Origin: an uncultured Verrucomicrobiota bacterium | Lineage (GTDB): Bacteria; Verrucomicrobiota; Verrucomicrobiia; Limisphaerales; SXQI01 | Direction: 5' to 3' | DNA length: 64,000 nucleotides | Assembly: GCA_964478815.1 (NCBI GenBank) | Contig: CAYZKY010000003.1 | Coordinates: 23,442 to 87,441 of the forward strand | Shown here: positions 1 to 64,000 of the stretch, piece after piece | How positions within the stretch are numbered: position 1 is the first letter of the stretch | Layout of the letters: each line of letters opens with the position of its first letter | Program-made: the position numbers and the translations under genes | The notes under the pieces: generated by a model | What the model saw: only the letters and a program-made list of their open reading frames with translations | Database searches by the model: none | What the model was told of the DNA's origin: nothing

Positions 1-2016
1 GGAGGGGGCCGGGTCCCAGCGGAAAGCGATGCCCAGCTTCGACCCGGTCGCGGCGATATCGAACGTTCCGCCGACATACACTTTGCCTCCCGATCCGACC
101 GTCATGCCGAAATGCCGGTCGCCCTGGCCGGTCGGGTTCGTGTTGGGCGGCGTCCCCAGGCTGCTCCAGCTATCCCCCGAATCGAACGATTCGAACACTC
201 CACCCAATGTCTTCGTGGGGTTGTGAACGATCACCGCGGAATAAAGAATGCCGCTGGAACCGATCGCCAGACGTATCCGGTTGGAGTTGGTGAGCGTCTC
301 CCCGCGGTCCAATCGCCCATCCCCATCCGCATCCTCGCCCGGCGAGAGCAGTCGGTCGCCATCCGCATCCTCATCCGCTTCGCCGACACGCCCGTCCGAA
401 TCGAAATCGAGGGGCAAATTCAGGTCGACGCGCTCCCAGGCCACATTCCAGAAATCAGCCGCCAGGAAAGACGTGAAATCCGCCGGGTTCTCCAACGCGA
501 GGCGGTAAATGCCCGCGACCCCCGTCCGATTCATAACCGATACGTAGACCCGCACACTCCCGCCCGCGAAATTGCTCGTCGGGTCCACCACGATCTCCTG
601 CACATCCATCAGCGGCAGGGGACTGGCGTTCGCCATGCTCCGGTCGGAAACCGATTGCCAGCTCACTCCGCCGTCGAGACTGCGGTACAATCCGTAATCG
701 TTCCCGGCAAAGACGAGTCCCGGATGGGCAGTCGGCACGACTGAGCTGAATCGTTCCGATTGGAGCTGCCCCTCCCCGACCTCCTGCCAGTTTCGGCCGC
801 CGTCGGTCGAGCGGAACAACCCCGCCGCCGGACCTCCCGCATCGCCGGCGCTGCTGAACGAACCGGTCCCGGCAAAAACCACAAGTTGATCCGCCGGGGT
901 ACTCGCGTCCACTGGGGTCCCATCCGCCTTAAACGGACTCACCGCGAGCGTTCCGATGGCCAGCGAGTCCAACCCGGACGAACGATACGTCCACTGCGGC
1001 GGGGCCGTGGGATCCGCCGGATCGGGAATCAACGTTTCGGAAAGCCAGACTCCGCCATTGACCGAACCGATGAACGCGATGCTGTCGTTCATGGGATGGA
1101 ACGCCACCACCTGCACCGCCCCAATGGCGCGGTCGCTGTCGGTCACCGCGGTGCTCCGGTTCCCCGTCAGATGGGTGGGGCCCTGCTCCACCCAGGGCGG
1201 ATCTGCCAGGGTCGCCCGCGGCAAGCTCGGGTAATACTTCAGAACGATGTCGTGAGCCCCATTCGCGAGATCCACCACCAGCACCCCCTCGCCGACGCCA
1301 TTCAGCGCATCGAACGTGGTGTGCGAAATCTGAAAAGCGCTGCGATCGAAGCCGGTGACCCCTTCCGTCGTGGTCAGGATGGTCCACTCGTAATCCTTCG
1401 ATTTGTCGAAGTCCGCGATCGGTCCCGTGCTGTTGCTGACCGTCAGAGAAGAAACATCGATGAGGAAGGTGCGGGCGCTCGAAGCATTAATCTTCAGTTT
1501 CCCGGCGCTGGGGTCCATCTCGATCACGTCCCAGCCCACCCCGGGTCCCGCATTCACATCGTTGATCCGCCAGAGATAAGTCTCACCGCCATCCCACGAG
1601 AGTGCGGACGAAACGGCGGTCTTCGCCGGGCCGGGAGCCAGCATGGCCCGCAGCGGAGCTGCTTCTTCCACCGCCTCTCCTGGCGCGAAGTCGTCAGAGT
1701 CACCCAATGCCCCGGCCTCCATCCCCGCGAACGGATCGGGCTCGTCCATCCATTCCATCGCCGCAGCCGTGTCGGATTGGGTCTCCGGAGGCTGATCCAG
1801 CACCATGAGCTGGCTAGCCGGCCCGGCCTCAGGCGCGATGGCGTCCGCTGGAACCAAGGCCCCCTCGCCGGAAAGCAGCACCCGGGGTTCGAGGATCTCC
1901 AAACTGAAATTTTGCCTGGCGAAGGGCCCGGGCCGCCCGTCGGGGGATGTAACCGGCGACGCCCCCCTTCCCCTGGAATTGGCATCTCCGATTCGCTGGC
2001 GAGCGTGCTGGCTCAT
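1..2016 (-). CDS. Secreted BNR/Asp-box repeat protein with an acidic Ca-binding-like stretch. The 3' end runs off the window start (partial).
   Basis: Absent from the ORF track because there is no in-window stop. Hand translation of the reverse strand is open from the ATG at 2016 (MSQHARQRIGDANS...) to base 1, which is 672 codons. It has an N-terminal LEPRVLLSG motif and three S-x-D-G-G-x-x-W type Asp boxes (STDGGRNW, SLDGGVSW, SFDSGDSW). An acidic DxDxDG-like run is present (DSDGRVGEADEDADGDRLLSPGEDADGDGRLD). Confidence 0.75.
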   Translation of the reverse strand, partial: MSQHARQRIGDANSRGRGASPVTSPDGRPGPFARQNFSLEILEPRVLLSGEGALVPADAIAPEAGPASQLMVLDQPPETQSDTAAAMEWMDEPDPFAGMEAGALGDSDDFAPGEAVEEAAPLRAMLAPGPAKTAVSSALSWDGGETYLWRINDVNAGPGVGWDVIEMDPSAGKLKINASSARTFLIDVSSLTVSNSTGPIADFDKSKDYEWTILTTTEGVTGFDRSAFQISHTTFDALNGVGEGVLVVDLANGAHDIVLKYYPSLPRATLADPPWVEQGPTHLTGNRSTAVTDSDRAIGAVQVVAFHPMNDSIAFIGSVNGGVWLSETLIPDPADPTAPPQWTYRSSGLDSLAIGTLAVSPFKADGTPVDASTPADQLVVFAGTGSFSSAGDAGGPAAGLFRSTDGGRNWQEVGEGQLQSERFSSVVPTAHPGLVFAGNDYGLYRSLDGGVSWQSVSDRSMANASPLPLMDVQEIVVDPTSNFAGGSVRVYVSVMNRTGVAGIYRLALENPADFTSFLAADFWNVAWERVDLNLPLDFDSDGRVGEADEDADGDRLLSPGEDADGDGRLDRGETLTNSNRIRLAIGSSGILYSAVIVHNPTKTLGGVFESFDSGDSWSSLGTPPNTNPTGQGDRHFGMTVGSGGKVYVGGTFDIAATGSKLGIAFRWDPAPS

Positions 2017-2227
2017 CCTTCCTTGTCCCCGACGCGGAACTTTCCCGGCCGCTTCGTCCGCGCCTGCTTCCCGCAATTCTCGACGAATAGGCACCGACGC
2101 CGGAGGGAAAGCGTGGCGTGAGTCGAACCCAAATCGATGCGCCAAGTCAAGCCGATTCGCCAAAGCGGCGTGGGTTTTTCAACGCGCCGACGAGGAATGG
2201 CCGCTGGCGGCCGGCACGGAGCCGGGC

Positions 2228-3481
2228 TCAGGAGAAGCGCTTGAGAAGAAGAGTCGCGTTGTGGCCGCCGAAGCCGAAGGAATTATTGATGGCGGCTTCG
2301 ACACGGAGTTCCCTCGCCCGATGCGGAACGTAATCGAGATCGCACAGCGGATCGGGATGATCGAGGTTCAAGGTCGGGGGAACCACTCCGGTCTCAATAG
2401 CCTTCACGCAGAGCGCGGTCTCGACCGCGCCCGCGGCTCCGAGCATGTGGCCCAGCGCGCCTTTGGTGGAACTCACCGCCAGTTTTCGAGCGTGGTCGCC
2501 GAACACCGCCTTGATCGCCTGCGTTTCGCAGACGTCGCCTTGCGGTGTCGATGTGCCGTGCGCATTGATATACGTTATTTCCTCGGGCTTCATCCCCGCC
2601 GAGCGCAAGGCCATCCGCATGCAGCGCGCCGCGCCTTCCCCTTCCGGAGCCGGCGCGGTGATGTGGTTCGCATCGGCCGTGTTGCCATAGCCCACTAGTT
2701 CGCAATAAATCCGCGCGCCGCGCGCCTGGGCGTGCTCCAAGTCCTCCAGGACGATGACGCCAGCGCCCTCGCCCATCACGAAGCCATCGCGCTCCGCGTC
2801 GAACGGGCGCGACGCCCGCTTCGGCTCGTCGTTGCGCGTGCTTAAAGCCCTCATCGCGCAAAAGCCCCCGATGCCGAGCGGCACGATGGTGGCCTCCGCG
2901 CCGCCGGCGAACATGACCTTCGCCGCGCCCATCTTCACCGTTCGCCAGGCCTCGCCGATCGCGTGCGTCGAAGTCGCGCAGGCCGAACAGGTCGCCAGGT
3001 TGGGCCCGCGCAGCTTGTAGTGCATCGAGAAAAGCCCCGACGCCATGTTCAGAATCAGCATCGGGATCATGAAGGGCGATACCCGCCCCGGGCCTTTGGC
3101 CAGCAATACCTTGTGCTGCTCGGCGGTGGTATGCAACCCGCCGATCCCGGAGCCGATGAACGCCCCGATCTCGTCGCGATCCGCCTTTTCCAAGTCCAGC
3201 CCCGAGTCTTTGAGCGCCTGCCAGCCCGCATGCACGCCGAACTGCGCAAAGCGGTCCGTGCGGCGCACTTCCTTCGCGCTCGGGAAGGCCGGCGTCGCAT
3301 CGAAGTCCCTCACTTCGCCGGCAATCTTGCAATCGTAATCCGTGACGTCGAACGAAGCGATGCGGTCGATCCCGCACTCCCCCGCCACGAGGCGCTGCCA
3401 CAGCGTGCCCACATCGTGACCCAGCGGCGACACCGCGCCCAGTCCCGTCACGACGACGCGGCGTTCTGTCCAATGCGGCAT
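2228..3481 (-). CDS. fabF: Beta-ketoacyl-ACP synthase II
   Basis: 417-aa ORF with KAS-II hallmarks: CSACATS active-site Cys, [17 protein letters not shown], and C-terminal [13 protein letters not shown]. It lies directly downstream of acpP, as in the canonical fab cluster. Confidence 0.95.
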
Positions 3482-3538
3482 AAAAACAAAGAGGGCAGCG
3501 TTGCCTCGCGCGCGGCTGCCCTCGAAAAAGTCCTCGAA

Positions 3539-3787
3539 CTATTGGCGCTGGCTTTCCTCGATATACTTGATCACATCTCCCACGCTCTGCAGCTTTTCGG
3601 CTTCCTCGTCGGGAATCTCCTGCCCGAACTCTTCTTCGAGCGCCATGACCAGCTCGACCGTGTCGAGCGAATCGGCGCCGAGGTCCTCGATGAATTTCGC
3701 GTCGGGCGTCACCTGGTCCGCATTCACGCCGAGCTGCTCGACAATGATGTCTTTGACCTTCTGCTCAATGGATTTTTCTGCGGCCAT
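3539..3787 (-). CDS. acpP: Acyl carrier protein
   Basis: 82-aa ORF with the phosphopantetheine attachment motif [20 protein letters not shown]. Confidence 0.95.
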
Positions 3788-3891
3788 TTGTTCTCCGTTG
3801 TTCGTTGCGTTGTGTGTCTAAGCGACACCCCTCAAGGCGTCAAGTCTCGAATCTGAACCTTTTTTTTGGCGATTTTTTCCCCGCCAAATCC

Positions 3892-4635
3892 CTACATCAC
3901 CATGCCCCCGTCGACCGTCAAGACCTGTCCCGTCACATAGCGGCCGCTCGATCCGGCCAGGAACAACGCGGCATTCGCGATGTCCTCGGCCTGCCCGAAA
4001 CAGTTCAGGGGAATTTTTCCCAGCACCGCTTTCTTGGTCTCTTCGTTCAGCACCGCCGTCATGTCCGTTTCGATAAAGCCGGGCGCGATCGCGTTGGCCG
4101 TCACGCCGCGCGAGGCCAGCTCCCGCGCCACCGATTTCGTGAAACCGATCAAACCCGCCTTGCTCGCCGCGTAGTTCGCCTGGCCCGCGTTCCCCATCAA
4201 TCCGATCACCGAGGCGACGTTGATGATCCGCCCGGCCCGTTGCTTGGCAAACGCGCGATAGAATGCCTTCGTGAACGCGAACGCCCCGCGCAGATTCGTA
4301 TTCACCACCGTGTCCCAATCCTCCTCGCTCATCCGCATGAGCAACCCGTCGCGCGTGACCCCGGCATTGTTCACCAGAATGTCCACCTTGCCCGTCTCGG
4401 CCAGAATCTTCTCCGCGGTCTCCGCCACTGCTTTCGCATCCGCGACGTCCACCGAAAAGGCCCAAGCCTTCCGCCCAAGCTGCCGCACCTCTCCGGCGAC
4501 CTTCTCGGAATTCTCGGCCGTCCGCGACACGCACACGACGTCCGCCCCCTCGGCGGCAAACTTCAACGCGATGGCCCGCCCGATCCCCCGCCCCGCCCCG
4601 GTCACCACCGCGATCTGATTCGGCAATTGATTCAT
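3892..4635 (-). CDS. fabG: 3-oxoacyl-ACP reductase (SDR family)
   Basis: 247-aa ORF with the TGAGRGIG cofactor motif, NNAG, and a catalytic YAASKAG (Y-x3-K). It sits upstream of acpP-fabF. Confidence 0.93.
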   Translation of the reverse strand: MNQLPNQIAVVTGAGRGIGRAIALKFAAEGADVVCVSRTAENSEKVAGEVRQLGRKAWAFSVDVADAKAVAETAEKILAETGKVDILVNNAGVTRDGLLMRMSEEDWDTVVNTNLRGAFAFTKAFYRAFAKQRAGRIINVASVIGLMGNAGQANYAASKAGLIGFTKSVARELASRGVTANAIAPGFIETDMTAVLNEETKKAVLGKIPLNCFGQAEDIANAALFLAGSSGRYVTGQVLTVDGGMVM

Positions 4636-4816
4636 GAATGCATGCGCTCAGTGCCGCAACCGTGTTACGCAAGGCCACAGCAAATCCGCATTTGCGCTAC
4701 GGTGCGGAAAAGTACAAGGAAGGCAATACCGGAAAACCACTCGCAAAGCAACGAAGCCACCGGGCACGCAAGTTGCCACGCTGACTCGAAGGGATATTAT
4801 CGTCCGGCAAAATCAA

Positions 4817-5119
4817 TCAAGCCCGCTGCAAGCGGCTTTTGCCGCCTCGCGAAACCGGCCGTCCATCAGTTCTCAACCACGCCGAACGAGCGAGGTGGAC
4901 GGCCTCGGCCAGCGCGTCTTTGGAAATCCTGCCCCCACCCCAGCGCGCCAGTATCACTTCCCAGGGATGCCCTGCCTCGATCTCCTCCAACACATCCGCG
5001 ACGAATACCCGCGTGCCTTTGAACGTGACCCGGCCATGACAAATCTCCGGATCGGCAACAATGTGTCGGCAGAGTTCGATCCGAACCGGTTTTTCACCAG
5101 GTTTTGCGGCGCGCGTCAT
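4817..5119 (-). CDS. DUF433-like (antitoxin-like HTH) small protein
   Basis: 100-aa ORF. The core ADPEICHGRVTFKGTRVFVADVLEEIEAGHPWEVILARW fits the DUF433 pattern as I remember it (dP-x3-G-x-P/V-x-x-GTR-x-V followed by a helical tail). No PIN or DUF5615-type partner ORF is adjacent. Confidence 0.65.
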   Translation of the reverse strand: MTRAAKPGEKPVRIELCRHIVADPEICHGRVTFKGTRVFVADVLEEIEAGHPWEVILARWGGGRISKDALAEAVHLARSAWLRTDGRPVSRGGKSRLQRA

Positions 5120-5193
5120 TGCCGGAATTTAGCCGGGACCTCTCCCAGTCTCAAAGCGCATTCGGGCCCAAGCGGCCGCGCCGCGCCCACCCT

Positions 5194-8100
5194 TCATGGC
5201 ACTGGCGGAGGTTCCTTCGCGGCGTCGCGCACGCTGCGGGCGAGTTCGATGGCTTGGTCCAAGGACGGTGCCGTAAGAGCTGGCGGAATTGCCCCTTTTG
5301 TTATTTCCAGGACATTCGAATTGGTGACACGAAAGACCGGTATCCGACTCCTCCGATAATCATCAAGTAGCTTCCAAGGAGTACCGCCGAACATGACTGC
5401 GTCTATCCCGGAGGGCAATGCCGTGTGAACCAACACGATCGTAGGCCGAAAATAGCTTTGCATATCATACACGAGTCGGTCGATGGTTCCTGTATCTCCC
5501 GCGATGGGACAAATCGCGTGTTTGGCGCTGGGCTGCCAGCCAAAAAAATCTCCGCCATGCGGGGCTAAAAACAATACCTGCTCTCCCTCCCGTTTCTGCC
5601 GTGGCCGAAGTTTTCCTCCCACGCCCAGAAAAGCGTAGATAGCCGACTTCAACTCCTGCGCCTCCGTGTCGGCCAGCCGCCACAGCTCATCGAGCGTCAG
5701 ATCGTCCAGGAACGCCACGGGAGCCGGGCCCATCAACGCCAGACGGAAGTCATCCAGCTTCGGCTCGAATACGGATTGGTAACCGAATGACGTGCCCTTG
5801 AAGGCCTCGGTCCAGCGTAGGTACGCCTCCGTCGTGTAAATCGATCTTCCTCCGAAAGCGTGCTTCCAGAGTAGGTCGCCGCCCCGCTCGATCACCTCGG
5901 CGAGTGGTTTAAGCCACTTGGGCAGATCCTCCAGTGCGACACGTAGCGCCGGTTCGAAAATCTGTCGTGTCTCCGCCGAAAGTTCCTTCCACAGTTCATC
6001 GACAACTTTCTCGAGGAACTTGTCGCCCGTCTCGAGAGAGAGCTTACCGAGGGAGAGAATTCGAGAAACCGCCGCCAGACCCGCCCCCATGCCCCGGCCC
6101 GGCGAACCATAAAGCTGGTGGCGGGAAATCCCAATGGCCAGCAGCAGAGCGCGCCGCAAGGGCTGCCCCCGCCGCCGCAACATGCTTTCGTAAAAGAGCA
6201 CCGTCGCGATTTCGTCCTTCAACTGATCCCGCCGCGCCCCTGGCGCTGCCACGCGCCCGATGGCTGGAATCACGCTCGACCACGGCGGCGAAAGATCGAG
6301 AATCCGGTACCGCTCCGCCAGCGTGCCGGGGTCGATGTCCGACCCGAACCCTTCCAGCTCGGCGCAAACTTCCTCGATCCAATTCGCGGCGCGCTTTGCG
6401 TCCTGAAAACGAGCCTCCTCATCCGGCCCTTGCGCCGCCACCGGCGCGCTCGCAGGCAGCGTGGGAGGGGTGCTCGGCGAGACAGCACTTCCAAGTGTTC
6501 TCGGCTCCGGCACAGGCGCAATGTTGGCAAAATGTTCGAACAATGGCTTCTCTTCGCCCAAGCCCAGACCGGCTTTCACCTGCGGGATCTTCAGAGTCAG
6601 GACAGACAACGGAGCATCCGGCACCAGAATTCCGATTGCCGGAGGGACCGCCGCTTCACCGGCGTCCATGGGAACCGATATCCCCGGTTCCGTCGCGGCT
6701 GGTGGCGCTGGTTCCGGTGGCACCGGCACGCGATCGCCGAAAGGATCAACTTCCCACCGCCATTTTTTATGAGGCTCGCCTGCCGAAATGAGGTACGGCT
6801 CCAATATGTCGAGATTGAAGTCTTCCACCTGAGCCCGCGGGAAGCTCAGAATAAAGGCGTTGGGATTATTCAGTATTTTAATTAGATCGCCCAAAGCGTT
6901 CTCGAGTAGGTTCCAACTCGGGCCGGAGATCAATTTGCCAATGATTTTTTCTCGCCGCTTATCGGTTCTATCCACTCCTTCCCCCGAATCCAGCCGTCCC
7001 TCCAAGTGTAGCTGAAGGGCATTCCGGCTGATGTCGAGTTGCTCGCTGGCTTCGTTCCAGCGTCGCGCCGGGTAGTACAAAGTATCTAGGAGGAATCGGC
7101 CGAATTGGGGGTCTTGTCGCAACCGCTCGCGCAGCTCGCTCTTCTTCAACACTTCCTCCACGGCGAATTGCATGAAGGCTCGCCGTTGAAACCCGCGTAG
7201 GTTTCGAATCTCGCCTGGCTCCAGGACGCATTGCCCATCGCCGTTAGTGAAAGCGAGGAATCGACGGCGCAGTGCAATCGGGCTGCTGTACGCCCCTTGC
7301 AGCAGCACCGTGCAGAGAAAGTCGTAGTCGCGATCCTCGATTGTCCGCACTATTTCAGACGGAGTGGTTGGCTCGGGCACTGGCGTAGCAGGAAGCTCAG
7401 CGCCAGCCGCCTTTTCTATCTGGAGAATCCGCTGGACGTGCGCCCGCAGTTGACCTGGAAGGTAATGGATGAAAAGTCGGTCACTGAAAAACGTGAAGTC
7501 TCTGCTGTACTGCCCGTGGCGCCCTTGCGCGGTAATCGTCTCGAAATACGCCCGGTCGCACAAAAAGCAGAAGAATGCCCGCTCCGTCACGAAGTGCTTC
7601 AGATGCGCGATGAGCACTTCCATTTCTTTTTCGAGCTTGTCCACCTTGTCCAGCTCATCGATCACAAAGATCGGCGCCAGCCCCGCTTGCACCATCCGCT
7701 CCACCAGCACCGGCAACATCCGATCCAGCGACTCGACCGAGGTATCCCATGTGAACACCCGATTGCTATCCCGCGTCGTCTTGCGCGTATTCTTGCTGGT
7801 TATGCTCAAGGTCAACGCCGTCCCCAACGCCGTCCCCAGCCCCAACAGGGCGGCCACCAACGGATCCTTCCCCTGCACCAGCGCGCCCATTCCCAGCAAT
7901 CCGCCCGCCAGCACGGTCAACAACGGGTTGAGCAGATCCTTGATTACCGGCCGCAGGCCAAAGTCCGAGACTTGTTCGAGCACCGAATTTCGCGTTTGCG
8001 TGTCGACGCCCGTCAGCTTCCCCGCCACCAATTGGAACGCCTCGATCGCGCTGGCCATCGCCACCAGCTCCCGCGTGCCCTGGCCCTTCGGCAACTTTTT

Positions 8101-8781
8101 GGTCCATTCGCCGCGCCCGGCCCTCAGCACCCCCGAATCGAGCGCTCCCACCAGCCGCCAATGGTTGCGCAGCGTCGCCAGCTCCGGCGCATGATCGAGC
8201 TCCTGCTCCAGGTGCGCCGCCAGCTCCAGCCAATCCTCCTTGCGGTTTCCGTCCGCCGGAGCCTGCGCTTCCACATGCCGCCGAAACTGCCGCCCCATCT
8301 CATCCATCAGCGCCCGGTGCAAACTCTTGGCCAGCACCTTCAGCACCGCCGCGACCGGGCTATTTTTCGCTTCCACCGATTTTCCGTCAGACCCCGCCTG
8401 ATCTGCCCCGTCCCCGTCCGTTGGCGTTTCGCTTGTTGTCTCCCCTTTGGCCGCCGCCGCTTGCCGACGCTCGTCCGTCTCCACCGCGTTAAAAAGATCA
8501 GGCCCATGCAGCGGAATGAACATTGGCCACAGCTTCCACTTCTCACCCGAAGTCGCCTCCATCGCCCGCCGCTGGCTCTCATGCACCGCCCAGCGCACCA
8601 TCGTGGTCTTGCCCGATCCGCGATGCCCCGCGATCAGGAACGATCGCCCGTTGGTCTCCTTGTTGGCGTACCGCTCGATCTCCCGCAGCAACGTTTCGTA
8701 GGCGTCGGACTTCGCCAGTGTCGGCTGCTGTTTCCAGCTCGCTTCGCTCAGCGGCTCCGGCGTCTCCTTTAGCGAAATCAT
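5194..8781 (-). CDS. 1195-aa P-loop NTPase with a hydrophobic two-helix hairpin inserted inside the NTPase domain (KAP-like topology) and a long uncharacterised C-terminal region
   Basis: Walker A is GHRGSGKTT (aa 52-60, nt 8602-8628). An acidic/Gly low-complexity stretch covers aa ~100-140. Two hydrophobic helices, LLNPLLTVLAGGLLGMGALV and LVAALLGLGTALGTALTLSI (aa ~283-327, nt 7801-7935), are separated by QGKDP. Walker B is IFVIDELDKV (aa 371-380, nt ~7642-7671). A sensor-1-like strand AFFCFLCD follows. The start overlaps the upstream gene stop (ATGA at 8778-8781). Confidence 0.85.
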   Translation of the reverse strand: MISLKETPEPLSEASWKQQPTLAKSDAYETLLREIERYANKETNGRSFLIAGHRGSGKTTMVRWAVHESQRRAMEATSGEKWKLWPMFIPLHGPDLFNAVETDERRQAAAAKGETTSETPTDGDGADQAGSDGKSVEAKNSPVAAVLKVLAKSLHRALMDEMGRQFRRHVEAQAPADGNRKEDWLELAAHLEQELDHAPELATLRNHWRLVGALDSGVLRAGRGEWTKKLPKGQGTRELVAMASAIEAFQLVAGKLTGVDTQTRNSVLEQVSDFGLRPVIKDLLNPLLTVLAGGLLGMGALVQGKDPLVAALLGLGTALGTALTLSITSKNTRKTTRDSNRVFTWDTSVESLDRMLPVLVERMVQAGLAPIFVIDELDKVDKLEKEMEVLIAHLKHFVTERAFFCFLCDRAYFETITAQGRHGQYSRDFTFFSDRLFIHYLPGQLRAHVQRILQIEKAAGAELPATPVPEPTTPSEIVRTIEDRDYDFLCTVLLQGAYSSPIALRRRFLAFTNGDGQCVLEPGEIRNLRGFQRRAFMQFAVEEVLKKSELRERLRQDPQFGRFLLDTLYYPARRWNEASEQLDISRNALQLHLEGRLDSGEGVDRTDKRREKIIGKLISGPSWNLLENALGDLIKILNNPNAFILSFPRAQVEDFNLDILEPYLISAGEPHKKWRWEVDPFGDRVPVPPEPAPPAATEPGISVPMDAGEAAVPPAIGILVPDAPLSVLTLKIPQVKAGLGLGEEKPLFEHFANIAPVPEPRTLGSAVSPSTPPTLPASAPVAAQGPDEEARFQDAKRAANWIEEVCAELEGFGSDIDPGTLAERYRILDLSPPWSSVIPAIGRVAAPGARRDQLKDEIATVLFYESMLRRRGQPLRRALLLAIGISRHQLYGSPGRGMGAGLAAVSRILSLGKLSLETGDKFLEKVVDELWKELSAETRQIFEPALRVALEDLPKWLKPLAEVIERGGDLLWKHAFGGRSIYTTEAYLRWTEAFKGTSFGYQSVFEPKLDDFRLALMGPAPVAFLDDLTLDELWRLADTEAQELKSAIYAFLGVGGKLRPRQKREGEQVLFLAPHGGDFFGWQPSAKHAICPIAGDTGTIDRLVYDMQSYFRPTIVLVHTALPSGIDAVMFGGTPWKLLDDYRRSRIPVFRVTNSNVLEITKGAIPPALTAPSLDQAIELARSVRDAAKEPPPVP

Positions 8782-9299
8782 TTGGTCCCCTGCGGCTCTT
8801 CCTTCGCTTTCGGCGGCACGTTCGAAACCACGGTCGCCGGCTTCGCTGGTTTCTCCGCTGCGTTGCCTTCATTCAAGAATGCCGCGCCCAGCGTGCCGAG
8901 CTGCGACACCGCCGCCAGCAAGATGACGCCCAGCAAAACCATGGCCACGAGGAGCACCATCGAGCGCGAGATCGACCACCCGCTCACCCCGCCACCCAAG
9001 CCGCCCCAATGCACCTCGAACTGCGGCGCTCCTTCCGTCCGCACCGCCTCCTCCAGCTTCGTCCCCAGTTTGCGTCCCAGCGAGACCACGGCCATTAACG
9101 CGGCCACCACGCCCGCGATTCCCAGCACCCCCACCGCCCCCTTCAGCCACGATAGCTCCCCTTGCCACACCGCCCCGACGATCATGGCGATCCCCAGCAA
9201 AACGGTCACCAGCAGCAACGTCCCCAACACCTCCGTCACCTCGCCCTTCGACGCCGGCGGCCCGCTCGAACCCGGTTCTTCAGATGCATTCATGGTCAA
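8778..9299 (-). CDS. Small integral membrane protein (about 3 TM helices), function unknown
   Basis: 173-aa ORF with three hydrophobic segments (LGTLLLVTVLLGIAMIVGAV, VLGIAGVVAALMAVVSL, MVLLVAMVLLGVILLAAV) and a Lys/Pro-rich C-terminal tail. It is translationally coupled to the downstream NTPase by a 4-nt overlap. Confidence 0.7.
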   Translation of the reverse strand: MTMNASEEPGSSGPPASKGEVTEVLGTLLLVTVLLGIAMIVGAVWQGELSWLKGAVGVLGIAGVVAALMAVVSLGRKLGTKLEEAVRTEGAPQFEVHWGGLGGGVSGWSISRSMVLLVAMVLLGVILLAAVSQLGTLGAAFLNEGNAAEKPAKPATVVSNVPPKAKEEPQGTK

Positions 9300-9403
9300 C
9301 CTCCCGAACCTCCAACTCTTGCGGGCAGCCTATCCCCCGCCCCATTTGCCGCACAAGCCAAACCACCAGCGCCCTTGAGCCACGGACGCACCGTTGAGCC
9401 CAA

Positions 9404-10897
9404 TCAAGAGAGCAGAATCTTGACGGCTCTGAGGAAGGACGGGACGGCGGTCACGAGGAATCCGAGGCCGTTCAGGGCGAGGCCGACGACGGCGGCGCGC
9501 CAGCCGCGACCGGCGAGGTGGAAGCCGAACGCGTCCTGCAGAGCAAGAGCACCGCAGATCAAGCCGATGAACCAAATGATGCCCGCGAAGGGCAGCGGGC
9601 TAAAGGCGAACCACGCGAGCCAGCCGGCGACCCCGCACCCGATGCTGAGCCACGCCGAATAGTTTTCCCGGGCCGGGAATCCGGCAAAGCCCCGCGGTTT
9701 CGGGCGGGTGCGCCCGGTGGAGGAGGGCATCCGCTGCAACGGGACAGGCGGCGCGGGGAGATTCGGCCGCGTATTGGGTGGGAGTGGGATGGGCCTCGCC
9801 TGGCCGCTGGTGCGTGGCGGAGCCACGGCCGGACCGATATGCGTTCCGGCGGTGACCGACGAGGCGGAGGGAAACGGATCGCGACCGCCGAGGAGCTTGG
9901 TGCGCCGACACCAGGGGCATTCGGTCAGGTGGCCGCTGTAGATGTGCTGGTCGTTCGCCCAACAACTGACGAGCGCTGTCTCGGCTTCCTCGAGTCCCCA
10001 TTGCCAGGCGGAGGTGTCGGGCCGGGCCGACGGGTGGGAATGCCCGTCTTGAAAGCATCGGACGAATAGATGTTGCAACGCCGGATAGAGCATTTCGAGC
10101 GGAGGCGCGGTCGGTTTGGCGGTGTAGGGGACGCCGGCTCCGGCGGCGTAGGGAAAGTGGCCGGCGGCGATCCGGGCTTCCAGCGGCGGGGATTCGCCGT
10201 GACCGGTGAAGTTGCCGGAGAAAGGATGGGTGCCTTCCATGAGCAACTGGAAGAGCAAGGTGCTGAGGCCGAACAGATCGTGCTGCACATTGCGGTCGAA
10301 CTGGCCGAAGGTCTTGCCTTGCAGCTCGGGCGGCGTGAAGTCGGGCTTGCCGACGCGACATCGGTAGACCCGGCCCTTCTCAGCATCCCAGACCTGGAAC
10401 GAATCCGTATCGACGACCGTGACGAGCGCGGTTTCCGCGACGAGAATATTCGACTCATTCAGATCGCCGACCACATAGCCGCGCTCGTGCAAGGCGCGGA
10501 GCGCGATGACCAGATTCCGGGCGGTGCGGTGAAGATAGAAATGATTGAAGAGCGGACAGGTCTGGCGGCGCGTCTTGGGATTGAAAAAGTCGATGATCGG
10601 GCGCATGCCGCCGACGAAGGGCATGAGGAATCCGACGACCGTCCCGCGGGCGTCGGCCACGGTTTCGGATGGCCAGGCGATCGAGGTGTGGTGCTGGGCG
10701 GCGGTGGGATCGAGGGGCGGGTTGCGCACCATAGCCTCCACTTTGGCGGCGCGCTCGGGGGTGGGCTTGTGCCAGACCTTGGCGACTAGGGTGGGATCGG
10801 TGGGCACCCGATAGACCAGCGCCTCGCCCCCCTTGCCGAGAAGGGCGGAGTTATCCAGCGTCAGAATCTCGCCGGTGACTGTGCGTCGCACACGCAT
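9404..10897 (-). CDS. Atypical Ser/Thr protein kinase with a C-terminal multi-TM anchor
   Basis: 497-aa ORF with a Gly loop GKGGEALVY, VAKVW lysine, catalytic loop GDLNESNILV (in place of HRDLKPxN), VDTDSF (DFG equivalent) and FTPPE (APE equivalent). A CPWC motif and a Pro-rich linker follow. The last ~110 aa carry 3-4 hydrophobic helices (WLSIGCGVAGWLAWFAF, FAGIIWFIGLICGALAL, AAVVGLALNGLGFLVTAV). Confidence 0.85.
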   Translation of the reverse strand: MRVRRTVTGEILTLDNSALLGKGGEALVYRVPTDPTLVAKVWHKPTPERAAKVEAMVRNPPLDPTAAQHHTSIAWPSETVADARGTVVGFLMPFVGGMRPIIDFFNPKTRRQTCPLFNHFYLHRTARNLVIALRALHERGYVVGDLNESNILVAETALVTVVDTDSFQVWDAEKGRVYRCRVGKPDFTPPELQGKTFGQFDRNVQHDLFGLSTLLFQLLMEGTHPFSGNFTGHGESPPLEARIAAGHFPYAAGAGVPYTAKPTAPPLEMLYPALQHLFVRCFQDGHSHPSARPDTSAWQWGLEEAETALVSCWANDQHIYSGHLTECPWCRRTKLLGGRDPFPSASSVTAGTHIGPAVAPPRTSGQARPIPLPPNTRPNLPAPPVPLQRMPSSTGRTRPKPRGFAGFPARENYSAWLSIGCGVAGWLAWFAFSPLPFAGIIWFIGLICGALALQDAFGFHLAGRGWRAAVVGLALNGLGFLVTAVPSFLRAVKILLS

Positions 10898-10905
10898 GGG
10901 CGGGG

Positions 10906-11655
10906 TCAGGGTTTCGCGAGGGTGGCGAGCAGGAGGGTGAGGTCGTCATCCGCGCGCTGGGCGATGCGTGGGGAGGTCAGAAACTTCTCGAACTGGTGGC
11001 GGCGCTCGTCGTCGTTCGGTTCACCCGCCACGAAATGGAAGAGGGGGTCGAAGAATCGCTCGTGGGGCGTGGCCTCGGGCATTTTGAGCGCCAACATCTG
11101 AAGGCCATCGGTAAACATGGCCGCTCGTGAGATGGGACCGGAGACGCTGGCGAATTGCGCGTGATCGAGCGCGCTCTCAATGGTGAGAAACAGCGTCTCG
11201 TTCAGGTACTCGGCAGCCGGAGGCCGGGTCAGCGAACGAAGCCCATTCGACCCGGAGACGAGGGCGGCTCCATCGCCGATCTGGAGGGCAGCCGCATGAT
11301 CCGGGGTGGCGGCAAGGAGCATGAGCGTGCAGGCCAGATCCCGGAGCTCGCACTTCGAACGGATCGATTCGGCGGCAAGCGCATCGCGCGCTTGCTGGAA
11401 CGCGCTTCGCAGGAGGCTTTCCAGGCGGCTCGGCGCAAGCGACCCGGCGGCGGCGGCTTCGAGGTGCTTCAAGCCGGTTCGCACCGCCAAGCCCGCGCCG
11501 ACTTCGGCGAGGCGGGCCGAACCCGCGCCATCCGCCACCGCGGCCAGCAGCATCGGCCCGTTCGCAGAACTCCAGGCCAGCGCGTCCTGGCAAGGGAGAT
11601 TGGCGCGGGCGTGACTGACGCCCTGGACGGAAACGCCGGTGACACGCCAGTTCAT
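10906..11655 (-). CDS. PP2C-type (PPM, PP2C_2-like) Ser/Thr phosphatase
   Basis: 249-aa ORF with GVSVQGVSHARANLPCQDA, AVADGAGSA, IGDGA and FTDGL motifs, typical of the bacterial PP2C_2 family. It ends 8 nt before the kinase start. Confidence 0.85.
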   Translation of the reverse strand: MNWRVTGVSVQGVSHARANLPCQDALAWSSANGPMLLAAVADGAGSARLAEVGAGLAVRTGLKHLEAAAAGSLAPSRLESLLRSAFQQARDALAAESIRSKCELRDLACTLMLLAATPDHAAALQIGDGAALVSGSNGLRSLTRPPAAEYLNETLFLTIESALDHAQFASVSGPISRAAMFTDGLQMLALKMPEATPHERFFDPLFHFVAGEPNDDERRHQFEKFLTSPRIAQRADDDLTLLLATLAKP

Positions 11656-11747
11656 ACGATCTTCGCGGTTCGGCGCGCCTGGACGCAGGCCATTTCGGTG
11701 ATCGGTTGGTCGATAAAGGACAGCATGGCGCGGAGCGGATTACCGCA

Positions 11748-11774
11748 AAGCAACGTTCACGGGAAGCAATGTTC
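11748..11774 (-). promoter_or_regulatory. Candidate operator: two 11-bp direct repeats upstream of the PP2C-kinase-NTPase operon
   Basis: The plus strand reads AAGCAACGTTC (11748-11758), acggg, AAGCAATGTTC (11764-11774). There is one mismatch and a 16-nt period, 93-119 nt upstream of the PP2C start codon (11655). Confidence 0.3.
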
Positions 11775-11871
11775 ATCGGCCAGCAGCGATTTGTCGAATC
11801 CAGACCTTCGCACCAGGATGGATCGACCGAAAGACGAACTCCACCGCCGATTCCGCCACGGCGCGACCGGC

Positions 11872-14800
11872 TCAGGGCCGGACATTCAAGCGCAGGAAGA
11901 GAGCCGGCTGGCCGGGAATGCGGATGCCCCACGTCTCGCGCGAACGGCTCGAATCGATCGGTTCGCTGCGGAGGAATCCCGCCGGGAACCAAGTGGAGAG
12001 GTCCATGGAGGCTTCGCAGGTCAGTGGCGCATCGTCGGCCAGGACGTTCCGGGGGAACGACAAGGTCAGCGTTCCATCCAGAAGCACACTTGCTTCAACG
12101 GCTCCGAGCCCAGCCGCGGGGTCCGTATCGCTGGTGCCCAACGCGTACTCGACGATGGCGGGGAAACCATCGGCGTCGCGATCTTCGGCTGGGTCTCCGG
12201 CAAAATGGGTGCTATCGGGCGCACCCGGGGCTCCGCCGGAGATGCCGCTGGCCCGCCAGGCCAAAGGGTTTTCCTGACCCAATTCGGGCCGAGCGAAGAC
12301 GAGCGTTTGATTGGTGGACGCCAACGGCCAGGAGCCGCCGAAGCTGTAGGCGAAAGATGCGATCAGATTCGTGCCGGCCATCCACGTCAATTGCTCGCCC
12401 GTGCGCGATAGCGCGCCCGCGTAAACGCCCGCGACCGGCACCTCGAGTCCGTAGCGCCGTTGGAAGCGGAAGAGATCTTCGACCAGCACCAGGCGTTCGC
12501 CGGGAGCCACCAGCGTGTCGCGCCGCTCCGGGAACGCAAACCGGATTCCTTCCGTGAAACGAACGCCGCGCAAGTTCAGGGCGCGCGGGGACCGATTCGC
12601 GATTTCGACGAACTCGCCTCCGCCGCGCTCCAGGTCGTAATTCAATTCCGAGATGACCAGCTCGCCCGGAGCGATCGCTTCGGAGCCCACCTGGAAGAAG
12701 GCTTCGTTCAGAGCCGACCACTCGTTGCCGTCCTTCGTCCGGGCCTTGACGATGGTGTTCCGCGCCAGAGGCGGCGGCGCATTCGAGGTTTGCGGAGCGT
12801 TGGAGCGAAACACCTGCAAATCCAGATCGAAGCTGGTATCCGAGCTGGTCGCGCCGGCTTGATGCAGTTCCACGGCGACGACATTTCGTCCCGCCACGAG
12901 GAGCGAAGCAGGGATGGTGAACGCACTGAAACCCTGACCATCATCGGAGATCGATTCGGCCAATGTCGATCCGGTGACCACGCCCGCAGGCAGCGCGGAC
13001 CGAACAGCTTCCCGGCCATTGATGTAGACAATCGCGCCATCGTCGCGCTTCAAGCGAAGCTCGACCGACGCAATGTTCTGGAGATTCGCCAGATCGAATC
13101 GATGCCGGTAATAGGACGAAATCCACTTCGCATTGGCGTCTGGCCCAAATGGAATGACCGTTGCCTCGTCCCCTTCCCCATAACCAAACTGAGCCGCGCC
13201 TTCGCGCCAGGCTGCATCGTTGAAATCGGGGTGCTTCCAATTGGAGGCGGTCCACCCGGCGGCCCCATTCACGACAGCGCTGCTGCCCAGCCCGGCGGCA
13301 TCCGTAAACCACCGCCAGCGGGCGCCGGCGGGAATAATCGTCTCGCCCGCCTGGCCGGAGGAGATGACCGCGGCGCGCGGCGAGGCGGCGCCACCGGGCA
13401 ATCGCGGATCGCTCCCATCCAATGTGTAATAAAGAGAGCCGCGGCGGGGCGGCGTGAAGACGATCTGGAAGCCTTCCTCCACCACGCCGCCCTGGCGGTT
13501 CAGAACCGGACGATCCAACGCGGGGTAAAAGCCCGCCGAACGGTAATCGGCGAGCACCTGCGTGGTGCGGCCCGGCAGCCAGGAGTTGAGCGCGTTGTCG
13601 CGGCGGCTGGCCCATTCCGCCGGCGTCAGATAATTCCAGCGGGCGGACTCGGCCAGGAAGGCCCGCTGGATTTGATCGGTGCGGGCCCGAAGCCGGGCGA
13701 TATTCCGGCTGGAAGTGAGCGCGCCATCCCCGACCAGCGCCCGGCCGATCCGGTCGGCCAGCAGCACGCGATAGTCCGGATGTCCCTCTCGAAAGAGCAT
13801 GGAAAAGATGCTGCCGGGACCATCGCCGCCGGACCGGCCGGGCGCGCCGCGCCCCGTGCGATTGCCGGCGGCACAATAGTACGGCCCGCAGAACCAGCCG
13901 TCCGCATCGTTGAGATAGAACTTGAAGCCGCTGCCTGGAACGTTCGGGCCGACGCAGCGGTACTCGTCCTCCGCGCCGCCGAACATCCACATGAGCATGA
14001 AGTCGACATACTGCGGCACATCGAGCAGGTCCTTGACCTTGGCGTAGTTGCCGCGATCCCGCTTGATCTGCGCCCACACGCTTCCATCTCCATCGTAAGC
14101 CGTCCCGGGCTCGGCCCAGCCGCCGACGTTCCAATTGCCGTTAATCGATTCGTAGTCGTCCTTCGAGCCACCGAGATAACTCTCGTGCATGGCGGCGCCC
14201 CAGCGTTCCCGCAGATGATAAAGGCCCCAGTACGTGCCGTTGAGATACATGTGCACGAAACGTCCGTGAGGATTGAGCTGGCCCATCTCGAGCATCGTGT
14301 CGTCCACGAAGATGTTCGAGAGATAAAACCCGCGCATTTCCATGTCGTGCGAGCCCGAGCGCAATTCGAGCTGGTCGAATTCCTGCGCCGGCGCGAGGTC
14401 TTGGGGATAATCGTCGAAGAGGGGCCAGCGCAGTTTCTCGGCCCCATGTTCCGCGCGAAAGTAGAGCCGGAAATTCTTCTTCGCGAAGTCCGTGAATGCG
14501 CCGCCGAAATTGCGCACGCCGCAGTCCTCCTGCGTATTGGCCGTGCCATCCGTACGCAGCCACTCGAACGAGGCTTTGGCCTCGCTCGTGCCGGTCACCC
14601 CCGTAGTGGTAACGATCGAAACGGTTGGAACATCCAGCAACCCGGAGCGAACCTGCGGCCCGTAGGTGGCGTGGCGCGTCACGGTCGTTCGCATGACGGA
14701 AGAGGCGATGACATTACTCAGGAACAGGTAAGTGTGCGTATCGACATCGGTCGGTGCCCAATCCGCCTTGAACGCTGCAGCCCGCAGCACAGTGGTATTC

Positions 14801-16185
14801 GTGATGGCGATCGGCCCAGTGTACAGAAGGCCGGTTGTGGCGGTAGGCCGGGTGCGATTGGTGGTGTACCGGATCACCGCGTCTGCCGTCTCGGTGGTGA
14901 TAGTCACATGGAAGTTCGTGTCATAAAAACCCCGGTCGTGGCTGAACTTGGTATCGGCCACCACTCCCGGAAAGACCGGCCCGTTGGTCGCGCCCGGCGT
15001 CGGCGGACGCAAAAAGCCAAGCGTGCCGCCGCTGCCCAAACCGTAACCGATGTTCTTCGGGAGTTTCGGAAAGATCGGCGTTTCCGGATAATCCGCCGGG
15101 AACTGCTGGACGACCTTCGCGCCATCGGTGAGGGCCAGATATTCGCCATCGAGATCGAGGCGGAAATTGGTGTGCCATTCCGTGTCCCGGCGATCCTTGC
15201 CCGAGGCGAAGACGATGAGGAACCCATGCGCCGCCAGCCGCCGCTGGGGAAACGGCCACAGGGCCGGACGGCGCGGATCGTCGGTGAGCGCGAACCCTTC
15301 GAGCTGAATCGCGAATGGATTCGGATTGCGGATCTCGATCCAGTCCGGGGTGTCGCCATCGGCGTCCTTGAGGCCGCCCTGGTTGTCGGCGATGAATTCG
15401 TTGATCTCGGGAGGCAGCGCCGTCGCGTTGACCGAGACCTGCGCAAACGCAGACGCGCTGGCTCCCCCGTTCGAGGCGGTCAGGGTGTAGGTGGTGGAGC
15501 GATCCGGACGGACTTCGATCTGCCCCTGCGTGGCCTCCACCGCTCCGGGGAAAGGCGAAATGGTCGCCGAAGTCGCCCCCAGAATCTCCCAGCGCAACAC
15601 GCTCGGTTCCCCGGCGACGATCGCGTCCGGCTCGGCCTGGAACACGCGAATCTGGGGCGGCGGGATGCCATAGGCCTCCAGCTCCGCGATCTGCGGATTG
15701 TAGGCCGCGTCGCTTAAGTTAACGATTCGAATGAATCGCCCGGCGAAGGAACCGGCTGGATCGGCATTGCCCCGCACGATATCGACGCCCGAGACTCCCG
15801 AGTGGCTCCCATCCGTGCGCACCGCGGCCCGCCAGTTCCGCGCGCCGGACTCGCCTCCGGCATCGGCGTACAGTTCGACCGCGAAGTTGCTCAAACGCTC
15901 CGGGCAGCAGCCATCGGCGCGATTTCGCAAAACGATGCGATCCAATTCGTAGGTGCTCCCGAGATCGACCTCGAAGTAGTAACCCAGCGTGTCCGACCCG
16001 GCGAGCGGGTGCGAGAAGGTCGAAGGATCGCCATCCGTCACCCCTTCCGGCTGCAAACCATTCCAGGTCGCCCCCGAAACTTCGACCGGCGCGTTGAGCG
16101 CCAGATTGCCCTGCGCTTCCGCACGCCACCCAGCCGCCACCCAGGCGATAAGCGCCACCATTCCCAAAATCGATCGTTTCATCAT
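11872..16185 (-). CDS. Large secreted protein with an F5/8 type C (discoidin)-like domain, lamin-tail domains and a CotH kinase-like domain
   Basis: Signal peptide MMKRSILGMVALIAWVAAGWRAEAQG. I placed the start at the first ATG, with GGAGAG upstream; the track uses a GTG at 16194. A discoidin-like N-terminus is present (GVTDGDPSTFSHP...YFEVDLGSTYELDRIVLRNR). LTD motifs are INEFIADNQGG...DWIEIRNPN and VISELNYD...EFVEIANRS. The CotH-like core reads FRLYFRAEHG...ELRSGSHD...MYLNGTYWGLYHLRERW. Confidence 0.85.
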   Translation of the reverse strand: MMKRSILGMVALIAWVAAGWRAEAQGNLALNAPVEVSGATWNGLQPEGVTDGDPSTFSHPLAGSDTLGYYFEVDLGSTYELDRIVLRNRADGCCPERLSNFAVELYADAGGESGARNWRAAVRTDGSHSGVSGVDIVRGNADPAGSFAGRFIRIVNLSDAAYNPQIAELEAYGIPPPQIRVFQAEPDAIVAGEPSVLRWEILGATSATISPFPGAVEATQGQIEVRPDRSTTYTLTASNGGASASAFAQVSVNATALPPEINEFIADNQGGLKDADGDTPDWIEIRNPNPFAIQLEGFALTDDPRRPALWPFPQRRLAAHGFLIVFASGKDRRDTEWHTNFRLDLDGEYLALTDGAKVVQQFPADYPETPIFPKLPKNIGYGLGSGGTLGFLRPPTPGATNGPVFPGVVADTKFSHDRGFYDTNFHVTITTETADAVIRYTTNRTRPTATTGLLYTGPIAITNTTVLRAAAFKADWAPTDVDTHTYLFLSNVIASSVMRTTVTRHATYGPQVRSGLLDVPTVSIVTTTGVTGTSEAKASFEWLRTDGTANTQEDCGVRNFGGAFTDFAKKNFRLYFRAEHGAEKLRWPLFDDYPQDLAPAQEFDQLELRSGSHDMEMRGFYLSNIFVDDTMLEMGQLNPHGRFVHMYLNGTYWGLYHLRERWGAAMHESYLGGSKDDYESINGNWNVGGWAEPGTAYDGDGSVWAQIKRDRGNYAKVKDLLDVPQYVDFMLMWMFGGAEDEYRCVGPNVPGSGFKFYLNDADGWFCGPYYCAAGNRTGRGAPGRSGGDGPGSIFSMLFREGHPDYRVLLADRIGRALVGDGALTSSRNIARLRARTDQIQRAFLAESARWNYLTPAEWASRRDNALNSWLPGRTTQVLADYRSAGFYPALDRPVLNRQGGVVEEGFQIVFTPPRRGSLYYTLDGSDPRLPGGAASPRAAVISSGQAGETIIPAGARWRWFTDAAGLGSSAVVNGAAGWTASNWKHPDFNDAAWREGAAQFGYGEGDEATVIPFGPDANAKWISSYYRHRFDLANLQNIASVELRLKRDDGAIVYINGREAVRSALPAGVVTGSTLAESISDDGQGFSAFTIPASLLVAGRNVVAVELHQAGATSSDTSFDLDLQVFRSNAPQTSNAPPPLARNTIVKARTKDGNEWSALNEAFFQVGSEAIAPGELVISELNYDLERGGGEFVEIANRSPRALNLRGVRFTEGIRFAFPERRDTLVAPGERLVLVEDLFRFQRRYGLEVPVAGVYAGALSRTGEQLTWMAGTNLIASFAYSFGGSWPLASTNQTLVFARPELGQENPLAWRASGISGGAPGAPDSTHFAGDPAEDRDADGFPAIVEYALGTSDTDPAAGLGAVEASVLLDGTLTLSFPRNVLADDAPLTCEASMDLSTWFPAGFLRSEPIDSSRSRETWGIRIPGQPALFLRLNVRP

Positions 16186-16288
16186 GTCGCACACTCTCCG
16201 GCCGAACCCGGATGCTAATCCAAAAACACAGCAGGTTCCGCACCCGCCTGACTATTGCCCAAAACGCCGCTTCTTGTAAGGTATCGGC

Positions 16289-16657
16289 GTGAAATACCGG
16301 ATTGCAGCGTTGGCTCTCAGCTTCCTGCTCTTTCAGGCGGGCTGCGCCACCCGGACGGGATTCCAGCCATCCAAGTTCGGCTTTGTGCGGCTGGGGATGT
16401 CCAAGCCGGAGGCCCTGGCTCTGCTCGGGCCGCCCCGGGAAGCGGGCGTGTCGGAAATAGCCATCAATAGCGCCGGCGACATGCGGAAGCGCGAAGTGCT
16501 GCGCTACGCCGCCGGAGCGGGACGCAACCTTCAGTACTACGTGGTGCTGTTTAGCGACGGCCAGGTCGAGGATTTTGGCCCGCAAGTGGGGAGACTGGAA
16601 CTCGAAGGCGTTTTTAGCCCGTACCCCGCGGAGACTCCGCCGCCGGCCGCGCCGTAA
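16289..16657 (+). CDS. Small lipoprotein, function unknown
   Basis: 122-aa ORF with a lipobox-type signal peptide, MKYRIAALALSFLLFQAGC. Confidence 0.65.
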   Translation: MKYRIAALALSFLLFQAGCATRTGFQPSKFGFVRLGMSKPEALALLGPPREAGVSEIAINSAGDMRKREVLRYAAGAGRNLQYYVVLFSDGQVEDFGPQVGRLELEGVFSPYPAETPPPAAP

Positions 16658-16689
16658 ACCCGATGCCGTGCTGAACTCAGGTTTTCGGT

Positions 16690-18042
16690 ATGCCAGTCCT
16701 TCCCGCCTCTCATCGTGTCCCGCGGTTCCTGAACCTTCTCCGCCTCGCGGCTTTGGCGGCGTGGTTGCTCGGGGCGACTTCCTTCCCGGCCGCCGAAGTG
16801 CGCCGAGACCAGACCGTGCGCGCGATCGAGCAGGTCATGCCCAGCGTGGTGAACATCAGTTCGAAAACGGTCGTGCGCCGGCAAGGTTACTTTTTCGATT
16901 GGTGGCGGGAGAATTGGTCACCGTTTTACCAGGCCCTGCCCCCGCAGTACAGCGCCGGATCGGGCGTGATCATTGATGAAGAAGGCTACGTGCTCACCAA
17001 TGTCCACGTCGTCGAAGGCGCGGACGAAATCGTCGTGACCCTGGCGGACAAACGCACCTTCCCGGCGGACCTGGTCATCGGCACGCGCAAGAGCGACGTG
17101 GCCCTGCTGAAGTTGCGAGCCCAGCCGGGCGAACGATTCGTGCCGATCCGGTTCGCCGGCGATGATGACCTCCTGCTGGGCGAGACCGTCTTGGCGCTCG
17201 GGAATCCGTTCGGCCTGGGCGGTTCGGTCAGCAAGGGGATTCTAAGTTCGAAGACCAGGCGTTCGAGCCCGAACGACGCCACCTTGGACATTGAGGATTG
17301 GATCCAGACCGATGCGGCTATCAATCCCGGCAACAGCGGCGGCCCGCTGGTGAATCTGGAAGGCGAGTTGATCGGGCTCAACGTGGCGATGTTCAAGGAT
17401 GGCCAGGGGATCGGCTTTGCCATCCCGGTCAAACGGCTCTCGGAATCGCTGGGGGAGATCTTCACGCCGGAAACGCTCAAGTCGCTCTGGTTCGGCGCGC
17501 AATTCAAGTCCGGCACGAACGGAATCAGCGTGCTGACGGTCGAACCGGACAGCCCGGCGGATAAGGGAGACCTGCGTAAAGGCGATCTGATCCTGCGCCT
17601 GAACAAAGAGGTCCCGAAAAGTGCCTTTGCCCTGCTCCGGGAAATCCTCGCCCACAGCGATGACGACCTGGTCTTCGGCATCCGGCGCGGCCGGGAAAAC
17701 CGCTCGGCGTCGGTTCGCCTGGTGCCCGAAGAGTCCTTCTTCAATGCGGACCTGATCGAACGAAAGATCGGCGCAACGGTGCAGCCGGTCGCGCCCCGGG
17801 CGGCCGCGTCTCTCGGGCTGAGGGGCGGGCTGGTCGTGACCGGGATCGTGCGGGACAGCCCGGCCGACCACGCCGGCTTTCAGCAAGGGTTGATCATGGA
17901 AGGGTTCGACAATCAGGCGGTCAACACCGTCGCCGGAGCCGCCCGGCTCCTTCACCGCAAACGGCGGGGCGAAACCGTCCGCATCTCCCTGATCGTGCCC
18001 AACCCGGCCCGCCGCACCGCCGTCGAACTGACGGTGCAGTAG
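16690..18042 (+). CDS. HtrA/DegP-family periplasmic serine protease with PDZ domain(s)
   Basis: 450-aa ORF. The trypsin-like triad context is TNVHVVEGAD, DVALLKL and GNSGGPLVNLEGELIGLN. The C-terminal part is PDZ-like (GISVLTVEPDSPADKGDLRKGDLIL and GLVVTGIVRDSPADHAGF). Confidence 0.9.
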   Translation: MPVLPASHRVPRFLNLLRLAALAAWLLGATSFPAAEVRRDQTVRAIEQVMPSVVNISSKTVVRRQGYFFDWWRENWSPFYQALPPQYSAGSGVIIDEEGYVLTNVHVVEGADEIVVTLADKRTFPADLVIGTRKSDVALLKLRAQPGERFVPIRFAGDDDLLLGETVLALGNPFGLGGSVSKGILSSKTRRSSPNDATLDIEDWIQTDAAINPGNSGGPLVNLEGELIGLNVAMFKDGQGIGFAIPVKRLSESLGEIFTPETLKSLWFGAQFKSGTNGISVLTVEPDSPADKGDLRKGDLILRLNKEVPKSAFALLREILAHSDDDLVFGIRRGRENRSASVRLVPEESFFNADLIERKIGATVQPVAPRAAASLGLRGGLVVTGIVRDSPADHAGFQQGLIMEGFDNQAVNTVAGAARLLHRKRRGETVRISLIVPNPARRTAVELTVQ

Positions 18043-18089
18043 ATCCGGTTTTCATCGGCTCTCCCGGCCAGAGCGGTTCAAGAAATACG

Positions 18090-19121
18090 CTAACGCTTCC
18101 ACCAGCGCCCCGAGCGCACGGCCGGTTCGGCCGTTTGCTGGCTCCGCAATTGGCTGACCAGCAACTGGCTGCGCGCGGCCTCCAGCGCCATGATGATTTC
18201 GTCGTAGCTCTGGAAGCGCTCCGCCGGATTTTTCGCCATCGCGCGCGTCAGGACGTCGCTCGTCGGCTGCGAAATCTCGGGCACCACTTCGTTCGGCGAA
18301 GTCAGCGGCGTATGGATGTGAGCCGAGACGACGGCCTCCACCGTGGGCGCTTCGAACGGCACATGGCCGGTGATCGCGTGATACAACGTGCCGGCCAGGC
18401 TGTACATATCGGAAAGAAAGTCCTCCCGTTCGCGTTTGATCTTTTCCGGCGCGATGTAATAGGGCGTGCCCCAGACGGTCGTATCGTCGTCGTTGCTCCC
18501 CTCGGCTTTGCGCGCCAGTCCGAAGTCGATCAGCTTGGGCTCGTTTTCGTCGTTATACAGGATGTTCCCCGGCTTGATGTCGCGATGCAGTAAATTCTTC
18601 TTCAGCGCCGAATTGAGCGCGGCCGCCACCTTCACCCCGGCATCGAGCACATCCAGTTCCGGAACGCGCTGCTCCCGCTCGATCCGGCTGTCCAGGCTGC
18701 CGGCATCGGCCAGCTCCATCACGAGGTAGAGCTGCCCCTCGAACTCGTCGAAGGTATAGATATGGATGATGTTCGAGTGGTTCAGCGCGGCGGCGGCGCG
18801 GGCTTCGCGGTAGAAACTCTCAAGCGCCTGCTTGTCGTCGGCCAGCTCGCGTTTCATCAACTTCACGGCCACCTCGCGCTCGAGATTCACATCGAACGAG
18901 CGGTAGACCGTGCCCATGCCGCCCGAGGCGATCTTGGCCCGCAGTTCGAACTGCCGCAACTGCATCGGCATCATCAGCTTGAAGCCGCATTTGCCGCACG
19001 GCGTGGACTCCAGCGGCGCGAGATCGCCCGGAATGAAAATCCGCGCTCCGCATCCCCGGCAGGTCACCATGCGCAGGGGCTTTCGAGTATCGACATTGGC
19101 CGACATTGGCGCCGCCATCAT
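18090..19121 (-). CDS. Hanks-type Ser/Thr protein kinase with an N-terminal zinc-ribbon
   Basis: CRGCG...CGKCG zinc ribbon, then GGMGTVY, AVKLM, HRDIKPGNIL, DFGLA and GTPYYIAPE. The track ORF extends to 19220. I prefer the ATG at 19121 (MMAAPMSANV) because GAGG lies about 6 nt upstream. The start remains uncertain. Confidence 0.85.
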   Translation of the reverse strand: MMAAPMSANVDTRKPLRMVTCRGCGARIFIPGDLAPLESTPCGKCGFKLMMPMQLRQFELRAKIASGGMGTVYRSFDVNLEREVAVKLMKRELADDKQALESFYREARAAAALNHSNIIHIYTFDEFEGQLYLVMELADAGSLDSRIEREQRVPELDVLDAGVKVAAALNSALKKNLLHRDIKPGNILYNDENEPKLIDFGLARKAEGSNDDDTTVWGTPYYIAPEKIKREREDFLSDMYSLAGTLYHAITGHVPFEAPTVEAVVSAHIHTPLTSPNEVVPEISQPTSDVLTRAMAKNPAERFQSYDEIIMALEAARSQLLVSQLRSQQTAEPAVRSGRWWKR

Positions 19122-19282
19122 AACACCTCGCCTCGTTCGGACAAGCACGGCCCCGTTTCGGCGCGCGAATCTGTCGCGGTTTCGATCAACATCGATCCCA
19201 TCACGCTTGTTTTGCCGCATAACTCGTGCCGAACGCCCGATGCTTGCGCCGGTTTTATTTCCATGCTTGCCTTGCCGCGCCG

Positions 19283-19786
19283 ATGCCGCGCCTGTCCAAT
19301 CTCACCGTTACCACCTTGCTCTACTGCTTTAACCGGCAGGACGAAACGCTGCTGCTCCAGCGCACGCGCGAGCCCAACCGCGGCCTCTGGAGCCCCTGCG
19401 GCGGCAAGGTGATGACCGAGATCGGCGAATCTCCGCACGCCGCCGCGGCCCGGGAAGCTCATGAGGAAGCTGGCTTGAGCCTGCAACCTTCAGATCTTCA
19501 TCTGTGCGGCCTCGTCACCGAAACGGGAGACGCCGGCCAGCCGCACTGGCTCATGTTCCTCTTCGAAGTCCGGCATCGCCTGACCACGCTGCCGCCGCCG
19601 CACGAGGAAGGCACTTTCGCCTTTGTCGCGCGCGATGAACTCGCCGCGCTGCCGCTCCCGCGGACGGATCGGGAGCAGCTCTGGCCGCTCTTCTGGAAAT
19701 ATCGCGGCGGTTTTTTTGCGGCGCATTGCCGCAGCCAACCCCAGGGCCAGGACGAATGGACGATCGAGGAGGCCCGCCATGCCTGA
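19283..19786 (+). CDS. NUDIX hydrolase
   Basis: Nudix box GGKVMTEIGESPHAAAAREAHEEAGL. The track ORF starts at a GTG at 19226. The first ATG at 19283 (MPRLSNLTVTTLLYCF) gives a typical Nudix N-terminus. Confidence 0.8.
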   Translation: MPRLSNLTVTTLLYCFNRQDETLLLQRTREPNRGLWSPCGGKVMTEIGESPHAAAAREAHEEAGLSLQPSDLHLCGLVTETGDAGQPHWLMFLFEVRHRLTTLPPPHEEGTFAFVARDELAALPLPRTDREQLWPLFWKYRGGFFAAHCRSQPQGQDEWTIEEARHA

Positions 19787-20300
19787 CGAGCCATTGATCG
19801 ACCTCCAGAGCGACCACTACTTCATGGGCGAGGCCCTCCGGCAAGCCCTGCGCGCCTATGAAGCCGAGGAAGTCCCCATCGGCGCGGTCATCGTGCGGCA
19901 GGGCCGCATCATCGCCCGCGCCTTTAACCAGGTCGAAACCCTCCGCGACGCCACCGCCCATGCGGAGATGCTCGCCATCACCCAGGCCGAGGAAAGCATC
20001 GGCGATTGGCGCCTGACCGACGCCACCCTCTACGTCACCAAAGAGCCCTGCCCCATGTGCGCCGGAGCGATCGTCCATGTGCGGCTGGCGCGCGTGGTAT
20101 TCGGTGCCGGCGACGCCAAGGCCGGAGCGGCCGGCGGCGTCATGAACCTCCTCCAATTTCCCACGCTGAACCATCGCGCCGAAATCACCTCCGGCGTCCG
20201 CCTGGACGAATGCCGCAACCTGCTTCGCACTTTCTTCGCTGAACAACGGGCCAAGAAACCAACCGAAACCCCGCCCAACGGTGATAACCCTCCGCTCTAA
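19779..20300 (+). CDS. tadA: tRNA-specific adenosine deaminase
   Basis: CDA-fold zinc motifs HAEMLAI and PCPMCAGA. The real start is judged to be MPDEPLIDL at 19779, an 8-nt overlap with the Nudix gene. The upstream part of the track ORF (19623) is Arg/Ser-rich and overlaps the Nudix CDS. Confidence 0.9.
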   Translation: MPDEPLIDLQSDHYFMGEALRQALRAYEAEEVPIGAVIVRQGRIIARAFNQVETLRDATAHAEMLAITQAEESIGDWRLTDATLYVTKEPCPMCAGAIVHVRLARVVFGAGDAKAGAAGGVMNLLQFPTLNHRAEITSGVRLDECRNLLRTFFAEQRAKKPTETPPNGDNPPL

Positions 20301-20518
20301 ACGCACTAGATACCGAACGCCAGCCTCTGTTGGCCCGCCTGTTGGAAAAACTCATTGGCAACGATGATGTGGAGCGGGCGGCTTACGAGTCTGGGAGTGT
20401 GTGAATCACTTTGGGTGAAGCGGTCGAGCGAGCGACCTTGCTGGTGGTGGATGGGCTGATCAGGAGTTCTTCCCGCAAGAGCGTTGCGCCGGAAAATCGG
20501 TTCGTTTAGTTTCGCCGC

Positions 20519-21397
20519 ATGATGCAACTGGCGGCGCGCTGGCGCCCGGTGTTTTTCGCGCTGTTCGGCCTCGCGCTGGCGGGATGTATTCCGCTGGATC
20601 GCGGCAGTCTGGAAGGCGAGAAAGATCCGCATTATCTGGATGGCCAGCGCCGTGCCGCCAGCCTCGATTATGATGGCGCCATTCAGTCGTTCGAGAAGGC
20701 GCTGCAGACCAACCCGGGCAACGCCGCGGCGCATCTGGAACTCGGCCTGCTCTACGACGAACGGAAACGCGATCCGGCCACGGCCATCTACCATTACCAG
20801 CGGCACCTGAAGCTGCGCCCGGATTCGCCGATGGCGGACGTGCTCGACCCGAAGATCATGGCCTGCAAACGCGAACTGGCCCAAGGCGTCGCGTTCGTCG
20901 TGGGGCCGAGAGATTTTCAGCGCGATCTGGAGCGGATGACCGCCACCAACCAATTGTTCCAGGCCCGGATTCAGCAACTGGAATCGGAATTGGCGCAACG
21001 GGCCGCCGTGGTTCAGGCCCCGGTGCCGCCCGCGGTCCCCTCCCCCACTCCGCGGGCGGTCGACCCTGCCCCGGCACCGACGGTGGCGCAGAGACCCACC
21101 GAGAGTCGTCCGCCCCCCGCAAATCCTCAGGCGCAGCGCCCTCCCCGGACAAAACCCAATCCGGCTCCGTCGAATAATTCCGGCGATTGGGTGCCCACCT
21201 TCACCACGCCACCCGCGAAATCCGCCCCGAAAGCCCGGTCCGCCGCGCGCGGCTCCTACACGGTCAAAGCGGGCGACACGCTGGTCTCGATCGCGCGCCG
21301 ATACAACGTGACGCCGCAGGCCCTCTCCGCCGCCAACCCATCGATTCGGTCGGGACAGGTTCGCACGGGGCAAACCTTGGCGATCCCCGCGCGGTAA
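20519..21397 (+). CDS. Lipoprotein with TPR-like region, coiled coil, Pro-rich linker and a C-terminal LysM domain
   Basis: Lipobox FGLALAGC. TPR-like segment AIQSFEKALQTNPGNAAAHLELGLLY. C-terminal LysM YTVKAGDTLVSIARRYNVTPQALSAANP...GQTLAIP. Confidence 0.75.
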   Translation: MMQLAARWRPVFFALFGLALAGCIPLDRGSLEGEKDPHYLDGQRRAASLDYDGAIQSFEKALQTNPGNAAAHLELGLLYDERKRDPATAIYHYQRHLKLRPDSPMADVLDPKIMACKRELAQGVAFVVGPRDFQRDLERMTATNQLFQARIQQLESELAQRAAVVQAPVPPAVPSPTPRAVDPAPAPTVAQRPTESRPPPANPQAQRPPRTKPNPAPSNNSGDWVPTFTTPPAKSAPKARSAARGSYTVKAGDTLVSIARRYNVTPQALSAANPSIRSGQVRTGQTLAIPAR

Positions 21398-21494
21398 GCG
21401 GCGACGCCCATCAGTTTTCTGTGCTGCCAGACGCACACTTGTCTTTACATCGTGAATCGAAAATGGTGAGATCGTCCTGACCAAACAAAAATTT

Positions 21495-22295
21495 ATGCGG
21501 ATGGAACGCTTATCCACGAAACCCGGCCTGCGACGCTGGGGCTTTACCTTGATCGAACTGCTGGTGGTGATCGCGATTATCGCCATCCTCGCCGGCATGC
21601 TCCTCCCGGCGCTGGCCAAGGCCAAGCAGAAGGCCGGCGCGACCAAATGCGCCAACAACCTGAAGCAGCTTCAGTTGTGCTGGATCATGTACGCGCATGA
21701 CGAGGACGACCGGCTCGTGCTGAACCATCTCGGCAATTTGAATTCGTGGATCGCGGGCAATGTCGGCGGGCTGCCGGGCGTCACGAACGAGGCGGACATC
21801 AAGAATGCCAAGCTGTTCAAGTATAACGGCACGGTGGATATCTATCGCTGCCCGAACGACCCGGGCTTCAAGCAGGCCAGTCGCATTTACAAGCGAGTGC
21901 GCAATTTCTCGATGAGCGGGCGCATGTCCGGCGGTCCAGAGGCGCAGTTCGTCAATCCGACGCTGAAGTATTTTACCAAGCTTTCGAACATCAACTCTCC
22001 GTCTCCGTCGCAGGCGTTCGTCTTCGTGGATGAAGGCAACGAAAGCATCGATGACGGATTCTTCGCGGTCCGGGCCGACGTGCGGAACAGCGGCTTCTGG
22101 CAAAATACTCCGGGCAGTCGGCACGGGAACAGCTTTCAGGTTTCGTTTGCCGACGGCCACACCGAATATTGGCGCCACCTCGAGCCGACCTCCAATCCGA
22201 AGAATCTCAAGGGCTGGGACAAGACCACCAAGGCAGGTGATCGCGATTTGGAACGCTTCCGTCTTGCGACGCACATTCCGGAAAAGCCGTTCTGA
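21495..22295 (+). CDS. Prepilin-type N-terminal cleavage/methylation domain protein (H-X9-DG / DUF1559-like pseudopilin)
   Basis: N-terminus [32 protein letters not shown]. The C-terminal H-X9-DG motif reads [12 protein letters not shown]. Confidence 0.85.
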
Positions 22296-22325
22296 CCGGC
22301 AGCCGCCGATGCAACGCGCGAGCGA

Positions 22326-23837
22326 CTACTCGCGCTGAAAAGTTTCCGCCAAGGCGATGGCTTTCAGCATCGCCTTTGCTTTATTAACGGTCTCCTGAAA
22401 TTCGGCCTCCGGCACCGAGTCGTTGACCCATCCCCCACCCGCTTGGATGTAGGCTTTCCCATCCTTCATCAGGGCCGTGCGGATGGTGATGCAGCAATCA
22501 AGATTGCCGGAGAAGGAGAAGTAGCCGACGCAGCCGCCATAGGGCCCGCGGCTGGTTTGCTCCAGTTCCGCGATGATCTGCATCGCGCGAATCTTCGGCG
22601 CGCCGCTCAGCGTTCCGGCGGGGAAGGTGGCGCGCATCAGATCGTACGGCGTGCGATCTTCCCGGAGGCGTCCCTCGACTTGCGAGACGATATGCATCAC
22701 ATGGCTGTATCGCTCCACGATCATCAAGTCCTTCACCTGCACCGAGCCGTATTCGCAGACCCGGCCAAGATCGTTGCGCGCGAGGTCGACCAGCATGACG
22801 TGTTCAGCCCGCTCCTTCGGATCCGCCAGGAGATCCTCCTGCTGAGCGATATCCTCTTCGGGCGTCTTGCCGCGCGCGCGCGTGCCCGCGATGGGGCGAA
22901 TCTCGACCTTTCGATCCTCGCACCGAACATGGATTTCCGGCGAGGCGCCGACGAGGGAGAAGCCTTCCAGCTCGAGCAGGAACATGTAGGGGGACGGATT
23001 GATCGAACGCGCCGCGCGGTAGACATCAAGCGCCGACGCCTTCACCTCGGTCGAAAACCGCTGGGACCCGACCACCTGGATTATGTCTCCGGCGGTGATG
23101 TACTCCTTCGCTTTCAGGACGTTGGCCAGGAACTTTTCCTTGGGAACGTTCGAGACGAACGGCACCGCCGGGACTTCGTGAGGCACCGTCGCCGGAATCT
23201 GGCTCACCGGCTGTTCGAGGAGCGAGACGAGCCGTTCGATCTCTCCCACCGCATTCTCGTAGGCTTCCGCCGGAGCCACCCCTGCCTCGATGATGGCGTT
23301 CACCAGAATGGTGAGGGTCTGGTTGACGCGGTCGAAGATGAGCAGTTCGTCGGCGATTAAGAAATACATGGCCGGCGTGCCCAGTTCGTCGTGAACCGGC
23401 CGCGGCACCACCGGCTCGACATCATGCACGAACTCGTAGCCGATAAAGCCGACCGCTCCGCCGGTGAAACGCGGCAGACCGGGCACCGCCACCGGTTGGT
23501 ATCGCCGCAAAATTTTCTCGAGGACCGCCAGACCATCCCGCGGGCCGTCTCCGCTGCGGGCGATCTCCACCTGCTCGACGCGGCGGCCGTTCTCGAAATA
23601 TTCGACGCTCGATCCATTCTGCCGGATGACCGCCCGCGGATTGCATCCGACAAAGGAGTACCGGCTGACGTGCTCGCCTCCCTCGACCGACTCGAAGAGA
23701 AACGCCTCTCCCTGGCCGCGAATCTTGCGAAACGCCGAAACGGGAGTTTCCTGGTCGGCGAGCAGCTTGCGGGTCACCGGCACCAGGTTCCCTTGCCTGG
23801 CCAGCTCTAAAAATTCTTCCAAACCGGGCGAGTACAT
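22326..23837 (-). CDS. trpE: Anthranilate synthase component I
   Basis: 503-aa ORF with LFESVEGGEHVSRYSF near the N-terminus and a chorismate-binding C-terminal core (GTLSGAPKIRAMQII, GPYGGCVGYFSFSGNLDCCITIRT). Confidence 0.93.
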   Translation of the reverse strand: MYSPGLEEFLELARQGNLVPVTRKLLADQETPVSAFRKIRGQGEAFLFESVEGGEHVSRYSFVGCNPRAVIRQNGSSVEYFENGRRVEQVEIARSGDGPRDGLAVLEKILRRYQPVAVPGLPRFTGGAVGFIGYEFVHDVEPVVPRPVHDELGTPAMYFLIADELLIFDRVNQTLTILVNAIIEAGVAPAEAYENAVGEIERLVSLLEQPVSQIPATVPHEVPAVPFVSNVPKEKFLANVLKAKEYITAGDIIQVVGSQRFSTEVKASALDVYRAARSINPSPYMFLLELEGFSLVGASPEIHVRCEDRKVEIRPIAGTRARGKTPEEDIAQQEDLLADPKERAEHVMLVDLARNDLGRVCEYGSVQVKDLMIVERYSHVMHIVSQVEGRLREDRTPYDLMRATFPAGTLSGAPKIRAMQIIAELEQTSRGPYGGCVGYFSFSGNLDCCITIRTALMKDGKAYIQAGGGWVNDSVPEAEFQETVNKAKAMLKAIALAETFQRE

Positions 23838-23846
23838 AATCGATAT

Positions 23847-24371
23847 TCAAGGGCGGACCTTCAGCCGCCAGACCGAGAGCGTCGTGTAAAACAGGACGGC
23901 CGTGGCGTAGGTAATCAGCCCCGCGCCAATGCCGAGCGGCACGACATGCCGATGGCTGAACGCCAGCAGCGCCACGCCCACCGCCACGTATAACATCGCC
24001 TGCCCGGCCAGACAAAAAAAGAACAGCGCCGTCGGGGTCTCCAACAGCCGCGCGCGCATCCAATCGCGATAGTCCAATTCACCCATCGAGCGCATCAGCC
24101 AGGCCGACTGGAGATTCCGCGCTCCGACCAACACGCTCGTCGTCGCGATGACGATCGCCGGCAACGGCCAGGCGGCCACGGCTACGCAGAGCACCGCGTT
24201 CAGAACGAGCCCCGCCCGCCAGCCGAGTTTGCGCGCGATCGGATTGGCCTCCAGCAACAGATTCGGCGTGGCCACCCAGGTGCTCAGAAAATCGATGCCG
24301 CGCCCGAAAACGAGGCTGGCCAGGAGCCACCAGTACACCTCGCTCCCCCACGGCACGAATTCTTCGCCCAT
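23847..24371 (-). CDS. Integral membrane protein, function unknown (DUF5658-like?)
   Basis: 174-aa ORF with about 5 hydrophobic helices and an EANP motif. Its start overlaps the hisI stop by 1 nt (TAATG). Confidence 0.6.
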   Translation of the reverse strand: MGEEFVPWGSEVYWWLLASLVFGRGIDFLSTWVATPNLLLEANPIARKLGWRAGLVLNAVLCVAVAAWPLPAIVIATTSVLVGARNLQSAWLMRSMGELDYRDWMRARLLETPTALFFFCLAGQAMLYVAVGVALLAFSHRHVVPLGIGAGLITYATAVLFYTTLSVWRLKVRP

Positions 24372-24766
24372 TATGTCTTGCCGTACAAATCGTTCGGATC
24401 GGCCAGCCGCGGTTCGGTCACCCTGGTCGCGGAGCCGCCCTCGGTGACGGAGCGGAAGAAGCAGCTCTTGTAACCCTCATGGCACGCCGCGCCGGTCTGT
24501 TCCACCTGGATTAAAACCGTGTCCCCGTCGCAATCGAACGACACGTTCTTCACGGCTTGAACATTCCCGCTCGTTTCTCCTTTGATCCAGTATTTCTGGC
24601 GCGAGCGGCTCCAAAAGACCGTTTTTCCCTCCTCGACCGTGCGCCGCACGGCCTCCCGGTTCATCCAGGCCATCATCAGCACCCGGCCGGTCGACTGCTC
24701 CTGGATAATGGCGGGAATCAGCCCATCGCCATTGAACTTTAATTGCTCCAAGAAATTCACCCGCAC
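24371..24766 (-). CDS. hisI: Phosphoribosyl-AMP cyclohydrolase
   Basis: 131-aa ORF with GLIPAIIQE...[11 protein letters not shown]...[17 protein letters not shown]...[27 protein letters not shown]. Confidence 0.92.
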
Positions 24767-24871
24767 ACAATGGCGAAGCTTGCCAAAAGCGCAAATGATT
24801 CTGAATTCGACGTCCCGAGCCGGCCAGGCGGCCCTCCCCCGCCGAAGCAGGAGAGGGTCATCCGCCGGAAA

Positions 24872-27800
24872 TCACAGCTCGACGATCCGGTAGAACCGGC
24901 GGGCCTGGTTGATCGTGTCCGTCGCGGTCGAACTCGCGCCGGTGGCGTTGACCGTCGTCAGAGCCGTCCATGCCGCATCGGCCAGCTCCGCCTTATATTC
25001 GATCCGATAGCTGGTGGCGGCTTCCGAGACCCACGTCATCGTCAATGTCCCATTCGCCGCCGCCACCGCCGAGAAACGCAGTCCGGCCGCCGGCGTGCCG
25101 CCATTGGCGGTGCCGGGCGTGGGGACGGCCAGCGTCTGGATCTCCGCGCCGCCGTTCGGCACCCGGCCCATGCTTTCATCTCCGTCCTGTTCTCCGAATG
25201 TTACGCTGTCGACCAGCGTGCCATTCGGCGCGAAAAGTCCGATCGTATCGCCCTCCGCGCTCAAACGGAACGAGGCGTGCAAGTCGCCGTTGTCGGCAGA
25301 TTCGCTGTCGGCCCAGACGAGCAGATACCCGCCGGCCGGAATGGTCACCCCGTTGGGGATGACGAATTGCCCCGGGCGTTCCAGATCGTCGGTCAGGCTG
25401 TAGCCGCTCAAGTCCACGGCGCCGGCACCGGCGTTGTACAGTTCGAACCAATCGTCGTAATCTCCATCGTCCGGATCGGGAATCGTGCTGACGTTCGACG
25501 CCATCCATTCGTTGATGAACACGGAAACCGGACCCGGCGACGCGTTATTGGCCGCCCCCGGCGTCGCGGTGAAGAAAAGCTGGCGGAGAACCGCCTGCCC
25601 ATCCGGGTACGCTCCATAGGCGCGCGCCGCCGGCAACGCTTCGTAGCTGATGTAGTCGAACACGACCGGCTGGCCGTTTTGGAGGCCAGCCAATCCCACG
25701 CTCCCCGTGCCGGCCGGCAAGCGGAAATTCGCATGCCATTGCGCGGGGGTGCTTTCCCCCGGCTCATTGTCCAGCCACACGACCACGAATTGCCCTGGGG
25801 CGATCGACGCCCCGGCCGGGAACGCCCATTTCGTCGGCTGGGCATAATCGTCGGTCAGGTACATCCCTGTCAGGCTCACCGCCGTCGCTCCCGAGTTATA
25901 GAGCTCCACCCACGGATCGCGATCGCCCGCCGCATCCGCCGGGCCGTTCAGGTTGCTGGCCACCAACTCATTCACCCACAGTCTCGGAAATGGCGTGAAG
26001 CTCGCGCGCACGGAGTTCGCGGCGCCCGGCGTCGCATTCCCAACGTGCATCGCCCAATTCCCAACGCGGGTCGTGTCCTGCGCCGGATCCACGACTTGCA
26101 GGGAGACCGGTGCTCCCAATGGGCCGCTCGGCCACGGAGCCACGCTGTCGTACCGCACCGCGGCGAGGACGGTTTGTCCATCGGCCGAGATGAGGCTCAG
26201 CGTCTCGCCTTCGTCATCCAGCGTGCTGCCGCTAAAGCTGCCGGCGATCGGGATGGTGTAGCCATAGGCTTCTCCAAAAGCCACTGGATCTCCCACGACC
26301 ACGAGGAAACCTCCCGGCACGATCACCGTGCCCGGATCGAACACGAAATCCAGCCCGTTGATCCGATTTCCCGACAAATCAAAAGCGGTGGTGCGCGACG
26401 TATTGTGTAATTCCACAAATTCCGCTCCCGGATTCGATGGATTGTACGCGATTTCGTTGAACACCACTCGCCCGGAGAACGCGTCGGGGTTGCCCGTATA
26501 GTTGACCGAGATGGTGTCCGTGGCTTGGCCCACCGCCTGGCCCGTTTGATCGAAACCTTCCACCCGGAGGAGATTCTGCCCCGGTCGCAGCGCCACGCGA
26601 ATTTCCCAGGCGGTAATGTCCTTCCATGTGATGGGATACTCCACCCCGTTCACCTGGATCGTCTTCACCTGGACGGGCGCATTGCCGGAGAGAACCAGCG
26701 TATTGCGGTTCGTTCCGAAGTTGTTGCCATTATTGATCGTGATGGCGAATCCGGAACCCACGCTCGCGACCTGGGAGAGGATGTACTGGCGCCGATCCGC
26801 GATCCAATCCTTGACCGTATCCGCCGGAGACACCGGCACCCCATTCGCCAGCAAGGCCTGATGCCGGGCATCGATGATCGGATTGACCCGTGAAGGCACG
26901 AACGGCCCGTGGGCGATCTCGTACAAAGCTCTCAGGTACGAGCGCCGGAACTCGATGGTGGCGTTGAACATCCGCTGCGTCACCTTGTCGATCGTGCCGT
27001 CGAAATGGGCCACGTCGAACAGGTCGGCGGTAGTGCCATCGCCCAGCCCGAAGGAAAACGCATTGTCCCAATGCATCAACGTCCATTTGCCCCCGGTCGG
27101 CTTGTAGGCGTACATGTTCTTTCCACGCCGGTAGCCGAAAGCATCCCAATCGCCCGAGGCGTGGCGCAGCGCCATGACCGCCATCCATTGGTCGACGTCG
27201 ATCAACTCCTTCAGCCGGGCCGTGAATTGTTCCTGGTTCGGTGTGTTCGCGGCCTCCACGAGGCGCAGCAGTTCCGAATAATCGTGATGGCTGTCGTTGA
27301 CCGCCCGCTTGCGGAACCACCACCGGTACCGCTCCTGTTTCAGTTCCGGCAATCCCGTCGCCAGATTCGTCGTCGTCAAGGCGATCAACTCCGCGTCCAG
27401 ATTGCCGAACCCGAACGTGTCGTTGTACTCGAACCAGTCTTCGATCTTGTGCAGGACGCCCTCGGCGGCGTTCGGATACCATTGCTCGATGAAATCGCTG
27501 CTCGGTTGTTGTGCATCCTCGAACACCAGCCCCGCGTTCCGGTCAACCCCGTTCAGACTGAGATAGTGGTACCGCCGGTAGTTCGCCGGCTGCCCCATCT
27601 GATCGGCCATCCAGAAGAAGACCTGTTCCCGCACGCCTGTCGAATCGCTGGCAATGTTCGAGGGCAGATTCAACACGAAATCCGTCTGGCCCAGAAAAAG
27701 ATCGTCCTCCGGCGCGATCAAGAGGTAGTTGCAAAAATTCCCCAGCGGCCCGTTATACCCGCCCCAGTGGAATGGGCTGCCGCTGTACAGCGCCCCCGCG

Positions 27801-30800
27801 TTGTAAATCACCCGCTCGTCGTCATAAACGAACGTCGCGTCGAGCGGCTTGTTGCTCGCCTGCTCGCGACGGGTCCAGCGGTCGAGCGTCCGATGGCTGA
27901 CCCAGATGCGGTACATGCCCAACGTGCTGTTCGCCGGGCGCGTCTCGCCGACCCGCACCAACGCTTCCTGCACGGGCGCCGCCGCGGGGAATCGTGCGCT
28001 CGCTCCCACCGAATCGGCCGCTTCCACGTAAAACGCCACCATCGTTCCATTCGTTTGCTCGGGAATTGACGCGCTGTAATAGCCCGCCCCGCTATAGACC
28101 ATCGGCAGGACGCTGTAATTCGTGCTGGGATCGATGCGATACCGCACCGAAACCAGCGCCAGCCCATCCGGATCGTCGACCTGCGCCGACACGCGAATCG
28201 TCTCGCCCGGCGGCGGCAGCACCGGGCTGTGCGTGACATGCGCGATCGCCGGACCGGCATTGGCCACCCGGCGGCTGTTCGCGGCTCCCGGCGTGCCGAG
28301 GTTGGACGGCAAGGCCATCCGCCCCGCCGCTTCCAAATAATTGCCGTGGATGCGCACCAGGATTTCCGGCGTGCCCCGCAGCCATTTCACGTCGGCCCGG
28401 ATGGTGGCGATCATCCCGTTCGTCACGCCTTGCGTCAGCCGGCCTCGAATCCGGTTGGCCGAGGTATCCCCCCGCGCCGCGGCCCGAATGTGCAGCGAGT
28501 TCGGAGTGCCGTTTCCTTCGGTCTGGTTCAGCACCGAGTCATCGTGCGTCCCGCCGGACAGCCAGTCGCGCAAGCCTTGCGTGAAGCCCGCGTTCGAAAC
28601 GAGATTGGTCGTGTTGCCGTCGAGAACCACCTGCACGTTGTCCAGCAGGGCCTCCCCTTTATCCATGAGCAGGACATGGACATTGCGGCTGGGATTGACC
28701 GCCGTAAAGTTTGTCATGCCGTGGTCCAAAATGCCCCGGCGTTCGATCGTGGTCCAAGTGCCCTTGGCCGTCTCATCGCTGTCCGCCCAATTCGAGGCGA
28801 AGGCCGGATCCGCATCCGGATCGACCAGTTCCAGGCTGCTCCCGCCGCCATCGGCCCATTCGCCCCAGCGTCCCCCCGTGCCGTAGGCCACTTCATTGAC
28901 CACCACGTAATCGGTGACGGCCGGGGTCGATCCGGCCGACGGAGTGATCTGCGGCATGCTCAGCGTGATCCGTTCCCCATCGTTCGCCAACTGGCCGTTG
29001 AAATTCCCGAAGCTGTTCGCCGCCGTCAATTGGGGGTGGCTCGCCCGCAGTTTGGCGAGATCCTTCGCCACCACCGCGAACCCGCCCGCCGGGAGCACGG
29101 TGGGAGACGCGAAGGTATGCGAAATGCCATCCCCGAGCCGCCAGCCCCCGATATCCACGGCCTGCCCGCTGCGATTGAACAACTCGACATACTCCAGATC
29201 CCCATCGCCCGAGACCGGATTGTACATGATCTCGTTGATGACCACCGGCGAGAGCCGCCGCTCGCGATTGGCCACCCCCGGCGTGGGAGCCGCCAGCAGC
29301 CGAATCTCCGGGCTTCCATCCGGAAACCGCCCGCTCGCAACGCCCGCCGCCTGCGCCGCAAAACGCAGCGCGGTGATGACATGGGTCTTGATGGGATTCC
29401 GCACGATGATCCGCTCGCCCCCGGAACTCAACGCGAACCCAAGTTGCGTTTCGGTAAAACTGACGTAACCCAGCGCCGGAACCACCGTTCCCGCCGGCAC
29501 CTGGTACTTGTCCGAATTGGGTGTATCGCTGATCCAGACACCCGACAAATCCACCGGTTGGGCGCCATAGTTAAACAACTCGATGAAATCGACCGCCGGA
29601 AGGTCGGAATTCGCCAAAAACTCGTTGATTACAATCCCTTCGTATCCCGTCGGGGCCGCCGGCTCCGCCCGGCCCGGCGATCCTCCGATAAACGAACTCA
29701 CGGACCAGGCGCGAGGATCCTTCTCACCGTAGGTCGGCCTGGAGAGAATCATCGAATGCCCGGCTTCGTCCGCCGCCACCGGCCAGCCTCCCCCGGTGTC
29801 GTAATTCACCTCGAACAAATGCGCTCCGTGCGCATTCTCGAGACGCACCGTGCCCTGTCCATTCGGCAGCGATTCGGCATACCCCCCATACACCCGCGGC
29901 ACTCCGTAAACGATCTGGATATCCGACGGAACCGGCGCCACCACCAGGAACCCGTGCGGCGGAATGAACACGCCATCGGGCAGTGTGTAGTTGATATCGC
30001 CCCGCAGCCGGTACCCGCCGATGGTTTCCGTGAACGGATTGCTGTTATGCAGCTCGATATACTCCAGATTCCGCGCATCCGTCCGCACGGCCGGCGCAAA
30101 CATGATCTCGGAAATCACCAACCCGGACCGCCGGGTCGAGGGCCCCAGGCGTTCCCGGCCGCCATAGACCGTCGCGGTGGGCAGGCTCACCACCTGGTAG
30201 GAAAACTCCGCCCGGCTGTCGGGATCGATCTCATTCGGCTGATCCGCCCGGTCCCGAATGTTGCTCACCACCACCGCATACGATCCGCCGAGGGTCTGAG
30301 GCGAGGTCTGGAGCAGCACGATCTGTCCCGACGGGTCTAATGTCGCTCCCAACACGGTGATGCCGTCGAAAACCTGGTAATTGCTCAACCGGGTGGCGCT
30401 GACCGGATCGACCGGCTTCGAGAATGTGATCGCCACCGCATCGGCCCGGCCCGGGTTTTGGGCGGAGAGGATCAACGGCGCCACCAAGTCCCGATCGACC
30501 GTGAGAACCGCCTCCGTGCTCTGCGCCTGGCCGAACTGATTCACCAACACCACGCGATACCGGCTCCCGCTGTCCGCGATGCGCGTCGCCGGCAGGAACA
30601 AGGTTTGGTTGGTTTCGCCAAGCAGGTCCACGCCGTTGCGCTGCCACTGCGCCTTCACCCCGCTGCGATTCGCGAGCTGAACCGAGAACAAGGCCGGCTG
30701 CCCTTCCGTCACCCGCACATTGGCGGGCTGCCGCGTGATCTGCGGCGGGATCAGCTCCGCCAGGCTGCGCGAACCGGGGATCGGCTCCTCGATCGTTCCA

Positions 30801-31372
30801 TCCGGAAGCTGCCACCGGACCGCCAGATGGTCGGAACCCGTCGTTTCGATCATCAGCGCCTCAATGTAGTACATCCGGTCTGCTTCCAGTTGAAGCGGCT
30901 GCGACTGTTGGGTGGCCAATTGATCCCAAAACCGGGGCGGCACCGAAAAATCGTTCCACGCGATCTCGCGCTTGTTCGCCGGATCCTCGTCGGTGCTGAG
31001 CCAGAGCTGCGAAGCGAAGTTCGCCGCGATCCAAAACGTATAATCCCCCGTCGTTGGCGGGATCAGATACCCGCGCACCCGCTGCCCATAAAAATCGGCG
31101 TAGTTGGCCGGCGTCTCGAAATCCTCCAGCAGCTCCACCGTCGCGGGCGAATCCGGGAACGAGGGATGATTCAACAATCCGTCGATGCCGTTAAACGCGA
31201 ACACGTTGGTGTACACCTCGCGGATAAACCCGTTCTGGGCATGCGCGGAGGGGGCCAGCAACAGGAACACGGCACAAAGGCTCGCTACGATAAAGGCTTT
31301 ACGACTCAGGGTATTCACAGCTAGGTGCGGGCGAGTCTGAGGAGCGGTCACCGCTTTGTCAAACTCCGACAT
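24872..31372 (-). CDS. Giant (2166 aa) secreted protein with a PA14-like N-terminal domain, Ig-like region, about 7 lamin-tail domains and a CotH kinase-like domain
   Basis: A signal/TM segment is followed by a PA14-like region (YGQRVRGYLIPPTTGDYTFWIAANFASQLWLS). Repeated LTD signatures include VISEIMFAP...YIELHNSNP, VINEFLANS...FIELFNYG, VINEIMYNP...YVELFNRS, VFNEIAYNP...FVELHNTS, WVNELVASN...WVELYNSG and FINEWMASN...WFELYNAG. A CotH-like core lies in the middle (YRIWVSHRT...YNAGALYSGSPFHWGG). Confidence 0.88.
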   Translation of the reverse strand: MSEFDKAVTAPQTRPHLAVNTLSRKAFIVASLCAVFLLLAPSAHAQNGFIREVYTNVFAFNGIDGLLNHPSFPDSPATVELLEDFETPANYADFYGQRVRGYLIPPTTGDYTFWIAANFASQLWLSTDEDPANKREIAWNDFSVPPRFWDQLATQQSQPLQLEADRMYYIEALMIETTGSDHLAVRWQLPDGTIEEPIPGSRSLAELIPPQITRQPANVRVTEGQPALFSVQLANRSGVKAQWQRNGVDLLGETNQTLFLPATRIADSGSRYRVVLVNQFGQAQSTEAVLTVDRDLVAPLILSAQNPGRADAVAITFSKPVDPVSATRLSNYQVFDGITVLGATLDPSGQIVLLQTSPQTLGGSYAVVVSNIRDRADQPNEIDPDSRAEFSYQVVSLPTATVYGGRERLGPSTRRSGLVISEIMFAPAVRTDARNLEYIELHNSNPFTETIGGYRLRGDINYTLPDGVFIPPHGFLVVAPVPSDIQIVYGVPRVYGGYAESLPNGQGTVRLENAHGAHLFEVNYDTGGGWPVAADEAGHSMILSRPTYGEKDPRAWSVSSFIGGSPGRAEPAAPTGYEGIVINEFLANSDLPAVDFIELFNYGAQPVDLSGVWISDTPNSDKYQVPAGTVVPALGYVSFTETQLGFALSSGGERIIVRNPIKTHVITALRFAAQAAGVASGRFPDGSPEIRLLAAPTPGVANRERRLSPVVINEIMYNPVSGDGDLEYVELFNRSGQAVDIGGWRLGDGISHTFASPTVLPAGGFAVVAKDLAKLRASHPQLTAANSFGNFNGQLANDGERITLSMPQITPSAGSTPAVTDYVVVNEVAYGTGGRWGEWADGGGSSLELVDPDADPAFASNWADSDETAKGTWTTIERRGILDHGMTNFTAVNPSRNVHVLLMDKGEALLDNVQVVLDGNTTNLVSNAGFTQGLRDWLSGGTHDDSVLNQTEGNGTPNSLHIRAAARGDTSANRIRGRLTQGVTNGMIATIRADVKWLRGTPEILVRIHGNYLEAAGRMALPSNLGTPGAANSRRVANAGPAIAHVTHSPVLPPPGETIRVSAQVDDPDGLALVSVRYRIDPSTNYSVLPMVYSGAGYYSASIPEQTNGTMVAFYVEAADSVGASARFPAAAPVQEALVRVGETRPANSTLGMYRIWVSHRTLDRWTRREQASNKPLDATFVYDDERVIYNAGALYSGSPFHWGGYNGPLGNFCNYLLIAPEDDLFLGQTDFVLNLPSNIASDSTGVREQVFFWMADQMGQPANYRRYHYLSLNGVDRNAGLVFEDAQQPSSDFIEQWYPNAAEGVLHKIEDWFEYNDTFGFGNLDAELIALTTTNLATGLPELKQERYRWWFRKRAVNDSHHDYSELLRLVEAANTPNQEQFTARLKELIDVDQWMAVMALRHASGDWDAFGYRRGKNMYAYKPTGGKWTLMHWDNAFSFGLGDGTTADLFDVAHFDGTIDKVTQRMFNATIEFRRSYLRALYEIAHGPFVPSRVNPIIDARHQALLANGVPVSPADTVKDWIADRRQYILSQVASVGSGFAITINNGNNFGTNRNTLVLSGNAPVQVKTIQVNGVEYPITWKDITAWEIRVALRPGQNLLRVEGFDQTGQAVGQATDTISVNYTGNPDAFSGRVVFNEIAYNPSNPGAEFVELHNTSRTTAFDLSGNRINGLDFVFDPGTVIVPGGFLVVVGDPVAFGEAYGYTIPIAGSFSGSTLDDEGETLSLISADGQTVLAAVRYDSVAPWPSGPLGAPVSLQVVDPAQDTTRVGNWAMHVGNATPGAANSVRASFTPFPRLWVNELVASNLNGPADAAGDRDPWVELYNSGATAVSLTGMYLTDDYAQPTKWAFPAGASIAPGQFVVVWLDNEPGESTPAQWHANFRLPAGTGSVGLAGLQNGQPVVFDYISYEALPAARAYGAYPDGQAVLRQLFFTATPGAANNASPGPVSVFINEWMASNVSTIPDPDDGDYDDWFELYNAGAGAVDLSGYSLTDDLERPGQFVIPNGVTIPAGGYLLVWADSESADNGDLHASFRLSAEGDTIGLFAPNGTLVDSVTFGEQDGDESMGRVPNGGAEIQTLAVPTPGTANGGTPAAGLRFSAVAAANGTLTMTWVSEAATSYRIEYKAELADAAWTALTTVNATGASSTATDTINQARRFYRIVEL

Positions 31373-31562
31373 CGAAATGTCACGTTAATTTCTCTTGCCA
31401 CCCCGGCGGGCAACTCCTTCCGCGCTATCGGTTTGCGCCGAACCTGCCGATTAGGCAACCTATGACGATGCAGAACACCAGTAGCGTACCGTGCCCCCCA
31501 AGCTTGTCGCAGCCTGGCGTGAACCCCGCCCGCCGGGCGCAGTCGTCCTGGAGCCGCCGCGC

Positions 31563-32804
31563 ATGAAGAAACTCGTTGCCCTAGGCGCGGTCGCGGTCGC
31601 GGTTGCCGCAGGAACAGTCGTTGCGCTGCTTTGGCTCCGCCCCACCGCCGTAACCCCGCTCGCGCCGCTCGCTCCTGATCGACCCGCTGCCGCGCCATCG
31701 ACCGTCGGCCCGGCGGCCTCCAAGCCAAGCCCGGCCGCGCCAACCACCCACTCAGGCTCCCCCGGCGCGAACCTCGCCGCATCTCTCCGCGCCCTCGCCG
31801 CCGAGGTGAACAACCGTGCCGATGAATTCATCGCGACCATGTCCGCCGCCGAGATCGAACTCGCCCTCAATCATGTCTGGAACCAGGAGGGCAATCGCGA
31901 TCTCCCCCATCTCCTGCTCCGCCGCTGGACCGAGGAATCTCCCACCGACGCCGGCGCCTGGCTCCTGAAGCAGCCTCCCAGCCCGAACCGCCGCGACGGC
32001 GCCGCCACGCTCGCCACCGTCTGGGCCAATGTCGATTCCGCGGCCGCCACCGCCTGGGCCCGCCAATTGCCGGCCGAAGAAATGGAAAGCAGCGTCCTCG
32101 CCATCGGCTACGAACTCGCCCGTTCTTCGCCCAAGGACGCCCTCTGGCTCGCCGCGGCCTTGCCCTCCAACGAATCCCGCAACGGCCTGATCGATCACGC
32201 CATCAGCCAATGGGCCGTTCAGGAGCCCGAAGCGCCAGCCGATTGGGCCGCGCAAATCCCCGCCTCGCCCCTGCGCGACCAAGTCTTCGCCCGCCTCGCC
32301 ACCTCCATGAGCGAGACCGATCCCATTGCCGCCGCCGATCTGGCCCTCGAACACCTCGCGCCCGGCCCGCAGCAAAACGACGCCATCGTCGGCGTCGTCC
32401 AACGCTGGACCCAGCGCGCCCCCTCCGAAGCCGCCGAATGGGTGCGCCAATTCCCCGAAGGCGAATTGCAAGCCACCGCCATCGAAAATGTCCTTCAGCT
32501 CTGGGCCGGCCAGGATGCATCAGGCGCCGGGAACTGGCTCAACGATCTCGACCCCAGCCCCCTGCGCGACGCCGCCCTCTCCGCCTATGCCGGCCAGCTC
32601 GCGGCTTCCGACGCGCGTGGAGCCATCGATTGGGCCGCCAAGATCGAAGATCAAGCCCGCCGCGCCGGCGAACTCGAACGTCTCGGAGCCCGCTGGATCG
32701 CCAGCGACCGCGCCGCGGCCCGCTCCTGGGTGCAAACCGCCCCGCTGCCGGACGACGCCCGGCAACGCCTCCTGGCCATCCCCGAACTCCGCCGCGAAGA
32801 GTAG
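31563..32804 (+). CDS. Secreted or membrane-anchored alpha-helical repeat protein, function unknown
   Basis: The start is placed at MKKLVALGAVAVAVAAGTVVALLWL (the track ORF begins at 31491). The body is made of degenerate ~40-aa units ending in A-x2-W (AGAWLL, ATAWAR, PADWAA, AAEWVR, AGNWLN, AIDWAA, ARSWVQ). Confidence 0.6.
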   Translation: MKKLVALGAVAVAVAAGTVVALLWLRPTAVTPLAPLAPDRPAAAPSTVGPAASKPSPAAPTTHSGSPGANLAASLRALAAEVNNRADEFIATMSAAEIELALNHVWNQEGNRDLPHLLLRRWTEESPTDAGAWLLKQPPSPNRRDGAATLATVWANVDSAAATAWARQLPAEEMESSVLAIGYELARSSPKDALWLAAALPSNESRNGLIDHAISQWAVQEPEAPADWAAQIPASPLRDQVFARLATSMSETDPIAAADLALEHLAPGPQQNDAIVGVVQRWTQRAPSEAAEWVRQFPEGELQATAIENVLQLWAGQDASGAGNWLNDLDPSPLRDAALSAYAGQLAASDARGAIDWAAKIEDQARRAGELERLGARWIASDRAAARSWVQTAPLPDDARQRLLAIPELRREE

Positions 32805-32838
32805 CCGCCGGACCCCGCCGCGCCGCCCGGAATTCGCG

Positions 32839-33606
32839 CTACCACCAAAACGACGGGCTGCCCGTCGTCCGAATCACCATCTTCTCGAACTTCTTCCACG
32901 CCGTGTGCCCGTCCAGATACGCGATGTTCCCGCCCGCGGGCATTTTCCCGGTGCGATCCAGATGCGCCGACTGATGCCCCGCCCAGCCGCCGTTGATCTT
33001 GATGTACTGGTTGCGCGTGCGATCCCGTTCATTCTCCCCGTTCGAGATCGTCGCATCCGCGATCATCTCCCGCTCGCTCGGCCCCTGCGTCACTTCCTCC
33101 GTCCCGACCTTGAACGTCTTCGAAGTTACCGCATCGTTAATGTTCGTCGCCCGGATCCGTCCAGCCTGCGGAAAACTCATCGCGTAACCGATCACCCGGT
33201 AGCCCGTCCCTCTCGCCGTGTTGGACGTAAACCGCCACAGCTCCTCATTGTCCTGCTTCTGGAACGATGGGCAGTACATCATGTGCCGCGAGGTCCCGCT
33301 CTTCAGGAGCGCCTGCGCCACGTTCTCCGGCATGTCCCACGGCCAGTACCCCGGCGCTTTCGAAGCATCCAGCAGGATCGGCAGCTTGTCGTTGTAATCC
33401 GTCGCATACATCATCGTCGCCAGCGCGAACTGCCGCAGGTTGCTGTTGCATTTCACCACGATGGCCTTCGATTTCGCCCGCGCCAGCGCCGGCAATAACA
33501 TGCTCGCCAGAATCGCGATAATCGCGATCACGACCAGCAGCTCGATCAGGGTGAATCCAGAGCTGCGGCCACGCGCAACTCGGAACGGGAATGGGCGGTT
33601 CAACAT
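32839..33606 (-). CDS. Prepilin-type N-terminal cleavage/methylation domain protein (DUF1559-like pseudopilin)
   Basis: N-terminus [32 protein letters not shown] and C-terminal [11 protein letters not shown]. Confidence 0.85.
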
Positions 33607-34085
33607 AAATGTTTATGGGTTAAATCAGAATTTGCGGCGCAAACCCAAAACGCAAGTGTGCGTTTATTCGCACAGCGGCCTTTCGCACGCCACCCGACCC
33701 CCCACCCGAACATTCTTGCCGGGCTGCAATTTTGAGAATCTCCCCCTCCCCTCTCTCCAAACCCTCCCCGCCTCGCCAACCCCCGCCCGGCCACCCATCC
33801 CCCACCCCGCTATGCCCCTTGGCCCCAAGACCTTGCGCCGCCGCCCGCCACCCCGCCCCCGGACGCCTGTCGCGCTCGAACTAATGGAATCCCTGTTGCT
33901 TTTGGGATTGGTATCGATTCTGCTCAGGAAATACCCGTGACTCGGTTCGGACAAACCACTTTTGCAAGCTCGAGTCCGCCTGCTCCCGGGGCCCCGTTGG
34001 CCCATGGGAAGCCTGCGCGTTGCCCTCGAGCCTGCCCCGCCCGGCTTCCCTGGAAGCCCCGTCCCGCCGTGCCCCGCCCCGGCCT

Positions 34086-34592
34086 ATGAAACCCATCGAT
34101 GTCCTTCCCCCGGGCGAACGCAGCATCCTGAATCGGATTGCTCTGTCCTTCCGCATGAACCGCTTGCGCAAGGAATACGAAACGAACTGCCCGGCCAGCC
34201 TCCCCGTCGCCCGCCGCCTCCTCCTCCATTTCTCCTACCTCGAGCTCTACTGGTCCCGCATCGCCGCCTACCAGGACGCCTCCGGCCTCGAAACCGCCAA
34301 TTTCACCCCCGCCGAACAATTCTACCGCATCGTCGTCCTCACCGAGATCGCCCGCCAGGATGTCCGGCGCAGCGCCGGCCTTATCAAAGGCCTCTCCAAC
34401 GACTTCGCCGCCTACGACCAGGCCTGCCGCTCCCTCTCCCACGAACTCAACCCCTTCGAGTTCGCCGAACGCTGCGGCCAGTGCCACCAACTCGCCGCCG
34501 AGATCAACGCCACCCACTTCGGCGCCCAGCCCGTCATGCGCTGGCGCAACGAAGAACAAGTCGAAACCGCCTTCTACGTCAAACGGCGCTAG
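34086..34592 (+). CDS. Hypothetical protein (168 aa), first gene of the NTPase-TPR cluster
   Basis: The ORF has normal-looking, non-repetitive composition (MKPIDVLPPGERSILNRIALSFRMNRLRKEYETNC...). I recognise no motif. The track start at 34020 adds a Pro/Arg-rich leader that I consider unlikely. Confidence 0.5.
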   Translation: MKPIDVLPPGERSILNRIALSFRMNRLRKEYETNCPASLPVARRLLLHFSYLELYWSRIAAYQDASGLETANFTPAEQFYRIVVLTEIARQDVRRSAGLIKGLSNDFAAYDQACRSLSHELNPFEFAERCGQCHQLAAEINATHFGAQPVMRWRNEEQVETAFYVKRR

Positions 34593-34826
34593 CGCGCTCG
34601 AAGCCCGCGCTTGATAACTCTCTGCCGCGGTTGCTCGGAACTGCCCCAGCTCTCCAGATCGTAAAAAGATTACGTTGCATCCGCCTGCTCGCAACGCCCG
34701 CTCCCCCCGGCCAACAATCCCCGATCACGTCCCCTCCACCGTCCTCCAGCCCTGCGCATCCTCGCACCTGTGCGCGTGAAATCCTTGCGACTTCCATCCC
34801 CTGCGTGCTTCAATCCCGCATCGATC

Positions 34827-36203
34827 ATGCTTCGACCCGCGAAAAAACTGCGTGAGATTCGCCAGCTCTGCCACCTGCGCTCCCTGAAGGGAGAAGAGCT
34901 GGATGCGCTCTTTGTTGAAACAGGCGATGCCCGCGATGCCGAACAAAGCGTTCGGCAGACTATCCGCTCCGCGTTGGACGATGACTCGCCCCAGCGCCTC
35001 CTCCTGTGCGGCCATCGCGGGTGCGGTAAAAGCACCGAATTGGCCAAGCTGGTCAAGGAGCTGGGCGCAGGCTGGCTTTGCGTTACTTTTTCGATTGTCG
35101 AGGACCTCCCGCCAGTGGGTGTTCTAGCCGAGGAAATACTCCTCGCCATTGCCCATCGACTCGTTCAGGCCGCCGCAACGGAAAAACTCCAGGCTCTCGA
35201 CACCGATCCTCGCATCAAAGCCATCGATGAATGGTTTCGAGCCATCACCAAGACCGAGACACGCAACCGCGAGAGTAGCGTTGAAGCGAATGCGGCGACC
35301 GAAATCGGCACTGGCGGCCTGCTCGCCGGCCTTTTCAAGGTGTCGACTCGTTTCAGCAGCGATCTCAAATACCGCGGCACCGCCGAAACCAGTGTTGTCG
35401 AGGAAGTCCGCAAGCGCCCGGCCGATCTCATCGAGCAAATCAATCGCCTCGTCGAAAGCATTCAGGAAGCCCTGCATCCCTCCGGCCGGCGCTTGCTCAT
35501 CATCGTCGAAGACCTCGACAAGCTCAGCATTGCCGACGCACACCGCGTCTTTATCCAGAACGGCCAAATGCTGGCCAATATTCGCGCCCACATCATCTAC
35601 ACCATCCCGATTTTCACGTTCACGTCTCCGGATGCCGATGCCATGCGGGCGCTGTTCGACGACGTCTTTTCGCTCCCGATGATTAAGGTCTGCCAGCCGG
35701 GCGGTGCCAAAGCGGAGCAGGGCTTCGACGTCATTCGGAAGATTGTCGACCGCCGCATCGATCCGGGCGCGCTGGATCGTGATGCGTTGGAACTGCTCAT
35801 CGAAAAGACCGGCGGAGTCCTCCGTCACATCTTTGAGGTTCTCCAAACTGTCACCAGCATGACCCGCCTGCGCGAGCCGCCGATCCGCCGGGAACATATC
35901 ATCTACGGTTTGGGAAGACTTCGCACCCAGTTGGGCATTCAGATCGCATTGCCCCGCCATGTCGACATTCCGGACCTGAACAAAATCGAGCAGCTCTACG
36001 AACGTCTGCGAAATTGCGCCGAGCAATGCCAGAAAGGCAAACCGTGTCCGCCGACCGGTAATCCCATCGATCAGGTCCTCCTTCAAAGTTGCGCCTTGGT
36101 CGAGTATAATGGCGAACGCTGGCTGGGGGTCCATCCCCTGATCATCGATTATCTCAAAGACGTTGGATACGAAGTTCGCGCAGACGCTGGATCCGAAGTT
36201 TGA
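34827..36203 (+). CDS. P-loop NTPase resembling the N-terminal ATPase module of the 1195-aa protein at 5194..8781
   Basis: Walker A LLLCGHRGCGKST (GHRGCGKST at nt 35010-35036). Walker B LLIIVEDLDK (nt 35493-35522). A sensor-1-like strand AHIIYTIP follows. An insert of about 140 aa lies between Walker A and B and contains a short hydrophobic patch GTGGLLAGLF. The first ATG is at 34827; the track uses a GTG at 34770. Confidence 0.8.
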   Translation: MLRPAKKLREIRQLCHLRSLKGEELDALFVETGDARDAEQSVRQTIRSALDDDSPQRLLLCGHRGCGKSTELAKLVKELGAGWLCVTFSIVEDLPPVGVLAEEILLAIAHRLVQAAATEKLQALDTDPRIKAIDEWFRAITKTETRNRESSVEANAATEIGTGGLLAGLFKVSTRFSSDLKYRGTAETSVVEEVRKRPADLIEQINRLVESIQEALHPSGRRLLIIVEDLDKLSIADAHRVFIQNGQMLANIRAHIIYTIPIFTFTSPDADAMRALFDDVFSLPMIKVCQPGGAKAEQGFDVIRKIVDRRIDPGALDRDALELLIEKTGGVLRHIFEVLQTVTSMTRLREPPIRREHIIYGLGRLRTQLGIQIALPRHVDIPDLNKIEQLYERLRNCAEQCQKGKPCPPTGNPIDQVLLQSCALVEYNGERWLGVHPLIIDYLKDVGYEVRADAGSEV

Positions 36204-38319
36204 TCACGCCGAGGAACTCGGCCTGCTTCGCCGTGCCCTCGCCGAGCCGGTCCGGCAGTTCATCCTCGTCGAGTTCGATTCCATCCACCGTTTCCGCCCT
36301 GTCCTCGACGAATTGGTCGCGCTCGCTCCCGAGCGGCACGCCGTTATCCTCGACTTCGACTTCCGTCGTGATCGCCCCGCCGACCTCCTAACGACGGCCC
36401 GCTCTCGTTTAGGTGTTGCCGGGACCGAAGAAATACCCCTCCTCGTTCTGCTCGGCGTGGATGCGTTTGAACAGGACCCCGCCGCGCCCCTCGCCGCCGC
36501 CTTCTGGAAGGCCATGAACCTGGCCCGCGAAGCTTGGGACGGCTTGGGAACCCAGCTTCTCCTCTGCCTCCCCATCTGGAGCTGCCGCCAAGCCGCCACG
36601 CACGCCGATCATCTGCTTGCTTGGGCCTCCCTCCGCATCCACCTCGCCGCCCCCCCAGCACCATCCGGCTGGCTCGCCAACGAAAAACCGCTCCCCTCCG
36701 TCGCTCTATTGGGTGATTTCGGCATCTCTCCTGCGTTGGCCCGGGAGCGCCTCGTTGAACTCAAGCAAAGCTGGCAGCAGGCCGGCGCGCGCTCCGAAGA
36801 TCCCTCCAGCTTCGTCCGCCGCTTCTTCATCCCCATGCTAGAGGCCGCCCTCGCCGCCGGCGATCTCCCCGCCGCCCGCGAAGCCCGCGACGCCGCTTGC
36901 TCCACCGCCCTCATCCCCGAAGAAGACCAGCCCCGCTGGCACGAGTTGAACGTCGCCCTTGCCATCGCCTCGCACGATTTGCACCTAGCTGAAGAACATA
37001 CTCGCAAACTGCTTGAACTCGCTGAGCAAAAAGTCAGTGCGCGCATCGGAGAAACCGCGCTCACGGCCTTAGGGCGCCAAGCCAACTTCTTGGAGCAAAC
37101 TGCGCATTTTGATTTGGCGGAATCACTTTACCGTCGCTTTTTGGCCACTCTAGAACTCCGTTATGGCCCAGAAAATCCCCTGATTGCTTCGTGCCTTAAT
37201 AATCTTGGCCTTTTGTTGCATACGACGGGACGATCAGTCGAAGGTGAAGTCCTGTTGCGGCGTGCCCTCGCGGTCGATGAAAGAGCTTTTGACCCTGATC
37301 ACCCCAATATCGCTGTCCGGCTTAACAATTTGTCCAACATCCTGCTAGCCGCAAAACGATTCGGAGAGGCTGAAATCCTTTTACGTCGCGCATTGGCCAT
37401 CGCCGAACGAAGGTTTGGCACAGATCATCCGTCAGTAGCTGGCTACCTCAACAATCTAGCTCAGATACTACTAAAAACTAACCGTCTCGCTGAGGCCGAG
37501 CCACTCATGCGCCGCGCTCTCCTCACGATTGAGCGAAGCGTCGGCACGGACGACCCCAGGGTCGCGGGCGCGCTTAATAATCTCGCCCAATTGCTTCACA
37601 GCACCAGCCGCTTGTCGGAAGCGGAGCCCCTGATGCGCCGTGCGCTTGCTATTGACGAACGTATCTTTGGCCCAGAACACCCGAACGTCGCGAGAGATCT
37701 CAATAATTTGGCAGAGTTATTGAAGGATACAGGTCGCATAGATCAAGCGGAGCCTCTTGTTCGTTCCGCTTTGGCAATTGAAGAGAGAGCTTTTGGGCCT
37801 TTGCACCACAATGTTGCTCGCAGCCTCAACAATTTGGCGCTTCTGTTGCAGGCCACCAATCGCTCACCCGAAGCTGAAGCCCTGCTGAAGCGTGCGTTGG
37901 AAATAAGCGAGAAAGATTTTGCAGCTAATCAGCCGAACGATCTTACGGCTGCTCTGAATAATTTGGCGCTATTTTTGAAAAGCACCAATCGTCTTGCCGA
38001 AGCCGAACACCACTTGCGTCGCGCCTTGGAAATCGATGAAAAGATTCTGGGAATGAACCACCCAACCGTCGCCATCCGACTAAACAATTTGGCCCAATTG
38101 TTGTACGATGCCAATCGCCTGGACGAAGCCGAGCCTCTGCAGCGCCGCCACCTCGAGATTTTTCTAAACTTCACGCAGACAACCGGGCATCGGCACCCCC
38201 ATCTCAATGCCGCCTTCAACAACTACTTCGCCATCCTCACCCAAATGGGCGACACCCCCGCCCAAGCCCAAGCCAAAATCGCCGCCCTCGCCCAATCCTA
38301 CGGCGTCTCCCTCGGCTGA
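36163..38319 (+). CDS. TPR-repeat protein (about 8-9 TPR_10/TPR_12 KLC-type repeats) with an uncharacterised ~270-aa N-terminal region
   Basis: Repeats of 42 aa follow the consensus LNNLAxLLxxTxRxxEAEPLxRRALxIxExxxGxxHPxVA. The only canonical start in the open frame is a TTG at 36163, 41 nt inside the preceding gene in the +1 frame. Confidence 0.8.
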   Translation: MDTKFAQTLDPKFDHAEELGLLRRALAEPVRQFILVEFDSIHRFRPVLDELVALAPERHAVILDFDFRRDRPADLLTTARSRLGVAGTEEIPLLVLLGVDAFEQDPAAPLAAAFWKAMNLAREAWDGLGTQLLLCLPIWSCRQAATHADHLLAWASLRIHLAAPPAPSGWLANEKPLPSVALLGDFGISPALARERLVELKQSWQQAGARSEDPSSFVRRFFIPMLEAALAAGDLPAAREARDAACSTALIPEEDQPRWHELNVALAIASHDLHLAEEHTRKLLELAEQKVSARIGETALTALGRQANFLEQTAHFDLAESLYRRFLATLELRYGPENPLIASCLNNLGLLLHTTGRSVEGEVLLRRALAVDERAFDPDHPNIAVRLNNLSNILLAAKRFGEAEILLRRALAIAERRFGTDHPSVAGYLNNLAQILLKTNRLAEAEPLMRRALLTIERSVGTDDPRVAGALNNLAQLLHSTSRLSEAEPLMRRALAIDERIFGPEHPNVARDLNNLAELLKDTGRIDQAEPLVRSALAIEERAFGPLHHNVARSLNNLALLLQATNRSPEAEALLKRALEISEKDFAANQPNDLTAALNNLALFLKSTNRLAEAEHHLRRALEIDEKILGMNHPTVAIRLNNLAQLLYDANRLDEAEPLQRRHLEIFLNFTQTTGHRHPHLNAAFNNYFAILTQMGDTPAQAQAKIAALAQSYGVSLG

Positions 38320-38384
38320 ACTTCCGCCCCCTCGCCCACTCCGCCGGGCTCCCTCCAAAGCCCGCCAACGTCCGGTCCCGGCCG

Positions 38385-38446
38385 GAAACCCCAACCGGGG
38401 TTTCATCCTTCAGCCCGGGGTTGCCGCCCCGCGGTTACCCCGGGTT
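38385..38446. repeat. Structured intergenic repeat, copy C (two-hairpin element)
   Basis: Hairpin 1 is GAAACCCC-aacc-GGGGTTTC (38385-38404). Hairpin 2 is CCCGGGGT (38414-38421) paired with ACCCCGGG (38437-38444). The core AGCC-Y-GGGGTTGCCG is shared with copies at 61441 and 62013. Confidence 0.6.
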
Positions 38447-38620
38447 CGCCCCCGCCACAAGACCCCTACCTCGAAGAGGTTGAATCAAAACCCCCGTCAC
38501 AATCCCTCGCCAAAATTCTTGTCCACCACGTTTTGGCGTCCGGGAACGACCGTCCCTCCGCCACTCCTGTCTGCCACCCCTCATCCCGTCGTGCTTGGTC
38601 ATTCGTAATTTAGGCTTAAA

Positions 38621-38702
38621 AGTCAACATTATACAGAATTTCCGCTTGCACCGGCCGCCAGACGAGTCGATATTCCACGCATGAACTACAAAAATGTTGA
38701 CT
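38621..38702. repeat. 10-bp perfect inverted repeat in the AT-rich patch of the 38.3-39.05 kb spacer
   Basis: AGTCAACATT at 38621-38630 and its reverse complement AATGTTGACT at 38693-38702. The same 10-mer recurs at 47135-47144. Confidence 0.5.
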
Positions 38703-39016
38703 ACCGCCCGCTGGTTATGCCCAGCGCCCACCTCGCCCCGCCCGAACTCGCCCGCCAAATCTCTGCTCCATCCCGCTCCATAACCCCAGCCACCATCGCT
38801 AATCATTCAACATTTCAACACCTACTCCCCGCTCACAATCCCTCCAACCCACCCCTCTCCGACCCGCGTAAATTGGACTTCGTAGGACCAAAAACGACCG
38901 CTCCCGCCGATTTTGCCCCGGCATCCGGTCTACATTTACTACTCGATGATCCACCCGCCGCGCCCTCCGATGAACCGCCTCCTCCCCGGCGCAACCCCGT
39001 TCCCCGCGCGCGTTCC

Positions 39017-39045
39017 TTGACGGTGGCGGGGGCGTTTTGTACGGT
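39017..39045 (+). promoter_or_regulatory. Sigma-70-like promoter candidate for bamD (would give a leaderless or near-leaderless mRNA)
   Basis: TTGACG (39017-39022), a 17-nt spacer, then TACGGT (39040-39045). The ATG at 39052 lies 6-7 nt after the -10 element. Confidence 0.25.
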
Positions 39046-39051
39046 GGGCGG

Positions 39052-40044
39052 ATGAGTCGACGGTTGTTCCGCTTGTGCCTCTTTGCCATACTGGCCGCGT
39101 TCGCGACGGTGCGCACCCCCGCGCCCTTCATTTACGTGGCGGGGGAAGGATGGAGCTACGAGCCGGTGGGCGGGAAAAAGTGGACGCGCACGCGGGCCAA
39201 GGATCAGTTGGATGTCGCGAATGAAGCGTTCACCAACAAGGAGTTCCGCCTGGCCGAACGGGCCGCCCGGCGCACGGTGCGCGTCTGGCCCTTCTCCGAC
39301 TACGCGCCGGATGCCCAATACGTCGCCGGCCGGGCGATGGAGGAGCAAGGCAAGGACGAAAAGGCGTTCAAGGCTTACCAGCAGTTGCTGGAGAAATATC
39401 CGAACAGCACCAATTACAACGAAGTGGCTGAGCGCCAGTATCTGATCGCCAACCGGTACCTGGCCGGCAAATGGTTCAAGCTCTGGGGCGTCATCCCGTT
39501 CTTCCCATCGATGGACAAGACGGTGCAGATGTACGAGAAGATGATCAAGAGCGGCCCCTACAGCGAGGTGGCTCCGCAGGCGCAGATGAACATCGGGGCG
39601 GCGCGGGAGAAACAGAAGGATTATGCCGCGGCGGTCAAGGCGTACGAGAGCGCGGCCGACCGGTATCACGACCGGCAAGTCGTCGCCTCGGACGCTACCT
39701 ACAAGGCCGGCGAAGCGTACACGAAGCAGGCGAAGACGGCGGAGTACGACCAGAGCGTGGCGGGCCATGCGATCGGCTCGTACACCGATTTCGTGACGCT
39801 GTTTCCGGAAGATACGCGAGTTCCGGAAGCGCAAAAGCGGATCGAGGAATTGCGGACGGAACAGGCGCGCGGCAGCCTTTTGGTGGCGCGCTTTTACGAG
39901 AAGAAGAAAAAGTGGGATGGCGCGCTGGTCTATTACAATGAAGTGATCCAGCGCGATCCCAATTCGAAATATGCCGAGGAAGCGAAGCAGCGGATTGAGC
40001 AGATCAAGAAACGCACCGCCGCTGCGGAAGCCCGGGCGCAGTAG
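39052..40044 (+). CDS. bamD: Outer-membrane assembly lipoprotein BamD/YfiO-like (TPR)
   Basis: 330-aa ORF with a signal sequence and TPR-like helices throughout. Typical BamD-like phrases are FPEDTRVPEAQKRIEELRTEQARGSLLVARFYEKKKKWDGALVYYNEVI. The ATG at 39052 is preferred over the track TTG at 39037. Confidence 0.75.
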   Translation: MSRRLFRLCLFAILAAFATVRTPAPFIYVAGEGWSYEPVGGKKWTRTRAKDQLDVANEAFTNKEFRLAERAARRTVRVWPFSDYAPDAQYVAGRAMEEQGKDEKAFKAYQQLLEKYPNSTNYNEVAERQYLIANRYLAGKWFKLWGVIPFFPSMDKTVQMYEKMIKSGPYSEVAPQAQMNIGAAREKQKDYAAAVKAYESAADRYHDRQVVASDATYKAGEAYTKQAKTAEYDQSVAGHAIGSYTDFVTLFPEDTRVPEAQKRIEELRTEQARGSLLVARFYEKKKKWDGALVYYNEVIQRDPNSKYAEEAKQRIEQIKKRTAAAEARAQ

Positions 40045-40549
40045 CCCGTGGCTGGCGGGGCTGCTGCTGGCGGCCATGCTGGCGGCAGGGTGCGCGGGGT
40101 ACCGGCTGGGGCCGACAAATGGGGTGCCCGCGGGAGCCCGAAGCATTCGGATCGAACCGTTCCGCAACGAGACGTTCGAGCCGCAGTTGTCCGACGCGAT
40201 CCTGACGAGTCTGCGGCGATCCATCCAGCGGGACGGGACTTATCGGCTCTCCACGAGCGGCGCGGCGGATGTCCGGGTGGAAGGTGTCGTCGACAATTAC
40301 AACCGGATCGGCGTGAGCTTCCAGCCTTCGGACATTCTGACGATTCGCGATTACGAGCTGACCATCCGGGCGAAAGTGAAGGCTACTGAAACGGCCACGG
40401 GCCGCGTGGTGCTGGATCAGCATGTCTCGGGCCGGACCATGTTGCGGCCAAGCGCGGATTTGACGGCGGCGGAGCGGCAGGCGGGCGTGTTGCTGGCCGA
40501 AGATTTGGCCCGGAATATCGCCGGGTTGCTGGTTGATGGGAGCTGGTGA
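39971..40549 (+). CDS. LptE-like lipoprotein (LPS-assembly lipoprotein family), start uncertain
   Basis: Lipobox LLLAAMLAAGCAGY followed by IRIEPFRNETFEPQLSDAILTSLRRSI, a pattern I associate with LptE. The only ATG giving a signal peptide is 39971, which overlaps bamD by 74 nt. Confidence 0.55.
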   Translation: MPRKRSSGLSRSRNAPPLRKPGRSSPWLAGLLLAAMLAAGCAGYRLGPTNGVPAGARSIRIEPFRNETFEPQLSDAILTSLRRSIQRDGTYRLSTSGAADVRVEGVVDNYNRIGVSFQPSDILTIRDYELTIRAKVKATETATGRVVLDQHVSGRTMLRPSADLTAAERQAGVLLAEDLARNIAGLLVDGSW

Positions 40550-41811
40550 TCCGGATATGGTCCGCCATCATGCATGCACTTGGTTATCTCGGGGCGGTTC
40601 TGCTCGCAAATCTCGTCGCCGCGGCGGACTGGCCACAGTGGCGGGGACCTGAACGCGATGGGCATGCCGGATCCTCGGAGCCCGCTCCAGAATCGGCGCT
40701 TTTCCTGACGGCGCCGAAAGTTTCCTGGAAGGCTTCGATCGGGCCGGGCTTTTCGTCGCCGATCATCGCCCAGGGCAAGGTGCTGCTGTGCGACGCGCGG
40801 GACGGCCAGGAGTGGGCGCGCTGCCTGGACGCCGGGACCGGGAAGGAACTCTGGGCGGCGGCTTACGCGCCGATGTTCGAGGATGAATGGGGGACCGGCC
40901 CGCGGAGCACGCCGTTCACGGACGGGGAGCGGGTATATGTGCAGTCTTGCTCGGGCGAATTCCGCTGCCTCAACATTAGCGATGGCTCGGCGGTGTGGGG
41001 CTTTAATTTCGAGAAGGACTACAAGGTCAAATTCCTGGGCAGCAAGGCGCGGGAGGGAACCGCGCAGCGGCGGGGGAATAACGGGTCGGGATTGCTGGAC
41101 GGCGACGCGGTGATCATCCCGGTGGGCGCGGCGGATGGAGCGACGCTCGTTTGCCGGAACAAACTGACCGGGGAGCCGATCTGGACGGCGGGAAACGAGG
41201 AGGCGGCTTACTCGTCGCTCATGGTGGCCGATCTGGCCGGCATGCGGCAGGTGGTGGGCTTGATGGCAGACGGGCTGATCGGCGTGGATCGGACCCGGGG
41301 CAAAGTCCTGTGGCGGGTGCCGCTGCGCACCAACGCGAAACGGCACGCGATGACGCCGATCATCTCGGGAAACCGGGTGATCGTGAATTCTCATACCTTC
41401 GGGATGATCTGTTTCGAAATCGTGCGGGAGGGCGAGGAGTTCAAGGCAAAAGAGGCGTGGCGCAACGATCGGTTGAAAATCAATCTGGCGACGCCGGTGG
41501 TGGTCGGAGAACATCTGTACTCGCACGGGCCGGCACGGAATTTCGTCTGTGCCGAGCTGGCCACGGGACGGGAACGCTGGTCGGCGGACGGGTTCGGCAA
41601 GGAATATTCGAGCGTAGTGGCGCTGGGTGGGAAGGATTTGCTGGTGCTAACGGACGACGGCGAGGGAGTGTGGCTGCGCGCGAATCCGGAGCGGTATGAA
41701 GAGCTGGGCCGGGGCCAACTGGCCGGGAAAAACTGGAACCACGCGGCGGTGGCGGGCGGGCAGTACTACGTCAGGGATCAGCGCGAGTTGATCGCCTACC
41801 GGCTGCGGTAA
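40546..41811 (+). CDS. PQQ-like beta-propeller repeat protein (BamB-family-like)
   Basis: 421-aa ORF. The signal peptide is followed by ADWPQWRGPERDGHAG, typical of this family. Repeated beta-strand/W-containing blades follow. The start overlaps the previous stop by 4 nt. Confidence 0.8.
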   Translation: MIRIWSAIMHALGYLGAVLLANLVAAADWPQWRGPERDGHAGSSEPAPESALFLTAPKVSWKASIGPGFSSPIIAQGKVLLCDARDGQEWARCLDAGTGKELWAAAYAPMFEDEWGTGPRSTPFTDGERVYVQSCSGEFRCLNISDGSAVWGFNFEKDYKVKFLGSKAREGTAQRRGNNGSGLLDGDAVIIPVGAADGATLVCRNKLTGEPIWTAGNEEAAYSSLMVADLAGMRQVVGLMADGLIGVDRTRGKVLWRVPLRTNAKRHAMTPIISGNRVIVNSHTFGMICFEIVREGEEFKAKEAWRNDRLKINLATPVVVGEHLYSHGPARNFVCAELATGRERWSADGFGKEYSSVVALGGKDLLVLTDDGEGVWLRANPERYEELGRGQLAGKNWNHAAVAGGQYYVRDQRELIAYRLR

Positions 41812-41849
41812 GCCACGGAGTGCGGGAGGCCGGTCCGGCGGAGTGCGCG

Positions 41850-43088
41850 ATGGACACGCAAGACATCCTGGTGCGACTGGGACTGGCGCTGGGGCTCGGG
41901 CTGCTGGTAGGGCTGCAACGGGAGCGGTCGAGGGCGGCATTGGCGGGATTCCGCACGTTTCCGCTCGTAACGCTGATGGGATTCCTGGCCGGTCTGGTTG
42001 GACAACAATTCGGAGGCTGGATCGTGGCGGCGGGATTGGTGGGGCTGGCCGGGATGGTGGCAGCCGGGGTGTTTCGCGCGAAACCGGACGACCCGGGGCT
42101 GACGACCGAAGTCGCCATGGCGGTGATGTTTCTCCTGGGGGCGTATCTCACGGCAGGGCCGCACGCGATCCCGATCATCGTTTGCGGGTGCGTCGTCATC
42201 CTGCTGCATCTGAAGCCGCAATTGCAGGCCCTGGCCGGGAAACTGGCGGACGCCGACTTTCGGGTCATTGTCCAATTCGTGCTCATCACGCTGGTGATCC
42301 TCCCGGTCCTTCCCGATCAGAATTACGGACCGTACGAGGTGCTGAATCCGCGGCGGATCTGGCTGATGGTGGTGTTGATCGTGGGGATCGGGCTGGCGGG
42401 CTATGTCATCTACAAGTTTTTCGGAGAGAGGGTGGGATCGGTGGCCGGCGGACTGCTGGGGGGATTAATCTCCAGCACGGCGACCACGGTGAGCTATGCG
42501 CGGCGTTCCCGGCAGGCGGCGGGCAGCGAAGCCGCAGCGGCCTTCGCGATCATGCTGGCTTCGACCGTGGTGTTTTTGCGAGTGATGATTCTGATGGGAG
42601 TCACCGCACCGAAGCTCTTCGAGCACGCGTGGCTGCCGTTTACGGTAATCCTGCTGGCGGTGGGCGGGATCGGGATGCTGGCCTTCCCCAAGGAGACGGC
42701 GCCGGCATCGAACGCGCCCGAGCAACGAAATCCATCCGAACTGCGAGCGGCCTTGGTCTTCGCGGCACTCTACGCGCTCGTCCTGCTCGGAGCGGCGGCG
42801 GCCCGCGATCATTTTGGATCCCGCGGGTTGTTGCTGGTGGCGCTGGCTTCGGGATTGACCGACATGGATGCGATCACGCTCTCGCTGAGCCAGATGGTGC
42901 AAGCCGGCACGCTGGAGGCGAATACCGCGTGGCGGTTCATCCTGGCGGCGTCCCTTTCGAATGTGCTTTTCAAGACCGGAATCGTGGCGGTCCTGGGCAG
43001 CCGCCGGCTGCTGGGCCGGATCGGTCTTCTGTTTGGCCTGGCCGGCGCGGTGGTGGCGGCCGTGGCGTTGTTTTGGCCTGGGCCATGA
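41850..43088 (+). CDS. MgtC/SapB-family membrane protein with DUF4010-like C-terminal region
   Basis: N-terminus MDTQDILVRLGLALGLGLLVGLQRE (the MgtC family signature as I recall it) followed by about 10 hydrophobic helices. Confidence 0.75.
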   Translation: MDTQDILVRLGLALGLGLLVGLQRERSRAALAGFRTFPLVTLMGFLAGLVGQQFGGWIVAAGLVGLAGMVAAGVFRAKPDDPGLTTEVAMAVMFLLGAYLTAGPHAIPIIVCGCVVILLHLKPQLQALAGKLADADFRVIVQFVLITLVILPVLPDQNYGPYEVLNPRRIWLMVVLIVGIGLAGYVIYKFFGERVGSVAGGLLGGLISSTATTVSYARRSRQAAGSEAAAAFAIMLASTVVFLRVMILMGVTAPKLFEHAWLPFTVILLAVGGIGMLAFPKETAPASNAPEQRNPSELRAALVFAALYALVLLGAAAARDHFGSRGLLLVALASGLTDMDAITLSLSQMVQAGTLEANTAWRFILAASLSNVLFKTGIVAVLGSRRLLGRIGLLFGLAGAVVAAVALFWPGP

Positions 43089-43154
43089 CGCGCAACCCGC
43101 GCGGCCGGAAATCACCAAAGTGGAAATTGCGCTTCGGGCCGGGCGCATGGTAGT

Positions 43155-43724
43155 TTGCGGGCCGTCATGCGTTCACAAGTTTATCGCTTGCTGCTTCGGG
43201 GCCTTCTGCCTGCCGTCCTTTTTTCCGCCGCGCTCGGCCTGGGTTGCCGCAGCGCCAGCGCGCCGGTCGCCACGTATGTCCATCCGCTGACCGGACTGCG
43301 GACGGATTTGCTGGGAGACAATTTGATCGAATCGCCGGAACAAACGCCGGAGATGATCTGGCTCAACGCCTACCGGGTGTTCAAGACGAAGTACGAGTTC
43401 ACCTATTATATCGAGGCGATTTACGGCGCGAACGAACAGGTGGGCTATCTCGAGATCGGCCCGGGGCGCTCGCTGACGCTGACGTGCGACGGCGAAGAGA
43501 TCGCCTTCAACGGCATCGGAAGCCTCTCGAACGATCGCGACGGCAAGGCCGTTTTCGAACATGCCCGATACGAAACAACCAGCGCCGAGCTGGAAAAAGT
43601 CGCGCAGGCGAAAATGGTGAGCTTGAAGTTGCGCGGCCGCAACGGCGTCATCCGGCGCGAGCTTTCGCAGGAGAACATCGAGCGATTCCGGCAATTCATG
43701 GCGCAGTCGGGCGGCGCGATGTAA
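43155..43724 (+). CDS. Lipoprotein, function unknown
   Basis: 189-aa ORF with signal and lipobox LFSAALGLGC. I recognise no motif. Confidence 0.6.
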   Translation: MRAVMRSQVYRLLLRGLLPAVLFSAALGLGCRSASAPVATYVHPLTGLRTDLLGDNLIESPEQTPEMIWLNAYRVFKTKYEFTYYIEAIYGANEQVGYLEIGPGRSLTLTCDGEEIAFNGIGSLSNDRDGKAVFEHARYETTSAELEKVAQAKMVSLKLRGRNGVIRRELSQENIERFRQFMAQSGGAM

Positions 43725-43752
43725 TGGCGGGATAATTACGAGGGATTCGCCC

Positions 43753-45282
43753 ATGAGGAAACTCGTCATCGGTGTCGATAGCGGAACGCAATCCACCAAA
43801 GCCCTGGTCGTCGACGCGGATTCCGGCAAGGTGCTGGGCACGGGCTCGAAAGCGTACGGACTGTTGCCGGGGTTGCCGCCAGGCGCGAAGGAGCAGCATC
43901 CCCACACCTGGCGCGACGCCACGACGACGGCGATCCGGCAGGCGCTGCGCGCCGCCGGCGCGAAAAAGGGTGAGGTAGCGGCCATCGGCGTAAGTGGACA
44001 ACAACATGGCTTTGTGCCGCTCGACGCCAAGGGGGAAGTTATCCGCCCGGCGAAATTGTGGTGCGACACCTCGACCGCGGCCGAGTGCGACGAGATTACC
44101 GCGCAATTGGGTGGCCCGAAACAGGCGATTCGCGCCGTGGGGAACGCCATTCTGCCGGGATTCACCGCGCCGAAGATCCTCTGGCTCAAAAAGAATGAAC
44201 CGGACCATTTCCGCCGGCTGGCGACGATTCTGCTGCCGCACGACTATTTGAACTTCTGGCTGACCGGTCAGGCCACCATGGAATACGGAGACGCGAGCGG
44301 CACGGCGCTCCTTGATGTGCGCCGTAGGCAATGGTCGCCCAAGGCGCTGACGGCCATCGATCCCGATCTGGGTTCGAGGCTGCCGAAGCTCATCTCGAGC
44401 GACCGGCCCGCGGGACAACTCACTGCTGAGACCGCCGAAGCGCTGGGCTTGGCTCCGGGCATCCTCGTGAGCGCGGGCGGCGGCGATAACATGATGGGCG
44501 CGATCGGCACGGGCAACACCCGGCCGGGCGTCATCACCGCGAGCTTCGGCACGAGCGGCACGATCTACGCGTGCTCGGACCGGCCGGTGGTCGATCCGCA
44601 CGGCGAAATCGCGGCCTTCTGCGATTCGACGAATCAGTGGCTGCCCTTGCTCTGCACCATGAACGTGACGGTCGCGACCGAGATGGTGCGGAAGGACTTC
44701 GAACTGGATCATGCCAAGTTCGAAGCGATGGCGGCCAAGGCGCCTCCCGGCTGCGACGGACTGGTGCTGCTGCCGTATCTGGAAGGCGAGCGCACGCCCA
44801 ACGTGCCGGACGGGACTGGGGCGTATTTCGGCGTGACTCCTCGCACCTTCACCGCGCGTCATTTCGCGCGCGCCACGATGGAAGGCGTTACCCTCGGGAT
44901 GAATTACGGACTGCGGCGGCTGGCGGAACTCGGGGTCAAGCCAACTCAAATCCGCGCGACGGGTGGTGGAGCGAATTCGAAGCTGTGGCGGCAGATCATG
45001 GCCGACATTTTCCATGCGGAAGTGGTGACCCTGGCCGTCGGCGAGGGCGCGGCCTACGGAGCGGCCTTGCAAGCCCTCTGGTGCGCCACGAACGAAGCCG
45101 GCGCGGCTACCCCTGTGCATGAAATTACCGACCGGTTCGTGCGGCTGAACACCAAGGAACGCGCCGAACCGAACGACAGCAACGTCGCCCGGTACCAGGA
45201 ACTCCAAGCCTTGCAGGACAGTTTATCGAAATCGCTGCGGGGCAGTTTTTCGGCTCACCGCCGCTACGTCGGCGGCCACTAA
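43753..45282 (+). CDS. xylB: Xylulokinase (FGGY carbohydrate kinase)
   Basis: 509-aa ORF with N-terminal LVIGVDSGTQSTKALVVD, GVSGQQHG and C-terminal IRATGGGANSKLWRQIMADIF. Confidence 0.85.
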   Translation: MRKLVIGVDSGTQSTKALVVDADSGKVLGTGSKAYGLLPGLPPGAKEQHPHTWRDATTTAIRQALRAAGAKKGEVAAIGVSGQQHGFVPLDAKGEVIRPAKLWCDTSTAAECDEITAQLGGPKQAIRAVGNAILPGFTAPKILWLKKNEPDHFRRLATILLPHDYLNFWLTGQATMEYGDASGTALLDVRRRQWSPKALTAIDPDLGSRLPKLISSDRPAGQLTAETAEALGLAPGILVSAGGGDNMMGAIGTGNTRPGVITASFGTSGTIYACSDRPVVDPHGEIAAFCDSTNQWLPLLCTMNVTVATEMVRKDFELDHAKFEAMAAKAPPGCDGLVLLPYLEGERTPNVPDGTGAYFGVTPRTFTARHFARATMEGVTLGMNYGLRRLAELGVKPTQIRATGGGANSKLWRQIMADIFHAEVVTLAVGEGAAYGAALQALWCATNEAGAATPVHEITDRFVRLNTKERAEPNDSNVARYQELQALQDSLSKSLRGSFSAHRRYVGGH

Positions 45283-45498
45283 GCGGGCTCCGGCATTGTG
45301 GCTTCGGGACAGCACCTGCCGAGCCGAAGCGACCAGTGCGGCGGCAGCATGAACTGAGGAACGCCCGAAAACGGAGCTTCCGAGCGGAATGGACGCGGCG
45401 GCTTCAGGACACGAATGAAATGCTTCGGACACCTGATTGACTTCAGACACTGAAGCAAGCCGGCGGACGTGCTGATATTACCCGATGAGAGAATAAGT

Positions 45499-46989
45499 AT
45501 GGAAAATTTCGTGCTGGCAATAGATCAAGGCACCACGAGCTCGCGAGCGATTCTGTTCGATCGTGCGGGGCAGGTGCGGGGCATGGCCCAGCGTGAATTC
45601 ACGCAGCATTTTCCGCAACCGGGCTGGGTGGAACACGACGCGGACGAGATTTGGGCGAGCCAGGCGGGGGTGATGCATGAAGCTTTGGCGCAGGGGCGGG
45701 CCAATTGGGACCAGGTGGAGGGGATCGGGATTACGAATCAGCGGGAGACGACGGTGATTTGGGATCGGCGGACGGGGCGGCCCATCCATCGCGCGATTGT
45801 CTGGCAGGATCGCCGCACCGCACCGGTTTGCGAGGTGTTGAAAGCGAAGGGCCTGGCGGGACTTATCCAGCGCAAGACGGGCTTGGTCCTCGATGCCTAT
45901 TTCTCAGGCACGAAGATCGCGTGGATTCTCGACAACGTGGCGGGCGCACGGGAAGCGGCGCGGGCGGGCCATCTGGCCTTCGGCACGATCGATAGCTGGT
46001 TGGTTTGGAATCTGACGGGCGGGCAGCTCCACCTGACGGATGTCAGCAACGCCAGCCGCACGCTGCTCTTCGATATCCACACCATGCGTTGGGATGACGA
46101 ATTGCTGGAGATTTTCGGCGTGCCGCGTGCCTTGCTGCCGGAGGTGCGCGCTTCCAGCGAACGTTATGGCGAGACCGCGGCGGGATTGCTGAGCCGGCGG
46201 ATGCCGATCGCAGGCATCGCCGGGGATCAGCAGGCGGCGCTCTTCGGTCAGATGTGTCTCGATCCCGGCATGCTCAAGCATACCTACGGCACCGGTGGAT
46301 TTATGGTGTTGAACACCGGGAGCAAGCCGATCGCCTCGAACAACAATTTGCTGACGACGGTCGGATGGAAAATCGGGAGCGAGGTGACCTACGCGCTCGA
46401 GGGGAGCATTTTCATCGCCGGCGCCGTGGTGCAATGGCTGCGGGATGGGCTGGGCTTGATCCGGCATTCCTCCGAAGTCGAGGCCTTGGCGGGCACCGTC
46501 GAAGACAATGGCGGCGTCTACTTTGTCCCGGCGTTCGTCGGGCTGGGCGCCCCGCATTGGGATTCCTCGGCGCGCGGGGCCATTCTCGGAATCACGCGCG
46601 GCACGAAAGCTGGCCATCTCGCCCGCGCCGCGCTGGAGAGCATCGCCTTTCAAACGGTGGATGTGCTCGCGGCGATGGAGGCGGACTCGGGCATCGCGAT
46701 CAAGGAATTGCGCGTGGATGGCGGGGCGACGGTCGACGACTTGCTCATGCAATTTCAGGCCGACGCGGCCGGCGTGCCCATCGTGCGGCCGAAAGTGCGC
46801 GAGACCACGGCGCTGGGCGCGGCTTATCTGGCGGGCCTGGCCACCGGCTTTTGGAGCGGGACCGACGAAGTGCGCCAGCAATGGCAGGCGGATCGCACCT
46901 TTCGTCCAGCGATGGCTGTGGCGCGGCGGGCGGAACTGAAGGCTGGTTGGACCGCGGCGGTCGCGCGCTCGAAGGGCTGGGCTTCATAG
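45499..46989 (+). CDS. glpK: Glycerol kinase
   Basis: [47 protein letters not shown] and [19 protein letters not shown]. The start is placed at the ATG at 45499 inside track ORF 45469. Confidence 0.93.
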
Positions 46990-47149
46990 AGGCATCCCCC
47001 GAGCCGCGTTTGCCTCTCGTTCGGAGTCCCGCGTTTGCGCGGCTAGGGTGCCGAAACACTCCCGAACCGCCCCAGCGCCACTCTGAAATTTCCGGCTGCG
47101 ATGCCGCGCCACTTCCAAAATTAGGCCCGTCAGCAGTCAACATTTTGAT

Positions 47150-47169
47150 ACGGATTAACACGGATTAAC
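47150..47169. repeat. Perfect tandem 10-bp direct repeat (ACGGATTAAC x2) upstream of the fiu-like receptor
   Basis: Read directly: gatACGGATTAACACGGATTAACtcg, in an AT-rich spacer about 310 nt upstream of the receptor start. Confidence 0.5.
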
Positions 47170-47480
47170 TCGCAAGAACACGATTTTACACTTTTCAGAA
47201 GGGGGTTAGCTGCCAATTCCACCCTCCCCCTCTTTTCTCTTCGGCACGAATGAGGACCGTCTCCCAAACTATGAGGGGGTAATCTCAAGCAGCGGTCGTC
47301 ACTCGAGAGTCTCTGCCCGAACTTGCGCACCCCGATCTTCCAGCGCAAACCGCCAACAATTAATGGCAACCCACCGGAAGCGGACTTCTCGCCTGTCCCT
47401 TAGAACTAGTGCCGTCGCGCGCATGGGGCCGCGGCCAGGGAAACACGAACGCGACACACGCATCGGAGACAAAGGGAAGA

Positions 47481-49694
47481 ATGAGACAAGACATGATCAA
47501 CGCCACGCGCGAAGGCAGCAGCGGAGATTTTACGAGCTTGCGGAAGATTCAGTTGACGGCGACTAGCCTGGGATTAATGAACGCCGTGATGCTGGCCGGG
47601 GCCGCCCACGCCCAAGGCGCCGACGCTGCAGCGGGATCGAATACCAACGCTCCGACCAAGCTGCCGGAGTTGGTCGTGTCGGGTCAGGCGGATTCGTACA
47701 AGCCGGAGGCGGTTGATTCCCCACGCTTCACCGAACCGCTGCGCGACATCCCCCAGACTATTACGGTGATTCCCCAGTCCGTGATGCGGGAGCAGAACGT
47801 CACCACCCTGCGCGATGTGCTTCGCAACGTTCCCGGCATCAGCATTCAGGCGGGTGAAGGCGGAGGCGGGCTGCCCGGCGACAACCTTTCCATTCGCGGC
47901 TTCAGCGCGCGGAGTGATATCTTCGTCGATGGAGTTCGCGACTACGGCGCGTATTCCCGCGATCCGTTCAACACCGAGCAAGTCGAGGTTTACAAAGGCG
48001 CAACCTCCGCTGCTTTTGGCCGCGGGTCGGTCGGCGGCAGCGTCAACCTCTCGACCAAGCGGCCCACGTTGCGACCCTTCTACAGCGGCAGTTTTGGCTT
48101 GGGTACGGACGAGTACAAGCGGCTCACCGCCGACTTCAACCAGCCGCTGAAGGAACTCGGCCTCGAATCGAGCGCGGTGCGCCTCAATGGCCTGTGGCAC
48201 GACGCCGACATGCCGGGTCGGGACATCGTGACAAACGAGCGCTGGGCGGTCGCGCCAGCAGTCTCTTTCGGCATAGGCCAACCCACGCAATTCACGGTGC
48301 TCTACCAGCACATGGAGCAGGACAACGTGCCCGAGTACGGCATTCCCTGGGTGCCAGCCAACACGAATCCAGCTCTGGCTGCGTATTCGGACAAAGCTCC
48401 GCCCGTCAGTTTCGAGAATTTCTATGGGCTGAAGGGTTACGATTTCGAACACATCCAGAACGACATCGCGACTGGCATTTTGGAACACAAATTCAATGAG
48501 TCGATCAGTCTCCGCAATCTTTCCCGATTCGGCCGCACGGAGCGCGATTCCGCCATCACGGCCCCGCGGTTCGATGCCGTGAATACGAGCACTGCCATTC
48601 GGCGGCAGTTGCAGCGGCGCCAAATCGAGCACCAGGTCTACGCCAACGCCACCGATGCGAGATTTGACTTCGACACCGGCCCGCTCACGCATGCGCTGAT
48701 TAGCGGCGTGGAGTTCTCCCGGGAAGAGCAGGACAATCGCAACTCGGCTCAGTTCAATAACCAGCCTCTCGCCGATCTATACAATCCCAATCCCGGCCAA
48801 CTGCCGCTGGGACCGATGCCTCCGATCAATGTCCCCTGGACGGAAGCCCGGGCCGATACGGCGGCGCTCTTCGTTTCCGATACGCTCAAATTTGCGGAGA
48901 AATGGGAACTTCTCGGTGGCTTGCGCTACGATCACATCGAAACCGATTTCACAGGCACCGGAGGGCGCACCGACGATCTGTTGAGCTACCGGAGCGGCCT
49001 GGTGTTCAAGCCATTGAAGAACGGGAGCGTCTACTTCAGTTACGGAACATCCTTCAATCCATCGCTGGAAGGAAACAGCGGCATCGCCGGAAATATCCTG
49101 AATCTGGACCCGGAGGAGTCTGAGATCTACGAGCTGGGCACGAAGTGGGATCTGCTTGAGGAACGACTCTCCCTAAGCGCGGCCGTCTTTCACAACTTGA
49201 AGAGCAACGTGCGCACCCCCGATATCGCGAACACCGGCGTGACCGTCCTGGAAGGCGAACAACGCGTCAACGGTGTCGAGTTCGGAGCCGCGGGCACCCT
49301 CACGAAGTTCTGGCGGGTGTTTGGTGCTTACACTTATCTCGATTCCAAGGTGGAGAATTCCAACAATCCCCAGGAAGAATCCAACGTCCTCGGAAATACG
49401 CCCGATCATTCGTTCAGTGTGTGGACGACGTTCCAGTTGCCCTTTAACCTGGAGCTGGGTGGCGGCGCACAATATGTGGGCGAACGGCGTAACAACAACA
49501 CGACGGCCGCGCGCATTGCCCCGGACTATGTCGTGTTCGATGCCACGCTGGCTTACAATGTGAACGAGCACTTTTCGCTCCGGCTCAACGTCTACAATAT
49601 TGCGGACGAGCAGTATATCGACCGCGTGGGCGGGGGCCACTTCATTCCCGGCGCCGGGCGGTCCGCCGTGCTGACGGCCAATTTGACTTACTAA
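47481..49694 (+). CDS. fiu: TonB-dependent catecholate-siderophore receptor (Fiu-like)
   Basis: The plug region reads [53 protein letters not shown], and the protein ends with the aromatic terminus LTANLTY. It is followed by a PiuC/YbiX-type dioxygenase, as in fiu-ybiX loci. The start is at ATG 47481, preceded by AAAGGGAAGA. Confidence 0.88.
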
Positions 49695-49696
49695 CC

Positions 49697-50377
49697 ATGT
49701 TGCTCAGCATTCCAGATATCCTGACCGCGGACGAAGTGGCCAAAGGCCGGCAGTTGCTCGATCAGGCCGAATGGATCGATGGGCGGGTGACCGCCGGTTA
49801 TCAGTCGGCCAAGGCGAAGGATAACCTCCAGATACCCGAGGGCCATCCGATCGGCCGCCAGCTCGGCGACATAATCCTTGCCGGCCTGGCCCGGAACGCG
49901 CTGTTTACGTCAGCCGCGTTGCCGAAGCATGTCTTCCCGCCGCTCTTCAATCGGTACTCGGGGGGACAATCGTTCGGCACGCATGTCGACAATGCCATCC
50001 GGCAAATTCCGGGCACACCCCACCGAATCCGCACGGACCTTTCGGCGACCTTGTTCTTTGCCGGGCCGGACGAGTATGACGGCGGGGAGCTGTGCATCGA
50101 GGACACCTACGGCGTGAAGGCGGTGAAGTTGCCTCCGGGCCACATGGTTTTGTATCCAGCCACGAGCTTGCATCATGTTCGTCCGGTGACGAAGGGGGCG
50201 CGCGTCTGTTCGTTCTTCTGGATTCAAAGCATGGTGCGGGACGATGGCCAACGCTCGCTTCTCTTCGACCTTGATCTCGCGATTCAACGATTAAGCGCCG
50301 ATCATCCGAATCATCCTTCGGCGGTGCAGTTGACGGGCGTCTATCACAATTTGCTGCGGCAGTGGGCGGAACTATGA
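49697..50377 (+). CDS. piuC: Fe(II)/2-oxoglutarate-dependent PKHD-type hydroxylase (PiuC/YbiX family)
   Basis: 226-aa ORF with [14 protein letters not shown]...[18 protein letters not shown], an H-x-D motif (THVDNA) and a distal His ([21 protein letters not shown]). Confidence 0.88.
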
Positions 50378-51570
50378 GACGGGCGATCTTTTGGACACAT
50401 CTGGTGGGAGGGCTCGCGGCCGGGCTGGTGATTCTTGTCATGTCGGTCACCGGCGTGCTGCTGATGTACCAGAAGCAAATCACGCGCTGGGCCGACGGCG
50501 TCGCCGTGCAGCCGCCCAGCGCATCTGCCGAGCGATTGCCGGTGGAAACGCTGCTGGGCAAAGTCGCCGAGAAAGAGACGGCCCGGCCGACGGCGATCAC
50601 CCTGAGCAGCGATCCGACGGCCCCGGCGACCTTTGCGTTTGGCCGGGAGAAAACGCTGTTTGTCGATCCATATTCCGGGGCGATTCTGGGCGAGGGATCG
50701 AAAAAAGTGCGGGCGTTCTTTCAGAGCATGATCGACTGGCATCGTTGGCTCGCCACGAGCGGAGACAGCCGCCCGATCGGGAAGGCCATCACCGGTGCGT
50801 CCAATCTGGTGTTCCTGTTTTTGGTGATCAGCGGCTTTTACCTCTGGTGGCCGCGGAATTGGAACTGGCGCGCGTTGCGGGCGGTCACCGTCTTTGACGG
50901 CTCGCTCACCGGCAAGGCGCGGGACTGGAACTGGCATAACGTGATCGGTTTCTGGTCGGCCCTGCCGCTGGCGGTGGTGGTCTTTACGGCCGTGTTCTTC
51001 TCCTACCCGTGGGCGACGGACTGGCTGTACCGGGCCACCGGTGAGACTCCCCCACCCCGCCCCGGAGCCGCGCCGGCCAGCCGCGAAGCTCGGGCGGGAG
51101 GCGGCGAGGCGCGCAACCGGGAATCGGCGAAACCGGAAGTCAGACTCGCCGGATTGAATCAATCATGGGCGCGTGCCGAGTCACAGATGTCCGGTTGGCG
51201 GACGATCAGCCTGCGCGTCCCGGCCAATGCCGAAGCGCCGCTCCCGTTTACCATTGATGCCGGCAACGGGGCACGGCCAGACCTGCGCGGACAATTGACG
51301 CTCGACCCCGCCACGGGAGAGGTCAAGCAGTGGGAAACGTATGAAAGCTACGGTTCTGCGCGCAAAATTCGCCTCTGGGTCCGCTGGTTGCATACCGGCG
51401 AAGCGGGGGGGCTGCTCGGGCAAACTCTCGCGGGCGGTGCATCCGCCGCGGGGGTTTTCCTCGTATGGACGGGTGTGTCTCTAGCCTTGCGCCGGTTCTG
51501 GAAGCGGGGAAAGCCGATGGCCTCGGCCGTTCCCCAGGAGGAAACCGCCGAACTGGAGTGCCGCACATGA
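50374..51570 (+). CDS. PepSY-associated TM helix protein (PiuB-like)
   Basis: [36 protein letters not shown] is a typical PepSY_TM N-terminus. There are 4 TM segments. An ATGA overlap joins it to piuC (start 50374; the track GTG is at 50362). Confidence 0.82.
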
Positions 51571-52304
51571 CCGCGACCGTGGAACGAGTTGAAGTCCTTG
51601 CCTTGATCGATGCGCCGCTCCGGCCCGAGGCGCAACCTCTCCCCGGGGAGATCGCCACGGGCAGTGTGCTCACCTCGATCCTCTGGACCGGCTGCCTCAC
51701 GGTCGGGCTGCTCGGCATGGTGCTGCCGTATGCCCGGCCGGTGCCGCCCCGCAAAGCAGATGTGCCGATCCAGGCGGAGATTCTTCACGTCGAACTGACG
51801 AACGATCCCCTGCCCCCTCTGGCGCAGCGCCCCGAGAATTCGCCGACGCAACCGCCGCCTCTCCTGCCGCTGGCCGCCCCGCCCCCGGCCGCACCGCCGA
51901 TCGTCGCCGTGGCCGAGCCGGCCAAAGCAGCCTTTGCGATTCCGGTCGAGGGTCCTGTGGTGGTGGTCGAACCCGCCAAAGCCAGTGTGGCCGTGGCTCC
52001 CGTCGTCGAAGCACCCGCGCCGGTCGCTCTGCCGGTTCGCACGCTAACCTTCGGCCAGGGGGAAGGCCGGCAACCGGCCCCGGAATATCCGCTGCGCGCG
52101 CGGCGCGAAGGCCAGGAAGGGGTCGTCACGCTCCGATTCACGGTGGGCGATGATGGGCGGGTGCTGGCCGCGGAAGCGTCCACGCCTTCGCCCTGGTCGC
52201 TGCTCAATGAGGCGGCGCTGCGGGTCGTTCGCGAACGTTGGCGGTTTTCCGCCGGCCGGATCAGACTCTTCGAAGTGGCGATCCGCTTTCAACTTTCGAA
52301 ATAG
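51567..52304 (+). CDS. TonB-family energy transducer
   Basis: One N-terminal TM helix, a Pro-rich spacer (PPPLLPLAAPPPAAPP), and a C-terminal TonB domain (EYPLRARREGQEGVVTLRFTVGDDGRV). An ATGA overlap joins it to the previous gene. Confidence 0.82.
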   Translation: MTATVERVEVLALIDAPLRPEAQPLPGEIATGSVLTSILWTGCLTVGLLGMVLPYARPVPPRKADVPIQAEILHVELTNDPLPPLAQRPENSPTQPPPLLPLAAPPPAAPPIVAVAEPAKAAFAIPVEGPVVVVEPAKASVAVAPVVEAPAPVALPVRTLTFGQGEGRQPAPEYPLRARREGQEGVVTLRFTVGDDGRVLAAEASTPSPWSLLNEAALRVVRERWRFSAGRIRLFEVAIRFQLSK

Positions 52305-52310
52305 CCGAGT

Positions 52311-53018
52311 ATGAACCCACTCTTTGGCAACGTGGTCCTCAACCTCTTTTTCAAGGGAGGCCCCATCATGTGGCCGATCCTCCTTTGCTTGATCGCGGCA
52401 CTCGCCGTGGTCGTCGAACGGGCGCTCTGGTGGTGGGGACAGCATCGCCGCACGCGCGCCGATCTCCTCAACGAAGCCTATGCCGCCCTGGCCGCTGGAG
52501 ATTTTCAGACCGCCCTGTCCATAACCGCCAACGCCACCGATCCGTTCCTGCGCACGGTCCGCGATGGCATCCTGCACGCCCATAGCTCGTTTCTGGGCGC
52601 GATGCAGCTTCGCGCCTCGGACGAACTCGAACATGCCGAAAAACGGCTCTGGGTTCTGAGCACGTTCATCACGCTCGCTCCGTTGCTCGGGTTGCTCGGC
52701 ACGGTCACGGGGATCATGCACTCGTTCAATTTCGTCGGCGACGAACAGCTCGCGGCGGCCAAGGTCAGCGGCGGCATTGCCGAAGCCCTGATCGCCACCG
52801 CGTGCGGCCTGGGCATCGCGATCCTTTGCTTGCTTCCCTACAACTATCTCACCCGCCGCGCCGCGTCCTTGCGCACCCGGCTCGAACGCACGATCAATCA
52901 CGCCGAACTCCTCGTGGAATCGGCGAAGCACCACGGCCACGACCTCGAACGCTTCGCCCGGAATCTTTCGTTGGCGCAAAACCCCGGAAACCGTGGCGAA
53001 TCGGTTCGCACGGCGTAG
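52311..53018 (+). CDS. exbB: MotA/TolQ/ExbB proton-channel protein
   Basis: 235-aa ORF with [17 protein letters not shown] and [18 protein letters not shown] motifs. Confidence 0.88.
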
Positions 53019-53021
53019 CGT

Positions 53022-53456
53022 ATGCCCGTCAAGCTCGGCTCCAAATTGCCCGCGGAGAACGAAGCGCGGATCGAGATCATCCCGCTGATCGACATCATGT
53101 TCTTTCTGCTCGCGGCCTTCATGCTGGTGAGCCTGAGCATGGTGAACATGCGTTCCGTGAAGGTCGATCTGCCCACCGCCGCCACCTCCACGCCCGATAC
53201 GAAACGGGATTTCCTCAACATTTCCGTGGATCGCGCCGGCATTGCCTATCTGGACGCCAAGCCGATCGGCCAAAACGAGCTCGCCGCTCTTCTCAGCGCC
53301 ATGCACCAGACCAACGCGATGTTGCGAGTGTATGTGAGCGGAGACAAGAACGCCCGTCATGGCGATGTGATCCAGGTGCTGGATGTCGTCCGCTCCGCCG
53401 GCATCGAGAAGGTGGCCTTCGAAATTCGCGAGCCCGCGGGAGGAGGCAGCCGGTGA
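53022..53456 (+). CDS. exbD: ExbD/TolR biopolymer transport protein
   Basis: 144-aa ORF with the N-terminal EIIPLIDIMFFLLAAFML TM helix and a periplasmic domain ending ...VIQVLDVVRSAGIEKVAFEI. Confidence 0.88.
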   Translation: MPVKLGSKLPAENEARIEIIPLIDIMFFLLAAFMLVSLSMVNMRSVKVDLPTAATSTPDTKRDFLNISVDRAGIAYLDAKPIGQNELAALLSAMHQTNAMLRVYVSGDKNARHGDVIQVLDVVRSAGIEKVAFEIREPAGGGSR

Positions 53457-53992
53457 TGCGCGGGTTGCAATACTTCAATCTGGCGGGCGTCCTCGCGCTG
53501 GCGGTGCTTTGCGTGGTCCAGTGGCGCATCAATCGCGCCCTCAACCTCCAGATCAACACGCTGGAAAAGGATCGGATTGCCCAACGCGCCCGGCTCGACG
53601 AGCAGGATGCGCAACTCAAGGGCCAGCTTGCCGATCTCGATTCCTTCCGGGAGCATGTGAAACAGGCCAGCCAGTCGATCCGGTCCGCCGAGTCGAACCT
53701 GGTCGTCGTCCGGCAGGAAGCCGCCCAACTCGCCGCCGAACGGGATCAATTGAAGGAAAGCGTCACTAACTGGTCCAACGCCGTGGCCGAGCGGGATGAG
53801 CAGCTAGCGAAACTTTCCGGTCAAGTGCAATCGCTGGCCAACGAGCGCAACGAGGCCATCGTGAAGTTCAATCGCGTCGCGGAGCAACAGAACCAGGTGG
53901 TGAACGATTTGAACGAACGCACGCGCGAATACAATGCGCTGGTCGAAAAGTACAATGCCCTGGCGAAAGCCTCCGGCCGTTCTTCGAATTAG
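53456..53992 (+). CDS. Membrane-anchored coiled-coil protein, function unknown
   Basis: 178 aa starting [23 protein letters not shown] (one TM helix), then heptad-rich sequence ([24 protein letters not shown]...). The start overlaps the exbD stop by 1 nt (TGATG). It lies inside the longer spurious track ORF 52802..53992. Confidence 0.65.
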
Positions 53993-54390
53993 AGCGCTTT
54001 GCTGGAAGTCGGCGGGGCGGAGCTCAAGCAGTTTTGAGAGAAAACGTGCGACTCGACGATCCGGCCCGCAATCAGATGTTCCTGGATGATATGTTCCAAA
54101 ACTTCTGGCGTGCAGGAGTGATACCAGACCCCTTCGGGATAGACGACCGCGATCGGCCCTTTCGCGCACACGCGCAGGCAGTTGGCCTTTGTTCGAAAAA
54201 CCGCCGGATCGGTCCCCACCAGGTTCAATTCCTTTAGACGCTTCTTGAGGAATTCCCAAGACCGCAAGCCCTCCTCATGGGTGCAGCACTTGGCCTCGGA
54301 CTGATCGGCGCAGAGGAAGATGTGCCGCCGAAATTTCTCGAGGCCAAGCGCCGCCGCCGCTTGCGTCAATTCGGATAGCTCCGGGCTCAT
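53989..54390 (-). CDS. Thioredoxin-like [2Fe-2S] ferredoxin-domain protein
   Basis: 133-aa ORF with Cys clusters [14 protein letters not shown] and [20 protein letters not shown]. Confidence 0.75.
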
Positions 54391-54448
54391 GATGGATTCG
54401 TTATCCCTCGCCGAACGGCCCCGACGCGCAGGTTCCCGGCAAAGCCGC

Positions 54449-55945
54449 TCAGTACTGCTTGCGGAGATGCGAGGGAAGAATATCGAGTTCGGCCCGATAT
54501 TTCGCGACCGTCCGCCGCGCGATCTGAATGCCGCGCTCGGTCAGGCGCCGCACGATCTCCTCGTCCGAGAGCGGCTTGGAAGAATCTTCGTTTGCCACCA
54601 TCTCGTTGATCATTTCCTTCACGCTGGTGTTGGACATCCCGTCCCCGTTCGAGGTCTTCAATCCCGACGTGAAGAAATACTTCATCTCGAACACGCCGCG
54701 AGGCGTTTGCATGTATTTGCCCGAAACCGCCCGGGACACCGTCGTTTCATGCACGCCCACCACCTCGGCCACCTGCACCATCGTCATCGGTTTGAGATGG
54801 GAGACGCCTTTTTCCAAAAATTCCTTCTGCCGGTTCACGATCTCCCGCGCGATATTCAGAATGGTCTCCTGCCGCTGGTGGAGGCTCTTGATCAGGAACT
54901 TGCCCGCGCGAATCTTTTCCCGGATCCACTCCCGCACTTCCCCGGAACTTTCCGCCTGGGACATCAAATCCTTGTAAGCATTGCTGATTCGCAGATGCGG
55001 CACCTGATCGTTATTGGTGGAGACGATGTAATCGCCCACCTCGGTCCGGCTCACAAAAATCTCCGGCACCACGTACATCTGGTTGTCGGGCAGGAACGAC
55101 CGGCCGGGCTCCGGTTCGAGCAGGGCGATGCGCCCCACCGCATCCTGCACCTGGTCGACGCCCAAACCCAGCGCGCGGGAAATTTCCGGCAGACGCCGTT
55201 TCCCCAAGGCATCCATGTGCTCGCAAAGCATCCGGTACTCGATCGTCTCTTTCTTGCCGAGCCGCTCCAACTGAATCTTGAGGCATTCGCACAGGTCCCG
55301 CGCCGCCACCCCGGGTGGATGGAAACTTTGCACCACTCTCAGCACCCGCTCGATCGAGTCCTTCGGGATGTTTGTGGAAAAGGCCAGTTCATCGACCGTC
55401 GCGCGCAGATACCCCCGGTCGTCGATATTGCCGATGAGCATCTCGGCGATTTGCTGCTCCTCCTCGCTTAGCTCCGACAGGCGGACCTGCTCCAGCAACG
55501 TTTCCTGCAGGGAAGTCCCAGCCACGATCGAATCGAACATATACTGCCGCTTCTCGTCGTCCTCGGCACTCTGGCGGAGCGGGGTGTTCGTCTGCGAAAA
55601 GTGCTCGCGCCACTCCTGATCCAACTGGCTGAGCCGCTCGAACTCGGCTTGAAAATCCTCGACCGGCTCCACTTTCTCGGCGGTTGAGATGTTCTGCATA
55701 TCCTGGGGAGGTTCCGCCGGATCGGCCTGGTCCGGAACGTCGGTTTCGCCGCGGATGGTCTTCTCCTCCTGGTCCATTTCGGCCAGGGCAATTTCTTCCA
55801 GGACGGGGTTCTGCTCGAGCTCCTGCTCGACCAAAGCTTTCAATTCCAGCGTGGGAGCCTGAAGCAAGGCGAGAGACTGCTGAAGCTGAGGCGCCAGCAC
55901 CTGCGAGAGCGCCATCTTCTGCGAGAGTTGCATCGACTGACCCAT
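54449..55945 (-). CDS. rpoN: RNA polymerase sigma-54 factor
   Basis: 498-aa ORF. The N-terminal Gln/Leu-rich region I reads [46 protein letters not shown]. The C-terminal RpoN-box region contains ARRTVAKYR. Confidence 0.95.
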
Positions 55946-55989
55946 GTATCGAAGATATATCTGGAGGTTGGTGAATTACAAGGAAAAAC

Positions 55990-56005
55990 TGGCACGGTGT
56001 GTGCT
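55990..56005 (+). promoter_or_regulatory. Sigma-54-type -24/-12 promoter-like motif
   Basis: TGGCACGGTGTGTGCT compared with the consensus TGGCACG-N4-TTGCW. GG and GC are at the canonical spacing. It lies in the rpoN upstream spacer but points away from rpoN, and no downstream plus-strand gene is obvious. Confidence 0.25.
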
Positions 56006-56274
56006 CAAACACGACAAAATGGCCTCGAAACGCTTATCGCTTTGCGTCAGCGTTTCCGTTTCCCGCCCGATTTCCTCGCCGATGGCGTGCCTTCGGCGTG
56101 CGGCGACCCACCCGGCGCGCGGTGTCTGGCCGCAGCCGTGGGTTGAATCCAATTCAGTGATGGAAATGGGATGCATGGCACAACTCCGGAGCAGATCCAC
56201 CCGGAGCACTGGGAAAAAAGACTGGACGACAGGACAATCCGGACAATCCGTTTGGCCCTATCGATATTCGCCGC

Positions 56275-56673
56275 TTAGTTCTTGCTGAACAACGACCCGA
56301 AAAAGCCCCGTTTCGTCCCCTGCCGCTGCTGCACCTTCATCTGCCCGAGCAGCGATTGGAGGGCGATGTAAATTTTGTGCCACTGCGTCTCCAATCCTCG
56401 AATCGAGGCCTCGTTCGTCTCGCTCATGTAGCGGATCGACGGCGTGGAGCTGATCAGCGTAAGGATGTCGTCTTTGGACGGATTGGTCGTTTCGATGACC
56501 GACAGGATCAATTCCAGTTCCTGCGTCATCACGCTCTTGATTTCGAGAAATTGGACTTCGTCCTGCGGCTCGAACTTCTTCGTCCGGGCCATCCCCAGGT
56601 AGTGGTTGAACTGCTTCCAGCACTCCACGTAATTCTCCATCTGGAGAATCAAATCATCCATTCGGCGGCTCAT
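56275..56673 (-). CDS. Hypothetical helical protein (132 aa), last gene of the RR-PATAN operon
   Basis: The ORF has balanced composition and noticeably lower GC than its neighbours. I recognise no motif. It starts 16 nt after the stop of the preceding gene. Confidence 0.6.
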   Translation of the reverse strand: MSRRMDDLILQMENYVECWKQFNHYLGMARTKKFEPQDEVQFLEIKSVMTQELELILSVIETTNPSKDDILTLISSTPSIRYMSETNEASIRGLETQWHKIYIALQSLLGQMKVQQRQGTKRGFFGSLFSKN

Positions 56674-56689
56674 TCGTCGATCCGATCCA

Positions 56690-56980
56690 TCAAGCGGTTT
56701 GGCGCGGCAGGAAAAACAATATCGCGCCCCCCCGCATTTCGCGCGCGCGCAGCGTCAGGGCGTCGAACTCGACCACCAACTCGCGTGCCGGAAACTGGGC
56801 GGCTTCGCCCGAGCGAAAAGCCTGCAATACCGTCTGGGCGATCTCTCCGAGGGCCTCCGCCGGGAAGGTGCTGGGCACCGTCTGGCTGAGCACCCGGCCG
56901 TTTCGGTCCACCGTGCAACTGCCCGTGGGCAATTCTCCGGCGGCCGACCCGGGCCGTTGAAATAACTTCAAGAGTCCCAT
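56690..56980 (-). CDS. Hypothetical small protein (96 aa), possibly Roadblock/LC7-like
   Basis: The ORF overlaps the stop of the RR-PATAN gene by 13 nt. The alternating strand/helix-looking pattern (TVDRNGRVLSQTV...LGEIAQTVLQAF...LVVEFDALTLRAREMRGGAILFFL) resembles Roadblock folds. This is judged by eye only. Confidence 0.5.
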   Translation of the reverse strand: MGLLKLFQRPGSAAGELPTGSCTVDRNGRVLSQTVPSTFPAEALGEIAQTVLQAFRSGEAAQFPARELVVEFDALTLRAREMRGGAILFFLPRQTA

Positions 56981-58062
56981 CGTTCCGTCAACGTAGCCAT
57001 GCCCCGGTCAATCTCCGCCGAACTGAGCGAACCGTTGAATCCTCCCACGATTCGCCGCTGGCCCAACGCGATGATCCGGACGTGGCGCTGCGCGTCCGAC
57101 AAGGTTATCGACCGGATGGCGCCAAACTGAAGCTTTTCCGCGAGCCCCGCGAACGCCTGCACCATCTGATTGGTGCAATCGGCGGCGAGCTGCGGCTCCG
57201 GCAAGCTCCAATGCCGGACCACTTCCTTTGATTCCAGGTCCGTCGACAACGCGAAATCCAGCCCGCGAATGCGGCCGAGCCCGTCCCCTCCTTCCACCTC
57301 GTCGTTCTCTGGCAACGGCACCATCCCGCCCGGCCCCGCGGCCGCTTCGTCCACCGCCTGCGCACTGTCCAGCAGGAGCCCCTGGGCCGAAACCTGGATT
57401 TTCCTGGGATGAGCCGGTTCCCCCGGCAAGATCTGAAAACCGCCCGCTCGCCAGCCCATGATGGTGCGAAAGGCCTCCTCCCCCGCTTGCTCTCCGGTGG
57501 CCGCGTCTACCAATTCTCCCTGATGAATCCAGATTTTTCCCTCAAGTTTGCCGTTGGTAATCCGAAGTACTGAGGAACTGCCGGATAGGCACTCGAGTTG
57601 GATAATATCGACCAGATTTTTGCTCTGCACGCCGCGGAACCCGCCAGCCGGTTCGCGCGTGAGCAGCGATTGAACGCATTCCAGAAAGTAATCCAGTTCC
57701 TTTTCGTTCGAAGGCTTCTCGAAAAAGAAGTCCACGCCGATGGCGTACGCCCGGTTTCGAACATGTTCGTCCGCATGACCCGTAAAGGCCATCGTGCGCA
57801 ATTCTGGAAAGCGGCGGCGCACCACCGCCAGCACCTGCAACCCATCCATGCGCGACATCCGGAGGTCCGAGATGAATAAGGTGAATCCGCCGGTTTCGAG
57901 CAGGGCCAGCGCGTCCGGGCCGGCCGAAGCCGTCTCCACCTCGGGATGGCCCGCCAAGTCGAGCAAAAGCTGCTGGTACATATCCCGCGTCTCAGGATCG
58001 TCATCGAGCAGGAGAATCCTGGGCGGCCGAGGCGGCGTTGGGCTTGAAGTTGGGGGCGTCAT
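56968..58062 (-). CDS. Response regulator with receiver, PATAN/DUF4388 and a C-terminal Roadblock-like region
   Basis: The true start is judged to be MTPPTSSPTPPRPPRILLLDDD at 58062. The track ORF runs to 58680, but that part is Arg/Gly-rich and overlaps the divergent gene. The receiver has LLLDDD, FISDLRMSRMDG and FFEKP. The PATAN/DUF4388 signature reads GFRGVQSKNLVDIIQLECLSGSSSVLRITNGKLEGKIWIHQGELVDA...AFRTIMGWRAGGFQI. Confidence 0.85.
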   Translation of the reverse strand: MTPPTSSPTPPRPPRILLLDDDPETRDMYQQLLLDLAGHPEVETASAGPDALALLETGGFTLFISDLRMSRMDGLQVLAVVRRRFPELRTMAFTGHADEHVRNRAYAIGVDFFFEKPSNEKELDYFLECVQSLLTREPAGGFRGVQSKNLVDIIQLECLSGSSSVLRITNGKLEGKIWIHQGELVDAATGEQAGEEAFRTIMGWRAGGFQILPGEPAHPRKIQVSAQGLLLDSAQAVDEAAAGPGGMVPLPENDEVEGGDGLGRIRGLDFALSTDLESKEVVRHWSLPEPQLAADCTNQMVQAFAGLAEKLQFGAIRSITLSDAQRHVRIIALGQRRIVGGFNGSLSSAEIDRGMATLTERWDS

Positions 58063-58137
58063 CCCGGTTACGGGCCCGTGCTGGTCACGCCATCTCTTAG
58101 CACACCGGAGCGGCGAAGCAAGGTTTTCTGTCTGATC

Positions 58138-60177
58138 ATGCTGGCATTTCTTAAAAACATCTTCGCGCGACGATCGGCTCCGCCGGCCCGTCCGGCCCTT
58201 TCCCATGGCACGCCATCCCCAGCGGCCCACCGAGGCGGGTCCCGTCCGGCCCCTGGCGGCGCCCCGGCGGCTCCCACGCTGCTCGCTCCGTCCCGCGCCC
58301 CGGCACCGATCGAAGAACCGCGCGACGAAACCCCGCCCCCACGCTTTTCCACCGCGCCCGTCCCCGTGCCGACGGTGGACCCCGCTGCGGTCGTGGCCGT
58401 GCCTTGGAGCGCCATCTTCCCTCGCCTGCATCCCGCCCTCATCAAAATGGCGAAGCACCAGCCCAAATCGGGCGAAGTGGTGAATCTCCCGCTCCAGGCA
58501 GTGCTGCTCCAGCTCGCTTCCGGCGCCATTCGGTTCCGCTTCGAGGAATTCGTGGCCATGACGCCGAATGGCTGCTTCGCCGGCGCGGACCCCGGTCCAG
58601 TCCCCCTCGTCGAACTGCCTCTCGTCGAGATCCTGCGCCATGTCGACAATTCCTATCTCGCCCGGCGCCCGGAACAGCATCGAATCGTCGTGCCGGATGA
58701 CATCGGCACCGTCTTCGGCAAAAAGGACGGAAATTTAAAGGTCATCACGGACAAAAAAGCCTTCGCTCCGGCGACGGCCTCGGCCTTGCCGGTTCGTGAA
58801 GTCGAGGAGTCGTTGGCCGCCCACTCGTCGCCGCCCCCCCTCGCGCCTCCCAAGCCGCCCGTTCAAGCTGCACCAGCCGCACCGGCCCCTGCTGCCGTCC
58901 CGCGCCCAACCGCACCTTCGCTGGCTCCGCCCAAACCCGCCGTCCCGCCCGCGCCGACTTCCGCTGCGGCCACCGCGCCGCTGCCGGCTTCGCCCTCGCT
59001 GCCCAAGCCATCGGCACCGGCGCTCAAAACCGACTCGACTCCGACACCGCCGTCAATACCGGCGATCAAGCCGCCGGCCGGGCTAACCGCTCCTAAAGCC
59101 GCGCCGCTCCCGGCTTCATCCTCGCTGCCCAAGCCATCGCCACTGCCCCGGCCGGCGACACCTGCCGCACCTGCCGCCACCAGCGGGGCTGCGATTCCCC
59201 AGCTCCGCCTGGCGACAGAGCCCGCAGCCGACGCGGCACCGAACGCGCCAGTCCAACCCATTTCCCCAATCGCCCCGGCCCCAGCGCCTTCCGTGCCTAA
59301 AATGGCCGCCCCGGAACCTGCTAAGCCCGCGCGCCCCGAGCCGGCCGCTCTCGGTGCCAGTCAACCGGCCGCCGCAGGCGGCGAATTCATCATCCCCCTG
59401 GCAGATCTCGCTCCTCAATGGACGGCATCCGGTCAACCAGACCTCGCCGCCCTCCACCCGCACAGTCTGGCCATTCCCCTCGAACAACTCATGGCCGGCC
59501 TCAAACGCGGCAAGCTGGTGTTCCCCTGGAGCCAGCTCCGGACCTGGTTGCGTCAAGCTCCCGACGCCGCGCTGCCGGAACTCGACGACGCCCTCCCGGT
59601 CACCCTTCCCCTCGCCGTGGTCGCGCCGCTCTTCCTGGCCCGAAATCGGGCCGCCTTCGCTCCGAAAAAAGCCGCGCTCGTTTCGGATATTCCCGACATC
59701 TTCGATGCCAAGCCCAAGCCTGCCCTGCCCGCGCCGGAACCCGCGGCGCCCGTCGCCGATGGAGCGCCCGTGGCTTCGAAGCCTCTCCTCGAGTACGGCG
59801 AAATTTTCGGGCAGCCGGACAAGACCACCTGGTCGCTGCGCGAAGTCGCCGAACGTTGCGCCACCCTCCGCGGCGTCGCCGGCATGATCGTCGCCAACCA
59901 CGAAGGCCTCCTCGTCGCCGGCGCCTGGCCCACCGCCGGCCAGAGCGATGCCGTCGCCGCCTTCATCCCCCGCATGCACCAGCGGATGGTCGAATTCAGC
60001 CGGGAACTCACCCTCGGCGATTCCGATCGCATGACTCTCACCGTGGAAAACCTACCCCTCGAAATCACCCGAACAGGAGAATTCTACATGGCCGTCCTCG
60101 GTCGAGCGAAAGAGAACCTTCCCCGAGTGCAGTTGGGCGCCATCGCCGCCCGTCTCGCGCTGCATCATCAGGCTTAG
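58138..60177 (+). CDS. Pro/Ala-rich protein (679 aa) with a C-terminal Roadblock/LC7 domain
   Basis: The start is placed at MLAFLKNIFARR (58138). About 250 aa of P/A/S low complexity are present. The C-terminal segment LREVAERCATLRGVAGMIVANHEGLLVAGAWPTAGQSDAVAAFIPRMHQRMVEFSRELTLGDSDRMTLTVENLPLEITRTGEFYMAVL matches the Roadblock/LC7 pattern. Confidence 0.8.
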   Translation: MLAFLKNIFARRSAPPARPALSHGTPSPAAHRGGSRPAPGGAPAAPTLLAPSRAPAPIEEPRDETPPPRFSTAPVPVPTVDPAAVVAVPWSAIFPRLHPALIKMAKHQPKSGEVVNLPLQAVLLQLASGAIRFRFEEFVAMTPNGCFAGADPGPVPLVELPLVEILRHVDNSYLARRPEQHRIVVPDDIGTVFGKKDGNLKVITDKKAFAPATASALPVREVEESLAAHSSPPPLAPPKPPVQAAPAAPAPAAVPRPTAPSLAPPKPAVPPAPTSAAATAPLPASPSLPKPSAPALKTDSTPTPPSIPAIKPPAGLTAPKAAPLPASSSLPKPSPLPRPATPAAPAATSGAAIPQLRLATEPAADAAPNAPVQPISPIAPAPAPSVPKMAAPEPAKPARPEPAALGASQPAAAGGEFIIPLADLAPQWTASGQPDLAALHPHSLAIPLEQLMAGLKRGKLVFPWSQLRTWLRQAPDAALPELDDALPVTLPLAVVAPLFLARNRAAFAPKKAALVSDIPDIFDAKPKPALPAPEPAAPVADGAPVASKPLLEYGEIFGQPDKTTWSLREVAERCATLRGVAGMIVANHEGLLVAGAWPTAGQSDAVAAFIPRMHQRMVEFSRELTLGDSDRMTLTVENLPLEITRTGEFYMAVLGRAKENLPRVQLGAIAARLALHHQA

Positions 60178-60181
60178 TACT

Positions 60182-60793
60182 ATGGCACTCATCAATCAGG
60201 CTACCAAAGAGATTCAGGTCAAGATCGTCTACTACGGCCCCGCGCTGTGTGGTAAAACCACCAATCTCATCAAGGTCCACGAGAACATTCAGAGCGCCGC
60301 CGAGAAGTCCAAGCTCGTCTCCCTGCAAAACCAGACCTCCGACCGCACCCTCTTCTTCGATTTCCTCCCCATCGAAGCCACCTCCATCAAGGGCTACCGC
60401 ACCAAATTCCAGCTCTACACCGTGCCCGGCCAGGTCATCTACAACACCACCCGCCAGCTCGTCCTCCGCGGCGTCGACGGCCTCGTCTTCGTCGCCGATT
60501 CGCAATACGAGAAAATGGCCGAGAACGTCGACAGCTTCGCGAACCTCGAGGAAAACCTCAAAGCGCTCAAAATGAACCTGCGCGACATCCCGTACGTCCT
60601 CCAGTACAACAAGCGCGACCTCCCCAACGCCGCGCCCAACGACTACATGGAGTTTCTCCTGAACAACCGCGAGACCATGGTCCCCTCCTTCGAAGCCAGC
60701 GCCCATCAGTGCGACGGCGTCTTCGAAACCCTCAACATGATCACCCGCATGCTCCTCCACCGGCTGCTCAACGAAAATCGCAAAGCCGCCTGA
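60182..60793 (+). CDS. mglA: MglA-family Ras-like small GTPase
   Basis: 203-aa ORF with KIVYYGPALCGKTTNL (P-loop), TLFFDFLP (switch I), the MglA-specific YTVPGQ (Thr in place of Asp of DxxGQ), and YNKRD (NKxD). Confidence 0.9.
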   Translation: MALINQATKEIQVKIVYYGPALCGKTTNLIKVHENIQSAAEKSKLVSLQNQTSDRTLFFDFLPIEATSIKGYRTKFQLYTVPGQVIYNTTRQLVLRGVDGLVFVADSQYEKMAENVDSFANLEENLKALKMNLRDIPYVLQYNKRDLPNAAPNDYMEFLLNNRETMVPSFEASAHQCDGVFETLNMITRMLLHRLLNENRKAA

Positions 60794-60801
60794 TCCCGCC
60801 C

Positions 60802-61284
60802 ATGGGCGAACTCCCCCAACTGATCGAGGAAGATATGACCGCGCTCGACGCGCTCATGGCCGAATTCCTCGCCAAGACGGAAGCCCACGCCGTCCTCCTC
60901 ACCGCCCAGGGCGGCTTCATCATCAGCACCCACGGCGGCACCGAAGGGCTCGACACCATGTCCCTCGCCGCCCTCGCCTCCAATTGCTTCGAGGCCAATC
61001 GCGCCATCGCCGGCCTCATCGGCGAGCAAAACTTCCAGACCATCTACCAGGCCGGGGAAAGCTCCAGCATGTTCGTTCAGAACATCGACGGCTTCAACCT
61101 CATGATCATCCTCTTCCCCGCCCAGGTCGCCGTCGGCCTCGTCAAGCACTACAGCCGCTCCGCCGGCGGCGCCATCGCCCAGGTCTTCGAGCAGGCCCAC
61201 CGCCGCACCCCCGGCGTCATCCTCGACCTCGCCATGCTCAACCTCCCCGACAGCAGCGAACTCTTCCGCCGCAAAGCCAGTTAG
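60802..61284 (+). CDS. Roadblock/LC7 domain protein (MglB-like candidate GAP partner)
   Basis: 160 aa starting at ATG 60802, 8 nt after the mglA stop. The segment LDALMAEFLAKTEAHAVLLTAQGGFIISTHGG...LAALASNCFEANRAIAGLIG...MFVQNIDGFNLMIILF fits the Roadblock pattern. Confidence 0.8.
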   Translation: MGELPQLIEEDMTALDALMAEFLAKTEAHAVLLTAQGGFIISTHGGTEGLDTMSLAALASNCFEANRAIAGLIGEQNFQTIYQAGESSSMFVQNIDGFNLMIILFPAQVAVGLVKHYSRSAGGAIAQVFEQAHRRTPGVILDLAMLNLPDSSELFRRKAS

Positions 61285-61331
61285 TCAGGAAAGCTCCTGC
61301 CCCCCGCCCCTCACGCCCTCGCCCGGGGAGC

Positions 61332-61349
61332 GCACCTGCCCTCAGGTGC
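61332..61349 (+). terminator. Hairpin downstream of the Roadblock gene (possible terminator, no U-tract)
   Basis: GCACCTG-ccct-CAGGTGC, a 7-bp perfect stem 48 nt after the stop at 61284. No T-run follows, so this call is weak. Confidence 0.3.
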
Positions 61350-61440
61350 TGCAAGCCACGCCCCGCGTCTCGCCCTCCTTGCCCTTACTTCGTCCAACCT
61401 CCACGGCCCCCATTTACCCACGCCCCACATTTCACCCCCT

Positions 61441-61630
61441 CCCGAATCCCAACGGGATTCCAGCATTTAGCCTGGGGTTGCCGGCCTACGGCTTTCCATG
61501 ATCAGTCTTGTAAACCGTTGATAATCAACGCCAATTGTTGTCTGATCATGGGCGGTAAGCAGGTCGAAAAGGAACAGGGAACTACCCCAGGTCACCGCCA
61601 CCCAATCCACCAACCCTGAAAGCGGTTGCA
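61441..61630. repeat. Structured intergenic repeat, copy A, interrupted by a ~96-nt insertion
   Basis: Bases 61441-61489 are identical to 62013-62061 (49/49 by eye). Bases 61585-61630 match 62063-62108 with about 3 mismatches. The two halves are separated by 61490-61585. Confidence 0.75.
61490..61585. mobile_element. Possible miniature (MITE-like) insertion inside repeat copy A
   Basis: The segment is present in copy A but absent from copy B. It is flanked by CTAC on both sides (61486-61489 and 61582-61585). It contains a perfect 10-bp inverted repeat CCATGATCAG (61496-61505) / CTGATCATGG (61542-61551), and in the loop a 13-bp palindrome GTTGATAATCAAC (61517-61529). Confidence 0.3.
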
Positions 61631-62012
61631 TCAATTCTCCCCAGGCAGCCCAAGCCCGGAAAGGGGTGCCCCAACCTTTGTCACCCGCCGCCGGGCATTT
61701 GCCCACCGTGATTGCCTATCCCTCCGTCGCCATCGTGCTTTGCCCAACCCCGCTCACACTGGCGATTCTCGCCCCCTCCAATCCTCAAGACCCCGAAGCG
61801 GGTCGAAAGCCAATAGCCCCGGGTCGCCGCCGGAAACAGCACCGCGCCGCGCGGCTACCCGGGGTAAGGCCAACACAGCAATTCCCCTCTCCTCCTCGTT
61901 CGAGGAGAGGGCCGGGGTGAGGAGTCGCCTCTTCAAATTCCGCCCACTTCCCTCCACGCAGCAGATCGAAAAAACTCGCCCCCCTCGAACACCCCTCCGC
62001 GCCCTCTGCCCC

Positions 62013-62108
62013 CCCGAATCCCAACGGGATTCCAGCATTTAGCCTGGGGTTGCCGGCCTACCCCCCAGGTCACCACCACCAAATCCACCAACCCTGAAAG
62101 CGGCTGCA
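62013..62108. repeat. Structured intergenic repeat, copy B (uninterrupted)
   Basis: Hairpin 1 is GAATCCC-aac-GGGATTC. Hairpin 2 is CCTGGGG...CCCCAGG. This is a direct repeat of copy A, about 570 nt downstream. Confidence 0.75.
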
Positions 62109-62368
62109 CAAGCAACGGCACCGGAAATTCGAAACTTCCCAAGTGCTGCTAGCGAGCACCACCCAGATCTGATCCGCTTCCTGAAGTCCCTGCCCCTCTG
62201 GGCTTGCCTTTCAAACCCACAACTGGACCCGTGGCAAAAGCTCATGCATGCCACCATCCAGCAAGTCCGCCATCGGTATCGATTCCACTTCTTACGACGA
62301 TTTGACCGCTTCGCCTTGCTGGTTGACCTTAAGATTAAAGGACAAAGGAACGCCTCAGGCTTAACTTC

Positions 62369-64000
62369 ATGCACTTCGCTCCAATCGACATTCCCGATGA
62401 ACTCCTGGACGCTCAGGAACAAGGCAAGCTTGTCATTTTCGCCGGAGCCGGAATTTCGGTGGACGAGCCTTCGAGCCTCCCCAAGTTCTCGGAACTTGCT
62501 CTGCAAATTGCAGGATTACACCCTTTGGCAGCGGACTTCGAGAAATACAAAACTCGGCCGGATCGTTTTCTCGGTGAGCTTCATCGAAACCGAGTGGATG
62601 TGCAGATGCTCTGCCGTTCGATAATCGGAAACCCTGCCTCAAAGCCCACTGAACTGCACCGTTCATTGATCGGCTTGTTTCGCAAACAGGAGGACCTCCG
62701 TATCGTCACCACAAATTTCGATAATCATTTTCGGACTGCTCTCGAAGAGCGAAGTCGGAAGGTTGATTACTATCATGCTCCGGCGCTGCCACTTGGCCAT
62801 CAGTTCTCTGGCTTGGTTTATCTCCACGGTTGTGTGAGCAGGCCCGAACCGCTCGTTTTGACCGACGAAGATTTCGGCGCAGCCTACCTTACTGAGGGAT
62901 GGGCACGGGAGTTTCTCCAGAAGCTTTTCGCTGAGTTCACGACTTTGTTCATTGGTTACTCCCACAACGACATTCCCGTGGAGTACCTGGCCCGAGGGAT
63001 GTCGGGAAAGTCCCTTTCACCTCGTTTCGCCCTGACCAGTGGCGAGGACGGACTCTGGTCCTCCTTGGGTATCCGCGAAATCAAGTTTCAAAAATCGTCG
63101 GGCCTCAACCCGTTTGAACACCTTTATACCGGTCTAAGGAGCTGGGCGGAGTTCACTAAGCAACAGCCCACCGACATCGCCGAACGCGTCAAGGCTATCG
63201 TCTGCGCCCCAGACGTGCTCATTCCGGATAAATCGCAGTCAAGCTTGCTTAAACGTTCTCTGGAGCGCGAAGAATCGTCTCATTTCTTTACGAGAGAGGC
63301 ACGAGGGTGGCGCTGGGTTGACTGGCTGCATGGAGAGGGAATGTTGTCTGCCCTATTTGGGGCTTCGCGGCCACAGATGACGATGCCTCAGCGCCATCTC
63401 GCTCGGTGGTTGGCTCATGAACTTCTCGCTGCCGACTCTGAGGAAGCTTTGTTGCTCGTCGAGAAGCACGCTGGTGGTTTGGGGCGAGACCTTTGGTCGG
63501 AGCTCTGCTTCGAATTCACGAGGAACAAGCCCATCGACTGGAGCAAACCTTCAATTCAAAAATGGCTTCCCCTGCTGCTGGAGGCATCGCCACATGACAT
63601 AACCAGCGAGCTTTCGCGGTTAATCAACCGCCTTCCAGAGATCCCACTGCACCCTTTTCCAATGGCCCTGCTTCGCCGTCTAACCACCTTTCGCATCGTC
63701 TTGCGCAAAGAACCGGACTTTGCTTCAGCCCGGAAGAACCCCGAGTCCATCGTATTCAAGCACAAGAGCAAGATCGAGTTAGCAGTTGCCGCGCCAGCAA
63801 GCGTCATCACTACCGCGTGGAACGAGTACTTCAAACCCCGCCTCATCGAATACTGGAATCCGATCGTGCTGCTGCTCGAAAACCGCCTAAGGGAAGGATT
63901 CGAACTCTACCAGATGGCTGGCCAAGCCACAGAATCGAATGACCCTTGCTGCTTCTGTGGACGGATTTATGACAGGGATAGTTTTCGAGATGAGTGCGGG
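62369..64000 (+). CDS. SIR2-family (SIR2_2 / defence-type sirtuin) domain protein with a large uncharacterised C-terminal extension. The 3' end runs off the window (partial, at least 544 aa).
   Basis: Absent from the ORF track because there is no in-window stop. Hand translation from ATG 62369 is open to base 64000. An in-frame TAA lies at 62336-62338. Motifs are GKLVIFAGAGIS (NAD-binding GAGxS), IVTTNFDNHF, VYLHGC (catalytic His, nt 62825-62827) and TLFIGYSHND. GC is clearly lower than in the rest of the window. Confidence 0.8.
   Translation, partial: MHFAPIDIPDELLDAQEQGKLVIFAGAGISVDEPSSLPKFSELALQIAGLHPLAADFEKYKTRPDRFLGELHRNRVDVQMLCRSIIGNPASKPTELHRSLIGLFRKQEDLRIVTTNFDNHFRTALEERSRKVDYYHAPALPLGHQFSGLVYLHGCVSRPEPLVLTDEDFGAAYLTEGWAREFLQKLFAEFTTLFIGYSHNDIPVEYLARGMSGKSLSPRFALTSGEDGLWSSLGIREIKFQKSSGLNPFEHLYTGLRSWAEFTKQQPTDIAERVKAIVCAPDVLIPDKSQSSLLKRSLEREESSHFFTREARGWRWVDWLHGEGMLSALFGASRPQMTMPQRHLARWLAHELLAADSEEALLLVEKHAGGLGRDLWSELCFEFTRNKPIDWSKPSIQKWLPLLLEASPHDITSELSRLINRLPEIPLHPFPMALLRRLTTFRIVLRKEPDFASARKNPESIVFKHKSKIELAVAAPASVITTAWNEYFKPRLIEYWNPIVLLLENRLREGFELYQMAGQATESNDPCCFCGRIYDRDSFRDECG

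Follow-up and report, generated by a model that had tools for sequence, protein, structure and literature searches.

Juxtaposition of a PphC/YegI-type kinase-phosphatase pair and an apparently undescribed two-gene cassette for a predicted membrane ATPase in a Verrucomicrobiota genome

Analysis of the window, meaning the whole 64-kb stretch of DNA studied here, indicates with a probability of roughly 85 % that its block of four minus-strand genes consists of two self-contained two-gene cassettes brought side by side in this lineage only, and is not a four-gene system. Cassette A pairs a PP2C phosphatase with a membrane kinase, and cassette B, a conserved two-gene cassette of an apparently undescribed family, pairs a small glycine-loop membrane protein with a giant P-loop ATPase (the NTPase). 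The genes and the junction between the cassettes are as follows.

10906..11655, minus strand: PphC-like PP2C_2 Ser/Thr phosphatase, 249 aa, cassette A gene 1 (Pfam PP2C_2, E 5.6e-46)
9404..10897, minus strand: YegI-like membrane Ser/Thr kinase, 497 aa, cassette A gene 2 (BLASTP to YegI)
9294..9403, minus strand: inter-cassette junction, 110 nt; the homology of locus L173 ends right before this spacer, at the kinase stop
8778..9293, minus strand: small membrane protein, 171 aa, cassette B gene 1, with three predicted TM helices and a low-complexity Lys/Pro/Ala tail
5194..8781, minus strand: AAA+-like P-loop ATPase, 1195 aa, cassette B gene 2, its start overlapping the small-gene stop by 4 nt (ATGA)

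An ORF check recovered the four ORFs at 10906-11655, 9404-10897, 8778-9299 and 5194-8781, with an 8-nt gap between PP2C and kinase, 104 nt between kinase and small gene and a 4-nt overlap between small gene and NTPase, all as described in the initial annotation. Only the start of the small gene was moved: its likeliest position is the ATG at 9293, which has a GGGAGG Shine-Dalgarno sequence 6 nt upstream, agrees with the NCBI call, gives a product of 171 aa and widens the gap to the kinase to 110 nt. Neither a terminator nor a sigma-70 promoter match is predicted in that gap. By hydropathy, three of the four products have predicted membrane segments, in keeping with their earlier description as membrane-type. 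The block had also been placed directly upstream of the fab cluster; a DUF433 ORF of 100 aa (4817-5119) lies between the NTPase gene and fabG, and the block is therefore not directly against that cluster.

Judged from sequence, cassette A is the known PphC/YegI-type kinase-phosphatase pair, as had been supposed. The phosphatase is 37 % identical to E. coli PphC over its full length (BLAST, E 3e-49) and the kinase 36 % identical to E. coli YegI over 331 aa (BLASTP, E 4e-57). The kinase domain occupies aa 1 to ~335 and is followed by a Pro-rich linker and by C-terminal hydrophobic segments at aa ~416-496 (window 9410-9652), within which hydropathy delineates 435-453 and 468-496 as a predicted membrane anchor. 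The match of Pfam Pkinase is weak (5.5e-7, below the gathering score). Residues K40 (VAKVW), D145 (GDLNESN) and D163 (VDTDSF) align with YegI K39 (VAKIY), D141 (GDVNQNS) and D159 (IDSDSF), the catalytic Lys-39, Asp-141 and Asp-159 named in 10.1101/819920, and all three are invariant in 25 family members. The PP2C-to-kinase order, the tight spacing, the C-terminal membrane segments and the catalytic Lys/Asp/Asp are shared with the E. coli YegL-PphC(YegK)-YegI system (vWA / PP2C_2 / inner-membrane Hanks-type kinase). However, YegI has 648 aa, and the similarity ends at about residue 331. The JGI family name for the kinase, [quoted passage not shown], does not extend to the window protein, which has no HhH Pfam match and ends after its TM segments.

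The YegL-type vWA gene that usually stands before such a pair as its third member is missing here. A tblastn search of the whole 64 kb with two YegL-type vWA proteins gave no match, which bears out the absence stated earlier, and no VWA domain was found in the ORFs upstream of the 1440-aa gene. Among loci drawn from 83 related kinase loci, PP2C lies directly upstream of the kinase in 57 of 74 and the full vWA-PP2C-kinase triad is present in 40 of 65 (about 60 %); independent blastp clustering of the 83 loci gave PP2C in 64/83 and vWA in 50/83. The vWA protein of the sister locus L089 is 53 % identical to E. coli YegL, and the C-terminal modules of kinases in related loci vary (TM, TPR, WD40). 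In E. coli, yegL-pphC-yegI form one operon and autophosphorylated YegI is dephosphorylated by PphC (bioRxiv 10.1101/303594, 10.1101/819920), and the physiological role of the triad is still open even in that organism (PMC13232886). For cassette A, homology to the E. coli counterparts suggests that the Hanks-type Ser/Thr kinase, anchored in the membrane, autophosphorylates and is reset by the PP2C_2 phosphatase.

The two cassettes adjoin in this genome only and part company elsewhere. No kinase or PP2C homologue was found in the 10-kb flanks of 87 NTPase loci (0/87), no NTPase downstream of the kinase in 52 kinase loci (0/52), and blastp clustering of the 83 kinase loci revealed no recurrent ATPase downstream of the kinase. 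The closest comparison is provided by L173, whose kinase and PP2C are 92 % and 88 % identical to those of the window at the amino acid level. Its DNA matches the window (blastn, 87.9 % identity) over 11656-9407 only, a stretch bounded exactly by the start of the PP2C gene and the stop of the kinase gene; both flanks are unrelated, and the pair is followed by a HigB/HTH toxin-antitoxin pair and a convergent GHMP kinase, with no NTPase. In L088 (kinase 80 %) the order is vWA, giant surface protein, PP2C and kinase, then the same convergent GHMP kinase, again with no NTPase. Conversely, L005 (NTPase 73 %), which comes from the same sample as L088 but from a different contig, matches the window only over the small gene and the NTPase and has different flanks. 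In the locus of a distant NTPase homologue (P0003, 36 %), a 510-aa gene cut by the contig end lies upstream of the small gene, and by its size alone would fit a kinase.

The initial annotation had instead combined all four genes into one phospho-regulated membrane system, in which the NTPase and its small partner replace the vWA protein and are under the control of the kinase and the PP2C. Its supporting points are real: the genes are co-oriented with gaps of 8, 110 and -4 nt and no predicted terminator between kinase and small gene, which counts against the two-cassette reading; the window holds no vWA gene; kinase, PP2C and vWA sets are reported beside other NTPase-centred systems, namely GAP1-N2 GTPases in actinobacteria (PMC7159879); and P0003 has its 510-aa upstream neighbour. 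Nevertheless, the four-gene unit is not conserved, because co-occurrence is nil in either direction and the nearest kinase pair, L173, carries no NTPase module at the junction. The 80 % relative L088 lacks one as well, and in both L005 and L173 the DNA match ends precisely where the cassette does. Replacement of the vWA protein also fails as an explanation, since PP2C-kinase pairs without vWA occur without any NTPase (L090, L173). As a conserved system the four-gene reading is largely refuted, and we regard it as very unlikely. Under the juxtaposition of two cassettes, read-through co-transcription or an opportunistic functional link of the four genes may still exist in this particular lineage.

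The two genes of cassette B are translationally coupled through their 4-nt ATGA overlap. Their principal internal features are listed below.

8967..9008, minus strand: glycine loop W96-G-G-L-G-G-G-V-S-G-W106-S-I-S109 of the small protein, between TM2 and TM3, a predicted beta-hairpin turn
8602..8628, minus strand: NTPase Walker A, G52-H-R-G-S-G-K58-T-T60; G52, R54, G55, G57, K58 and T60 are invariant in 56 sequences
7813..7941, minus strand: Ala/Leu/Gly-rich hydrophobic helical hairpin, aa 281-323, between beta2 (aa 85-92) and the Walker B strand
7645..7671, minus strand: Walker B, I371-F-V-I-D375-E376-L-D378-K379, which includes the catalytic Glu; the model has a strand at 368-375
6427..6684, minus strand: Pro-rich NTPase linker, aa ~700-785, pLDDT <50, the part with the lowest GC3
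5194..6426, minus strand: C-terminal helical and small alpha/beta domain, aa ~786-1195, family-conserved, model pLDDT 70-94

The small protein has no Pfam, NCBIfam or PADLOC match. Its AF2 model (pLDDT 77.5) places helices at 16-43, 49-87 and 110-141, and strands at 92-94 and 106-108 border the glycine loop, in which W96, G97, G98, L99, G100, G101, G105, W106 and S109 are invariant in 18 sequences. In each of the first seven loci examined, a homologue of the small gene directly precedes the NTPase. With the family motif written as WGGLGG..GGW..S or HWGGLGGGxGGWxxS, a motif-bearing ORF occupied that position by pattern in 48 of 79 loci, and variants of the motif were seen by eye in most of the others.

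The AF2 model of the NTPase (pLDDT 78.5) shows an AAA+-like core that is interrupted ahead of Walker B by a conserved hydrophobic hairpin: the strand order is of AAA+ type, an insert of ~260 residues (a helical bundle and the hairpin) separates beta2 from Walker B, and a helical lid follows the core. Walker B has five invariant residues (F372, E376, L377, D378, K379) and a nearly invariant D375. The Walker A lysine K58 and the VAKVW lysine of the kinase, both singled out by the initial annotation, exist, and each is invariant in its own family. The hairpin helices are modelled at 281-302 and 307-323 with pLDDT 53-67; both are hydrophobic in 56 of 56 members (median KD17 1.91 and 1.63; 2.4 % charged residues), and membrane insertion is predicted from a hydrophobicity that is moderate (KD about 1.3-2.2). 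Pfam gives only weak matches in the Walker A region, among them AAA_16 (28.2-29.8 bits vs a cut-off of 32.6, E about 1e-6, residues 29-153) and nSTAND_NTPase5 (E 0.007), and the protein matches no Pfam, NCBIfam or PADLOC family above threshold. The C-terminal domain has no Pfam match even at E<=10 and no recognisable relatives. A fold search yielded no significant PDB or BFVD match; the weak structural neighbours (p97/Cdc48, NSF, FtsH, Yta7, ORC, RFC and RdrA) are all of AAA+ type, and no sequence or structural relative with a known function was found.

Cassette B occurs in at least 8 phyla. At least 317 NTPase homologues were retrieved, almost all unnamed, and 809 clusters at 50 % identity (E<=1e-30) match end to end including the C-terminus; the family amounts to about 800-1200 such clusters among 1.84 billion representatives and is thus rare and patchy. 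Hosts belong to the Acidobacteriota, Gemmatimonadota, Alpha-, Beta- and Gammaproteobacteria, Verrucomicrobiota, Planctomycetota, Bacteroidota and Myxococcota, and the named ones are almost all from diderm phyla. Cultivable hosts include Paraburkholderia, Caballeronia, Methylobacterium, Bradyrhizobium, Novosphingobium, Leptothrix and Roseateles. The best genome match of the NTPase is an Acidobacteriota MAG (39 %), whereas a Verrucomicrobiota MAG homologue reaches 30 %. No third gene family recurs with the cassette, the best candidate being present in 8 of 84 loci, and no trace of it was found in the literature.

The composition of the NTPase gene had been taken as a sign of foreign or mosaic origin on the strength of AT-rich patches. 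The anomaly is real but mild. The line 6841-6900 does stand at 38 % GC, among the lowest 0.3 % of lines, but the scored neighbour genes lie at 57-67 % GC overall (62-67 % without acpP) and not at the 65-80 % reported for them. The gene as a whole has a GC of 0.605 and a GC3 of 0.71, against 0.77-0.85 for the GC3 of its neighbours, and the dip is limited to the poorly conserved linker and C-terminal half, with a GC3 of 0.605 over aa 600-800.

Comparison with characterized ATPases offers partial likenesses. Tmn, of the YobI family, is an anti-phage protein that forms a decamer, exports Mg2+ and causes plasmolysis, and has two TM helices within its P-loop domain (PMC13001434). The NTPase shares with it two predicted hydrophobic helices inside the P-loop domain, which would fix the ATPase to the membrane, a long and mostly helical C-terminal region and intact Walker A/B motifs. 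It nevertheless matches no Tmn model of PADLOC, gives no significant Foldseek match in a PDB set that may or may not include a Tmn structure, and has no defence-island context. Tmn is moreover a single-gene system, and the almost constant coupling of the NTPase to a second gene, that of the small glycine-loop protein, argues against identity with it. The KAP family (Kidins220/ARMS, PifA; PF07693) resembles the NTPase in architecture only, as large multi-domain P-loop NTPases with membrane helices interrupting or flanking the NTPase domain. Of the earlier label "KAP-like", the hydrophobic hairpin within the P-loop domain stands, but not membership by sequence or profile: Pfam KAP_NTPase scores 12.0 bits against a gathering score of 20 (E 0.13) over residues 43-72, the Walker A loop only, and hhalign of the NTPase-family profile with F-plasmid PifA aligns 19 columns at a probability of 3.8 %. 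PifA itself, as a control, scores 3.2e-43 on PF07693. With a sub-threshold PF07693 score and no PifA homology beyond those 19 columns, membership in the KAP family was rejected. The nearest neighbours by sequence and fold, all of them weak, are AAA+/STAND-like (ORC/Cdc6, the "archaeal ATPase" PF01637, RdrA), comprising AAA_16, ATPase_2, ORC-CDC6-like, ORC4, RdrA, RFC and p97. All of these matches fall below curated thresholds or significance, and the neighbours lack both a dedicated small partner in the membrane and the ~260-residue insert that separates beta2 from Walker B in the NTPase.

By analogy, it can be proposed that the ATPase would be tethered by its hairpin to the cytoplasmic side of the inner membrane, in a complex with the small protein. 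ATP binding and hydrolysis would switch or remodel the small membrane partner, probably within an oligomer as in other AAA+/STAND-type proteins, and the conserved C-terminal domain could serve as the input or regulatory module. We tentatively suggest, well short of even odds, that the small glycine-loop protein and the ~1200-aa ATPase constitute an undescribed two-component membrane machine, a third independent P-loop lineage with inserted membrane helices beside KAP and YobI/Tmn, in which the ATPase gates or remodels an oligomer of the small protein and so changes permeability upon stress or infection. As to its output, a similarly tentative view is that it alters membrane permeability or ion flux when the cell meets stress or invasion, following a logic like that of Tmn and PifA.

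A specifically anti-phage or abortive-infection role, like that of PifA (KAP) or Tmn (YobI), with C-terminal sensing followed by leakage or ion export via the small protein, is rather unlikely. The hairpin inside the P-loop domain recalls both families (PMC13001434), and the patchy spread, the discrete cassette with other flanks in its 73 % relative, a closest match outside the Verrucomicrobiota, the slightly low GC3 and one family member fused to WD40 repeats (P0051) would all suit such a role. However, no named defence system in PADLOC-DB v2.0.0 matches the locus, as had been anticipated: neither cassette B protein has a PADLOC model, the NTPase giving one marginal match to an AAA/HTH regulator (RtcR/PspF-type) model, the kinase gives only weak generic kinase-domain matches, and the PP2C none. 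A location of the module in defence islands, which had been raised as a question, is likewise contradicted, as no PADLOC family matched more than one protein among the 118 nearest neighbours of the NTPase module, the Pfam families of these neighbours are of housekeeping kind (tRNA synthetases, FBPase, release factor, transglycosylase and similar), and no integrases or mobile elements were noticed next to the examined loci. Conservation of the full length including the C-terminus is also unlike that of fast-evolving sensors. The same chromosomal, housekeeping neighbourhoods, together with the almost exclusively diderm named hosts, the translational coupling typical of stoichiometric complexes and weak structural neighbours that include the unfoldase/segregase kind (p97/Cdc48, NSF, FtsH, Yta7), favour an accessory machine of envelope or membrane homeostasis in diderms, for example an AAA+ protein that extracts, inserts or remodels an envelope component with its small partner and has no role in conflict. 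Yet the family is rare and patchy and not core, no envelope pathway is conserved in its neighbourhood, and it has no significant similarity to known envelope ATPases; such a machine is possible, though doubtful.

Overall, the phospho-regulated system of four genes that had been proposed does not exist as a conserved unit and as such is not worth further effort. The re-analysis isolates a clean and sharply bounded two-gene module with no Pfam, NCBIfam or PADLOC entry and no solved relative. A quantitative view of the YegI/PphC/YegL triad outside E. coli, with its frequency among related loci and its variable kinase C-termini, may help to find the function of the triad. Membrane-embedded P-loop ATPases are only now becoming understood, as in the Mg2+ export and plasmolysis caused by Tmn, and an independent ATPase family whose small partner is obligatory and bears an invariant glycine-loop motif would be directly testable in cultivable hosts.

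All four co-directional minus-strand open reading frames of the block were recovered at the coordinates assigned by the initial annotation, with the same spacing (8 nt, 104 nt and then a 4-nt overlap, from the PP2C to the NTPase), and its domain assignments were judged right. NCBIfam and PADLOC searches of the four proteins yielded nothing specific beyond Pfam.

Open reading frames of the block
10906-11655, minus strand: PP2C phosphatase, 249 aa; Pfam PP2C_2, E 5.6e-46
9404-10897, minus strand: kinase, 497 aa; Pfam Pkinase 5.5e-7, sub-threshold
8778-9299, minus strand: small protein as first given, 173 aa from TTG; zero Pfam matches
5194-8781, minus strand: NTPase, 1195 aa; weak Pfam matches in the Walker-A region only, top AAA_16 3e-6

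For the small gene, ATG 9293 is most probably the true start, giving 171 aa; NCBI uses this start, and GGGAGG lies 6 nt upstream of it. The block had been described as lying directly against the fab cluster, and a DUF433 ORF (4817-5119, minus strand, 100 aa, Pfam E 1e-10) was found to separate the NTPase from fabG. DUF433 proteins usually have a PIN-like partner; this one is an orphan, followed only by a 39-aa ORF. Regarding the AT-rich patches, the 38 % line at 6841-6900 was confirmed, the low-GC signal overall being mild (NTPase GC3 0.71 vs 0.77-0.85 for neighbouring genes), and the case for foreign origin is weak since the dip is concentrated in an unconserved linker of the protein. An Rfam search of positions 1-64000 returned zero families at gathering score.

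The PP2C and the kinase (module A) were compared directly with the proteins of E. coli K-12 yegL-pphC-yegJ-yegI. The kinase is 36 % identical to YegI over 331 residues (E 4e-57) and the PP2C is 37 % identical to PphC over its full length (E 3e-49), while the vWA protein preceding the PP2C-kinase pair in a sister locus, L089, is 53 % identical to YegL. Kinase residues K40, D145 and D163 are invariant among 25 family members and align with Lys-39, Asp-141 and Asp-159, the catalytic residues named for YegI (bioRxiv 10.1101/819920). As judged from sequence, the two genes of module A make up the known PphC/YegI pair. YegI of E. coli, a kinase of the inner membrane, phosphorylates itself and has its phosphate removed by PphC, and the physiological role of the two is unknown (10.1101/303594, 10.1101/819920, PMC13232886). 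By homology, the membrane kinase of module A would autophosphorylate and the PphC-like PP2C would reset it, with the vWA partner missing here. Homology search indeed found no vWA gene in the whole window, as initially noted, and one hidden upstream of the neighbouring 1440-aa ORF, in the manner of a related locus (L088), was sought and is absent.

The kinase family is very large (at least 1607 matches) and its C-terminal modules vary between TM, TPR and WD40. Across a survey of 83 kinase loci, a PP2C gene lies directly upstream of the kinase in 57 of the 74 testable loci and the full vWA-PP2C-kinase triad is present at 40 of 65; unsupervised clustering of the flanks gave the same picture (PP2C 64/83, vWA 50/83). 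The E. coli K-12 genes yegL-pphC-yegI (L171, 2147674-2149026) are flanked by yegD, encoding an Hsp70-family ATPase. Flank clustering of the 83 loci revealed no recurrent Hsp70/YegD-like or other ATPase downstream of the YegI-like kinases, nor a yegD-like Hsp70-family ATPase recurring beside them. Directly upstream of the PP2C in the window is the 1440-aa multidomain protein (11872-16194, minus strand), probably secreted or surface-located, with F5/8 type C, CHB_HEX_C/Fn3_assoc, CotH kinase-like and Lamin-tail domains; another giant protein (Cadherin/He_PIG) stands between the vWA and PP2C genes of L088, so that large surface proteins recur beside the kinase module. Farther upstream, within a few kb of the block, are an HtrA-like Trypsin_2+PDZ protease (16690-18042, plus strand) and a second, canonical Hanks-type Ser/Thr kinase (18090-19220, minus strand; Pkinase E 3.8e-49).

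The initial annotation had joined the four genes into one candidate phospho-regulated membrane system, with the small TM protein and a KAP-like NTPase in place of the vWA protein. Its domain assignments and the missing vWA stand, and the single system is refuted: a kinase or PP2C homologue occurs in the flanks of 0/87 NTPase loci, and the NTPase lies downstream of the kinase in 0/52 kinase loci. In locus L173 the kinase and PP2C are 92 % and 88 % identical to those of the window, and the DNA is 87.9 % identical across 2253 nt (window positions 11656-9407), exactly from PP2C start to kinase stop, with unrelated flanks on both sides. Its kinase is followed by a HigB-toxin/HTH-antitoxin pair (L173 positions 8102-8817), in the place held by the NTPase module in the window, and then by a convergent GHMP-kinase gene. 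L088 (kinase 80 % identical) has the order vWA, 1518-aa surface protein, PP2C and kinase, and the convergent GHMP kinase comes directly after its kinase with nothing inserted. The junction after the kinase appears to accept varied cargo. L005, which shares its sample with L088 and lies on another contig, encodes a 73 % identical NTPase and resembles the window across the small gene and NTPase only. A metagenome scan with a 3-sequence alignment of close relatives gave zero matches, and a second scan was therefore started from the kinase side. The modules are unlinked even in close relatives, NTPase homologues at the 87 loci lacking synteny with kinase or PP2C genes, which is the outcome that the initial annotation had itself set against a single system. 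With a probability of about 0.85, the block is a YegI/PphC pair that lies, fortuitously and in this lineage only, beside an undescribed module of a small TM protein and a membrane AAA+ ATPase.

This second module (module B; small protein 8778-9293 and NTPase) is a conserved two-gene cassette, previously undescribed. At least 317 NTPase homologues were collected, mostly of 1100-1250 aa and nearly all labelled 'hypothetical', and searching 1.84 billion representatives with a profile gave end-to-end matches to 809 clusters (E<=1e-30), or 1201 under the looser limit of E<=1e-10. A small Pfam-less gene lay immediately upstream of the NTPase in every context first inspected; these small proteins are homologues of one another, with an invariant WGG(L/F)GG..GGW..S motif that precedes a TM helix. 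Scanning the genome collection with the single NTPase protein gave zero matches, its patterns being too specific, and the scan succeeded with the 56-sequence alignment. The 79 loci then examined, on one-genome-per-species contigs, span Acidobacteriota, Gemmatimonadota, Alpha-, Beta- and Gammaproteobacteria, Verrucomicrobiota, Planctomycetota, Bacteroidota and Myxococcota. Cultivable Paraburkholderia, Caballeronia, Methylobacterium and Leptothrix species are among the named hosts. A motif-bearing upstream ORF was detected by pattern at 48/79 loci, and most of the remainder show variants by eye (e.g. GGLGGSGGGW, WGGLGHGVGGW). The small-protein profile search returned 18 matches only, which says little about family size because the word index handles short divergent proteins poorly. 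No third partner recurs: counting both sides and both strands, the best candidate reaches 8/84 loci. Among the 118 nearest neighbours, which are housekeeping genes of ordinary kinds (such as tRNA synthetases, GlpX, release factor and transglycosylase), no PADLOC family matched more than one protein. Module B is therefore self-contained and outside defence islands.

Several variants of the cassette were observed. In several lineages (P0007, P0034, P0053, P0085; e.g. L012, 3862-5256) the NTPase is of ~660-730 aa, and in 6 loci a separate same-strand ORF of ~460 aa follows; this suggests that the gene is divided in two, one for the N-terminal ATPase and one for the C-terminal portion. The C-terminal part of the 1549-aa family member P0051 contains WD40/beta-propeller repeats, as is typical of STAND-like sensors. 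Another, P0003 (36 % identical; JGI 3300047160, 8346-nt contig), is preceded by a 196-aa small gene, and upstream of this stands a 510-aa gene, truncated where the contig ends, of a size that would fit a YegI-like kinase. A small gene and an NTPase of 31 % identity also occur in L040 (CAYZKM010000386.1), labelled uncultured Bifidobacterium sp., a monoderm; this is probably a binning contaminant. Other named hosts are nearly all diderms, and the further monoderm-labelled matches are two very weak Actinomycetes.

The AlphaFold model of the NTPase (mean pLDDT 78.5, core >90) gave the following anatomy.

Features of the NTPase (residues; AlphaFold model except Walker A)
46-52: strand leading into Walker A
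G52-HRGSG-K58-TT: Walker A, invariant in 56 sequences
85-92: second strand
93-253, with 281-302 and 307-323: insert of ~260 residues, a helical bundle and then two hydrophobic helices
368-375 (IFVID375-E376-LDK): Walker B strand
403-408 and 434-438: later strands
After 434-438 to ~650: helical lid
700-785: disordered Pro-rich linker
After the linker: C-terminal domain, helical with a small alpha/beta part

Invariance in the 56 sequences extends to Walker B and to the catalytic Glu, so an active ATPase is expected from sequence. The hairpin formed by the hydrophobic helices is Ala/Leu/Gly-rich, almost uncharged (2.4 %) and hydrophobic in 56/56 members (median KD17 1.91 and 1.63). Its membrane insertion is a prediction, given this moderate hydrophobicity and a pLDDT of only 53-67.

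No significant relative of the NTPase was found by PDB profile or Foldseek searches. The family profile gave P-loop-level matches only among PDB sequences (ORC4 E 0.013, 'archaeal ATPase'), and Foldseek with the full model gave none at E<=0.001 against PDB (best 0.039; weak neighbours p97, ORC, RFC and RdrA) and nothing at that threshold against BFVD. KAP membership was rejected, as the PF07693 match was confined to the Walker A loop and scored 12 bits where the cut-off is 20, and hhalign of the family with F-plasmid PifA gave 3.8 % probability; PifA itself, the positive control, matched PF07693 at 3e-43. YobI/Tmn carry two helices inside the P-loop domain (PMC13001434). In view of the failed KAP tests, the likeness to KAP and YobI/Tmn is one of architecture, helices within the P-loop domain, and not of family membership. 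A literature search for a membrane AAA_16 two-gene system found nothing relevant.

The small protein is modelled (pLDDT 77.5) with helices at 16-43, 49-87 and 110-141, its glycine loop forming the turn between strands 92-94 and 106-108, a short beta-hairpin immediately ahead of the last helix. Conservation is limited to a TM segment, ~25 residues, HWGGLGGGxGGWxxS and a TM segment; the N-terminal helices and low-complexity tail vary. Family search gave zero relatives, Foldseek none at E<=0.001 (top MscL, E 2.8, meaningless), and the literature on the glycine motif nothing relevant.

As to its working, the ATPase would be held at the cytoplasmic membrane face by its hairpin and, through the ATGA overlap, produced at a constant ratio to the small protein, and ATP-dependent switching or oligomerisation may let it act on this partner. 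By analogy with Tmn and PifA, the output might tentatively be a conflict-type permeability or ion-flux response; an envelope-maintenance task is a similarly doubtful proposal. Patchy distribution, cassette-like mobility, a slightly low NTPase GC3 and the occasional WD40 fusion would suit an accessory or conflict role; against it stand the surrounding housekeeping genes, the lack of PADLOC matches and conservation across the whole NTPase length. The part worth following is module B, not the four-gene block.

What the first reader, a model, noticed from the sequence alone, without database searches (positions are those of the whole stretch)
7801..7935. Hydrophobic two-helix hairpin inserted between Walker A and Walker B of the 1195-aa NTPase (KAP-like topology)
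Seen in sequence: Walker A GHRGSGKTT is at aa 52-60 and Walker B IFVIDELDKV at aa 371-380, about 310 residues apart. The insert contains an acidic low-complexity stretch and two ~20-residue hydrophobic segments (LLNPLLTVLAGGLLGMGALV and LVAALLGLGTALGTALTLSI). These are joined by a short polar turn, QGKDP. Established knowledge: transmembrane helices inserted within the P-loop domain are the defining oddity of the KAP family of NTPases. That family is sporadically distributed and often plasmid-borne or disrupted in prokaryotes. Inference: this protein is a KAP-like membrane-inserted NTPase. The assignment rests on topology only, not on a profile match.
Basis: partly seen in the sequence, partly recalled or inferred. 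Interest (0 to 1): 0.6.

Follow-up and report, generated by a model that had tools for sequence, protein, structure and literature searches.

The report
Membrane-hairpin AAA+ ATPase with small partner
A 1195-residue ATPase carries a conserved, uncharged two-helix hydrophobic hairpin inside its ATP-binding domain and is always encoded next to a small membrane protein; it is an undescribed family that resembles, but by every profile test run here does not belong to, the two known families of membrane-inserted P-loop ATPases (KAP and YobI/Tmn).

Summary
Walker A is at aa 52-60 and Walker B at aa 371-380. The two hydrophobic segments (aa 283-302 and 308-327) lie exactly at window 7801-7935 on the minus strand.

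The hairpin is not a chance feature:
- In 117 homologues (25-40% identical), positions 283-325 carry almost no charged residues.
- G293 is invariant, and small residues recur every four positions on both helices.
- The flanks are basic, and the turn is 3-11 residues.

The KAP assignment is not supported. PF07693 does not match, although PifA, used as a control, scores 3e-43. A profile-profile comparison with the PifA clade gives 10% probability. Pfam and PADLOC returned no YobI or Tmn match. The core looks like an ORC/Cdc6/RFC/RdrA-type AAA+ fold. The insert sits between strand β2 and helix α2.

New findings:
- 73 of 84 loci have a small polytopic membrane protein directly upstream, with a WGGxGGGxGGW loop. 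In the window its stop overlaps the ATPase start (ATGA).
- The family is small (about 800-1200 clusters at 50% identity), sporadic and chromosomal, and was not matched by Pfam, NCBIfam or PADLOC.

I read it as a third, independent lineage of membrane-inserted P-loop ATPase acting with a membrane partner. Membrane insertion and function remain inferred.

The parts
5194..8781 (-). Gene for the 1195-aa ATPase (stop codon included).
   Evidence: An identical protein, P0001, is in NCBI. 317 homologues were found, and 822 clusters at 50% identity score E<=1e-30.
8602..8646 (-). Strand β1 plus Walker A, GHRGSGKTT (aa 46-60).
   Evidence: G52, R54, G55, G57 and K58 are invariant.
8506..8529 (-). Core strand β2 (aa 85-92). 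The large insert starts immediately after it.
   Evidence: The AF2 model has E85-92 at pLDDT above 90.
8362..8490 (-). Acidic low-complexity loop (aa 98-140).
   Evidence: Sequence. pLDDT is below 50 for aa 119-133.
8023..8361 (-). Confidently modelled helical bundle within the insert (aa 141-253).
   Evidence: Helices 141-173, 178-195, 201-210 and 234-253, pLDDT mostly above 90. E186 and E238 are invariant.
7801..7935 (-). Conserved uncharged two-helix hydrophobic hairpin with small-xxx-small ladders (aa 283-327). This is the finding.
   Evidence: Helices 284-302 and 307-322 are present in the model, with low pLDDT.
7759..7800 (-). Basic, Ser/Thr-rich flank after helix 2 (aa 328-341; family consensus K-Y-S-S-S-R-S-R-x-R).
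   Evidence: Column frequencies.
7642..7737 (-). Helix α2 plus strand β3 with Walker B, IFVIDELDKV (aa 349-380).
   Evidence: E376, L377, D378 and K379 are invariant.
7546..7575 (-). Strand β4 and the putative sensor-1 region, FFCFLCDRAY (aa 403-412).
   Evidence: E403-407 in the model. C405, F406, R410 and Y412 are invariant, and D409 is nearly so. The sensor-1 role is inferred.
6826..7341 (-). Helical domain after the core, a putative AAA+ lid (aa 481-652).
   Evidence: Model helices 481-644 at high pLDDT. D503 and R506 are nearly invariant, and D566 and R596 are invariant.
6427..6687 (-). Proline-rich disordered linker (aa 699-785).
   Evidence: pLDDT is about 30. It coincides with the point where the gene is split in other genomes.
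5197..6426 (-). C-terminal module: a helical array followed by a small α/β domain (aa 786-1195).
   Evidence: Separate AF2 model, pLDDT 88.4. No PDB fold match at E<1e-3 and no Pfam match. It is encoded as a separate downstream ORF in at least 10 loci.
8778..9293 (-). Gene for the 171-aa polytopic membrane partner. Its stop overlaps the ATPase start (ATGA).
   Evidence: A partner HMM finds an upstream, same-strand ORF in 73 of 84 loci. Intergenic distances are mostly -4 to +30 nt.
8976..9011 (-). Partner signature loop, HWGGLGGGVSGW (partner aa 95-106), just before its last transmembrane helix.
   Evidence: The family consensus is e-s-h-W-G-G-l-G-G-g-l-g-G-W-r-x-S. Exactly one hydrophobic helix follows the motif in 49 of 50 partners.

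Best explanation
The protein is a member of an undescribed family of AAA+-like P-loop ATPases, with an ORC/Cdc6/RFC/RdrA-type core. A roughly 255-residue insert lies between core strand β2 and helix α2. The insert consists of an acidic loop, a helical bundle, and a conserved Gly/Ala/Leu-rich uncharged helical hairpin on flexible linkers.

Inferred steps:
- The hairpin most likely dips into or spans the cytoplasmic membrane. Both ends and the whole ATPase stay in the cytoplasm, and only a 3-11 residue turn is on the far side.
- There it most likely works with the small polytopic membrane protein encoded immediately upstream, which carries the WGGxGGGxGGW loop.
- The β2-α2 position is where AAA+ pore loops and the initiator-specific motif sit, facing the ring axis. 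ATP-dependent oligomerisation would therefore bring the small-xxx-small hairpins together into a bundle coaxial with the ATPase ring. ATP binding and hydrolysis would then be coupled to a change in the membrane, such as permeability, ion or solute movement, or assembly of the partner.
- The C-terminal module, separable and encoded as its own gene in some genomes, would act as the regulatory or sensing part.

The trait is analogous to KAP and YobI/Tmn, but on the profile evidence it was acquired independently.

Shown: the motifs, conservation, insert position, partner linkage, the absence of KAP, YobI or Tmn profile matches, and family size and distribution. Inferred: membrane insertion, oligomerisation, interaction with the partner, and the output.
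For: - Coordinates and hydrophobicity.
- Family-wide conservation of an uncharged 43-residue stretch: invariant G293, small-residue ladders at 289/293/297 and 310/314/318/322, basic flanks and a short turn.
- AF2 model: core strands 46-52, 85-92, 368-375, 403-407 and 434-438 at pLDDT above 90. The hairpin helices 284-302 and 307-322 sit on low-confidence linkers, so they are not modelled as part of the core.
- Catalytic residues are conserved: K58, D375, E376, R410.
- Partner protein: found upstream on the same strand in 73 of 84 loci, at -4 to +30 nt, with an ATGA overlap in the window. It has strongly hydrophobic helices.
- Nearest sequence and fold neighbours are AAA_16, ORC4, Cdc6, RFC and RdrA.
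- KAP excluded at profile level. Pfam and PADLOC gave no YobI or Tmn match.
- Precedent that hairpins between Walker A and Walker B anchor P-loop ATPases and form oligomeric membrane hubs: Tmn (PMC13001434) and Kidins220 (PMC10707181).
Against: - No dedicated transmembrane predictor could be run.
- A simple sum on the Hessa biological scale is positive for both helices (family medians +4.1 and +2.8), so unassisted translocon insertion is doubtful.
- AF2 confidence for the hairpin helices themselves is low, pLDDT below 50.
- All fold and sequence matches of the core are weak, none at E<1e-3, so the clade assignment within AAA+/STAND is approximate.
- Oligomeric state, contact with the partner and any membrane effect are untested.
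Confidence: 0.6

Rival explanations
1. It is a divergent member of the KAP family (Kidins220/ARMS-PifA). The hairpin would be homologous to the KAP transmembrane insert.
For: - The hydrophobic helices lie between Walker A and Walker B, as in Kidins220 (PMC10707181).
- The phyletic distribution is sporadic.
- 2 of 40 family members give a sub-threshold PF07693 hit, best E 0.0043.
- A giant-virus KAP protein appears at rank 6 of the viral fold search, E 0.53.
Against: - PF07693 does not match the window protein at E<=1, while PifA scores 3.2e-43.
- hhalign against the PifA clade gives 10% probability, with only the Walker A region aligned.
- AAA_16 hits 38 of 40 members, and ORC/Cdc6, RFC and RdrA rank above KAP.
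- The family is not plasmid- or phage-borne.
Confidence: 0.06
2. It is a very divergent member of the YobI/Tmn family, in which two transmembrane helices are embedded in the P-loop domain and followed by a long, variable helical C-terminus. It would work like Tmn: a decameric membrane hub that exports Mg2+ on phage sensing.
For: - Same gross plan as described for Tmn: two helices after Walker A, about 1200-1270 aa, and a variable α-helical C-terminal region (PMC13001434, PMC13552941).
- The conserved Walker motifs imply an active ATPase.
Against: - PADLOC, which the Tmn study used to find Tmn, gave no Tmn hit at E<=1.
- No YobI family was listed among the Pfam or NCBIfam matches.
- Tmn is described there as a self-contained defence system, whereas this family has an obligate membrane partner.
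- There is no defence-island or mobile-element context.
- No Tmn sequence or structure was available for a direct profile or fold comparison, so this rival is only weakly tested.
Confidence: 0.1
3. The hairpin is not a membrane element. It would be a hydrophobic Gly/Ala-rich helical hairpin that packs into a soluble oligomer (for example lining the axial channel of an AAA+ ring) or sits only peripherally on the membrane. The upstream membrane protein would then be merely a docking site or functionally unrelated.
For: - Marginal Hessa sums.
- Low pLDDT for the helices.
- High Ala/Gly/Thr content: A 23%, G 17%, T 8%.
- The insert sits at the AAA+ pore-loop position, which faces the ring axis (established AAA+ topology applied to the secondary-structure order).
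Against: - Complete absence of charge over 43 aligned positions in 117 diverged sequences, with basic residues exactly at both ends.
- Each helix is 18-20 residues long.
- These are the two best Wimley-White windows in the protein, and both exceed KD 1.6.
- Tight, near-universal coupling to an integral membrane protein.
Confidence: 0.2

Closest known systems
KAP family P-loop NTPases (Pfam PF07693; Kidins220/ARMS, PifA)
   Same: - P-loop NTPase with hydrophobic helices between Walker A and Walker B, and the catalytic domain on the cytoplasmic side.
- Large multidomain protein.
- Sporadic distribution.
   Different: - No profile match.
- One hairpin rather than the two or four helices of KAP (from my recollection of Aravind et al. 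2004, which could not be read here).
- An obligate small membrane partner.
- Chromosomal, not plasmid-borne.
YobI/Tmn family (anti-phage transmembrane NTPase)
   Same: - Exactly two helices embedded in the P-loop domain after Walker A.
- About 1200 aa with a helical, variable C-terminal region.
- ATPase motifs intact.
- Tmn shows that such a design can form an oligomeric membrane hub (PMC13001434).
   Different: - No PADLOC or Pfam model match.
- A two-gene module with a partner.
- A large helical bundle precedes the hairpin.
- No link to plasmids, prophages or defence genes in 95 neighbouring genes.
ORC/Cdc6/RFC-type AAA+ ATPases and RdrA of the RADAR system (PDB 8hr8; Pfam AAA_16 and ATPase_2)
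   Same: - Best, though weak, sequence and fold neighbours of the core.
- The secondary-structure order β1-α1-β2-[insert]-α2-β3-α3-β4-α4-β5 followed by a helical domain.
- The insertion point matches that of the initiator-specific motif and pore loop 1 (established AAA+ topology).
   Different: - Those proteins are soluble.
- None has a hydrophobic hairpin or a membrane partner.
- All matches are below significance or below the Pfam gathering thresholds.

Membership tests
KAP NTPase (PF07693) | Significant match to the KAP_NTPase profile. | tested here: not met
   No hit at E<=1 for the window protein. 2 of 40 relatives hit, best E 0.0043. The PifA control scores 3.2e-43. hhalign against the PifA clade gives 10% probability over 43 columns.
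KAP NTPase (PF07693) | Transmembrane helices (two or four) inserted in the P-loop domain between Walker A and Walker B. | tested here: inconclusive
   A conserved uncharged hairpin is present between the motifs. Simple hydrophobicity scales disagree: KD and Wimley-White pass, the Hessa sum is marginal. No dedicated predictor was available.
KAP NTPase (PF07693) | Frequently plasmid-borne or disrupted in prokaryotes. | tested here: not met
   1 of 72,556 plasmid records (a 1.95-Mb Burkholderia replicon) and 0 phage records hold a relative. The window gene is intact.
YobI/Tmn | Match to the Tmn (PADLOC) or YobI (Pfam) profile. | tested here: not met
   No such family is listed at E<=1 in PADLOC or Pfam. 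No direct profile-profile test was done, because no Tmn sequence was at hand.
YobI/Tmn | Two transmembrane helices within the P-loop domain after Walker A. | tested here: inconclusive
   The topology is met. Membrane insertion is not demonstrated.
YobI/Tmn | Decameric membrane hub; ATP-dependent Mg2+ export on phage sensing. | not testable with these tools
   Needs biochemistry or cryo-EM (PMC13001434 for Tmn).
AAA+ / AAA_16-type ATPase | Walker A lysine and Walker B acidic pair. | tested here: met
   K58, D375 and E376 are conserved, the first and last invariant.
AAA+ / AAA_16-type ATPase | Five-stranded core followed by a helical lid domain. | tested here: met
   AF2 secondary-structure order and confidence.
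AAA+ / AAA_16-type ATPase | Profile match above the curated threshold. | tested here: not met
   AAA_16 scores 28.2 bits against a cut-off of 32.6 for the window protein. It hits 38 of 40 relatives weakly, best 9.2e-8. PDB profile search: ORC4 at E 0.0035.

The most novel reading that the evidence does not exclude
The two-gene module would be a new kind of ATP-driven membrane machine. An AAA+ ring would use its pore-loop-position hairpins, together with the WGGxGGGxGGW partner, to build a coaxial glycine-zipper channel. ATP binding and hydrolysis would gate this channel under control of the detachable C-terminal module. It would be a third, independently evolved solution to coupling a P-loop ATPase directly to the membrane. 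Its role could be abortive-infection-type immunity like PifA and Tmn, or regulated solute or ion release in soil bacteria.
Probability: 0.25. Interest if true: 0.8.

Novelty: new variant of a known kind. Interest (0 to 1): 0.6.

Why it matters
Only two lineages of P-loop NTPases with transmembrane helices inside the catalytic domain have been described: KAP and YobI/Tmn. Both are tied to signalling or anti-phage defence, and Tmn was recently shown to form an oligomeric membrane hub that exports Mg2+.

A third, profile-unrelated lineage would show that this design arose repeatedly. It has an AAA+ core, the insert at the pore-loop position, and a dedicated membrane partner. It offers a compact two-gene system in which to test how ATP hydrolysis is transmitted directly into a membrane helix bundle.

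It also defines two protein families that Pfam, NCBIfam and PADLOC did not match: the ATPase and the WGGxGGGxGGW partner. Both are found in Acidobacteriota, Gemmatimonadota, Proteobacteria, Myxococcota, Planctomycetota and Verrucomicrobiota.

Tried and rejected
- **KAP membership.** Rejected on Pfam, with a PifA positive control, and on hhalign.
- **The PP2C phosphatase and protein kinase upstream (9404-11655) as part of the system.** phmmer finds no homologue of either in 83 other loci, so they are not part of the conserved module.
- **Defence-island context.** 95 immediate neighbours are diverse housekeeping genes. Only one methyltransferase and a few isolated PADLOC hits appeared, and no family recurred.
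- **Function of the C-terminal module from fold.** No PDB match at E<1e-3. There is only a generic flavodoxin/receiver-like resemblance, and no Pfam match.
- **Homologue search with the partner protein.** It found only itself. A locally built HMM was needed to find the partner family.
- **Reading Aravind et al. 2004 (PMC416466).** The paper is not held, so statements about it rest on my memory and on citing papers.
- **Full-length Foldseek against PDB and BFVD.** All hits were weak.
- **Finding this family in the literature.** Nothing was found.
- **Source contig of P0001.** Not on record for the exact-sequence look-up, and the cluster carries no name.
Full report
**Observation**

The minus-strand ORF 5194..8781 encodes a 1195-aa protein.
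- Walker A, GHRGSGKTT: aa 52-60.
- Walker B, IFVIDELDKV: aa 371-380.
- Two hydrophobic segments: aa 283-302 and 308-327, joined by QGKDP. Together they map exactly to window 7801-7935.
- An acidic low-complexity stretch: aa 98-140.

Simple hydrophobicity scales do not agree. The two segments reach Kyte-Doolittle 19-residue means of 1.74 and 1.82. They are the two most favourable Wimley-White octanol windows of the protein, at -4.3 and -2.9 kcal/mol. A plain sum on the Hessa biological scale is marginal: +3.2 and +0.85 in the window, with family medians of +4.1 and +2.8. No dedicated transmembrane predictor was available.

**Is it more than chance?**

Yes. A homologue search returned 317 proteins, mostly 1100-1250 aa. 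They were unnamed or labelled 'Cdc6-like AAA'. In an alignment of 117 N-terminal regions the hairpin aligns without gaps. Column statistics show:
- Essentially zero charged residues from position 283 to 325.
- An invariant G293.
- Small residues every four positions on both helices: 289/293/297 and 310/314/318/322. This is a glycine-zipper-like pattern.
- A conserved K-D before helix 1, and K326, R331, R333 and R335 after helix 2.
- A turn of 3-11 residues that is poor in K/R (0.27 on average, against 2.7 and 3.6 in the flanks).

This is the pattern expected of a helical hairpin whose two ends stay in the cytoplasm.

**The fold around it**

An AlphaFold2 model built from 94 homologues has mean pLDDT 79.9. 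It gives a confident five-strand core:
- β1: aa 46-52, carrying Walker A.
- β2: aa 85-92.
- β3: aa 368-375, carrying Walker B.
- β4: aa 403-407.
- β5: aa 434-438.

A helical domain (aa 481-652) follows the core. Everything from aa 93 to 348 is therefore an insert between β2 and α2. The insert comprises the acidic loop, a confident helical bundle (aa 141-253), and the two hairpin helices (aa 284-302 and 307-322) on linkers with pLDDT below 50. The low confidence also means the model says little positive about it.

In established AAA+ topology, the β2-α2 position carries pore loop 1 or the initiator-specific motif and faces the ring axis. Applying that here is my inference.

The catalytic residues are conserved. 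K58, E376 and R410 are invariant, and D375 and D409 are nearly so. An active ATPase is therefore expected.

**Which family?**

- Pfam gives only sub-threshold N-terminal hits: AAA_16 at 3.2e-6 (28.2 bits against a cut-off of 32.6), plus ATPase_2, ORC-CDC6-like and AAA_22. KAP_NTPase does not appear.
- Across 40 relatives, AAA_16 hits 38. KAP_NTPase hits 2, with best E 0.0043.
- As a positive control, F-plasmid PifA (L085:12446-14671) scores 3.2e-43 on PF07693.
- hhalign of the family profile against a PifA-clade alignment aligns 43 columns around Walker A, at 10% probability.
- A family profile against PDB sequences finds ORC4 (E 0.0035) and RdrA, deposited as 'Archaeal ATPase' (E 0.13).
- Foldseek of the full model finds nothing at E<1e-3. 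Its top hits are RdrA, p97, ClpB, Cdc6, ORC1 and RFC.
- In the viral library the best hit is an RFC large subunit (E 0.02). A giant-virus KAP protein comes only at rank 6 (E 0.53).
- PADLOC, which the Tmn study itself used to find Tmn, gives no Tmn hit. Pfam lists no YobI family.

The protein is therefore a topological analogue of KAP and YobI/Tmn. In both of those the transmembrane helices lie between or after the Walker motifs (PMC10707181, PMC13001434, PMC13552941). It is not a demonstrable member of either. I could not compare it directly with a Tmn alignment or structure, so a very remote link to YobI is not excluded.

**A conserved partner**

The gene immediately upstream (8778..9293, minus strand) encodes a 171-aa protein with three strongly hydrophobic helices. 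Its stop overlaps the ATPase start codon, as ATGA.

The same arrangement appeared in the first two homologous loci examined. Both shared the loop motif (S/T)HWGG(L/F)GGGxGGW(R)xS. I then fetched 80 loci from species-representative genomes. A strict motif search found the loop upstream of the ATPase in about 40 loci. An HMM built from those seeds found an upstream, same-strand ORF in 73 of 84 loci. Three of the misses have no upstream DNA.

Gene spacing is mostly -4 to +30 nt. In the partner family the number of N-terminal helices varies from 1 to 5. The glycine-rich loop is followed by exactly one helix in 49 of 50 partners. This near-obligate linkage to an integral membrane protein is the strongest indirect support for a membrane location of the ATPase.

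**What is not part of it**

The PP2C_2 phosphatase (10906-11655, E 5.6e-46) and the protein-kinase-like gene with a hydrophobic C-terminus (9404-10897) lie just upstream in the window. Neither has a homologue in the 83 other loci. An all-against-all comparison of 287 flanking genes found no recurrent neighbour apart from split-off C-terminal modules. Pfam and PADLOC scans of 95 immediate neighbours show diverse housekeeping genes and no enrichment of defence genes.

Only one plasmid record holds a relative, a 1.95-Mb Burkholderia replicon. No phage record does.

**The C-terminal half**

A proline-rich disordered linker (aa 699-785) precedes a well-modelled module (aa 786-1195, pLDDT 88.4). The module is a helical array ending in a small α/β domain. 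It has no Pfam match and no significant PDB fold match.

In at least 10 loci this module is a separate ORF directly downstream of a shorter ATPase of about 720 aa. About a fifth of the listed family representatives end at that point. One homologue, P0051, carries WD40 repeats. The module therefore behaves as a separable subunit, plausibly regulatory or sensing. That role is inferred.

**Family size and spread**

An exhaustive profile search of 1.84 billion cluster representatives found 822 proteins at E<=1e-30 and 1225 at E<=1e-10. Among 185,579 species genomes, 107 stretches encode a relative. They are spread over Acidobacteriota, Gemmatimonadota, Alpha-, Beta- and Gammaproteobacteria, Myxococcota, Planctomycetota, Verrucomicrobiota and Bacteroidota. 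The family is small, discrete and sporadic. I found no paper describing it.

**Most likely mechanism** (inferred except where cited)

1. The ATPase sits on the inner face of the cytoplasmic membrane, held by the hairpin.
2. ATP-dependent oligomerisation is typical of its nearest structural neighbours and is shown for Tmn (PMC13001434). It would cluster the axis-facing hairpins, with their small-xxx-small faces, and the partner's last helix and glycine loop into a membrane bundle.
3. The nucleotide state would then control a membrane property, under the influence of the C-terminal module.

Whether the biological role is immunity, as for PifA and Tmn, or something else is open. The sporadic distribution and variable C-terminus fit a conflict system. 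The absence of a mobile-element or defence context does not.

**Verdict**

- The 'KAP-like' reading is right as an analogy and wrong as a family assignment.
- What is really there is a two-gene module absent from the protein-family libraries searched (Pfam, NCBIfam, PADLOC) and from the literature searched. It represents a new variant of the known kind 'P-loop ATPase with membrane helices inside the catalytic domain'.

Noticed in passing
window 9404-11655 (-): A PP2C_2 phosphatase (10906-11655, E 5.6e-46) lies 8 nt upstream of a 497-aa protein-kinase-like gene with a hydrophobic C-terminal region (9404-10897). Both are on the same strand, just upstream of the partner gene. Neither has a homologue in 83 other loci of the family. 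The contig of the 36%-identical relative P0003 has a 510-aa gene at the same place, but no DNA was available.
   Followed up: partly
L007:3862-5256, L011:12133-13389, L014:12058-13338, L044:6043-7284, L078:1073-2512 and others: In at least 10 genomes the C-terminal module (profile positions about 725-1150) is a separate ORF directly downstream of a shorter ATPase of about 720 aa. This makes a three-gene version of the module.
   Followed up: partly
P0051 (1549 aa): This family member has WD40-type repeats annotated in its C-terminal part, reminiscent of STAND-type sensor domains.
   Followed up: no
window 4817-5119 (-): A 100-aa DUF433 protein (E 1e-10) is encoded 75 nt downstream of the ATPase on the same strand. 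It was not seen as a recurrent neighbour elsewhere.
   Followed up: partly
window 11872-16194 (-): A 1440-aa secreted-looking protein has F5/8 type C, CHB_HEX_C, CotH and two lamin-tail domains. It is unrelated to the finding.
   Followed up: no
window 6427-6687 (-), aa 699-785: A long Pro/Ala-rich disordered linker (pLDDT about 30) separates the ATPase half from the C-terminal module. Its length and sequence vary across the family.
   Followed up: no
L002:6762-7091 and L002:11503-12012: In one Acidobacteriaceae locus, further small membrane proteins flank the module. One of them (169 aa) resembles the N-terminal part of that locus's partner protein.
   Followed up: no

Follow-up and report, generated by a model that had tools for sequence, protein, structure and literature searches.

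We analysed a window of 64,000 nucleotides, the whole stretch of DNA presented above. It contains three co-directional ORFs on the + strand, at 34086-34592, 34770-36203 and 36163-38319. A preliminary description had reported these ORFs together with NTPase motifs and a TPR array, and all of them are found at the following positions:

34086..34592, + strand: 168-aa orphan gene, a real gene, in the conserved flank and outside the two-gene module
34596..38353, + strand: putative exchanged cassette (leader, NTPase gene, partner gene and a 34-nt tail), delimited by blastn against the close relative L034
34596..34826, + strand: cassette leader, non-coding, presumed promoter/RBS region, inside the part absent from L034
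34827..36203, + strand: gene A, stand-alone P-loop NTPase of 458 aa (ATPase domain, lid, winged helix)
35010..35036, + strand: Walker A motif GHRGCGKST, aa 62-70 of gene A, from the translation
35499..35522, + strand: Walker B motif IIVEDLDK, aa 225-232 of gene A, from the translation
36163..38319, + strand: gene B, partner protein of 718 aa, ORF with a TTG start
36163..36969, + strand: partner N-domain, aa 1 to ~269 of gene B, a predicted AAA+-like alpha/beta domain (aa 15-161), then a helical linker
37060..38319, + strand: nine KLC-type TPR units (TPR_12/TPR_10) of gene B, from the translation and Pfam

The ORF of gene A opens at a GTG (34770), but the ATG at 34827, which gives 458 aa, is the likelier start and is preferred because it agrees with the N-termini of the homologues. 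Genes A and B overlap by 41 nt in different frames, so the NTPase and the repeat array do lie on separate, overlapping ORFs as first described. The gap between the 168-aa gene and the NTPase gene is 234 nt (177 nt from the GTG start). The three ORFs are flanked by the long spacers that had been noted, 479 nt upstream (33607-34085) and 717 nt downstream (38320-39036), but the repeat elements attributed to the downstream spacer are reduced to a few short imperfect two-copy matches of 18-19 nt; a search of this spacer found no tandem repeat and no Rfam family.

Gene A has over 200 homologues with a length of ~445 aa. In 33 homologues the Walker A residues G62, H63, G65, G67, K68, S69 and T70 and the Walker B residues V227, E228, D229, D231 and K232 are invariant. 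In the AlphaFold model (mean pLDDT 89.2), an ATPase domain resembling those of Cdc6/Orc1 and STAND proteins is joined by a lid and a winged helix, and ~120 aa (aa 101-219) form a helical insert that separates strand 2 from the Walker B strand. Its best Foldseek match is Cdc6/Orc1 (2qby_A, 2.1e-06), and the archaeal ATPase_2 protein 2qen, RdrA, CED-4 and MalT are also matched. Together with the Pfam match to AAA_16 (2.8e-08), these similarities bear out the first assignment as a KAP-like/STAND-like NTPase.

The N-domain defines the family and is the part of gene B that stays constant; it has 106 representatives at E<=1e-3 among 1.84 billion proteins searched. L22, F114, W115, N119, R122, E123, W154, P224 and W259 are invariant, a GxxxxGK[ST] motif is absent, and searches of Pfam, NCBIfam and PADLOC gave zero matches. 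The preliminary description had seen strand-helix alternation without a Walker A in the first ~270 aa and had considered a degenerate NTPase-like or adaptor domain. The AlphaFold model (mean pLDDT 88.6) agrees, with five strands alternating with helices between aa 15 and 161. Foldseek finds Pol III delta as the best match (1jr3_D, 3.7e-04), followed by FtsH, ClpB, ORC, DnaA, Hda, MuB and Rif2; these AAA+ fold matches have E-values of ~1e-3 to 1e-4 and TM-scores of ~0.3, and the comparison of the N-domain profile with the NTPase family profile is not significant. Solely by this similarity of the modelled fold, the N-domain looks like an AAA+-like domain without a P-loop.

The module that follows the N-domain differs among relatives, the TPR array being the commonest. 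TPR_12 is found in 74 and TIR_2 in 8 of 90 N-domain representatives, and TIR is present in 10 of the 17 metagenome loci that were found with N-domain patterns. More elaborate partners combine the N-domain with NACHT-FGE-sulfatase (L016), TIR-Metallophos-NACHT-FGE-sulfatase (L027) or TIR-nSTAND1 (P0220). Gene B itself ends in nine 42-aa LNNL-type TPR units (TPR_12 2.7e-80, TPR_10 4.5e-68), where eight to nine KLC-type repeats had been estimated, and neither protein of the window locus carries an effector domain recognisable by Pfam, NCBIfam or PADLOC. In the nearest relative, L064, the similarity breaks off at window position 36969, which is the N-domain/TPR boundary. Most of the N-domain is 94-96% identical to that of L064, after which the values per 50 aa of the partner are 52, 14 and 52%, a drop that is based on ~90 aa of a short-read contig. 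At the same boundary the GC content falls in both loci (N-domain 66%, TPR array 52-55%). The TPR array of gene B appears to be fast-changing, but the abrupt divergence from L064 could also reflect a gain or loss of repeat units or a misassembly.

The NTPase gene and then the partner gene are adjacent and in fixed order in ~50 loci from at least 8 phyla, and this is seen from either search start. The pair is found in Verrucomicrobiota, Desulfobacterota, Planctomycetota, Spirochaetota, Nitrospirota, Lentisphaerota, Hydrogenedentes and Gammaproteobacteria, with an NTPase identity of 36-49%. Of 32 genome and metagenome loci, 28 have a homologous N-domain ORF directly 3' of the NTPase gene, and in L016, one of the 4 exceptions, inspection reveals the N-domain as well. 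Directly upstream of the partner, the NTPase is found in all 17 metagenome loci identified via N-domain patterns, and it also accompanies the N-domain-TIR protein on four out of four contigs (L038, L039, L040 and L041, of which L040 and L041 share the same partner protein). In the 28 loci, junctions of -4 to +4 nt are common, mostly as a 4-nt overlap or abutting genes. The NTPase and the repeat protein, first proposed as partners, are thus obligate and translationally coupled. All-against-all clustering of the ORFs in the pair loci yields no third conserved gene.

Overlapping ORFs in different frames might also arise when a single STAND gene, an NTPase-TPR fusion, is split by a frameshift or sequencing error, leaving a pseudogene or artefact. 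The 965-aa protein P0151 seems to join both parts, but it matches the NTPase only to residue 336 and then continues in out-of-frame low-complexity sequence. It is the only candidate for the fused version that the preliminary description had asked about, and it resembles a frameshift artefact, so no genuine fusion was found. More than 200 stand-alone NTPase homologues of 436-479 aa share the same conserved C-terminus, and the conservation of the split, overlapping arrangement in ~50 loci of different phyla and assemblies already refutes this explanation, which has practically no chance of being correct. The preliminary description itself proposed a three-gene system, with the 168-aa protein as the effector or third component of an NTPase-TPR sensor. 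The three genes are indeed adjacent and co-directional in L064 as in the window, and the small gene is a real, lineage-restricted orphan under purifying selection, as shown by 64 synonymous against 24 non-synonymous codon differences from L033 and by third positions holding 76 of the 108 nucleotide differences. Its product has no match in Pfam, NCBIfam, PADLOC or PHROGs. The only two database homologues (99% and 86% identity) are both on contigs without an NTPase or TPR gene, and tblastn does not detect the protein in the 32 genome and 17 metagenome pair loci. A 234-nt gap precedes gene A, in contrast to the overlap of genes A and B. Homology with L034 spans the small gene and stops 3 nt past its stop codon, therefore we assign it to the conserved flank. 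The linkage thus fails for the small gene only and holds for genes A and B; the three-gene system, and with it the role of missing effector, is largely refuted and highly improbable.

The comparison with L034 also delimits what has been exchanged. By blastn, L034 1-1844 corresponds to window 32764-34595 (92.5%) and L034 5078-5659 to window 38354-39017 (~82%), and in place of the intervening cassette L034 has a 302-aa N_methyl protein and a 694-aa Ig/Calx-beta protein. From these alignments, window 34596-38353 appears to be a self-contained, horizontally exchanged two-gene cassette. Its leader, which keeps 92-93% nucleotide identity in L064 and L065, shows no sigma-70-type consensus, so a promoter function is only presumed. 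The cassette behaviour, in which other genes are replaced at a conserved site, would be accounted for by a mobile-element accessory pair, with a TnsC/MuB-like AAA+ regulator of transposition or integration and a TPR target selector. The VchTnsC and MuB filaments are among the fold matches, but these matches are weaker than that to Cdc6/Orc1 and reflect generic AAA+ similarity. Moreover, no transposase, integrase or recombinase recurs beside the pair in ~50 loci, no direct or inverted repeats flank the cassette, and the insertion sequences in L036 disrupt the one copy of the pair there rather than accompany it. We think that such a pair has very little chance of being the right explanation. Another reading is a non-defence accessory module. 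The pair could depend on ATP to act as a regulator, an assembly factor or a chaperone, with a TPR arm for binding a client of the cell; it would then be similar to MalT-type signal-transduction ATPases or AAA+ adaptor pairs. The lack of an effector domain in both proteins would fit, as would the position of most TPR-type loci among housekeeping genes (dnaX, recR, bamD, purC) and outside defence islands, and PADLOC 2.0.0 has no model matching either protein. Less easily reconciled with such a role are the patchy distribution across phyla despite high NTPase identity, the variable presence between close relatives, the copies that are pseudogenised, with several truncated and one broken by insertion sequences, the abrupt TPR divergence between near-identical loci, and the fusion of the core to domains typical of conflict systems. 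We consider it possible but rather unlikely.

We suggest that the exchanged module of genes A and B is probably a split immune-type sensor, composed of an active NTPase and a P-loop-less AAA+-like/TPR partner. The inactive AAA+-like domain of gene B might dock onto the gene A protein, much as clamp loaders and ORC combine inactive with active subunits, and the pair would therefore be a split STAND/NLR-like switch. Its trigger, probably a foreign protein, would be bound by the TPR array, and the assembly of the hetero-oligomer would be controlled by ATP binding and hydrolysis in the gene A protein. The joining of gene A and the N-domain core to TIR, nSTAND1, NACHT-FGE-sulfatase and Metallophos in relatives places this core in the prokaryotic conflict and immunity network, and a conflict or immunity role is likely. 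For the defence-type module proposed earlier these partner domains are circumstantial evidence. Also in its favour, distant relatives of the NTPase on cyanobacterial plasmids are encoded upstream of giant nSTAND1-WD40 proteins, and the islands that hold these loci include NACHT, NB-ARC, TIR, HicAB and RelE genes. Against it stand the missing PADLOC match, the missing effector domain in both proteins, the position of most TPR-type loci among housekeeping genes, and a search for relatives on phage or viral contigs, which gave none.

Several known systems resemble parts of this pair. Some homologues of the NTPase are annotated as KAP family, with which it shares a large insertion between Walker A and Walker B, but its Pfam KAP_NTPase match is weak (14.6 bits against a 20-bit threshold) and the insert is predicted as soluble-looking helices and a disordered loop, not obviously membrane-spanning. 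The best fold matches of both proteins, Cdc6/Orc1 and Pol III delta, point to mixed AAA+ assemblies such as ORC and the clamp loader with its delta and delta-prime subunits. Pol III delta is a P-loop-less AAA+-like protein which acts only within a complex of active ATPases. This resemblance is structural and mechanistic only; the pair shows no sequence homology, no replication link and an accessory, patchy distribution. Canonical single-chain STAND/NLR-like defence proteins (Avs/AVAST, bacterial NACHT, NB-ARC-TPR) likewise combine a P-loop NTPase, lid and winged helix with a repeat sensor array (TPR, WD40, FGE-sulfatase), and the sensor of bacterial STANDs is most often made of TPR-like repeats (PMC13581612). 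In the pair, by contrast, separate polypeptides carry the nucleotide-binding module and the repeat array, an additional inactive AAA+-like domain stands at the head of the repeat protein, an N-terminal effector is missing, and none of the Avs/NLR models in PADLOC matches.

MoxR-vWA ternary conflict systems, which have the inactive STAND components iSTAND and iSTAND2 (PMC7159879; PMC8195603), share the constant NTPase core, the inactive NTPase-like module and a diverse variable position that includes TPR, TIR and FGE-sulfatase. On the Nostoc plasmid p057_J, such a system contains a distant relative of the NTPase, but the pair is binary, with no MoxR or vWA gene in any examined locus. The closest described analogue is the mobile nSTAND2 two-gene operon, whose first gene codes for a winged-helix STAND-type NTPase that is active (Kaur et al. 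2021, eLife 10:e70394; PMC8195603) and which is reported mainly in Gammaproteobacteria (PMC8195603). Its second gene encodes an NTPase-like module with eroded nucleotide-binding motifs, followed by TPRs and variable modules, with 'nSTAND2+wHTH+TPRs+HEPN' as a source data entry (PMC8195603). The nSTAND2 partner ends in HEPN or GT4 effectors, while ours ends in TPR alone or, in relatives, TIR, NACHT-FGE-sulfatase or nSTAND1. The sequences show no detectable relationship, since an hhalign comparison of our N-domain profile with the published nSTAND2 alignment yields only ~1% probability. The likeness lies in the two-gene operon, with the active NTPase first and an NTPase-like-then-TPR partner second, and for nSTAND2 a hetero-multimer of active and inactive subunits has also been proposed (PMC8195603).

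We consider it very probable that the locus encodes a constant, translationally coupled pair, in which an active NTPase is joined by an inactive AAA+-like domain with a variable module after it, and that the pair has an accessory, cassette-like distribution. The three open reading frames, the NTPase motifs and the TPR repeats that the preliminary description had read from the sequence were all confirmed in place:

34086-34592, plus strand: small ORF, 168 aa
34770-36203, plus strand: NTPase ORF, GTG start
35010-35036, plus strand: Walker A motif GHRGCGKST, from the translation
35499-35522, plus strand: Walker B motif IIVEDLDK, from the translation
36163-38319, plus strand: TPR-protein ORF, 718 aa, TTG start

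From homologue N-termini and the nearest relative, the NTPase start was placed at the ATG at 34827, which gives a protein of 458 aa. The NTPase ORF overlaps the TPR-protein ORF by 41 nt, and spacers of 479 nt and 717 nt lie upstream and downstream. The GC content of the window is about 63%, and prepilin-type N_methyl proteins and bamD, lptE and bamB-like genes are among the neighbours, a content that points to a genome of Verrucomicrobiota or Planctomycetota kind. The repeat elements previously reported downstream exist as short imperfect two-copy matches but as nothing beyond those: neither a tandem repeat nor an Rfam family was found in this spacer. No Rfam family matched anywhere in the window and no promoter or terminator signal exceeded the shuffled expectation. 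The stretch at 38354-39017, upstream of a bamD-like gene (39037-40044), is apparently non-coding over about 660 nt, with no Rfam match and no convincing ORF, and is about 82% conserved with the close relative L034. Elsewhere, a C-rich 19-nt tandem repeat (33742-33810; 3.6 copies, 70% matches) lies between the prepilin-type and small genes, and the minus strand at 24872-31372 encodes a predicted secreted protein of 2166 aa with repeated 'VINE..YNP' modules, as read in translation.

The linkage of the NTPase and its partner was investigated from both sides. A protein search returned more than 200 NTPase homologues, which are strongly conserved stand-alone proteins of 436-479 aa (about 445) apart from a few shorter fragments, and in three metagenome or genome contexts the overlapping TPR protein was the next gene. 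Scanning one genome per species gave 29 NTPase loci from Verrucomicrobiota, Desulfobacterota, Planctomycetota, Spirochaetota, Nitrospirota, Lentisphaerota, Hydrogenedentes and Gammaproteobacteria. A tblastn search with residues 1-300 of the window TPR protein detected a homologue of the N-terminal domain of the partner (N-domain) directly 3' of the NTPase in 28 of 32 loci, and the usual junctions are between -4 and +4 nt. Among the four exceptions, one contig stops within the NTPase, L016 does have the N-domain when inspected, L028 has an NTPase copy shortened to an ORF of 313 aa and no detected N-domain, and L033 is a contig with the small gene and without the NTPase. With the N-domain as query, a word-indexed search gave one match, and the family was recovered by an exhaustive HMMER search, which found 106 representatives with the domain N-terminal in nearly all of them. 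The NTPase was directly upstream of the N-domain in 17 of 17 metagenome loci found by a pattern scan, ten of which are of the TIR type; the patterns were built from a 6-sequence N-domain alignment and favour the TIR-type subclade, so this last proportion is not an unbiased frequency. All-against-all ORF clustering revealed no third recurrent gene family around the pair, yielding only antisense shadow ORFs and unrelated ABC-transporter ATPases.

No sensor or effector domain is fused to the NTPase in any of the more than 200 homologues. The sole apparent fusion, the database protein P0151, was considered as an NTPase-partner fusion and rejected as a frameshift artefact. We additionally observed an in-frame 24-nt insertion in the overlap of the two genes (36163-36203) relative to the nearest relative L064, with LDTKF-AQTLDPKF-DHAEELG in the window and LDTKFDYAEELG in L064; the C-terminus of the window NTPase is 8 aa longer (458 versus 450 aa). 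Some copies of the pair look degraded. Two DDE transposase genes cut the partner in L036 (11320-14959) down to 94 aa, and the four genome loci L026, L030, L031 and L032 have a truncated or fragmented NTPase ORF, possibly through assembly error.

The key residues of the GHRGCGKST and IIVEDLDK motifs are invariant in 33 NTPase homologues. An AlphaFold model of the NTPase has a mean pLDDT of 89.2, and its best Foldseek matches are archaeal Cdc6/Orc1 proteins (2qby_A, 2.1e-06; also 1fnn and 2v1u), followed by archaeal ATPase_2 proteins (2qen, 2fna), eukaryotic ORC and Cdc6, RdrA of the RADAR system, CED-4, Dark and MalT; these matches span about 400-480 columns with TM-scores of only 0.35-0.5. The model predicts an ATPase domain, a helical lid and a winged helix, which is what a STAND module requires. 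In the lid motif 'KTGGVLRH' the residues T328, G330, V331 and H334 are invariant and G329 and L332 nearly so, while H436 and P437 are invariant in a 'GVHP' motif after the C-terminal hairpin. The two motifs lie at the positions of the STAND GxP and MHD motifs, an apparent equivalence judged by eye and not by superposition. Between strand 2 and the Walker B strand there is an insert of about 120 aa (aa 101-219), modelled as helical with a disordered loop. This insert explains the weak match to the KAP family, for which Pfam KAP_NTPase scores 14.6 bits, below its 20-bit cut-off. A sequence search of the PDB with the NTPase profile gave matches at the P-loop level only.

The N-terminus of the partner had no match in Pfam, NCBIfam or PADLOC; as a family without a model in these collections, the N-domain could serve to find further systems. 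Residues 1-310 were modelled with AlphaFold from an alignment of 47 relatives (mean pLDDT 88.6). An alpha/beta domain of five strands spans residues 15-161, and the helices from about residue 180 run into the TPR array. In the model the N-domain has the AAA+ layout, in which a helical lid comes after a five-stranded alpha/beta core. Its best Foldseek match is the delta subunit of E. coli Pol III (1jr3_D, 3.7e-04), itself a P-loop-less AAA+-like protein, and the next are FtsH, ClpB, ORC subunits, DnaA, Hda, MuB and Rif2. All 50 top matches are P-loop ATPases, mostly AAA+ and a few RecA. The motif GxxxxGK[ST] between strand 1 and helix 1 is absent in all 22 aligned sequences, and a conserved glutamate, E37, closes strand 1 instead. 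The conserved residues lie in clusters, namely 'FWxxMNxLRExW' (between strands 3 and 4), 'ADHLxxW' and 'RRYYLPMFEAA'. The earlier suggestion of a degenerate NTPase-like domain in the partner is thus borne out by the fold model and the missing Walker A. A profile comparison of the N-domain with the NTPase family was co-linear and non-significant, and we therefore make the AAA+ assignment at the level of the fold only.

The preliminary description had proposed a three-gene module. The adjacency of NTPase and partner across loci upholds this for the pair, but the small gene does not belong to it, since the small protein was not found by tblastn in any of these genome or metagenome loci. It has only two database homologues, of 99% and 86% identity, both on contigs without the NTPase and TPR gene, and no match in Pfam, NCBIfam, PADLOC or PHROGs; with two close homologues only and no family match, we rejected it as a module component. 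Its neighbours differ as well: L033 has an aminotransferase next to it, and L034 an N_methyl protein. The comparison with L033 counts 64 synonymous and 24 non-synonymous codon differences, and 76 of the 108 nucleotide differences are at third positions; the small ORF is nonetheless a real, lineage-restricted orphan gene under purifying selection. L034 furthermore indicates how the pair is distributed. It matches the window at 92.5% over 32764-34595, stops matching 3 nt past the small-gene stop and resumes at 38354-39017; in place of the pair (L034 1845-5077) it encodes two other proteins, one of the prepilin type (N_methyl, 302 aa) and one with Ig/Calx-beta (694 aa). As the match breaks on both sides, 34596-38353 is the exchanged unit and the small gene a conserved flank, and the site just 3' of the small gene is variable. 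No flanking or terminal repeats were found at the cassette, no recombinase genes mark it, and the TPR region contains no tandem DNA repeat.

What follows the N-domain varies between relatives. The last 420 residues of the window partner are nine 42-aa units of the LNNL type (TPR_12 2.7e-80, TPR_10 4.5e-68 in Pfam). TPR_12-type repeats are present in 74 of 90 representatives and a TIR domain in 8 of 90; the TIR-type partners in L038, L039 and L040/L041 follow an NTPase 43-46% identical to that of the window. The order N-domain-TIR-nSTAND1 occurs in P0220 and in two further loci, with a third gene after it. In this three-gene sub-variant (L039, L054, L058) the NTPase gene and the N-domain-TIR-nSTAND1 gene precede a gene whose product, about 750 aa long, carries a P-loop domain of the AAA_22 type; in L039 the N-terminal half of this third protein is hydrophobic and, read by eye, membrane-spanning-like. 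NACHT also occurs, with the order N-domain-NACHT-FGE-sulfatase in L016 and N-domain-TIR-Metallophos-NACHT-FGE-sulfatase in L027. TIR, calcineurin-like phosphoesterase, NACHT, nSTAND1 and FGE-sulfatase are recurrent vocabulary of conflict systems (Kaur et al., PMC7159879, PMC8195603).

Divergence is fastest in the TPR array. The window and L064 have the same small protein (100% identity), their NTPases agree at 95.3%, and their partners agree at 94-96% through most of the N-domain (86-96% in blocks of 50 aa to about residue 250). Beyond it, in the roughly 90 residues that the short contig offers, the successive 50-residue blocks are 52%, 14% and 52% identical. The nucleotide alignment ends at window position 36969, which is the boundary of N-domain and TPR array, and here the GC content drops from 66.4% to 53.8% in the window (52-55% in the array) and from 66.7% to 55.8% in L064. 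As judged from these alignments, the divergence fits either an exchange of the repeat array or a turnover of repeat units.

On plasmids of Acaryochloris and Nostoc, distant relatives of the NTPase (23-27% identity) are directly upstream of giant nSTAND1/WD40-array proteins, and a Calothrix plasmid has the order NTPase relative, AAA_16-TIR protein, WD40 protein. The overlapping partners in the Acaryochloris and Nostoc loci L059, L060 and L061 have about 1290-1890 aa and are recorded as WD40-repeat proteins; the first 800 aa of the L059 partner comprise an N-terminal region, a TPR-like region and nSTAND1. Both Acaryochloris loci (L059, L061) are on conjugative plasmids, in islands with NACHT, NB-ARC, TIR, HicAB or RelE genes. 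When the N-domain was compared by profile with the N-terminal regions of three Acaryochloris and Nostoc partners, the alignment was co-linear and non-significant. On plasmid p057_J of Nostoc sp. C057 (L063 5300-8224), a 974-aa 'SAV_2336 N-terminal domain-related' protein beside MoxR and a VMAP protein has a region like the window NTPase (23.5% identity over aa 23-341), and this is a distant link between the NTPase family and the MoxR-vWA ternary conflict systems. Searches of viral and phage collections found no relatives.

A role in conflict or immunity seems to us somewhat better than an even proposition. The domain associations make the defence reading plausible, and it is weakened by the TPR-type loci, which have no effector and no defence-island context. 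In the proposed mechanism, the inactive N-domain would dock onto the NTPase in the manner of delta in clamp loaders or of the inactive ORC subunits, the TPR array would bind a trigger and ATP would govern assembly. Clustering of TIR domains is the usual route to NADase activation, and in the TIR variants assembly would bring these domains together. In the TPR-only variant of the window no output is visible. Superstructure-forming repeats often take the 'effector position' in conflict systems (Kaur et al.), and for this reason the executor could be the ATPase itself; alternatively, the pair could recruit an effector encoded elsewhere. A more far-reaching reading would make the NTPase and the P-loop-less N-domain a hitherto unrecognised adaptor-executor core, in which the TPR-only hetero-oligomeric ATPase is itself the effector. 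Sensors (TPR, NACHT-FGE-sulfatase, nSTAND1-WD40) and TIR modules would plug into this core, and its TPR-only form might, for example, act on a captured invader protein by remodelling, sequestering or disassembling it, or alternatively bind nucleic acid through the winged helix. We regard this as improbable; if true, it would describe an anti-invader system without a canonical toxin domain.

For the reading as a sensor module, the division of labour between the two proteins is the point of interest. STAND/NLR-type receptors usually unite effector, nucleotide-binding switch and sensor in one chain. In the pair family the switch is split from the sensor and a dead AAA+-like domain heads the second protein, and lineages swap what follows this domain, from TPR or TIR to whole NACHT or nSTAND1 receptors. 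Should the proposed assembly hold true, the pair would provide a compact and widespread example of an active/inactive AAA+ hetero-oligomer serving as a modular signalling core in bacterial conflict systems. The TPR-only form raises the question of how output is achieved without an effector domain.

Several described systems can be compared with the pair. It is not of the Avs type, which is a single-chain STAND, and the Pfam threshold excludes the NTPase from the KAP NTPases. The MoxR-vWA ternary (iSTAND) systems have adjoining genes for a MoxR AAA+ protein and a vWA protein; the called neighbours of the pair include no MoxR/vWA gene pair, and the pair is therefore not a system of this kind. 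In PADLOC-DB 2.0.0 the best NTPase matches (E 0.009-0.015) cover the P-loop only and the partner has none, so that neither protein has a model there, and relatives match generic TIR models only. Of the described systems, the nSTAND2 two-gene operon comes closest; there, an active STAND with a winged helix precedes an inactive nSTAND2 that carries TPRs and HEPN or GT4 (PMC8195603). The window pair likewise has an active-NTPase gene followed by an inactive NTPase-like module fused to variable modules. This is a likeness of architecture, and the N-domain profile reaches an hhalign probability of 0.8-1.2% against 12 nSTAND2 sequences from the source data of PMC8195603. With an nSTAND2-like architecture, no profile similarity and no match in PADLOC 2.0.0, the catalogue compared, we class the pair as a split NTPase-centred sensor module that is not categorically new.

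Follow-up and report, generated by a model that had tools for sequence, protein, structure and literature searches.

In DSR2 of Bacillus subtilis (structures 8WKN, 8Y13 and others), an N-terminal SIR2 NADase is fused to an alpha-solenoid sensor, whose ligand is a structural protein of the phage, the tail tube protein. ThsA is a protein of about 480 aa, and its C-terminal SLOG domain binds the gcADPR that is produced by ThsB. DSR1 (defence-associated sirtuin 1) depletes NAD+ upon infection (bioRxiv 10.1101/2021.12.14.472415). The trigger of the E. coli protein EcDsr1 is the phage major capsid protein (MCP), and the effector is required (PMC12803255). According to the same work, Dsr1 and Avs7 share a bilobed, TPR-type sensor. 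The Avs7 sensor family, to which that of Dsr1 belongs, occurs in combination with a variety of effectors, and its members recognise the HK97-fold major capsid protein (PMC12803255).

In this study, we describe a gene at the end of a 64,000-nucleotide stretch of DNA from an uncultured Verrucomicrobiota bacterium (contig CAYZKY010000003.1); the whole of this stretch is referred to here as the window. We consider it likely that the open reading frame encodes the N-terminal 45% of a DSR1-type protein that would by itself make up an anti-phage system, and that the gene belongs to a divergent clade of SIR2_2-DUF4020 proteins. The features of the locus are as follows.

61285..62368, no strand: upstream intergenic region and 5′ boundary of the low-GC segment, with two copies of a repeat of about 100 nt
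62369..64000, plus strand: 5′ 45% (544 codons) of a DSR1-like SIR2-sensor gene, from the open frame; expected full length about 1170-1216 aa, from relatives
62369..63154, plus strand: N-terminal SIR2 (SIR2_2-type) domain, putative NADase effector, aa 1-262 (PF13289, Dsr1 profiles, AF2, Foldseek)
62444..62458, plus strand: GAGIS, glycine-rich NAD-binding loop, aa 26-30; aligns with the GAGxS of ThsA and Dsr1
62708..62722, plus strand: TTNFD with candidate catalytic Asn116, aa 114-118; aligns with TTNYD of ThsA and TTNFD of canonical Dsr1
62822..62830, plus strand: LHG with candidate catalytic His153, aa 152-154; aligns with HG(D) of ThsA and LHG of Dsr1
63155..64000, plus strand: first ~280 residues of the putative alpha-solenoid sensor, aa 263-544 (AF2, hhalign)
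63689-63787, plus strand: conserved beta-hairpin insertion within the sensor, aa 441-473 (AF2)

Translation of positions 62369-64000 on the plus strand yields 544 codons without a stop, and the frame is still open at the last base of the window, as an earlier note made from the letters of the DNA had reported. The start codon is the ATG at 62369; an in-frame TAA lies upstream at 62336-62338, and no ATG, GTG or TTG occurs between the two. The homologues share the start residue with the window ORF (MxFxPIDIPDELL), and the start is therefore unambiguous. No overlapping ORF in another frame or on the other strand is supported across 62369-64000. Because the relatives with a full-length gene each consist of one ORF of 1168-1216 aa, in which SIR2_2 and DUF4020 are the only domains shown, about 55% of the gene probably lies beyond the end of the window.

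The N-terminal part of the protein is a SIR2 domain. Pfam assigns PF13289 (SIR2_2) to aa 112-227 with an E-value of 1.8e-23, the score of 83.6 bits exceeding the gathering cutoff of 24.5, and the Dsr1 profiles of NCBIfam and PADLOC match aa 7-262. The earlier note had named a defence-type sirtuin of the SIR2_2 class, together with the motif series GAGIS, TTNFD, LHG (with His153) and FIGYSHND; the Pfam match bears out the class, and each motif lies where it had been placed, with FIGYSHND at aa 194-201. In the HMMER alignments, TTNFD and LHG of the window protein fall on TTNYD and HGD of ThsA. The candidate catalytic Asn and His are both kept, and neither of two family alignments, of 14 and of 48 sequences, shows any variation at G26, G28, S30, N116, D118, H153 or G154. 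In the AF2 model, the pLDDT of the SIR2 domain is mostly above 85, and Foldseek superposes the predicted domain on its counterparts in DSR2, KomC and ThsA with TM scores of 0.63-0.71 for isolated SIR2 chains.

The approximately 280 residues that follow the SIR2 domain have no match in Pfam. The long, helical non-SIR2 part described in the earlier note is supported by a high-confidence AF2 prediction: the model of the sensor region alone (pLDDT 89.4, pTM 0.84) consists of helical repeats and one hairpin. A Foldseek search with this region alone retrieved nothing significant from the PDB, and the best match had an E-value of 0.04 and stood among generic solenoids. Profile comparison with hhalign aligned aa 270-544 of the window protein with Dsr1 (probability 93.7%, E 1.9e-7), and aa ~336-540 fell on Dsr1 positions 409-631. 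The region is common to 310 cluster representatives, in which it mostly occupies aa ~265-525 of proteins of 1160-1235 aa. The window ends at aa 544, and the C-terminal two-thirds of the sensor are known from the relatives. When the sensor of the family, without SIR2, was compared with canonical Dsr1, hhalign returned a probability of 99.9% and an E-value of 1.3e-37 over 823 colinear columns.

The whole family aligns with canonical Dsr1 at a probability of 100% and an E-value of 6e-74 over 1130 colinear columns, at an identity of about 13% (hhalign). Two relatives with complete ORFs, L016 and L007, match the PADLOC Dsr1 model PDLC04167 in two stretches with about 237 bits, and one of these stretches pairs aa ~505-1178 with profile positions 562-1220. 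As judged by these profile comparisons, the clade is homologous to canonical Dsr1 from end to end, yet the current Dsr1 equivalog model does not include it. The 1400-bit cutoff of NCBIfam NF041818 is reached neither by the window fragment (148.9 bits) nor by full-length L007 (257.9 bits), and the PADLOC Dsr1 model gives canonical Dsr1 (L013) 2211 bits versus about 240 for the clade of the window protein. Like DSR1 (NF041818; EcDsr1), the members of the clade with a complete ORF are single large polypeptides of about 1200 aa, versus 1260-1280 aa for DSR1, with an N-terminal SIR2_2 domain that has the same GAGxS, TTNFD and LHG motifs and about 35% identity over aa 7-265; in the relatives, this domain is followed by a long sensor of alpha-helical repeats, homologous and colinear over its full length. 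In DSR1 and in most relatives, the gene stands alone in defence islands or on plasmids. The clade is unlike DSR1 in that the identity of its sensor is very low and that of the whole length only 13%, with 149-258 bits where the equivalog cutoff is 1400; in that it also occurs as split two-gene forms; and in that it matches DUF4020 near the C-terminus, whereas the two canonical Dsr1 proteins that were tested do not. PF13212 (DUF4020) is found in L007, L016, L008, L009, L010 and L012, as well as in the partner genes of the split forms; at E <= 0.01 it is found neither in L015 nor in the two canonical Dsr1 proteins, L013 and L014. The idea that canonical DSR1 is SIR2 plus DUF4020 did not hold up: the two proteins named Dsr1 by PGAP have no PF13212 match, and DUF4020 was therefore dropped as a defining feature of Dsr1. 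In the literature collection that was searched, no paper mentions DUF4020. At the level of sequence, then, the window gene is a distant relative of DSR1, not of DSR2, and it is not an equivalog of Dsr1 of the EcDsr1 type. It is a further case of a known kind of defence sirtuin and does not represent a new type of system. Through Dsr1, the window sensor would join the Avs7/Dsr1 sensor superfamily, although the window protein, unlike Avs7, has no STAND NTPase.

According to the earlier note, the protein was most reminiscent of DSR2-like proteins. On such a reading, it would be a tetramer-forming protein in which a helical C-terminus senses the phage tail tube protein. The layout is the same, with SIR2 first and then a long helical region, and Foldseek retrieves many DSR2 chains at E-values of about 1e-8. 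Among the defence profiles, however, Dsr1 is by far the strongest match to the fragment, with 148.9 bits (E 1.4e-43) for the NCBIfam Dsr1 model versus 11.7 bits (E 0.044) for Dsr2, and 121 versus 11.6 bits for the PADLOC models, the E-values across the Dsr2 profiles being 0.012-0.044; a true Dsr2 in one of the relatives' loci (L003), which served as a positive control, scores 613 bits from end to end with the same Dsr2 model. The superposition on DSR2 is confined to SIR2 (TM 0.67-0.71 for chains of SIR2 only), whereas the long alignments have a query TM of about 0.35 and an rmsd of 15-24 Å; beyond that domain there is no detectable similarity to DSR2 in sequence or fold, and the helical region alone matched no DSR2 chain, yet it matched the sensor profile of Dsr1. 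A DSR2-like protein is thus a very improbable reading, and the resemblance proposed in the earlier note did not hold. It is equally improbable that the SIR2 domain is the effector of another known system, such as ThsA, SIR2-HerA, SIR2-APAZ/pAgo (SPARSA), Avs5 SIR2-STAND or Lamassu LmuA-SIR2. ThsA is the nearest relative in the PDB by both sequence (7UXT, 8WC0) and fold, where it is the top Foldseek match, it has the same catalytic Asn and His, and PADLOC reports weak matches to ThsA (E 1e-10), LmuA (9e-7) and PDC-S25. Nevertheless, these matches cover SIR2 alone and are 80-110 bits weaker than those to Dsr1, the ThsA models reaching only aa 11-207. In addition, no SLOG/STALD, STAND NTPase, APAZ or SMC-type region occurs in aa 263-544 or in the full-length relatives, and neither HerA, pAgo, ThsB nor LmuB recurs beside those relatives. 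Where Avs5 has a STAND NTPase after SIR2, the AF2 model of the window protein shows helical repeats and not an alpha/beta P-loop fold. Searches of the PDB by sequence returned relatives of the SIR2 domain only, and no DSR1 structure was found among them. A housekeeping NAD-dependent deacylase of the CobB/Sir2 type with an unusual extension would suit the visible upstream neighbours, which are housekeeping genes, and a faint match to an NCBIfam deacylase model (E 0.0064). We give this reading almost no credence: the match to that model, NF001752, reaches 16.1 bits where the cutoff is 221, Pfam assigns only the defence-associated SIR2_2 class (PF13289) and not canonical SIR2, and the homologues are large proteins with a patchy phylogenetic distribution that occur in defence islands and on plasmids, while the composition of the window gene is atypical of its host.

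A different question is whether the window copy is complete. It could be the first gene of a split module, with about 640 aa followed by a DUF4020 partner of about 530 aa, or it could be a truncated or pseudogenised copy; in either case the family assignment would be kept, while the prediction of one chain of ~1200 aa would be wrong. Such pairs, of 645 and 530 aa with overlapping stop and start codons, occur in independent loci (L003/L004 and L005), with the partner covering positions ~750-1244 of the Dsr1 profile; a second split form comprises 261 and 927 aa. Furthermore, one relative that is 62% identical (P0001) ends at aa 744 and another (P0008) at aa 633, neither of them with a partner, and three further copies (L011, L019 and L025) are frameshifted. 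On the other hand, the nearest complete ORFs are single chains: L016 (61% identity) has 1216 aa and L007 (59%) has 1214 aa, and these are the closest full-length relatives. Complete relatives and cluster representatives are mostly 1160-1235 aa in length, and nothing interrupts the window ORF over the 544 codons that can be seen, in which all the invariant residues are present. Therefore, we regard a split or decayed copy as unlikely, and a single chain of the DSR1 type remains our preferred reading. The caution in the earlier note that partner genes might lie downstream was reasonable: most relatives stand alone, but forms split into two genes do occur. No recurrent partner gene was found beside the relatives.

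The clade comprises about 310 clusters at 50% identity and is distributed over Acidobacteriota, Verrucomicrobiota, Actinomycetota, Bacillota and Pseudomonadota. The exact window protein is absent from a collection of 5.8 billion proteins (best match 62% identical), from the contigs of GTDB genomes (best 59%) and from JGI metagenome contigs, where the best matches are 75-76% identical and lie on contigs of about 2 kb. In public databases, the members of the clade are labelled simply "SIR2 family protein". In two different BREX loci (L007 and L002), brxL directly precedes the gene of the relative, and a PglX fragment lies near a third relative (L017); the window contains no BREX gene. Linkage to BREX was considered as a general rule and rejected, since BrxL occurs only with L007 and L002. 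Other relatives lie near TIR, AbiEii, Dsr2, MADS, restriction-modification methyltransferases, PbeA, PsyrT, Olokun, integrases and transposases.

The window gene has a GC content of 54.2%, versus about 62.6-62.7% for the window, and is its lowest-GC stretch (windows of the same size have a mean GC of 0.627 with a standard deviation of 0.026). Its GC3 is 0.61, versus 0.64-0.86 in eight other long ORFs. The GC and GC3 values agree with the description in the earlier note of a gene that opens a low-GC segment; this segment is compositionally foreign, and the gene was probably acquired horizontally. On the visible, upstream side, the neighbouring genes are those of an MglA/MglB-like cluster together with rpoN, and no recognisable defence island is present there. 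The two copies of the repeat in the intergenic region lie at 61437-61489 plus 61585-61630 and at 62009-62108, and none would be expected by chance. No Rfam family matches positions 60500-64000, and the flanking DNA of the window has no similarity to the flanks of the relatives.

The mechanism that we propose follows that of DSR1 by analogy. A SIR2 domain acting as an NAD+ glycohydrolase through N116 and H153 would be fused to an alpha-solenoid sensor of about 950 residues, the C-terminal part of which, as the relatives suggest, would be the Pfam DUF4020 region beyond the window. In the resting state, the sensor would hold SIR2 inactive. Its binding of a structural protein of the phage, produced during infection, would then set off NAD+ hydrolysis, cellular NAD+ would fall, and phage replication would be blocked. 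Because the sensor is only about 13% identical and the scores are far below the equivalog cutoff, the MCP trigger is not confidently transferable to this protein. We tentatively raise a further possibility, which we hold to be less probable than not by a clear measure: the SIR2_2-DUF4020 clade may be a sister group of DSR1 with a distinct function, with a trigger that is perhaps not the HK97-fold MCP, with splits at two points, and with a recurrent role as an accessory at the 3′ end of BREX loci, where it would form a second, abortive layer coupled to BREX.

For annotation, these results are useful in that an unnamed "SIR2 family protein", in a clade that the equivalog models do not name, becomes a defined candidate for a DSR1-type, NAD+-depleting phage sensor. 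The family also offers handles for studying how sensor scaffolds diversify, namely a very divergent sensor, natural points at which effector and sensor are split, and copies that are adjacent to BREX.

The low-GC gene at the end of the window encodes, judged from its sequence, a defence sirtuin that is DSR1-like and not DSR2-like.

62369-64000, + strand: 5' part of the SIR2 gene (translation of 544 codons, zero stops)

Because the 544 codons run without a stop up to base 64000, the ORF continues past the window end, as the earlier note had stated. The start codon is the ATG at 62369; sequence inspection places an in-frame TAA at 62336-62338 with no start codon between them, and the first residue of the homologues is the Met equivalent to that of the window ORF, which supports this start. 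The four motifs GAGIS (residues 26-30), TTNFD (114-118), LHG (152-154) and FIGYSHND (194-201) lie where they had been claimed. The Pfam profile PF13289 identifies SIR2_2 at residues 112-227 (E 1.8e-23; score 83.6 bits, cutoff 24.5), and Pfam assigns nothing to the rest of the protein, ~320 residues outside SIR2_2. Alignments of 14 and of 48 family members show no variation at G26, G28, S30, N116, D118, H153 or G154; the candidate catalytic residues His153 and Asn116 are retained. A sequence search of the PDB returned no Dsr1-like chain; its best matches were SIR2 domains, from ThsA, KomC and one unnamed SIR2, and aligning these with the window protein puts N116 and H153 onto the motifs of the catalytic Asn and His.

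In defence-specific libraries the top match by far is Dsr1 (NCBIfam NF041818, E 1.4e-43, 148.9 bits; PADLOC, E 8e-36, 121 bits), compared with 38 bits for the ThsA profile and 11.6-11.7 bits for the Dsr2 profiles of both libraries. The reading as a defence-type sirtuin is thereby upheld, whereas the likeness to DSR2 proposed alongside it is not. A housekeeping deacylase was also considered and rejected: the protein scores 16 bits on that model, whose cutoff is 221.

The Dsr1 profile matches to the window protein are confined to the SIR2 domain (profile positions 9-291). We compared an alignment of the family with canonical Dsr1, represented by two plasmid-borne proteins named dsr1 by PGAP, from Nitrosococcus pNHAL01 (1268 aa) and Duffyella (1282 aa). 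Profile-profile alignment was colinear over 1130 columns (100%, E 6e-74, 13% identity). Because the SIR2 domain might dominate this whole-length score, the comparison was rerun without it, and the long helical remainder, the sensor, still matched the Dsr1 sensor over 823 colinear columns (99.9%, E 1.3e-37). Matches were also obtained for the part of the family sensor past the window end (E 9.5e-32) and for the part visible in the window, residues 270-544 aligning to Dsr1 residues 409-631 (93.7%, E 1.9e-7). In sequence-to-profile searches, the DUF4020 partners of split relatives matched Dsr1 profile positions ~750-1244, and the full-length relatives of loci L016 and L007 matched PADLOC Dsr1 PDLC04167 in two stretches, one of them residues ~505-1178 on profile positions 562-1220. 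In the same PADLOC run the end-to-end scores were 2211 bits for canonical Dsr1 and, on the Dsr2 model, 613 bits for a true Dsr2 adjacent to the family member in locus L003. Since both kinds of match agree and the controls behaved as expected, these alignments identify the clade as a true but distant whole-length homologue of Dsr1, not of Dsr2. The strict Dsr1 equivalog cutoff is missed (258 bits for L007 against 1400). Moreover, of seven full-length relatives searched, six have DUF4020 (PF13212) near the C-terminus; neither canonical Dsr1 has it, and it was therefore dropped as a DSR1-defining feature. The literature searched contains no occurrence of the term "DUF4020", and databases annotate the named clade members just as "SIR2 family protein".

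An AlphaFold2 model of the 544-residue fragment (input alignment of 48 sequences) was confident (pLDDT 87.2, pTM 0.82), with an alpha/beta SIR2 fold up to residue ~240 followed by a helical array with a single beta-hairpin at residues 441-473. Foldseek against the PDB returned ThsA, DSR2 and KomC with superposition limited to the SIR2 domain; isolated SIR2 chains gave TM 0.63-0.71 at rmsd 4-5 A, and long alignments gave rmsd 15-24 A. A DSR2-like C-terminal region is thus not supported, DSR2 superposing over the SIR2 domain alone. The helical region modelled by itself (pLDDT 89.4) had no significant Foldseek match in the PDB, the list consisting of generic solenoids such as Pumilio, armadillo and PPR with a best E of 0.04, and the prediction fits a repeat-type ligand-binding scaffold without a deposited structure.

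The exact window protein is absent from the protein, GTDB contig and JGI metagenome contig collections searched, and its 3' part is therefore not readable. Among relatives whose ORF is complete the two closest, in L016 (61% identical; 1216 aa) and in the Terriglobia MAG locus L007 (59% across all 544 residues; 1214 aa), are single chains, and remoter complete relatives have 1168-1213 aa. An exhaustive HMMER search with the non-SIR2 part only (residues 264-544, E <= 1e-3) matched 310 cluster representatives, most of them of 1160-1235 aa and matched at residues ~265-525, the same place as in the window protein. From these lengths and positions, ~55% of the gene probably lies beyond base 64000. 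Other gene forms occur among the relatives.

L003 10001-13520 and L005 10001-13517: independent loci with a pair split inside the sensor, the first protein of ~645 aa and the DUF4020 protein of ~530 aa, stop and start overlapping
L030 1960-5525: pair split after the SIR2 domain (261 + 927 aa), stop and start overlapping
L001 1485-3719: cut-down relative P0001, 744 aa
L002 10001-11902: cut-down relative P0008, 633 aa, without a partner ORF

Because two different natural split points exist, the effector (the SIR2 domain) and the sensor can apparently function as separate polypeptides. The shortened copies, together with the frameshifted ORFs of L011, L019 and L025, suggest either that genes of this family decay frequently or that low-coverage contigs were misassembled. 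For the window copy, the fused single-chain form is favoured by the nearest complete relatives.

The low GC content noted earlier was confirmed: the gene has 54.2% GC against 62.6% for the window, is its lowest stretch, and lies ~3 sd under same-size windows, and its GC3 is 0.61 compared with 0.64-0.86 in eight other long ORFs. Its composition is foreign. The genes upstream, immediately abutting it, are an ordinary chromosomal context.

54449-55945, - strand: rpoN (sigma-54)
56968-58680, - strand: response regulator with DUF4388
58078-61284, + strand: Roadblock/LC7, Ras-like small GTPase (60182-60793), Roadblock/LC7 cluster (MglA/MglB-like)
61437-61489 and 61585-61630: repeat copy 1, interrupted by 95 nt
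62009-62061 and 62063-62108: repeat copy 2, contiguous

Between the Roadblock-GTPase-Roadblock cluster and the SIR2 gene is a 1.1 kb intergenic region, the sole location of the ~100 nt repeat, whose halves are 98% and 93% identical between copies (zero expected by chance). It has no Rfam match; a REP-like or mobile-element remnant marking the boundary of the island is one possible reading. Elsewhere in the window, ARAGORN called a 74 nt tRNA-Ser(cga) at 29795-29868 (- strand), inside a 2166 aa ORF (24872-31372) on the same strand. In bacteria a tRNA-Ser is usually longer, with an extended variable arm, and this short call is probably spurious.

Among 110 ORFs surveyed around the relatives at 14 loci, many are defence and mobility genes, including BREX (BrxL twice, PglX, PglZ), MADS, type I/II methyltransferases, PbeA, PsyrT, Olokun, TIR, AbiEii and Dsr2, as well as integrases and transposases. 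No family occurred in more than 2-3 loci, and hence there is no conserved partner among these ORFs. The metagenomic locus L003 (with its near-duplicate L004) holds a TIR_2 protein, the split DSR1-like pair (648 + 528 aa), AbiEii, the true Dsr2 and an AAA_16-TPR STAND-like gene, which places DSR1-like and DSR2 proteins side by side. BREX genes adjoin three relatives, two of them (L007 and L002) from the clade nearest the window gene.

L007 381-6198 and L002 7947-11902: relative directly after brxL of type I BREX
L017 867-1004: PglX N-terminal fragment upstream of a third relative

The BrxL proteins of L007 and L002 are 32% identical and represent two different BREX loci. The clade may have been recurrently recruited as a BREX accessory gene; the 64-kb window contains no BREX genes.

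DSR1 has been found to deplete NAD+ upon infection, in the one case studied transiently and without culture collapse (bioRxiv 10.1101/2021.12.14.472415). Dsr1 and Avs7 share a bilobed sensor domain of TPR type; for EcDsr1, the effector domain is necessary and the phage major capsid protein was the sole trigger in a co-expression screen (PMC12803255). The analysis establishes that the SIR2 domain is of the defence class and keeps its catalytic residues, that the sensor is homologous to that of Dsr1, that relatives lie in defence islands and that the composition is foreign. We suggest that the sensor would keep the SIR2 NADase off in the resting state, that its binding of a phage protein made during infection would release the NADase, and that phage replication would fail once NAD+ is hydrolysed. 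The window protein is probably a divergent DSR1-type single-protein NAD+-depletion defence and no new type of system. The clade is of use in annotation, and its split forms together with the copies beside BREX make up a series of natural variants.
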